A DNA stretch of 14,142 bases. Source: Candidatus Electronema aureum (lineage in GTDB: Bacteria > Desulfobacterota > Desulfobulbia > Desulfobulbales > Desulfobulbaceae). The stretch lies in the NCBI GenBank assembly GCA_004284765.1, contig NQJD01000048.1:1-14142 (forward strand), given 5' to 3'. Position numbers and translations under genes: made by a program. Positions 1 to 14,142 of this stretch are shown in pieces. A model generated the notes under the pieces. The model worked only from the letters and a program-made list of their open reading frames with translations. It ran no database searches and had not been told where the DNA came from. Position 1 is the stretch's first letter, and the number at the start of each line of letters is the position of its first letter.

Positions 1-127
1 CTGTACTTACAGTTGAGGAAATTAAAAACTATATTGAGGTGATTGACCCTTTAACTCAACAAATTATTATTAAGCCGGATTTAGCTTCAACATTCAAGCT
101 GGAACCGGATGGATTTGTCTTTGCGAA
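1..127. repeat. Terminal redundancy, copy 1. It is identical to 14016-14142 and marks the overlap of a circular molecule with a 14,015-bp unit.
   Basis: I compared the two ends base by base and all 127 nt match exactly. The reading frame from 13358 continues through the junction into 3..3149. Confidence 0.9.
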
Positions 128-3100
128 ACCACTCAATCTTGCTTTGAAATACAACATAGCTGCTTTGAGAGATAAGTTTACAGAGAATGATCTTACTATC
201 AGACATAATGGACATAAAGTGGAAACAACACTTGATACATATCAACAGATTGTTTCTGGTGAAATCAATCACTTTTCCAGTGTCACTATTTCGACCTACT
301 CTGGAAAATGCACAGAAGAAAAAGTCGGTAAGTTCAATAGTAGTTCACCGACACCGATAAAGTATTTTAATTGCGAGAACACTTGGGCATATCCATGGAT
401 GCACGTTGCTGTTGCTGATAGAGCCGCTCTTGCGACAACATACGAACTAAAAGTTTTAGCAGCTCATAACTCAGGTGAAACATTCAGAACGCAAACTGTT
501 CAGCATCTTGTTGACGAACACTTTCCAGATGCTGTTGTAGCGATCAATGGAACTACATTTAATTGCAAAGAAGGTGACGGTGAGGCTTGTTATGCCAAAA
601 ATATGGATGGGAGCTATCCAGTCTATACAACAGCTACAGATAGAAGGTTGAATCAACTGGTTACAAATCCTTGTGTTGATGGCAGTAAAGATAATTGCAC
701 GCCAGAAGTAGCATTAGCTTTTGGTGGAGATAACCAAGATAGAATTCCTATCCAATATTTAACCCATAATAGCAAGTTACTCGATAAAGAAAATAAAGAT
801 AAAGAACTTTATCTTTATGAAACTGTATTTCAAAAATCCTTTGGGATGAGTATAGGGGAGGTAGATATAGAGAAAGACAGGGCTATGAACGGTACAGCAA
901 TGGCCTCCATGATAGGGACGCACACAGGAATTAGGTTTGGGAATATTTGCAGAGTTTCTGGAGATACTGGACAAGGTAAAGAAGGTATTTTTATTGATAC
1001 CGAAGCAAGTTTATTCGGATATGGTCAAGATAAAATAATTTTTTTATCTAGTCATTACTCTCCGAATATCATTGATAGACCTTTCTGCACTTTTGATACA
1101 TTTGAAGATATGTGTGAGGCTGTCAGGCTCTTTGGAATAACAGACGCTGTTAGCTTAGATGGTGGCCCATCAGTACAGCTTGTTGTTGACAGAAATCTAA
1201 AGAATATTCAATCGCCTTCAGATGCCCGTCATGTCGTCAATGCTGTTGGGCTTGTTTGCAATAATCCTGACATGTCAAAAGGCTCTACTCCTGATCCTGA
1301 TGGAAAATACCGTATAATTCATTCAACAAAATATCGTTGTGAAGATAATCTCTGCTGGTCTCCAAGTTGGAAGCCCAACTTCGAGAATCTTGCCAAGGGA
1401 ACTTTGAGTTGCTGGGATGCCGATAAGTGGTTTGAAATCAAAGACGGTAATATCTGCGGAAATAAGACTGAGCGAGATCGTTCTATCTGCGCTGAAGTAT
1501 ATAAAAATTCGAGTAATGACGGGGAAACTGGCGACAACAGCACCAGCACCGGTGGTTCTTACACACCGCCAAAACCTGATGACCAGCCTGTTCCCGGTCT
1601 GCCTGACTTCATTATCAATAAAGTTACCCTTGCCAACGAAAGCGGGAGCAAAGAGAAATATCGTTGGAAAATTAACGAAACCGCCTACGTCCACTCATGG
1701 ACTGACAACATTGGCGATGCCAACTGGCAGGGCAGCGCAGACAAGATCAAAGTTCCTTTCTATCTCTCCAAAGGCATCCATGAGGACAGTCATTCTGAAT
1801 GGAAACGTATAGACCGAATGGAAATCAAGAGAGATAAACTCAAAGTCAACCAGCCGCCCAAGCACGAATATATCAAATTCAAGCTACAAGACTATGCCAA
1901 TGATGGCACAGTGATGCCGGGCCGCACCTACAATTTTGTGGTGTGTGCTGACCGTCCTCATGACGAAGACAACGGTGATGGTGATGTACAAGAAAAGCAC
2001 AAATCCAACAACTGCTCAACTGAAGCCGTCTTCTATGTTGACTACGGCCCACCTCGAAACGTTGACCTGACCGCCAGCAATCTCGCCCTTACTGGCGGCA
2101 GAACTTTGCTTCAGGCAGGCGAGAAATACGGCCTGCAAGTGGTAATCTCGAACATCGGCACAGAACCGCCTTGGAACGGCTTCCTCACCAGCTACGAAAT
2201 CAAAGGGCCGGGAACTGGCAACGTATGGCAGCGCATCAGTCAAGACAGTTCGCAGGCCAGCAGCCTGTATCAAAACGCCACTCACTCCGAAAGCATGAGC
2301 AGCGAGCAGGAAGTGAATGCGCCAATGGTTGGCGGTGATTATGTCTTCCGTACTTGTGCTGACTACACGCAGGCAGTGCCAGAGACCAACGAAAGCAACA
2401 ACTGCACTGCCGAACTGCCGGTTTATGTTGCTCCACCGCCAATGCCCGACCTGATCACCGAAGGGCTTCAGCTCACACATGGCCGCACCAGTTTGATTGC
2501 AGGCGAGCTGTACGGCCTGACTGTGAATGTGAGGAACATCGGCAATGCAACGCCTTCCAGCTACAGCTACACCAAGTACGAAATCAAAGGGCCGGGCACC
2601 AGCGATCAGTGGCAGAAGGTGGCTGAAGACGGCACAATGGCCGAGCATCTTGAACCGGGCATGACGCATTGGGAAGAGATTTCGGACGATGAGGGGTTGC
2701 ATATCCCTGCCGTACCCGGAACCTACACCGCCAGAGCGTGTGCTGACTATAAGGGCAATATCCCGGAATCAGACGAAGGCAACAACTGCTCTGAGATAAC
2801 CTTTGAGGTGGAGCCTGTTCCGGCTGGTTCGCCCCGCATTGTCATCACCAATCCAACCAGTGATGATGATTGGCGCAGCAGTGAAACAGACCATGACGTG
2901 CGCTGGGATTACTTTGATTTTCCTGTGCAGGGCAATGTGCGGGTGGAATATTCGCTTGATGGTGGCGCAACATGGCTTTTGATTGATGACGAAACCACCA
3001 ATGACGGCAAGAAACACTGGGAAGACATGTGCGATTATCACACGGTTGACACCCATCATGCCTACATCCGTGTCACTTCGCTGGAATATCCGTATGTCTA

Positions 3101-3149
3101 TGATGTCTCTGATGAGTTCACCATAGACCACGCTGCGGAGTGCGAGTGA
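3..3149 (+). CDS. Remainder of the same lipoprotein of about 1268 aa: NAGPA-like phosphodiester glycosidase domain, Cys-rich linker, three CARDB repeats and a C-terminal beta-sandwich-like domain.
   Basis: The frame is continuous with 13358..14142 across the junction, so the GTG at 39 in the ORF track is internal. NAGPA-like motifs: AVVAINGTTFN (nt ~530) and AVSLDGGPSVQLVVD (nt ~1150). CARDB repeats lie at about nt 1600-2040, 2060-2430 and 2446-2815. Each ends in C-A-D-x5-10-E/D-x-N/G-N-N-C (CADYTQAVPETNESNNC, CADYKGNIPESDEGNNC). The 20-mer tacgaaatcaaagggccggg recurs at 2194 and 2578, a 384-bp period. Stop codon TGA at 3147-3149. Confidence 0.8.
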   Translation, partial: VLTVEEIKNYIEVIDPLTQQIIIKPDLASTFKLEPDGFVFAKPLNLALKYNIAALRDKFTENDLTIRHNGHKVETTLDTYQQIVSGEINHFSSVTISTYSGKCTEEKVGKFNSSSPTPIKYFNCENTWAYPWMHVAVADRAALATTYELKVLAAHNSGETFRTQTVQHLVDEHFPDAVVAINGTTFNCKEGDGEACYAKNMDGSYPVYTTATDRRLNQLVTNPCVDGSKDNCTPEVALAFGGDNQDRIPIQYLTHNSKLLDKENKDKELYLYETVFQKSFGMSIGEVDIEKDRAMNGTAMASMIGTHTGIRFGNICRVSGDTGQGKEGIFIDTEASLFGYGQDKIIFLSSHYSPNIIDRPFCTFDTFEDMCEAVRLFGITDAVSLDGGPSVQLVVDRNLKNIQSPSDARHVVNAVGLVCNNPDMSKGSTPDPDGKYRIIHSTKYRCEDNLCWSPSWKPNFENLAKGTLSCWDADKWFEIKDGNICGNKTERDRSICAEVYKNSSNDGETGDNSTSTGGSYTPPKPDDQPVPGLPDFIINKVTLANESGSKEKYRWKINETAYVHSWTDNIGDANWQGSADKIKVPFYLSKGIHEDSHSEWKRIDRMEIKRDKLKVNQPPKHEYIKFKLQDYANDGTVMPGRTYNFVVCADRPHDEDNGDGDVQEKHKSNNCSTEAVFYVDYGPPRNVDLTASNLALTGGRTLLQAGEKYGLQVVISNIGTEPPWNGFLTSYEIKGPGTGNVWQRISQDSSQASSLYQNATHSESMSSEQEVNAPMVGGDYVFRTCADYTQAVPETNESNNCTAELPVYVAPPPMPDLITEGLQLTHGRTSLIAGELYGLTVNVRNIGNATPSSYSYTKYEIKGPGTSDQWQKVAEDGTMAEHLEPGMTHWEEISDDEGLHIPAVPGTYTARACADYKGNIPESDEGNNCSEITFEVEPVPAGSPRIVITNPTSDDDWRSSETDHDVRWDYFDFPVQGNVRVEYSLDGGATWLLIDDETTNDGKKHWEDMCDYHTVDTHHAYIRVTSLEYPYVYDVSDEFTIDHAAECE

Positions 3150-3228
3150 AGAAAGCGTTCAAAACGGGTGTTTCAAGACGCAGGTGACAGCAACAACGTT
3201 CAGGCGAAGATGTATTTGCCGGTAAAGA

Positions 3229-3262
3229 AAGCACGAAAGGATAATATCGTTCTTTCGTGCTT
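3229..3262 (+). terminator. Stem-loop about 80 nt downstream of the lipoprotein stop; possible terminator.
   Basis: aagcacgaaag (3229-3239) pairs perfectly with ctttcgtgctt (3252-3262), with a 12-nt loop. No T-run follows on the + strand, although the flank on the minus strand is T-rich. Confidence 0.35.
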
Positions 3263-3700
3263 AAAACTTCAACGCACTCGGCCCTTGTAAAATAGGCAAG
3301 GCAAACAGGTCAACGGCTACCAAAGCCGAAGATTTCTCCCCGTATATTTTCCTGTTTTTCCTGAATCCATGAGGGTTTGCTGACTGAATTCGCTCCCCTC
3401 TATTCTTTTACTCCCCATTGTATTCCCCACATTTGCTTTGTTTTTGATGTTTCAAGGTCTGAAAAACGGTGTTGGTGAACCTGCCTTCTCTTCGATTCCA
3501 AGCATCGTCTTCAGACAGCCAAGGCAGTCCGCCCGGATCATCTCAACAATAACACTCCCCCTGACAGCGTTTCAGTGGATTTATCCCGGATAACCTACCA
3601 ACGGTCACAAGGAAGGCTATCATCGGCCCGCTGCTGCTCATTCACCTATCCAGTGTTCCTTGCAAATTTTTTGTTATATCATCTTGTTACATGTAGAAAA

Positions 3701-3807
3701 TAGTAAATACAATACATTGTTGCTGGCAAGTGATTGTATTTACTATGTTGATAACAAATCATTATTGATTATGAATAATGATTTGTTATTCATAATCAAT
3801 AATGATT
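3701..3807. promoter_or_regulatory. AT-rich inverted-repeat cluster upstream of the polymerase-like ORF; candidate origin or operator.
   Basis: Perfect 13-bp IR: tagtaaatacaat (3701-3713) with attgtatttacta (3733-3745). Perfect 16-bp IR: ataacaaatcattatt (3751-3766) with aataatgatttgttat (3774-3789). Overlapping perfect 20-bp IR: aatcattattgattatgaat (3757-3776) with attcataatcaataatgatt (3788-3807). Confidence 0.4.
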
Positions 3808-3963
3808 AGATTTAAAGTTTTTTAAAAAGTAAATTCCAAAAATAATTTTGTTATCCATTTGCCAAAATTTTTATTGACACTTTCAAAAAAAATAGATAAG
3901 TATGACTATTCCAAATATACTGGAAAATACCATTTAAAAAATATCAAAATAAAACACTGAAAA

Positions 3964-5337
3964 ATGCACAATATTCCTAATCCATTTATTGTTTTAAAGA
4001 CAAGTTACATTGATAAATCAAGATTTTCTATAATAGAAAACGAATTGAAGAACAACTGCATTTCCGATTCTTCTTCTTCAGAAGAAAGAAATTTGTTTTC
4101 ATCTATGTTGAAGCAATTTCTATTCAATTTAATTAAAGCAAATAATGACGAAAAGAAACTTCGTTACTCAAGAACGTATAGTATGTTTTGTACAGGAAAC
4201 AAATATTATAAAATCATTTTAAGAATAAATGGAGATGTTAGGCCGAAAAATTTAAAAAAAGCATACAATCTTTTCAGAGCGATTGCAGACACGTTATGCT
4301 TGACAGGATGGACTGAACAGAATATTGGTCGTTGGTACGGAAGTTTGCAAACAGAGATTTGGCTTTCTGAAAAATGCAAAGGATATTTTAACGATTTATC
4401 GAATGTTATATTTCAAAATGATAAAGAGCGTGAACTTGTTGTAATGTACAAATACACAAGCCAAGAAAAAGAAAGAATTAAATTTTCTAATGGAAATAAA
4501 ACATATATCAGCAAATGTAATTTTGTCCGTAAATTAAATATTTTTTATGAAAATTGCAAAATTACAGTTAAGGGGAAAATAAATATAACGAGCTATATAG
4601 ATTCTCTATTATCATCATTGTCAAAATACGCAAGGATTTCTCCAGTAAAAATGATTTTATGCTCAGAAAATGTGTATGATTTAGAGTTTGAATTATTTGA
4701 TAAATCTGTCAGGAGGGCTTTTTCTTATTCTGTTTTTGGTAAAGGAGGACGATATTCAGCAGTATGGACTAATTTTCCTGAAGCTCTTCAAGAAATTATT
4801 TATCTTAACCACAGCAACATTCCTTTAATAAAATTAGATTTTCAATCGTTTAACCCATCCATGTGTTATAGTCTGATTGGCCAGCCAAACTATGGCGATC
4901 CTTATCGAATTGATGGCATAGATCGTTCGATAGTTAAAAAAATGATAACAAGAATATTGAGTTGTGAAAACAAACAAAAAGCTATTGGCTCTATTAACAA
5001 AGAATTCAAAGAATTTAGTAAAGATAAGATAATTGAGATTATGAGCATTATCGAGGAAAAGCATTCTGCAATAAAAAATAGATTTTTCTATAAGAACAAT
5101 TCTGCAAAATTGATGAATTTTGAATCATCAATTTTAACTGATATTCTTGATGAATCAATATTTAAGAGGGGAATCTTCGTACTTCCTTTCCATGATGCTA
5201 TTTTAACATCTTTTGAAGATGCAAATGAGGTAATAAATATAATGAAAAATTCTTATATAAAAAATGTTATGAATTATCTGTCTAAAAACGGAATAGAATT
5301 GAAATCTGAAATTAACCCAATAATTAAATATAAATAA
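3964..5337 (+). CDS. Orphan 457-aa protein with family-A / T7-like single-subunit polymerase-like motifs. It may be a replication protein or another nucleotidyl-transfer enzyme.
   Basis: Long ORF in about 30% GC DNA. GKGGRYSAVWTNFPEALQ (G261-R263-Y264) resembles Pol I TGRLSS..PNLQNIP and T7 RNAP RGRVYAV. KLDFQSFNPSM (D292) resembles motif A DYSQIELR. DRSIVKK (R321, K325) has the motif B RxxxK spacing. LPFHDAIL (H410-D411) resembles motif C HDE/HDS. Motif order matches the family but spacing is shorter than in Klenow. No exonuclease motifs seen. Confidence 0.4.
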   Translation: MHNIPNPFIVLKTSYIDKSRFSIIENELKNNCISDSSSSEERNLFSSMLKQFLFNLIKANNDEKKLRYSRTYSMFCTGNKYYKIILRINGDVRPKNLKKAYNLFRAIADTLCLTGWTEQNIGRWYGSLQTEIWLSEKCKGYFNDLSNVIFQNDKERELVVMYKYTSQEKERIKFSNGNKTYISKCNFVRKLNIFYENCKITVKGKINITSYIDSLLSSLSKYARISPVKMILCSENVYDLEFELFDKSVRRAFSYSVFGKGGRYSAVWTNFPEALQEIIYLNHSNIPLIKLDFQSFNPSMCYSLIGQPNYGDPYRIDGIDRSIVKKMITRILSCENKQKAIGSINKEFKEFSKDKIIEIMSIIEEKHSAIKNRFFYKNNSAKLMNFESSILTDILDESIFKRGIFVLPFHDAILTSFEDANEVINIMKNSYIKNVMNYLSKNGIELKSEINPIIKYK

Positions 5338-5467
5338 TATCTTTATTTATAAATTCATTTTTAATGAATGGTTATTTCAGATTAATGAATATTTTTTATT
5401 TTTTACATTTAATCAGATTATCTCTTATCAGTTCTATTCATTAATATTCATTATATATATAAAATAG

Positions 5468-5501
5468 ACGGCAATAAAGGTCAAAGCCCTTTATATGCCG
5501 T
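5468..5501 (-). terminator. Stem-loop at the right edge of AT-rich block 1; possible minus-strand terminator.
   Basis: acggcaataaagg (5468-5480) pairs with cctttat(a)tgccgt (5488-5501), giving 13 bp with one bulged A and a 7-nt loop. On the minus strand the hairpin is followed by ctattttat. Confidence 0.3.
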
Positions 5502-5687
5502 ACTGAAAGTAGGCGAGGTGTTGGCGGTCTTGTGGTTCTATGAGGGATTGCGGGCGGGTACCCTTGTTACTATACGAAATTATTCAATATTTTTTATTTA
5601 TCAATAAAATAAACAGGTTAGGCAGGTCAGCAATGAAGTATGCCTTCATGTCTTTGACTTTCAGGGCAAGGAAAGAGCTGGCTGTCA

Positions 5688-5756
5688 GGCTGCTATCCAG
5701 ATTTGTGCCAAGAGGCCGTTTAATTTTCAATCTGATACCTTTCAGGGATAGCAGCC
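5688..5756. repeat. 11-bp perfect inverted repeat with a 47-nt spacer in a non-coding spacer region.
   Basis: ggctgctatcc (5688-5698) and ggatagcagcc (5746-5756). The short motif ctttcaggg occurs twice nearby. Confidence 0.5.
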
Positions 5757-5989
5757 ATGCGCAGGTATTGCCTGCTCAGATAAACGAATTTGGGGGCAAA
5801 AGAATTGCGTTTAAATACACAGAAGATAACTTGCGAATATTGTTAAGGAATTTTGGAAAACCTTGTAAGTTATTGTTAATATTCAAGATCATAAAAACAG
5901 GAAGATCAGCAGATGAATCTTTTAGATTTTGAAGGCCACCCGATCTTTGACTTGAAGGGGCAATGAGCAGACCTGCTCTAATTTCAACA

Positions 5990-5998
5990 GGGGGGGGG
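5990..5998. repeat. G9 homopolymer tract.
   Basis: acag+ggggggggca, nine consecutive G in a region with no convincing gene. Confidence 0.8.
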
Positions 5999-6288
5999 CA
6001 AATTTCGGTTCTTGCTGGTGCGGCAATAGGGTTGGACGTTCCAGCTTGAAAGTGGCTCTAATTCAATTTTAAAGGCACTCTTAGTCTCTGCTCTCAATCC
6101 ACCGCTCCGCGCCACCTTGAACGGGCTTGAACAAAACGAGGAACGGCAGGGCAGGGCTTTGAAGAGGTTGGGGGAGCAGATCAGCGATCTGTCCAGCCTG
6201 CGGAAGGATTCATGGACTCTATAACCAACGTGCTGAAAAAGCATTGCGACAGAGTGGAAGCGAAGCGTAAGGATGGCCCCCTCTCTTT

Positions 6289-6306
6289 CTGCTCAAATTT
6301 GAGCAG
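6289..6306. repeat. Perfect 18-bp palindrome just downstream of the minus-strand operon; weak terminator candidate.
   Basis: ctgctcaaatttgagcag lies 27 nt beyond the TAG (6333-6335) of the GAF-like gene. No flanking T-run. Confidence 0.3.
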
Positions 6307-6332
6307 CATCCGTTCCTACTTTCTGTTTTACC

Positions 6333-7253
6333 CTATTTGCCTTTTGTATCCGCTTTATCCTTATTTAAAATAAATTCAGAACAATACATCATTCTGATAA
6401 TTAAAAATAATGACACCATATCTGATACAATATATCCAAAACGGATATCTATATTATCGTTAAAATATTCTTTATGCCTGTGATCTAAACATAGAAATCC
6501 AAAGATAGTCTTATCGAAAGAACTATTTCCACCTACACATTTAATAAAATTTTTAGATACATTTGAGTTAATAATTGTCATAGGAATAACGATTGTGCTC
6601 TTATAGCAAGATTCTGCTGAAGGTCTATTTGTCTTATTATCAATATCCCAACAATTTTCCCATGATATATCTCTTTCAGTTTTTCCAAAAAAAAATTCTT
6701 TTAAAGAAAAAGATTCTACAATAGTATTCTTAACCGCATTAACATCTATTCTTTTGTTTACATACAAATCATTACGAACATATAAAGGGATATTATTACA
6801 GATATAATATACTCCTGTATCTTTTATATGTTTAAAAGCAGTATTCTCAATTATTGAGAACCTTTCAAAGGTACCTTTCTCCCCTACATCTCTATACAAA
6901 TCTACAATAAATTCATCCTGATAAGGAGACTTAAAGGTGACCCGTGGGGCATATTTTGATCTCCCATTAAAATACTCTTTAACATAAGAAGATGAAAGCA
7001 TAAAAACATCTTTTATTGAATTATCCAAAAATAAATCAAGCTCGTCAGATTTTAAATTAGCTTTTTCTACATGCTTGTGGATTAATAAATTTTGATATTC
7101 ATTATACATATCAAATGACACAACAGTATACTCTGCCAATTTAGTCTGCATCTTACAAAGATAATCATTAATTAATGATATATTGTTATATCTTATATAT
7201 GAAATCGTTTCAGCTAATTCAAATAGTATGTTCAGTATATTCATTTCTACCAC
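6333..7253 (-). CDS. GAF-like domain protein, fourth gene of the AT-rich operon.
   Basis: 306-aa ORF. The C-terminal half has a GAF-like pattern: RVTFKSPYQDEFIVDLYRD ... ENTAFKHIKDTGVYYICNNIP ... CYKSTIVIPM ... KTIFGFLCLDHRHKEYFNDNIDIRFGYIVSDMVSLFL. Compare the GAF consensus S-x-L-x-V-P-h ... h-G-h-L-x-h ... F-x-x-x-D. Start is uncertain: 7253, 7244 or 7151. The first two overlap the upstream gene. Confidence 0.45.
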   Translation of the reverse strand: MVEMNILNILFELAETISYIRYNNISLINDYLCKMQTKLAEYTVVSFDMYNEYQNLLIHKHVEKANLKSDELDLFLDNSIKDVFMLSSSYVKEYFNGRSKYAPRVTFKSPYQDEFIVDLYRDVGEKGTFERFSIIENTAFKHIKDTGVYYICNNIPLYVRNDLYVNKRIDVNAVKNTIVESFSLKEFFFGKTERDISWENCWDIDNKTNRPSAESCYKSTIVIPMTIINSNVSKNFIKCVGGNSSFDKTIFGFLCLDHRHKEYFNDNIDIRFGYIVSDMVSLFLIIRMMYCSEFILNKDKADTKGK

Positions 7254-7815
7254 ATTCTACAAAATAGTTTTCCTGACTATATGTAATATTTAGTTTTTTA
7301 AAATCCATATTTGGAATATTTAGTTTTTTAAAATCCATATTTGGAAAATTTGTCAATGACTGTTTTTCTACCTGTGATTTTTCTTTATTTTTTATATATC
7401 TTTCTATGTGCCTCATGGGAACAAAACAATTTTCTTTTTTTCTGGAATATTTACGCTCAAGATATTGAATATATTTATTCAATCTGATAACACATTGATC
7501 GTCCATTACTTCATTATTTTTAATTATTTCTTTCAGTAATTGCAACATATCACCATGTGTTTCTACTAAGATTTTATCTTTACTAATTCCATACGCATAT
7601 TTTTTATCTGAAAAATCAATTATTATTTTCCCTTGTCCATGTATATAGTTAGGTATATCTTCAAAAGATTTGTCGTAATTATCTATTACCAAAGATTCAC
7701 CATTTGGATATATAAGATATAACGAATTAGAATGCGGAACAATTTTTTTTGCTGCGATTATAAGTGGCGCAGGAAAAACAACGTTCGGATTTATATATCC
7801 TAAAATTTTTTTCAT
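7219..7815 (-). CDS. Orphan 198-aa protein with no recognisable domain, third gene of the operon.
   Basis: Its ATG at 7815 overlaps the TGA of the upstream gene (ATGA at 7812-7815). The ORF has the same AT-rich composition as its neighbours. It contains the in-frame duplicated decapeptide PNMDFKKLNI. Confidence 0.55.
   Translation of the reverse strand: MKKILGYINPNVVFPAPLIIAAKKIVPHSNSLYLIYPNGESLVIDNYDKSFEDIPNYIHGQGKIIIDFSDKKYAYGISKDKILVETHGDMLQLLKEIIKNNEVMDDQCVIRLNKYIQYLERKYSRKKENCFVPMRHIERYIKNKEKSQVEKQSLTNFPNMDFKKLNIPNMDFKKLNITYSQENYFVECGRNEYTEHTI
7287..7346. repeat. Perfect 30-bp tandem duplication inside the orphan CDS.
   Basis: tatttagttttttaaaatccatatttggaa occurs at 7287-7316 and again at 7317-7346. 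It is in frame (10 aa) and yields PNMDFKKLNI twice. Confidence 0.9.
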
Positions 7816-8645
7816 AGTTTTTTACTTATCGAAAGATAGTTTTTTACTTTTTCATGCAATAAAATATAGTCATTTTTCGGTCCAAAATCTTTTGGTACAG
7901 AATCATATTCATCTTCATCATAGTAGATAATTTTTACATTAAATTTACTAATTTTTCTGTTAAAATCATCATTTATAGGTAAATGAATAGGTGAAGAAAG
8001 AATGATTACCTCTATATATTCAAAATCAATATCTTGATGAATTAATACTTCTATAGCACGTTTTCTCCAATCTGCTTGTTCATTTTCTTCAGATTTGTAT
8101 AATCTGTCTAATAATTGATCACGGTTATCTATATTTCCACTGCATATATAAGGATATGTATTGAAATTTGCAGTAGAATTTCCGTTTACATAACCTTTGT
8201 TATTAGAAAAATAACGTGTTACTATCTTTGAAGGTACTTCTTTGTTAAAGAAGTATTCCTCATTTTTGATTTCAAAATTTTGTAATATTATAGAATCATC
8301 GTTAAGTAAATGTCGAAATTTCTTATAACCACCACTGTCAAACGGATAGATTTTTTTTGCATATTTAATTGCATCACTCTTCACCAACAAACCCATTGGC
8401 TTTGAAAAAGAAATATCAACAGAACAAGGATTTTTTTTAAAATCAACTCTTTCGTTGATAATAAAAAAAGGTAATCCATAATAAAAAAAAAGTCCAACCC
8501 CCTTGTTTGAATCCTTTTTCAAACCACTCATTACGATTGAATCTAAATTATCCGATTTCGTTGTATGTGCAAGTGGAAGCAATGGTTTTGATGAAGGGCA
8601 ATTATATATAATATCAAGAAAATCTACCATTTCCCTTCTTGTCAT
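7812..8645 (-). CDS. DarT/DUF4433-like ADP-ribosyltransferase-fold protein (H-Y-E type), second gene of the operon.
   Basis: 277-aa ORF. LPLAHTTKSDNLDSIVMSGLKK resembles DarT IYHITHIDNL..IL..G. GLFFYYGLPFF resembles Y-V-P-F-Y-F. WRKRAIEVLIHQDIDFEYIEVIILS resembles K-x-A-E-F-L-V ... I-E-E-I-x-V. Motif order matches the family. The start lies 2 nt after the SLATT-like stop. Confidence 0.4.
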   Translation of the reverse strand: MTRREMVDFLDIIYNCPSSKPLLPLAHTTKSDNLDSIVMSGLKKDSNKGVGLFFYYGLPFFIINERVDFKKNPCSVDISFSKPMGLLVKSDAIKYAKKIYPFDSGGYKKFRHLLNDDSIILQNFEIKNEEYFFNKEVPSKIVTRYFSNNKGYVNGNSTANFNTYPYICSGNIDNRDQLLDRLYKSEENEQADWRKRAIEVLIHQDIDFEYIEVIILSSPIHLPINDDFNRKISKFNVKIIYYDEDEYDSVPKDFGPKNDYILLHEKVKNYLSISKKL

Positions 8646-8647
8646 TT

Positions 8648-9106
8648 CTATTTCTGTTCAGGTTTTAACCTTGATTGAATCCAATGTTGGTTAGTATCTT
8701 TCAAGATAGATATATATCTATCATAGAATTTATCAATAACTTGTTCAGATATATTTTCATCTGATTTGATACAAGAATATAAAATATCTGTCTTTAATGC
8801 CTTTAGATCATTCGTTGTATCTGTATATTTAACCCATAATTTTTTATAATTAAAAAAAGAATCTAAAGTTGATAATACAGTTAGTGACGCACTTAAAACA
8901 AGTGCAAGATTTTTAAAAAATATTTTGTAAGTATCTTGTTCTATCCCTAAAAAAATTGTAATTAGAGCACTAATTATTATTAGTGTCATATTTAAATATG
9001 ACGACATTTTTCTATTAAACGTCCTTTTCTCTTCAAAAGATTTAATCTTTAAATCAACTTCCTGTTTAAGGAATGATATTTTATCTTCTATATGCTTTTG
9101 CATCAC
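8648..9106 (-). CDS. SLATT-like (DUF4231-type) two-transmembrane effector protein, first gene of the operon.
   Basis: 152-aa ORF with an N-terminal helix, then two hydrophobic helices (YLNMTLIIISALITIFLGI and FKNLALVLSASLTVLSTLDSFF). These are followed by NYKKLWVKYTDTTNDLKALKTDILY, matching the post-TM W...R/Y.T...L pattern of SLATT families. Start is GTG at 9106 or ATG at 9103. An agagagg Shine-Dalgarno sequence lies 8-11 nt upstream. Confidence 0.6.
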   Translation of the reverse strand: MMQKHIEDKISFLKQEVDLKIKSFEEKRTFNRKMSSYLNMTLIIISALITIFLGIEQDTYKIFFKNLALVLSASLTVLSTLDSFFNYKKLWVKYTDTTNDLKALKTDILYSCIKSDENISEQVIDKFYDRYISILKDTNQHWIQSRLKPEQK

Positions 9107-9184
9107 TTTCGTAGCCTCTCTTTATAAAAATCCAAAGCAGAATTACAGTGTGTCATTCCCGTGCTGTTTGTGATGCAGATTGCC

Positions 9185-9230
9185 CTTTGTTGAGATCGAA
9201 CCTGAAACTTTGTTGAGATCGAACCTGAAA
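9185..9230. repeat. Two perfect tandem copies of a 23-bp unit, 80-125 bp upstream of the SLATT-like gene; candidate operator or iteron-like site.
   Basis: ctttgttgagatcgaacctgaaa occurs at 9185-9207 and again at 9208-9230. Confidence 0.85.
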
Positions 9231-9896
9231 ATGTGGGATAGATTCATGTTTCAACATGCGACCTTTATGGGTCGCTTGAACGGGCAATTTACATCTGAGA
9301 TAAAAAAAGTCAAACATTTTTTAGAATTGTTTCAAAGGAAATAATTTAGAATGGACAGTTCAAGAAATTGTACTTCACCCGGAAACAGCGCGGCTCATCT
9401 CCTGCGGGCCGCCTGCTGATCGTTCAACTTTTGGCCTGCTGGACAATTTCAGCATCTGGTACGACCCCGGCAGAGCCTCGTACTGAATTTTTATACAGCA
9501 TGATACTACATAACTATGAAATATCATAGGGGAAAATAGCGAACCCCATTTTCTGAAACTGCCATTGAAAAATGGATAACCCCTATAATATTATTTGTAA
9601 TATAGTATTTCAAAAATTGGTTAAGATATTTAAGATTAGCGAATTCGCAGCGACTGATACATTTATCTGTATAAAAATATGTATTTGTAGATAAATGCAA
9701 TTATTTAAATAGAATATGCTGTTCATGCCAAGGATGACTGTATTTTGCCTTTAAATCGATTTCCTGTTAAAAAGGTAATTCCCTACGTTGGTTGGTTGGC
9801 AAGTGGAAATTCAGGCCATTCCAGTGCGATTTGGCGTATAGTGTGATAGGCTTGTGGAGGTATTGCCTCCCTTGCCCTGCGGCTGCACCTCCCTCC

Positions 9897-10823
9897 TTAC
9901 TGCTTGAATTCTCTTTTCCATGCGGTATAAGGTGCCTTCACAAGCATACATTCTGGCCCATCGCTGGCAATTATCGGTAGCAGGCCGGGGTCTTTCTTCT
10001 CAATGTATTTCAAAAATTCATCCCAGTATTCAGGAAAATTAGACTGTCTCGCTATTGGCTGCGGTTTGATAGCTGAATCTGCAATCTTTTGTAACGATTT
10101 GCCAACGTTTCCGGCCTTGGATTTTTTCCCATATCTCATATTATTTTTGATGATGATGAATTTGAGCCGGGTAATCTTGCGGCCTTCCCTGATAGTTTCA
10201 ACCTCAAAAGTCAGATCACATTTGTTTCTTCCAGTTTCGTCTATGGCTTCCATCTCCTTTTTGGCCTGAGCAAGGACGCGCTGGCTAAACCGTTTGTATT
10301 CGCGGTACTCATCTTTTTCGATGCCGAGAATTTCTCGAAGTTCTTTCAGCTCGAATCCTCGCCAGCCTATGGATGTATATTGACGCAAGAGCATGTATAA
10401 CCTAATCGTATATTTGCCCCCGAATCCTGTAATAATTGCCAGATCACAGATTGTAAATTCAGATTTCAGTTGGAGCAGGTACGGCTTCAAATCCGGCATG
10501 AAGGATAAAACAACACTTCCCTGCTTATGCTCTGCACGACATAGCCAGTGGATATGCACCAAGTTCCCTTGTGCCGATCTTATCGATAGAACGCGACTCA
10601 TAAGGTGCTTGGTTATCCCGACCAACTCCTTGTAGGCATCGGCCAAGTCAATCCCCATAAGCTGACTGAGTTCCTTGAGCGAAATATCGTATTCGTGCAG
10701 GGCATCATCCTCTGCACGAATTTTTGAGATTAGGCTAAAGATGAGTCTTTGTTCCAAGTTCGTTAATCTGTAACGTGCCTCTACTAACGAGTTCGACTGC
10801 ACGACCATAGTTTTTTTTAGCAT
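9897..10823 (-). CDS. Rep_3-family (RepB-like) plasmid replication initiator.
   Basis: The N-terminus MLKKTMVVQSNSLVEARYRLTNLEQRLIFSLISKI matches the Rep_3 signature (vvqsNeLieArY.Ltl.EqRli). I prefer the ATG at 10823 because gaggg lies 5 nt upstream. The ORF track extends to a TTG at 10889, which would overlap the promoter and operator. Iterons lie immediately upstream. Confidence 0.85.
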   Translation of the reverse strand: MLKKTMVVQSNSLVEARYRLTNLEQRLIFSLISKIRAEDDALHEYDISLKELSQLMGIDLADAYKELVGITKHLMSRVLSIRSAQGNLVHIHWLCRAEHKQGSVVLSFMPDLKPYLLQLKSEFTICDLAIITGFGGKYTIRLYMLLRQYTSIGWRGFELKELREILGIEKDEYREYKRFSQRVLAQAKKEMEAIDETGRNKCDLTFEVETIREGRKITRLKFIIIKNNMRYGKKSKAGNVGKSLQKIADSAIKPQPIARQSNFPEYWDEFLKYIEKKDPGLLPIIASDGPECMLVKAPYTAWKREFKQ

Positions 10824-10857
10824 TTTTACCCTCTTTAGTTGCTCAGTAATCTGTCCT

Positions 10858-10902
10858 TTCATCTTACTAAGGACTACGGAACTTGACAAGTGTAGTTCCG
10901 TA
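10858..10902 (-). promoter_or_regulatory. Putative rep promoter with an overlapping inverted-repeat operator.
   Basis: On the minus strand: TTGTCA (10889-10884), a 17-nt spacer, then TAAGAT (10866-10861). The 9-bp IR tacggaact (10875-10883) with agttccgta (10894-10902) overlaps the -35 and shares tgtag with the iterons. Confidence 0.45.
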
Positions 10903-10904
10903 TT

Positions 10905-10967
10905 GGGAATCTGTAGCCTTTTATATGGGAATCTGTAGCCTTTTATATGGGAATCTGTAGCCTTTTA
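10905..10967. repeat. Iterons: three direct copies of a 22-bp unit (the third is 19 nt), marking the oriV of the Rep_3 replicon.
   Basis: gggaatctgtagccttttatat occurs at 10905-10926 and 10927-10948, and gggaatctgtagcctttta at 10949-10967. They sit directly upstream of rep. An AT-rich stretch and the palindrome gtgcgcgcgcac (11034-11045) follow. Confidence 0.85.
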
Positions 10968-11226
10968 GGTGAATATCGCCCTGAAACTCCGTTCTTTTTC
11001 ATACCCGAAATAGGTAAATCTTTAAATATAAAAGTGCGCGCGCACCCGCGTTGATCGATCCCAATCCGCGAACAGCATTCAAGACGCTGCTACGCAGCCG
11101 ACAATGGGCCGCTCTGCGCTTAGGCTTCGCCTTCGCTCCGGGCGGTTTTTTCCATGAAAGAGGGAAAAAATGCCAGCATCGAGGCAGCCTCTTGACACGT
11201 TGTAGTGTCAGTTTTACAACTAAAAC

Positions 11227-11353
11227 ATGATCTATGAAATCACAAAAACCGAAACATTCGGTCATTGGCTGAAGCGACAAGTCAACACAGGAACGTGATA
11301 TAGAAAAAGCAAAAGAAATGATAAAACAAATCGGGGAATATCATGGCAATTGA
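11227..11353 (+). pseudogene. Remnant of a RelE/ParE-superfamily addiction-module killer (HigB-like) toxin with an internal deletion.
   Basis: N-terminal MIYEITKTETFGHWLKRQ runs into a TGA at 11296-11298. In another frame, ERDIEKAKEMIKQIGEYHGN* (11291-11353) matches the conserved C-terminal QxRDIxxAK region. The roughly 65 core residues between the two pieces are missing. Confidence 0.55.
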
Positions 11354-11618
11354 AATGAAAAGCTACAATCCGTTTGATTATCTTGAAACGAAGGATGAAA
11401 TCAACGACTACCTGAATAATGCTTATATGGATGGATACCCCAGAGTTTTTCTTTTCGCCTTGGGGTATTTATCGAAGATAACAGGGAATGACTGAAATTG
11501 CCAGAAAAGCGGGTTTGAAGCTGCTCCGCAGCAGGTGCCAATCCTGTTTTTTCCTTTTGAGAGAAGCAATGCCAACTTTAAAGCATTAACGAAATTCTCA
11601 TCGGATTATAAATCCTGA
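11343..11618 (+). pseudogene. Frame-disrupted remnant of the cognate HigA-like addiction-module antidote protein.
   Basis: MAIEMKSYNPFDYLETKDEINDYLNNAYMDGYPRVFLFALGYLSKITGND ends at a TGA (11493-11495). The expected continuation GMTEIARKAGLK is in the +1 frame. The C-terminal SNANFKALTKF piece is back in frame 0 and ends at 11616-11618. The ATG overlaps the end of the toxin remnant, as is typical for such pairs. Confidence 0.5.
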
Positions 11619-11648
11619 GAAAAAGAGGTAGGAAGTAAGAAGAGGATA

Positions 11649-11927
11649 TTACTTGAAAAGATCGCTGTGACTGCCAGTTCTCTCTAAAATCAAATTGTCT
11701 TCATCTATCGTATAGATAAGAATCCAATCTGGTTCAACGTGGCAGTCACGGGAAGGTTTCCATTTTCCAGTCAAGCTATGGTCTCTACAGCTTGCATCAA
11801 GAGTTTTTCCATTTGCAAGAAGAGAAACAATTCGCTTGAGCTTGTCTAAATCCTTTCCACGTTTTGCAGCTTTTTTTACATCTCTTAAAAACTGGCGGGT
11901 CTGTGAAACTTTTTTTATCGCTGCCAT
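11649..11927 (-). CDS. yafQ: Type II toxin YafQ (RelE-superfamily mRNA interferase).
   Basis: The 92-aa product aligns by eye along its length with E. coli YafQ, including the identical HVEPDWILIY and a similar RDH.L.G.WK..RD. It overlaps the upstream antitoxin gene by 13 nt. Confidence 0.9.
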   Translation of the reverse strand: MAAIKKVSQTRQFLRDVKKAAKRGKDLDKLKRIVSLLANGKTLDASCRDHSLTGKWKPSRDCHVEPDWILIYTIDEDNLILERTGSHSDLFK

Positions 11928-12172
11928 GTCTCAAACATCTCATCCAGACTGGCAAAAGTCTCAATTTCCTCTCGCCTTCTGCTTTTCGCCAGAGTCTCGG
12001 CTGTGCAATTGTTGGGGATTTCCAAAGGGAAGGGAAGTCCATTGCCAAGGCAAATTTGGCGATAGAAGATTCGTATTGCCTCAGTCGGGGTCAATCCGAT
12101 TTGGCTAAGTATCTGTTCTGCCTGATGTTTAATCTCAGGCTCAATGCGGGTGTGGATAGTTGCTGTCTTCAT
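11915..12172 (-). CDS. dinJ: Type II antitoxin DinJ (RelB/DinJ family).
   Basis: MKTATIHTRIEPEIKHQAEQILSQIGLTPTEAIRIFYRQI..NGLPFPLEIPN matches the DinJ ribbon-helix-helix N-terminus and the LPF motif. I prefer the ATG at 12172. The track's longer ORF (to 12232) would run through the operator palindrome. Confidence 0.85.
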   Translation of the reverse strand: MKTATIHTRIEPEIKHQAEQILSQIGLTPTEAIRIFYRQICLGNGLPFPLEIPNNCTAETLAKSRRREEIETFASLDEMFETWQR

Positions 12173-12205
12173 GGTAAAAGCAGTGTAGCACAAATGCAAC
12201 ACAAA

Positions 12206-12230
12206 GATCAAGCAGGTATGCTGCTTGATC
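12206..12230. promoter_or_regulatory. Palindromic operator overlapping a putative dinJ-yafQ promoter.
   Basis: Perfect 10-bp IR: gatcaagcag (12206-12215), spacer gtatg, ctgcttgatc (12221-12230). On the minus strand: TTGATC (12211-12206), an 18-nt spacer, then TACACT (12187-12182), about 9 nt before the ATG, which implies a near-leaderless transcript. Confidence 0.45.
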
Positions 12231-12386
12231 ATCGCTCACCTGTTCAATTTTTTTTGCACCACAGCCTTTAAAATAGTAGCTTTTTTTATTTTTAGAGATA
12301 GATTTCAGGCAAGGTGGGGAAGAGACTTAGCCTGCGTGTGCAGGGGAGAAAGGCAGAACACTTTGCTCTCTTTGAGATAAGCTATA

Positions 12387-13361
12387 ATGGATAACGAATT
12401 CATAAAAATAATAGGCCCAGCAGCAGGATTAGGCGGTATCGCTCTTGCTGTATTCTTGAGCTTATTTCATAGCTTCATTCGGAAGTTAAAGCCAGTATCG
12501 CTCACACAAGATCAGTGGTTTCGTATAACCAGATTATTTTTGATTCTTACTTGGGCAATAGGAGCACTTGGTATAATCGCTTGGGCATTTGCAAGTCAAA
12601 ATGATAAAGGAGAGACAAAAAAAGAACTTCGTGCTTACGAAGCAAAATTTATCAATGATATAAACTACCCTGATGGCTCTGCCGTAATGACTAAGGAAAC
12701 TTTTATTAAAAGATGGTCAGTTCAAAATATTGGCTCTGCGGCTTGGGATAATTTATATATTCAGAGGATTGGAGTAAGCGATGGAGAGGGGCTGCTTAAA
12801 TCGGAGAATATTGGCAAATTACCGTATGTTTCTCCTAATGATATGGCTGAAATAAGTGTCAAGCTACACGCTCCATCACGTGGCGGAAGAACAATTGCAT
12901 ATTGGAAGATGGTTAGTAAAAAAGATGATTTTGTTTTAAAAAAGCAGAATCCTATTTTTGTTGAACTTCTTGTTAAAGATAACAGTTCTTTTGTTGAAGA
13001 TGAAAATTGTCCGAACGGTTCTATTTTCAGAACAAATGATGAATTTAAAAAGAAATGGGTAATAAAGAATATTACAAATAAAAAGTGGGTCAATATCTTT
13101 TTAAAAAAAGAGACTGGCGGTTTGTTGGATTCAGTTAATTTGATGCCTATTCCAGATATTCCTTCTGGTGAATCACGAGAAATAGAGCTTAAAATAATGA
13201 CTCCAAGCGACCCAACAACAACAACGACATACTGGACAATTATTGATAATAAAGGAAATAATTTACTTCCCGGTTCTTCCAATATCTATATGACAGCTAT
13301 TATTGTATATAGGCCGGAAGAAATATTTGGTGGATATTACGAACGATGCGACATGAAATGA
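12387..13361 (+). CDS. Membrane protein with two N-terminal TM helices and two tandem NBR1-FW-like Ig domains.
   Basis: TM segments: IIGPAAGLGGIALAVFLSLF and ITRLFLILTWAIGALGIIAWAF. FW-like repeat 1: FINDINYPDGSAVMTKETFIKRWSVQNIGSAAW ... ISVKLHAPSRGGRTIAYWKM. Repeat 2: FVEDENCPNGSIFRTNDEFKKKWVIKNITNKKW ... IELKIMTPSDPTTTTTYWTI. Both match F-x-D-x-x-x-P-D-G-x-x-h-x-x-x-x-x-F-x-K-x-W-x-h-x-N-x-G-x-x-x-W ... Y-W-x-h. The stop overlaps the start of the lipoprotein gene. Confidence 0.6.
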   Translation: MDNEFIKIIGPAAGLGGIALAVFLSLFHSFIRKLKPVSLTQDQWFRITRLFLILTWAIGALGIIAWAFASQNDKGETKKELRAYEAKFINDINYPDGSAVMTKETFIKRWSVQNIGSAAWDNLYIQRIGVSDGEGLLKSENIGKLPYVSPNDMAEISVKLHAPSRGGRTIAYWKMVSKKDDFVLKKQNPIFVELLVKDNSSFVEDENCPNGSIFRTNDEFKKKWVIKNITNKKWVNIFLKKETGGLLDSVNLMPIPDIPSGESREIELKIMTPSDPTTTTTYWTIIDNKGNNLLPGSSNIYMTAIIVYRPEEIFGGYYERCDMK

Positions 13362-14142
13362 GGCACATTATGTGTAAACTGAATGGTATCCTTTGTGGCG
13401 TTGTTGCTCTGTCTCTGTTTGTTGGATGCGGCAGTGCCTTGGCTGAAAAAGCGCAACTTGATAACAATGCGGCATCAGAGATTGTTCTTGATGTAGTGCG
13501 GATTGAAGCCTGCGTTGATAATACAGATGAATGCTTCGTTGCGGGTGGGTCGAAGCAGATGAATTTGTTTGACTTGGCTGAAGGGAAGGTTGAGGCTGAA
13601 GGGAAGGTTGATTTTGCCAAGCAGGTGCTATTGCCGGATAACACCACGGAACTGAGGCTTGTTCTTGGGGACAAGAGCACCGTTGCTGTGAATGGCAAAT
13701 CGTTTTCGTTGACCGTACCGAGCGGACAGACTTCTGGGCTGAAGCTGAAAGGCGAGAATATTTTCCCTAAGAAAGGAGGTTTTCTTACAAGTCTTGCTTT
13801 GAATTTCGATCTTGGCAAGATGCTTGTTGAGCAGAAAAAGAATGGAACTGATGCGGCCTATTCGCTGAAACCTGTTATTCAAGTGGCTTCTGCGGATATT
13901 AAACCGATGCCGGAGAATACAGTGGGGGCAGTGGTGCTGCCGGGACAAGAAAGCGTTATAGAGCTGGGCAATGCTTTTACTTTGTCTATTCCCTCTGGTG
14001 CTGTTTCTGGGGCTACTGTACTTACAGTTGAGGAAATTAAAAACTATATTGAGGTGATTGACCCTTTAACTCAACAAATTATTATTAAGCCGGATTTAGC
14101 TTCAACATTCAAGCTGGAACCGGATGGATTTGTCTTTGCGAA
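13358..14142 (+). CDS. N-terminal part of a large lipoprotein (signal peptide with lipobox, then a DUF4382-like domain). The ORF runs off the window end and continues at 3..3149.
   Basis: The ATG at 13358 overlaps the upstream TGA (ATGA); an alternative ATG lies at 13370. The frame I translated has no stop through 14142. N-terminus: MRHIMCKLNGILCGVVALSLFVGCGSA, with hydrophobic h-region followed by the VGC lipobox. DUF4382-like motifs: LTVPSGQTSGLKLKG, LALNFDLGK, YSLKPVIQV. Frame arithmetic: 658 + 3149 = 3807 nt = 1269 codons. Confidence 0.75.
   Translation, partial: MRHIMCKLNGILCGVVALSLFVGCGSALAEKAQLDNNAASEIVLDVVRIEACVDNTDECFVAGGSKQMNLFDLAEGKVEAEGKVDFAKQVLLPDNTTELRLVLGDKSTVAVNGKSFSLTVPSGQTSGLKLKGENIFPKKGGFLTSLALNFDLGKMLVEQKKNGTDAAYSLKPVIQVASADIKPMPENTVGAVVLPGQESVIELGNAFTLSIPSGAVSGATVLTVEEIKNYIEVIDPLTQQIIIKPDLASTFKLEPDGFVFA
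13577..13612. repeat. 18-bp in-frame tandem duplication inside the DUF4382-like region.
   Basis: gctgaagggaaggttgag (13577-13594) and gctgaagggaaggttgat (13595-13612) match at 17 of 18 positions, giving AEGKVE-AEGKVD. Confidence 0.85.
14016..14142. repeat. Terminal redundancy, copy 2, identical to 1-127.
   Basis: Exact 127-nt match to the window start. A length of 127 is typical of a k-mer overlap left on circular contigs, which is inference. Confidence 0.9.

Follow-up and report, generated by a model that had tools for sequence, protein, structure and literature searches.

A compact family-A polymerase-like gene of the TV-Pol/divPolA2 family on a plasmid of Candidatus Electronema aureum

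Family-A polymerases of mobile elements and the CDV28_1482 gene

TV-Pol is a predicted primase-polymerase of mobile elements (Iyer, Abhiman and Aravind 2008, Biol Direct 3:39; PMC2579912). Proteins of this family are 400-600 aa in length, contain a minimal superfamily-A core (hairpin arginine, two aspartates and RxxxK) without a nuclease, and are encoded by stand-alone genes; a subset has an extra, globular N-terminal domain. They occur in Alpha-, Delta- and Gammaproteobacteria and in Bacteroidota, where lambda-type integrases, gamma-delta resolvases and restriction-modification operons are found nearby. The phage polymerase divPolA2 was defined in Caudoviricetes only (Yutin et al. 2024, Virol J 21:200; PMC11348598). 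It lacks an exonuclease, and where a normal thumb would be expected there is an N-terminal domain of a new type. A bihelical thumb was counted within the minimal TV-Pol domain (PMC2579912), and a homologous thumb is missing from divPolA2 (PMC11348598).

The only experimentally supported family-A fold working as a primase is CcPol-MP of SCCmec (PMC7581432; Rice 2023, PMC10061031). This system synthesizes DNA primers de novo, with a preferred site adjoining its own operon (Bebel et al. 2020, eLife 9:e55478; PMC7581432). CcPol was listed as a TV-Pol in 2008 (PMC2579912), and as of 2020 the N-terminal-domain subset of TV-Pol had no assayed member (PMC7581432).

We describe here the gene CDV28_1482, carried by a circular Rep_3 plasmid of about 14.0 kb, with its own iterons, from Candidatus Electronema aureum. 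The whole stretch of DNA that was analyzed, 14,142 nucleotides, is referred to as the window, and its features are collected in Table 1. The initial annotation had placed a 457-aa ORF in DNA of about 30% GC; this ORF is confirmed, and its own GC content is 28%. The product matches, at 100%, a Ca. Electronema aureum hypothetical protein. The same annotation had called the ORF an orphan and its activity unusual for a protein so small, and neither description can be kept. The product has homologues in 1,785 clusters (50% identity), and reference genomes (185,579 species genomes) contain at least 438 family loci by two peptide patterns taken from a tighter C-terminal alignment; a word-indexed homologue search turned up two close relatives and no others. 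The number of phage records matching a family member is 175, with no Microcystis phage among them, and 115 barbaviruses were matched by one bacterial family member. The median length of the family proteins is 439 aa (interquartile range 396-496), and a family of such sizes was already described in 2008 and 2024 (PMC2579912, PMC11348598). Large as it is, the family is without a Pfam or NCBIfam model, and therefore every copy is annotated as a hypothetical protein. In PLSDB, the family appears in 3-4 plasmid records only, too few for a common plasmid Rep.

Homology to the phage proteins is direct. BLASTP against AUR84708, the published divPolA2 representative, gave E=1e-16, a tblastn match (H3) falls inside the CDS AUR84708.1, and a Barba31A protein in BFVD was matched at E=8.5e-17. 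CDV28_1482 encodes a member of the mobile-element polymerase family TV-Pol, called divPolA2 for its phage members. The product fits the N-terminal-domain subset of TV-Pol, to which it was assigned by matching description, size, taxa and context, and the integrases, resolvases and restriction-modification operons named for TV-Pol are matched by the surveyed relatives. It differs from the TV-Pol description in its location on a Rep_3 plasmid with no adjoining recombinase, and in its N-terminal domain, which was predicted to be all-helical in 2008 (PMC2579912), whereas the model obtained here combines helices with a beta-hairpin. It differs from divPolA2 in being plasmid-borne, rather than encoded in a tailed phage beside a regular replicative polymerase. 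The homology stands, and the plasmid copy widens the range of the family.

CcPol is a precedent for the CDV28_1482 family, not an orthologue of it. Both are exonuclease-less family-A polymerases, encoded by mobile elements and found beside site-specific recombinases. However, CcPol is recognizably Pol I-like, unlike the CDV28_1482 family; it is nearest to the CHEAP cluster and stands nearer to classical Pol I than to that family. CcPol has no N-terminal domain, depends on a second protein, its OB-fold partner, and is accompanied by a helicase (Cch2), whereas no such operon is present at CDV28_1482.

Table 1. Features of the CDV28_1482 region, with coordinates in the window
Feature	Position	Strand	Basis
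Upstream hairpin 1, 14-bp perfect core, cruciform-capable	3700..3746		Repeat search, DNA folding
Upstream hairpin 2, 20-23-bp stem, 5-7-nt loop; alternatively a 24-bp unit x1.9	3757..3807		Repeat search, DNA folding
TV-Pol/divPolA2-family polymerase-like gene CDV28_1482	3964..5337	+	ORF call, homologues, dN/dS
N-terminal accessory domain, core aa ~39-135: helices 39-61, 72-76, 80-86, 97-113, then beta-hairpin 117-134	4078..4368	+	Models; Foldseek; profile-to-PDB
Minimal family-A polymerase core, aa ~175-457: helical "thumb" remnant, beta-hairpin, palm, trimmed fingers	4486..5334	+	Common to all homologues; pLDDT; PDB and BFVD folds
G261-G262-R263, counterpart of the Pol I T-G-R(668) hairpin arginine	4744..4752	+	R263 in 162/163, G262 in 161/163; GGRFY aligned with TGRLS of E. 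coli Pol I by hhalign
D292, motif A catalytic aspartate, end of strand 289-293	4837..4839	+	163/163; aligned to Pol I D705
R321-x3-K325, O-helix (motif B), start of helix 321-333	4924..4938	+	R in 159/163, K in 163/163
H410-D411, motif C, turn of hairpin 406-409/412-415	5191..5196	+	162/163 each; family consensus LPVHDSFIV aligns to T7 RNAP IHDSFG, D812
Conserved AT-rich segment abutting the gene 3' end, four TAATGAAT copies (5362, 5383 on +; 5436, 5446 on -) flanking a T-rich spacer	5338..5466		Conservation
Conserved hairpin past the AT-rich segment, without T-run	5468..5501	+	Conservation, fold

Fold, catalytic motifs and active-site residues

The AlphaFold model of the 457-aa protein has a pLDDT of 86.5 and a pTM of 0.82, with pLDDT above 90 across aa 250-440. 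A structure search, which the initial annotation had proposed as a check of its polymerase reading, was carried out with this model, and Foldseek against the PDB returned only family-A DNA and RNA polymerases. All matches of the whole protein at E<=1e-3 belong to this family (probability 0.99-1.00); the top match is 9qv9 (E=1.2e-4), and the apicoplast Pol, Pol I, Pol theta, POLRMT and T7 RNAP are among them. In BFVD, the model is matched over its full length by phage proteins of 400-450 aa (E~1e-17, TM 0.5-0.6), among them proteins of barbavirus, Aeromonas-phage and Vibrio-phage origin. Sequence searches gave a different picture. Neither the product nor any of 68 relatives matched Pfam (DNA_pol_A / RNA_pol) or NCBIfam, and no family-A polymerase was found by PDB sequence search, by the family profile against the PDB or by an HMM of the C-terminal domain against the PDB. 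The sole phage-family match of the protein is phrog_4756, to which no function is assigned there. The tie to family-A polymerases is made by the predicted structure together with the motifs; sequence profiles alone fall short of it.

The family-A motif set read in the initial annotation is present in full, with GGRY at 261-264, W268, NFP at 270-272, D292 in LDFQSF, R321-x3-K325, and H410-D411 in FHDAIL, and its short spacings (29 residues from D to R and 119 from D to HD) are correct. Their assignment as motifs A (D292), B (R321/K325) and C (H410-D411), along with the TGR-like GGR, is supported by the fold matches and by near-invariance in the family, as R263, D292, R321, K325, H410 and D411 are 98-100% conserved across 163 homologues. 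The best local hhalign alignments fall on TGR(R668)/NLQNIP/D705 of E. coli Pol I and on HD(S)812 of T7 RNAP. These alignments, of the family profile with single Pol I, T7 RNAP and T7 DNAP sequences, have scores that are not significant alone (E 0.07-0.13), and were read only for alignment position. With respect to Pol I (Klenow/KlenTaq), the ordered TGR...NLQNIP...D(705)YSQ...R(754)xxxK...HD(882) are all recognizable in the CDV28_1482 product; however, its fingers are about 60 aa shorter, its thumb is reduced and it has no exonuclease domains. The absence of an exonuclease, already noted from the ORF, holds for the N-terminal 240 aa in Pfam, NCBIfam and PDB sequence searches, which returned no nuclease match.

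Structurally, the polymerase core of about 280 aa contains the hairpin arginine, a two-aspartate palm and shortened RxxxK fingers. Before the palm there are one conserved 18-aa helix (179-196, with N192 in 140 of the 163 homologues) and a short helix (212-220), and the thumb is at most a remnant. Ahead of the core lies an N-terminal accessory domain of about 160 aa. Nearly all of its top Foldseek matches are MarR/PadR/TubR-type winged helices, at sub-significant E of 0.09-0.7, and the profile-to-PDB matches are PadR, MarR and the ORC2 winged-helix domain, again at sub-significant E (0.05-0.3). From these models, the domain is tentatively regarded as a probable winged helix.

The sugar-selecting residues of DNA polymerases and those of T7-type RNA polymerases are both missing from the family. 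The position of Klenow E710 is occupied by H in the family and by N297 in the CDV28_1482 product, and that of F762 by L or N in the family and by T329 in the product, whereas CcPol retains the equivalents of both. The Klenow Y766 position (Y639 in T7 RNAP), eight residues past the lysine, is N in the family and S333 in the product. Relative to Pol I, all three residues, the Glu of the steric gate and the Phe and Tyr of the O-helix, are substituted. The product also departs from its own family, with HDA for HDS, N297 for H and S333 for N. CDV28_1482 is under purifying selection and all catalytic residues are kept; dN/dS against the copy in the relative L001 is 0.16, and it is the same in both gene halves.

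These residues bear on whether the protein could be a miniature single-subunit RNA polymerase, whose N-terminal domain would read a promoter for transcription of the element genes, as the T7 and N4 RNA polymerases do. The family consensus of motif C, LP[VI]HDSF[IV]V, reads HDS, as in T7-type RNA polymerases, where DNA polymerases have HDE; the family also has no Glu at the steric-gate position of DNA polymerases, and POLRMT and T7 RNAP, which share the family-A palm and fingers, are among the fold matches. The several paralogues per phage could likewise reflect several promoter specificities. In the T7-type enzymes and POLRMT, an extra N-terminal DNA-binding domain aids de novo initiation, and POLRMT also primes DNA replication. 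Nevertheless, we consider transcription an unlikely function. With 457 aa, the CDV28_1482 product has about half the length of T7 RNAP (883 aa); it has at most a remnant of a thumb and lacks the specificity loop and the RNA-exit elements, and therefore processive transcription is hard to picture. It has no Pfam RNA_pol match, the NTP-selecting Tyr (Y639) is replaced by N or S, and the product itself has HDA instead of HDS. In addition, the family gene follows int or AlpA in islands, a position usually taken by replication genes.

Plasmid setting, neighbourhoods of relatives and upstream hairpins

CDV28_1482 sits in an AT-rich insert of 1.8 kb that the Rep_3 plasmid acquired horizontally. The island (3650-5466) has a GC content of 26%, against 43% for the remainder of the plasmid, and its borders are marked by a sharp shift in composition. 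By ORF and Pfam annotation of the 14-kb window, no recombinase or helicase adjoins the gene, and there are no helicase and no phage genes anywhere in it. No co-oriented gene follows the ORF on its 3' side, the small flanking ORFs have no family matches, and Rfam and tRNA scans of the window gave nothing relevant. The want of an adjoining recombinase or helicase in the window, like the presence of the plasmid's own Rep_3 system, speaks against a priming function.

Most of the relatives found are in chromosomal integrative islands. A survey of homologue neighbourhoods, another check proposed by the initial annotation, recovered an integrase-linked mobile context: 40 of the 50 loci surveyed have a tyrosine integrase no more than 6 kb away, upstream of the family gene in 31 and co-oriented with it in 29 (integrase counts cross-checked with Pfam). 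Downstream of the family genes are resolvases and restriction-modification cargo. One locus has the order int-AlpA-gene-cargo, and in a 5.2-kb tRNA-Thr island int and the family gene are the sole large core genes. No recurrent primase, DnaB or Rep family was seen in the surveyed neighbourhoods. A circular-looking 5.2-kb contig (L011) was considered as a free replicon and rejected; its terminal repeat is a duplicated tRNA-Thr att site, and it is therefore no proof of circles.

The same survey speaks to an accessory repair or gap-filling DNA polymerase, which would extend existing primers only and help an element or phage with damaged or nicked DNA. Repair was named as an option by Yutin et al. 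(PMC11348598), and CcPol without its partner only extends primers (PMC7581432). The conserved Pol I minor-groove-reading arginine, and the regular replicative polymerase that carrier phages also own, are in line with such a role. Yet no link to repair genes was seen in the 50 surveyed neighbourhoods, a repair enzyme would be unexpected as one of two core genes of a 5.2-kb integrative element, and the large, sequence-diverse N-terminal domain would be left unexplained. We therefore rate this role as quite improbable.

The initial annotation had offered two options for the gene, one of which was a link to the neighbouring conflict cargo. The SLATT-containing cassette does not adjoin the gene in the relative L001, and SLATT is not among the families recorded for the surveyed neighbourhoods, so that this option is not borne out. 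A conflict-system effector or counter-effector working with that cassette, for instance through untemplated or signalling polynucleotides, has the least probability of the functions weighed here. Both islands are AT-rich cargo on one plasmid, homologues occur at hot spots of defence genes, alongside restriction-modification and AbiE-like genes, and Pol theta, a family-A enzyme, has terminal-transferase activity. On the other hand, PADLOC left the CDV28_1482 product unmatched, the recurrent partners in the surveyed neighbourhoods are recombinases and not any constant defence family, and the residues that contact template and primer are conserved.

The other option was a replication protein and origin of a second replicon, the origin being sought in the inverted repeats upstream of the gene. 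These repeats are real and far above chance. Their arms lie at 3697-3713/3733-3749 and 3751-3769/3771-3789, with a 20-bp perfect stem spanning 3759-3805. When 3690-3820 is folded in silico as DNA, two long hairpins form with an energy of -30.8 kcal/mol; the value for 200 shuffles is -9.4 +/- 2.4, and none of them was as good (z=-9.1). The repeats are, however, not conserved together with the gene. In the 86%-identical relatives (L001 and L002), homology begins at the start codon, the hairpins are missing 5' of the gene, and the DNA found there is unrelated and carries a different 15-bp inverted repeat. In the metagenome collection, the hairpin arm has only isolated 20-27-bp matches, at chance level. 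A reading of the palindromes as Fur boxes was discarded, being a vague by-eye likeness with about 9/19 matches counted by hand. An autonomous second replicon, made of the gene and these repeats as Rep plus origin and cointegrated with the Rep_3 plasmid, could draw on the sharp borders of the island, the strength of the hairpins and the predicted replicative role of the family (PMC2579912). It is nonetheless very unlikely, considering the exchange of the hairpin region for unrelated DNA in close relatives, the lack of a further copy of the hairpins in the metagenome collection and the lack of any small circular contig bearing only a CDV28_1482-type gene, the one apparent circle being explained by att duplication.

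A possible priming role and its candidate site

The best explanation overall is that CDV28_1482 encodes a TV-Pol/divPolA2 family member, most likely a priming polymerase for the element that carries it. More specifically, and with less assurance, the product may be a template-directed, low-processivity primase-polymerase that starts the DNA synthesis of the element, which we put forward as a tentative reading. Of the second-replicon option, the role of a replication protein agrees with the family prediction (PMC2579912) and with the primase activity shown by experiment for CcPol-MP, a loose relative (PMC7581432); its pairing with the upstream repeats falls away, as they are not conserved. Gripping the DNA or recognizing a site would fall to the N-terminal domain, probably a winged helix, a task carried out for SCCmec CcPol by its small MP/SSB partner and for T7 RNA polymerase by the promoter-binding domain; the host replisome would take over once the DNA is primed. 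On a plasmid with Rep_3 and iterons, the main replicon would not be this gene, which would count as an auxiliary or relic module of replication.

Some observations run against priming. The sugar-selecting residues are missing from the family, and the CcPol precedent needs a partner protein. In large phages, the divPolA2 gene is found in variable neighbourhoods, at times as 2-3 paralogues, away from replication genes (PMC11348598), which is a poor fit to a replicase.

A farther-reaching and doubtful proposal is that N-terminal-domain TV-Pol/divPolA2 proteins are self-sufficient, site-specific primase-polymerases. With about 450 aa, they would combine site recognition by a winged helix with a de novo start on a family-A active site, needing neither an SSB-like partner nor a helicase, and, with neighbouring conserved repeats, would form a one-gene replication-initiation module for thousands of small integrative islands, some phages and the CDV28_1482 plasmid. 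Among natural family-A enzymes, such a protein would be the smallest that can initiate chains. If the family primes unaided, it would add another type of primase to DnaG, AEP and CcPol-MP, built on a very compact polymerase scaffold. Priming, if true, would also explain the replication of many small integrase-borne defence islands that have no recognizable replicase. For cable bacteria, which are without genetic tools, there is practical value in knowing the replication parts of the plasmid, namely Rep_3 with its iterons and possibly the CDV28_1482 module.

For the priming polymerase, the best candidate site of action would be the AT-rich segment with TAATGAAT repeats 3' of the gene. The recurring downstream motifs of the initial annotation hold in part. 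Of five TAATGAAT copies in the entire window, four are clustered inside 5362-5453, two per strand, and the segment is conserved, with a p-distance of 0.05-0.09 to two relatives, against 0.33 at the synonymous sites of the gene. Over the whole window, a loose 10-mer (WTATGAATAA with one mismatch) occurs 12 times where 7.4 are expected, which is no enrichment, and the fold of the downstream region is ordinary (z=-0.5). The consensus fold of the conserved segment, built from three sequences, shows no covariation, and an RNA is not claimed. We infer that the segment is a candidate cis site, either an origin or a priming site. The conserved hairpin that follows it possibly marks the end of the transcript.

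The polymerase fold and its family

The 457-aa open reading frame at 3964-5337 (+), whose product is identical to the Candidatus Electronema aureum hypothetical protein CDV28_1482, had been read in the initial annotation as a compact family-A polymerase. The residues on which that reading was built are all in place and spaced as described, including GGRY at 261-264, D292, R321/K325 and H410-D411, and their assignment to the polymerase core holds at the level of structure. The AlphaFold model (68 input sequences) has a pLDDT of 86.5, exceeding 95 across residues 290-440, and a pTM of 0.82, and its significant Foldseek matches in the PDB are family-A polymerases only, with the apicoplast polymerase at E=1.2e-4. 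Further matches are M. smegmatis Pol I, Aquifex Pol I, Pol theta, POLRMT, T7 RNAP and KlenTaq. In the model, D292 ends the strand 289-293, R321 and K325 open the helix 321-333, and H410-D411 lies at the turn of the hairpin 406-415. A profile-to-sequence alignment against E. coli Pol I and T7 RNAP has a score that is not significant (E~0.07); its single best Pol I alignment sets GGRFY on TGRLS (R668), WWQniP on NLQNIP and ELDYS on ADYSQ (D705), and the single best T7 RNAP alignment sets LPVHDSF on LIHDSF (D812).

Searches of the protein against Pfam, NCBIfam, PADLOC and PDB sequences gave no match, and its sole library match is PHROG 4756, of unknown function (residues 287-433, E=7e-24). The protein had been called an orphan, which it is not: a HMMER search run over the full set of 1.84 billion representatives gave 1,785 homologous clusters at E<=1e-3, of which 150 reach E<=1e-10. 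Every one of these clusters covers residues ~240-435, and many begin at ~170. D292 and K325 occur in all 163 aligned sequences, R263, H410 and D411 in 162 each, Y314 in 161, Y302 and R276 in 160, and R321 in 159. The family consensus reads GGRFYGGWWQ..P...R..I.ING.PTVELDY...HP..LY ... DPY ... R...K.......NA and continues KH..I...F..G.G..LQ..DS.IA ... LPVHDSFIV. Of the positions that bear on sugar choice, that of the Klenow steric gate E710 is H in 115 of the 163 (N297 here), that of F762 is L or N (T329 here), and that of Y766, or T7 Y639, is N in 144 (S333 here).

Proteins of this kind have been named twice. TV-Pol was defined in 2008 as the minimal superfamily-A polymerases, 400-600 aa long, of transposons and viruses (Iyer, Abhiman, Aravind; PMC2579912), so that the small size, once thought unprecedented, is typical of a known family. 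TV-Pols stand alone, are fused to a D5 helicase (Sputnik V13) or carry an uncharacterised N-terminal globular domain; the last subset adjoins lambda-type integrases, gamma-delta resolvases or transposases in hot spots rich in restriction-modification genes, in Rhodobacterales, Rhizobiales, Geobacter, Desulfococcus, Flavobacteria and others, and a combined primase and polymerase activity was predicted (PMC2579912). Our placement of CDV28_1482 in TV-Pol rests on the match of architecture, taxa and context with that description. The second name, divPolA2, was given in barbaviruses and other tailed phages to proteins that have an active palm and a new N-terminal globular domain and neither an exonuclease nor a homologous thumb, in variable neighbourhoods and at times with 2-3 paralogues (Yutin et al. 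2024, PMC11348598). A tblastn match in the genome of Vibrio phage 1.063.O falls within the CDS of AUR84708, the divPolA2 representative (PMC11348598), with a BLASTP E of 1e-16, and a bacterial family member matches 175 phage records, 115 of them barbaviruses. A barbavirus protein and proteins of Aeromonas phages are among the top full-length matches (400-450 aa) in a viral structure library, at E~1e-17 and TM 0.5-0.6.

The N-terminal domain, modelled separately (pLDDT 72.6), forms a helical bundle followed by a helix and beta-hairpin unit at residues 97-134. Its fold matches are nearly all winged helices of MarR, PadR and TubR type (E 0.09-0.7), and independent profile matches are to PadR, MarR and an archaeal ORC2 winged-helix domain (E 0.05-0.3); the model is thus suggestive of a winged helix, tentatively so.

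Conserved and local DNA around the gene

Two contigs carry related copies, 86% and 84% identical in protein, one of which is frameshifted. This copy (L002, 751-2132) is split into ORFs of 306 and 158 aa and represents either a pseudogene or a sequencing error. Against the copy on the other contig (L001), dN/dS is 0.16 in both halves of the gene, showing purifying selection on each. DNA homology begins at 3949-3973, just ahead of the ATG, and continues through the gene to 5666. In L001, it picks up again at 5944-6203, and the 277-bp stretch 5667-5943 of the window is missing.

The inverted repeats noticed upstream are present. As single-stranded DNA, 3690-3820 folds into two hairpins, at 3700-3746 and 3757-3807, with -30.8 kcal/mol against -9.4 +/- 2.4 kcal/mol for shuffled sequences (z=-9.1; 0 of 200 shuffles as good). 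The upstream DNA of the two relatives is 93% alike between them and unrelated to that of the window, so the hairpins are not conserved together with the gene; the relatives have a different perfect 15-bp inverted repeat ~150-185 bp ahead of the ATG, and no other copy of 3700-3807 was found in the metagenome collection. Possible roles of the hairpins are those of a local operator, a terminator or an insulator; they may also be a scar of recombination.

The recurrence of ATTCAT/ATGAAT motifs downstream was borne out in part: across the window the loose motif shows no enrichment, and no special fold was seen for the region, but four of the window's five TAATGAAT octamers fall within 92 bp (5362-5453), two per strand. 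The two plus-strand copies, 21 bp apart, are the same in all three sequences. Divergence from the relatives is 5-9% of sites in the AT-rich segment 5338-5466, directly past the stop codon, 5-7% in 5571-5666, 12-20% in the GC-richer piece between the two, and 33% (dS 0.44) at synonymous sites of the gene. Judged by this conservation, 5338-5466 is a better candidate for a cis-acting site than the upstream hairpins.

Genomic neighbourhoods and the predicted activity

Two conserved family peptides, PVHDSFIV and GGRFY[GH][GA][WF]W, picked out at least 438 confirmed loci in one-genome-per-species data, mostly from Alphaproteobacteria, with some from Beta-, Gamma- and Deltaproteobacteria, Bacteroidota and Verrucomicrobiota. 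Cultured carriers among them include Leisingera aquimarina DSM 24565, Nitrosomonas communis Nm44 and Rhizobium leguminosarum strains. Of the 50 loci with full 6-kb flanks, 40 have a tyrosine recombinase gene within 6 kb, a count that may include a few false positives because the search was an offline iterative HMM. In 31 loci the recombinase is upstream, in 29 it has the same orientation as the family gene, and in 11 the distance is under 500 bp. The survey agrees with a Pfam check of a subset, in which Phage_integrase is by far the commonest upstream family (17 of 147 ORFs, 33 loci). Downstream, Resolvase (9), Phage_integrase (8), ResIII (6) and components of type I restriction-modification systems are the commonest families. 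In both the upstream and the downstream set, any primase, DnaB-type helicase or plasmid Rep family turns up once at most. One locus has the order int-AlpA-gene-hypothetical-methylase-ResIII, and a Sphingomonas plasmid island has int-HTH-gene, then Vsr, HNH and Dcm. In a 5.2-kb element flanked by a duplicated tRNA-Thr 3' end, the genes for the integrase and the TV-Pol homologue are the only core genes of any size. Some homologues lie in phages with terminase or tail-fibre genes.

The 5.2-kb element also encodes six small ORFs and a PDZ protein; it was found in several samples and is among the smallest integrase-borne islands of the survey. On plasmid pTElox9 of Thioclava electrotropha, another electroactive sediment bacterium, an N-terminally short homologue of 311 aa (L003, 7851-8786) directly follows IS21, which therefore probably truncated it; beside it are AbiEi/AbiEii and a methylase-helicase pair.

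A replicase or primase is what normally follows int or AlpA in small islands and satellites. In the surveyed loci the TV-Pol-family gene takes this place and no other replicase recurs, so its position fits the primase-polymerase prediction of 2008. We tentatively predict that CDV28_1482 is a priming polymerase, which is possible though short of probable. A functional precedent is the SCCmec polymerase CcPol, an exonuclease-less family-A enzyme that alone extends primers (PMC7581432) and, with the small ssDNA-binding partner MP, makes DNA primers de novo, preferring a start site beside its own operon (PMC7581432; PMC10061031). It is a precedent only: unlike the present family, CcPol is nearer to classical Pol I, keeps the E710 and F762 equivalents (PMC7581432), here N297 and T329, and is without the N-terminal domain that many TV-Pols typically carry (PMC10061031). 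In a priming polymerase of the present type, the N-terminal domain may stand in for MP or for the T7 promoter-binding domain, and the products would be short because the thumb is reduced. In CcPol and T7 RNAP, it is the final thumb helix that is short. Repair polymerase and RNA polymerase are the roles suggested for divPolA2 (PMC11348598); for CDV28_1482, we consider an RNA polymerase unlikely and a primer-dependent repair enzyme distinctly unlikely, and leave the rest of the probability to other or unassigned roles.

CDV28_1482 adds a plasmid-borne member to a family first described in 2008 and again in 2024, and the biochemical activity of its branch is a prediction. Our additions are modest, namely the very large family size, the quantified integrase linkage, the tentative winged-helix domain and the conserved repeat segment 3' of the gene.

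The plasmid and its other cargo

The window spans one entire contig of the Candidatus Electronema aureum MAG. Its bases 1-127 are identical to 14016-14142, giving a circular molecule of ~14,015 bp; the contig is a closed circle, a complete small cable-bacterium plasmid. Two AT-rich inserts contrast with its backbone of 43% GC, and the iterons are the likely origin.

Features of the plasmid and of the tRNA-Thr element
Feature	Location	Strand	Details
CARDB/NAGPA surface protein gene	39-3149		1,036 aa
AT-rich insert with polymerase gene	3650-5466		26% GC
AT-rich insert with SLATT cassette	6250-9110	minus (genes 6333-9106)	27% GC; four genes
SLATT protein gene	8648-9106	minus	NF033634 E=3e-25
Rep_3 initiator gene	9897-10889	minus	Rep3_N E=9.5e-37
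Three perfect 22-bp iterons	10904-10967		directly upstream of Rep_3 gene
YafQ/RelB toxin-antitoxin pair	11649-12232		intact
5.2-kb integrative element	L010 6962-11899; L011 whole		3' end of tRNA-Thr(CGT), repeat at least 30-49 bp

The four packed genes of the SLATT island look like an uncharacterised conflict or abortive-infection cassette, and the initial annotation had offered, as one of two options, that the polymerase is part of this cargo. No link between cassette and polymerase gene was found, and that the protein is a conflict effector is very improbable. Another of the cassette's proteins, of 277 aa, matches DarT faintly (E~0.004-0.009); the 198-aa and 306-aa proteins have no family match. 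Within ORF 7219-7815, a 30-bp tandem repeat (7278-7351, 2.5 copies, 93% matches) duplicates the peptide NIPNMDFKKLNI close to the C-terminus. The region 5467-6330 holds short ORFs only, without family matches, and a run of nine G at 5991-5999.

The plasmid also encodes an N_BRCA1_IG membrane protein. The CARDB/NAGPA gene rises from 38% GC at its 5' end to 55% in its repeat-rich 3' half, and its protein contains two near-duplicate CARDB modules. A perfect 23-bp direct repeat (two copies, 9185-9230) lies between the SLATT cassette and rep. Beside the YafQ/RelB pair, a 50-aa ORF (11343-11495) matches only the first half of an HI1420-type addiction-module antidote (PF21716, E=9e-5) and is probably a truncated remnant.

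Follow-up and report, generated by a model that had tools for sequence, protein, structure and literature searches.

A probable toxin-based defence or addiction operon with a predicted, distantly DarT-like ART-fold protein and its conserved partner on a small cable bacterium plasmid

We analysed a window of 14,142 nt, the whole stretch of Candidatus Electronema aureum DNA considered here, and conclude that four closely spaced minus-strand genes spanning 6333-9106 (g1 to g4) probably form a novel toxin-based module for defence or addiction. The pairing of g2-family genes with a partner gene is conserved across genomes, and g2 + g3 is the conserved unit of the operon. Most likely, an ART toxin encoded by g2 is held or targeted by an adaptor encoded by g3, while the SLATT protein g1 and the GAF-fold protein g4 are local additions; we infer toxicity and its neutralisation by g3, both by analogy, as well as the roles of g1 and g4. 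ART toxins (DarT, CmdT, ParT, RES) are increasingly prominent in work on bacterial immunity and toxin-antitoxin systems, and our analysis defines a further ART family, named by no library, together with a new type of partner, an adaptor domain of ~110-130 aa fused to, or preceding, a very wide range of proteins.

Results

An AT-rich, tightly packed operon on a Rep3 plasmid

The first 127 nt of the window are identical to its last 127 nt, identifying the contig as circular, and the host replicon is a small Rep3 plasmid of 14,015 bp. The operon block has a GC content of 26.5% (g1 24.6%, g2 27.5%, g3 25.6%, g4 27.1%), against 43.5% for rep, 45.8% for a CARDB ORF, 46.2% for relB and 37.8% for the contig as a whole, with sliding-window values elsewhere on the contig of up to 56%; the AT-rich block on a backbone of richer GC that had been described from sample counts is therefore real. 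Since each of the four ORFs (150-300 codons at 26% GC) has homologues or a family match, none is a chance reading frame.

Re-reading the junctions from the sequence recovered the packing for translational coupling that had also been described. Gene g1 (8648-9106, minus strand, 152 aa) ends in TAG, which is followed by AA at 8646-8647 and the ATG of g2 (7812-8645, minus strand, 277 aa), leaving a 2-nt gap; g2 and g3 (7219-7815, minus strand, 198 aa) have a common ATGA at 7812-7815, a 4-nt overlap; and g4 (6333-7253, minus strand, 306 aa) overlaps g3 by 35 nt from its start at 7253 or by 26 nt from an ATG at 7244, which gives the 303-aa protein deposited as CDV28_1484. An alternative ATG at 9103 shortens g1 to 151 aa, as annotated on the sibling contig. 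We considered and rejected a programmed +1 frameshift fusing g3 to g4, as a TAG shuts the g4 frame two codons before the GTG and the sole candidate site, AUU UGA A, is a poor slip site. No structured RNA or tRNA was found in the window by Rfam and tRNA scans, and megablast of positions 3600-9400 against PLSDB returned no match.

Gene g2 is predicted to adopt an ART fold closest to that of DarT

An exhaustive phmmer search of 1.84 billion representatives recovered 84 full-length relatives of g2 at E ≤ 1e-3, with 22-36% identity. In a 58-sequence alignment of the family, D103, G105, D192, R194 and E199 are invariant and H27 and G57 near-invariant, and each is retained in the g2 of the window. 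We propose H27, Y55/Y56 and E199 as candidates for the active site; in the AF2 model (pLDDT 86.7) they lie on strand 25-30, on strand 52-56 and at the opening of strand 199-202, respectively. The top Foldseek matches to this model in the PDB are DarT structures (DarT1 8baq, DarTG 7omu and 7yk3, DarT 7omx/7omy), with E from 4.9e-4 to 5e-2 and target-normalised TM of 0.47-0.51.

Sequence models of DarT fall short of this likeness. The Pfam model (PF14487) scores 16.2 bits, below its cutoff of 22.5 and over residues 183-219 only, the NCBIfam model (NF048013) 12.4 bits against a cutoff of 150, and the PADLOC model gives E 0.0038; any DarT model match at all is found in only 1 of 58 family members. 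Two local DarT motifs nonetheless occur in the expected order: hhalign picks up the H motif (E 0.0019, probability 14%, 22 columns), and the DarT HMMs pick up the E motif; the catalytic glutamate of DarT and the H-Y-E class motif have been described (PMC11543638). Searches of PDB sequences with g2 and with the g2 profile gave nothing meaningful, and a 56-aa query around E199 matched only a repeat protein (Crov588), an artefact.

On the strength of the structural model, we assign g2 to the ART fold, with DarT1 and DarT2 as its best structural matches and DarT as its closest known relative, a likeness at the level of the fold only. The original prediction of a DarT-like ART thus holds for the fold. 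By sequence models g2 is not a member of the DarT family, and it has no DarG-type neighbour: no macrodomain or NADAR match was found in g1, g3 or g4 with Pfam, NCBIfam or PADLOC. As in DarTG, g2 carries an H-x-T..DNL..I motif and an R..(A/I)E.L(V/I) glutamate motif, and forms with g3 a two-gene, overlapping layout on mobile DNA. Unlike DarTG, g2 is ~70 aa longer, has family-specific invariant PFD(S/T)G and D.R motifs, and is partnered by a new domain of ~110-130 aa with variable fusions rather than by a macrodomain or NADAR protein.

The g2 family is paired with a partner protein across many phyla

With sub-alignments on the LLYFFYG(R/K)P and YPFD(S/T)GA motifs, we gathered 153 g2-family loci from many phyla. 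An ORF with the partner domain is next downstream in 133 of them, always on the same strand and with a 4-nt overlap in 56; relaxed settings revealed a partner at 6 further loci, and 8 of the partner-less loci stop at a contig edge. The partner proteins have in common an N-terminal domain of ~110-130 aa, for which a profile search of PDB sequences gave nothing meaningful, and neither macro nor NADAR domains are among the best 25 Pfam families listed for 107 partner proteins.

What follows this domain, as the partner's C-terminus or as a separate next gene, is very diverse, and includes HsdR, SNF2 helicases, DnaA, ribosomal protein S9, FtsZ and RpoA. Partners are fused to full-length housekeeping and metabolic proteins (S9 in seven cases, DnaA in six, and FtsZ, RpoA, S17, GcrA, an NRPS, alcohol dehydrogenase (ADH), AhpC and response regulators), and those of the fused housekeeping genes that we examined are additional copies outside their native operons. 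Lysine monooxygenase is another client. Elsewhere a short partner gene overlaps a distinct client gene downstream of it, encoding SNF2 (L044, L056) or ParA-TPR (L096, L146), or, at L059, a 787-aa ORF with a 25-nt overlap. The surroundings of many loci are defence-related or mobile: type I R-M, McrB-like genes or a region that looks ICE-like by eye from its gene products. At L080, hsdS and an adaptor::HsdR fusion enclose the module with overlaps of 4 nt; the order and sizes of the genes are the same at L073, where 39 nt precede the g2-like gene; and L059 adjoins McrB-like and HsdM genes. Upstream of the module there is no enrichment of small two-TM proteins (4/130 versus 6/487).

Genes 2-4 are covered by no family in Pfam, NCBIfam, PADLOC or PHROGs, and a literature search, of incomplete coverage and so no proof of absence, found no published description of the g2/partner family; the statement that no named system has this composition agrees with both results.

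Gene g3 is the cognate partner of g2

The third gene had been taken for an orphan standing in for a macrodomain, a reading that we replace: judged by a weak but significant and collinear domain match, bridged by the partner at L084, g3 is the cognate partner of the g2 family and a candidate adaptor or antitoxin. It occupies the family's slot, directly 3' of g2 in the same orientation and overlapping it by 4 nt, and its N-terminal ~100 aa correspond to the partner-family domain. The partner N-domain HMM matches g3 collinearly at 11.3 bits (E 5.6e-5), a score reached by 0 of 5000 shuffles, and hhalign aligns residues 3-100 with 8-102 of the domain (E 5e-5, probability 67%). Among 7270 ORFs, the only direct phmmer match to g3 is the same-slot gene of L084 (E 1.2e-4). 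No client domain is recognisable in g3, and its C-terminal ~95 aa have no assignment. It contains a 30-bp tandem repeat of 2.5 copies (7278-7351, minus strand; TRF) that encodes a duplicated decapeptide, PNMDFKKLNI, and a copy of the plasmid from another sample (P0129/L010) has one 10-aa (30-nt) unit fewer in g3, the operon being otherwise identical.

Gene g1 is a minimal SLATT protein

The assignment of g1 to the SLATT proteins, with two TM helices, was upheld. This minimal two-transmembrane protein scores above cutoff for NCBIfam SLATT_1 (NF033634; 88.6 bits, cutoff 41, E 3.2e-25) and Pfam DUF4231 (PF14015; 33.6 bits, cutoff 24.7), below cutoff for Pfam SLATT_1 and SLATT_5, and matches the PADLOC RT-associated SLATT model at E 2.2e-5. 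Two hydrophobic helices are predicted at ~36-55 and 62-85 (Kyte-Doolittle 19-residue windows >1.4 at about 33-60 and 61-85).

A bona fide SLATT_1 gene directly upstream of a predicted enzyme gene recalls the known SLATT defence systems (CBASS/SMODS, SLOG, TIR-SLATT and the RT-SLATT system DRT10). In DRT10, SLATT is a required effector, often in a coupled SLATT-enzyme gene order, with SLATT and RT tightly coupled in the predominant arrangement (10.64898/2026.04.29.721553), and a response of SLATT proteins to ADPr derivatives has been predicted (PMC9503650). The gene that adjoins g1 across the 2-nt gap differs in encoding an ART-fold protein rather than a classical SLATT partner (SMODS cyclase, SLOG, TIR or RT). 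Most copies of the ART module lack such a neighbour: of the 153 g2-family loci, only 3, in three distant genomes (L050, L051 and L059), have a SLATT similar to g1 beside the module.

Gene g4 combines a helical hairpin with a GAF fold

The AF2 model of g4 (pLDDT 87.7) comprises an N-terminal helical hairpin (residues 2-94) and a GAF fold (~100-305), without an output domain. All 50 of the Foldseek PDB matches listed are GAF domains or GAF-containing proteins, and among these 50 matches 15 have E ≤ 1e-3 (best 4.4e-5), with target-normalised TM up to 0.73. In contrast, no Pfam family matches g4 at E ≤ 1, there is likewise no NCBIfam or PADLOC match, none of its 44 homologues carries a precomputed Pfam domain, and the g4 profile finds nothing meaningful among PDB sequences. 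The GAF-like reading of gene 4 thus stands at the level of the predicted fold, and Pfam GAF models remain unmatched. The g4 family has R104, N137, N166, R168, W198, W202, Y217, K218, S219, D257 and D269 as invariants, and the clustering of invariant polar residues suggests that g4 may bind a small molecule. Compared with GAF sensors such as phytochromes, PDE2/5 GAF and fRMsr, with which g4 shares the fold, it is set apart by family-specific invariant polar and Cys residues, the N-terminal hairpin, and the lack of a Pfam match and of an output domain.

The g3/g4 layout mirrors that of the loci in which a short partner precedes an overlapping client gene, and we accordingly place g4 in the client slot. 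Members of the g4 family are nevertheless solitary in 9 of 9 other contexts examined, some with a small downstream ORF of their own that is absent from the window, and the family is missing from all 153 g2-family loci. As g4 never lies beside the g2 module elsewhere, the 26-nt overlap is the single observation that couples it to the module here.

Interpretation of the operon

We found the whole set of four genes nowhere but on this plasmid and its near-identical copy, and the notion of a fixed four-gene system was not borne out. Of the sensor-enzyme-effector reading proposed in the original prediction, the SLATT, ART and GAF assignments survive, but the set is not conserved and g4 relatives are solitary. 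The SLATT and g4 counts indicate that g2 and its partner evidently work without g1 or g4.

As a whole, the explanation we favour, at about even chances, is an acquired operon with an ART + adaptor core, a GAF client and a SLATT effector, acting in defence and/or addiction. The block would be a horizontally acquired accessory operon on the small Rep3 plasmid, and its core a widespread, unnamed two-gene module, in which g2 would act as an NAD+-using ART-fold enzyme, a distant DarT relative with an intact H...Y...E set, and g3, translationally coupled to it, would carry the family's N-terminal adaptor domain. The adaptor may bind the ART and either keep it latent or direct it, and a variable client, elsewhere fused to the adaptor or encoded by the next gene, would set what the system watches; here that slot would be filled by the overlapping g4, a predicted GAF-fold ligand-binding protein. 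On triggering, the ART would ADP-ribosylate a macromolecule, most likely a nucleic acid because of the analogy with DarT, leading to growth arrest. The SLATT protein g1 would be an added membrane effector, possibly gated by an ADP-ribose-derived product. The net role would be abortive-infection defence and/or plasmid addiction, and the operon is a candidate reason for the maintenance of the plasmid in cable bacteria. In PrrC-EcoprrI, where an anticodon nuclease stands guard over a type I restriction enzyme, prrC lies between hsdS and hsdR. The g2-like genes of L080 and L073 occupy that slot, which suggests a latent toxin tied to a monitored complex. The two cases differ in that the g2 family has an ART fold and PrrC that of an ABC-ATPase/HEPN-like nuclease, and in that the g2-like toxin would be tied to the complex through an adaptor domain of its own, fused to HsdR; the window has no restriction genes. 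Against the favoured explanation, some clients (NRPS, ADH, AhpC, lysine monooxygenase, response regulators) are ordinary enzymes or regulators, which suit a guard or trigger model badly.

An unlikely reading, though the least unlikely of the alternatives, is that a stand-alone SLATT gene, an ART + partner pair and a stand-alone GAF gene were stacked by chance within a single AT-rich island, under one promoter, with no functional coupling. Mobile-element islands often stack unrelated defence genes, and both the rarity of the SLATT association and the solitary g4 relatives, with the small ORF that is missing here, fit such accretion. However, co-translation is suggested by the 2-nt gap and the 26-nt overlap, three unrelated genomes have this SLATT_1 subtype beside the module, and a short partner with an overlapping next gene is a recurrent layout.

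Slightly more doubtful is that the module is a modular guard, an ART toxin docked via the adaptor onto extra copies of cell machines (S9, S17, DnaA, FtsZ, RpoA, GcrA, HsdR, SNF2 translocases) that serve as baits for phage effectors. If the guard reading is true, the family would be a bacterial counterpart of plant NLR integrated decoys and a generalised PrrC-EcoprrI, with the window holding a split, minimal form that has a GAF bait and SLATT as a second effector. Should the adaptor hold a latent toxin on copies of the ribosome, replisome, divisome or restriction complexes, this would be a testable general design for watching essential machines for signs of phage attack, and its natural baits would point to phage targets.

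We regard as improbable that the operon is a targeting or regulatory cassette and not a toxin, its adaptor recruiting the ART to the fused protein or being ADP-ribosylated so as to regulate that protein, as with DraT. The fusions to full-length housekeeping and metabolic proteins offer recruitment sites (S9 for the ribosome, DnaA for the origin, RpoA for RNA polymerase, HsdR for a restriction complex), and no hydrolase-type antitoxin (macrodomain or NADAR) lies nearby; against this, g3 of the window has no recognisable client domain, many loci are in defence or mobile contexts, and those of the fused housekeeping genes that we examined are additional copies outside native operons. Least probable is the obligate four-component pathway originally put forward, in which GAF senses a ligand and activates the ART, the ART product opens a SLATT pore and gene 3 confers immunity: the spacing of all four genes for translational coupling, the correct fold assignments and the nucleotide- or ADPr-linked effector role of SLATTs in the literature speak for it, but the restriction of the foursome to this plasmid and its copy, the solitary g4 family and the SLATT count across g2 loci speak against it.

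The upstream repeat

The perfect tandem repeat reported upstream of the operon was confirmed by TRF and a repeat finder as a 2x23-bp direct repeat at 9185-9230 (TTTCAGGTTCGATCTCAACAAAG on the minus strand). It lies beyond the AT-rich block, 79-124 nt upstream of where g1 starts, and occurs nowhere else in the window; none of 200 shuffles contained two matches. The repeat may serve as an operator or belong to a leader, and a weak sigma-70-like site (consensus match only) lies upstream of it at 9313-9286.

Operon structure

The sequence statements of the original prediction, covering ORFs, junctions, GC content and the 2 x 23-bp repeat, all proved correct on re-checking. The four packed minus-strand genes of the operon, g1 to g4, occupy 8648-9106, 7812-8645, 7219-7815 and 6333-7253, respectively; g1 and g2 are separated by a 2-nt gap, g2 and g3 share an ATGA overlap, and g3 and g4 overlap by 26 nt, or by 35 nt with the g4 start at 7253. 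The operon block has a GC content of 26.5%, against 43-46% for backbone genes, and the perfect 2 x 23-bp repeat (9185-9230) occurs once in the window. A 30-bp tandem repeat within g3 (7278-7351) encodes a duplicated decapeptide and is copy-number polymorphic, since the copy of the plasmid from a second sample (L010 / P0129), identical in all other respects, has one unit fewer.

A predicted ART fold in g2

A word-indexed search with g2 returned nothing beyond the g2 protein itself, and exhaustive phmmer across 1.84 billion representatives recovered 84 full-length relatives (250-270 aa, 22-36% identity). None of these matches a family in Pfam, NCBIfam or PADLOC, bar a sub-threshold DarT match of the window's own g2. 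In the family alignment D103, G105, D192, R194 and E199 are invariant and H27, G57, P101 and F102 near-invariant, and the window g2 retains all of them. The AlphaFold2 model built from this alignment is confident (pLDDT 86.7, pTM 0.87) and indicates an ART fold in which the candidate catalytic residues are conserved. Its best PDB match is E. coli DarT1 with NAD+ (8baq, E = 4.9e-4); Thermosipho DarTG, M. tuberculosis DarTG and Thermus DarT are the other top matches, with target-normalised TM scores of 0.47-0.51 across these structures, and Tpt1/KptA and PARP10, all likewise ART folds, rank after them.

At the sequence level the link to DarT appears thin and local. DarT HMMs match g2 over residues 183-219 only, around E199 and below cutoff, and comparison with a profile of Thermus and M. 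tuberculosis DarT sequences recovers only the H27 strand-helix motif (PLAHTTKSDNLDSIVMSG vs PIYHITHIDNLKGILRMG, E = 0.0019, probability 14%). In the model, the H27 and E199 motifs lie in the correct order and on the correct secondary-structure elements, with DarT catalytic residues taken as described in PMC11543638. Of the proposal that g2 is a DarT-like ART, the fold, the local H and E motifs and DarT as the closest structure stand, whereas membership of the DarT family does not, g2 falling below the DarT HMM cutoffs. We therefore place g2, on the model, as a putative H-Y-E class ART whose nearest likeness is DarT, yet outside the DarT family.

A conserved partner downstream of the ART gene

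We collected 153 g2-family loci (reference genomes, 73; metagenomes, 80), with ORFs called in this analysis. In 133 of them the gene immediately downstream, in every case on the same strand, encodes a common N-terminal domain of ~110-130 aa (consensus L.G...P....P.F..PVF...Q....I..F....G....AF....G....L....P.L....F), and 56 of these 133 pairs have an exact 4-nt overlap, as do g2 and g3. The domain is found at relaxed settings in 6 further loci, and 8 of the remainder stop at a contig edge. On a Rhizobium plasmid the pair is annotated in GenBank as hypothetical proteins.

The window's g3 sits in this partner slot, and its match to the partner domain is weak but collinear. With hmmsearch (11.3 bits, E = 5.6e-5), g3 residues 1-13 and 70-102 align to model positions 1-17 and 71-103, a score that none of 5000 composition-preserving shuffles of g3 reached (maximum 9.8), and hhalign aligns residues 3-100 to the domain (E = 5e-5, probability 67%). 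A direct phmmer search with g3 among 7270 ORFs from all loci gave a single match, the same-slot gene of locus L084 (E = 1.2e-4; BLASTP 37% identity over residues 4-52). Because of the slot, the collinear match and this homologue, g3 is not the orphan it had been taken for, and g2 and g3 together are, as judged from sequence comparison, a conserved two-gene module.

The nearest context to hold a direct homologue of g3 is L084 (2666-7371). Upstream of its ART-like gene are encoded an SMC/AAA-like ATPase of 680 aa and a two-TM protein of 320 aa; by eye, the latter is reminiscent of abortive-infection membrane proteins.

Variable clients and split layouts

The pairing of ART and adaptor is conserved and falls in part within defence and mobile surroundings; the clients, the partner regions beyond the shared domain, are extremely diverse. 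Across 107 partners, the Pfam tallies list among others full-length ribosomal protein S9 (seven), DnaA-type ATPases (six), FtsZ (two), RpoA, S17, GcrA, response regulators, an NRPS module, alcohol dehydrogenase, AhpC, lysine monooxygenase and the FlhA C-terminal domain. None of the S9 fusions looked at is within the native rplM-rpsI operon, and the genes in which the adaptor is fused in frame to S9, DnaA-type ATPases or RpoA (L063, L067, L072, L074, L078; L014, L046; L050) are extra copies apart from native operons. The L067 fusion falls within a region that appears ICE-like from its gene products, judged by eye. In L080 (2019-11092) the pair is built into a type I R-M operon, hsdM-hsdS-ART-adaptor::hsdR-YgjP peptidase, in which all junctions are 4-nt overlaps; L073 (1748-10424) matches it in gene order and gene sizes, its ART gene being preceded by a 39-nt gap. 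Its ART gene and that of L080 thus hold the position of prrC in the EcoprrI locus, a likeness to PrrC-EcoprrI.

Short partners such as g3 are often overlapped by the following gene, whose product belongs to classes also found as fusions: SNF2 in L044 and L056, ParA-TPR-DUF1828 in L096 and L146, and a 787-aa ORF with a 25-nt overlap in L059. The g3/g4 junction, with its 26-nt overlap, fits this split partner-client layout, which is the only argument tying g4 to the module.

GAF and SLATT genes

No sequence model in Pfam, NCBIfam or PADLOC recognises g4. The 44 homologues share the conserved core ENTAF, Y.CNNIP, Y.N.RI, W..CW, CYKST.V.P and FGFLC.DH, and in the g4 model (pLDDT 87.7) a long helical hairpin at the N-terminus precedes a predicted GAF fold, bearing out the GAF-like core first read by motif. 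Among the Foldseek matches listed, 50/50 are GAF domains or GAF-containing proteins, including phytochromes, PDE2/5, cyanobacteriochromes and fRMsr, with a best target-normalised TM of 0.73.

The reading of g1 as a SLATT protein holds: its scores exceed the curated cutoffs for both NCBIfam SLATT_1 (88.6 bits, cutoff 41) and Pfam DUF4231 (33.6 bits, cutoff 24.7), and it has two hydrophobic helices (~36-55 and 62-85). Its PADLOC matches, to SLATT models of the RT-associated type and to a 2TM effector model from CBASS, are weak. The RT-based DRT10 system requires SLATT as an effector, and SLATT and enzyme genes are usually coupled (10.64898/2026.04.29.721553); SLATT proteins are also predicted to respond to ADP-ribose derivatives (PMC9503650).

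Explanations for the four-gene operon

We give roughly even credence to a reading in which the ART (g2) would be a latent toxin, docked and either restrained or directed by the adaptor domain; the client, here the GAF protein g4, would determine the trigger, and the SLATT protein g1 would act on the membrane as a second effector. Toxin and defence systems built on ARTs are already known as a kind; neither the g2 ART family nor its adaptor partner nor the wide range of fusions appears in the four family libraries or the literature searched. A bolder and less probable reading is a guard that is tethered through the adaptor and carries integrated baits.

We consider it unlikely that the genes are independent modules stacked within one island, a view to be weighed against the overlapping g3/g4 junction and in the light of g4 relatives elsewhere. 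In 9 other genomic contexts these stand alone, in surroundings that are variable or mobile, and none adjoins an ART or SLATT gene; nearby are, among others, PIN/Phd and VapBC pairs, an integrase, T5orf172, Tad2-like proteins, a caspase-like peptidase and nucleases. Less likely still is a cassette for targeting or regulation that is not a toxin.

Three genomes far apart in phylogeny (L050 Cognatiyoonia, L051 an alphaproteobacterial MAG, L059 Roseivirga) carry a close relative of g1 beside the module, so the SLATT-module pairing is recurrent but rare (3/153 loci), and small two-TM proteins in general show no enrichment upstream of the module. The obligate four-part pathway of the original prediction, a GAF sensor, ART enzyme and SLATT effector with an orphan, is the most doubtful reading, with so few module loci bearing SLATT.

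A conserved ~60-aa ORF (..NYF(I/V)SIDD..) directly follows three g4-family genes (L003 6936-7115, L005 4179-4364, L004 3981-4082) but has no counterpart in the window. In these three loci the g4-family genes are preceded by intergenic regions of unusual length (250-1180 nt).

The plasmid and its other features

The 14,142-nt window is a complete contig from the MAG of the cable bacterium Candidatus Electronema aureum (Desulfobulbaceae). The 127 nt at one end (1-127) are identical to those at the other (14016-14142), so the contig represents a circular replicon of 14,015 bp; g2 (CDV28_1486) and g4 (CDV28_1484) were deposited as hypothetical proteins. A Rep3-type initiator gene (WH1+WH2; 9897-10889, minus strand) adjoins three 22-bp iterons (10904-10967), and this region is the likely origin. 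The sibling contig L010, whose sequencing run (SRR14559659) is unrelated, represents the same plasmid and is 100% identical across the aligned 12.8 kb bar one 30-nt unit in g3; it lacks 9897-10967, probably through an assembly break.

A RelB antitoxin/YafQ toxin pair (11649-12232, minus strand) is a second, conventional addiction module. A CARDB/NAGPA ORF (39-3149) runs on across the circular junction and reaches 1264 aa on the sibling contig. The second AT-rich island (3600-5500, 22-32% GC) holds a 457-aa plus-strand ORF (3964-5337) whose sole match is the uncharacterised family PHROG 4756 (E = 7e-24), with a 24-bp x 1.9 repeat upstream (3762-3807). At 12387-13361 a gene encodes a membrane-anchored protein whose two Ig-like domains are of the NBR1 type (PF16158, E = 3e-25), and an 18-bp x 2 repeat lies downstream of its gene (13576-13611).
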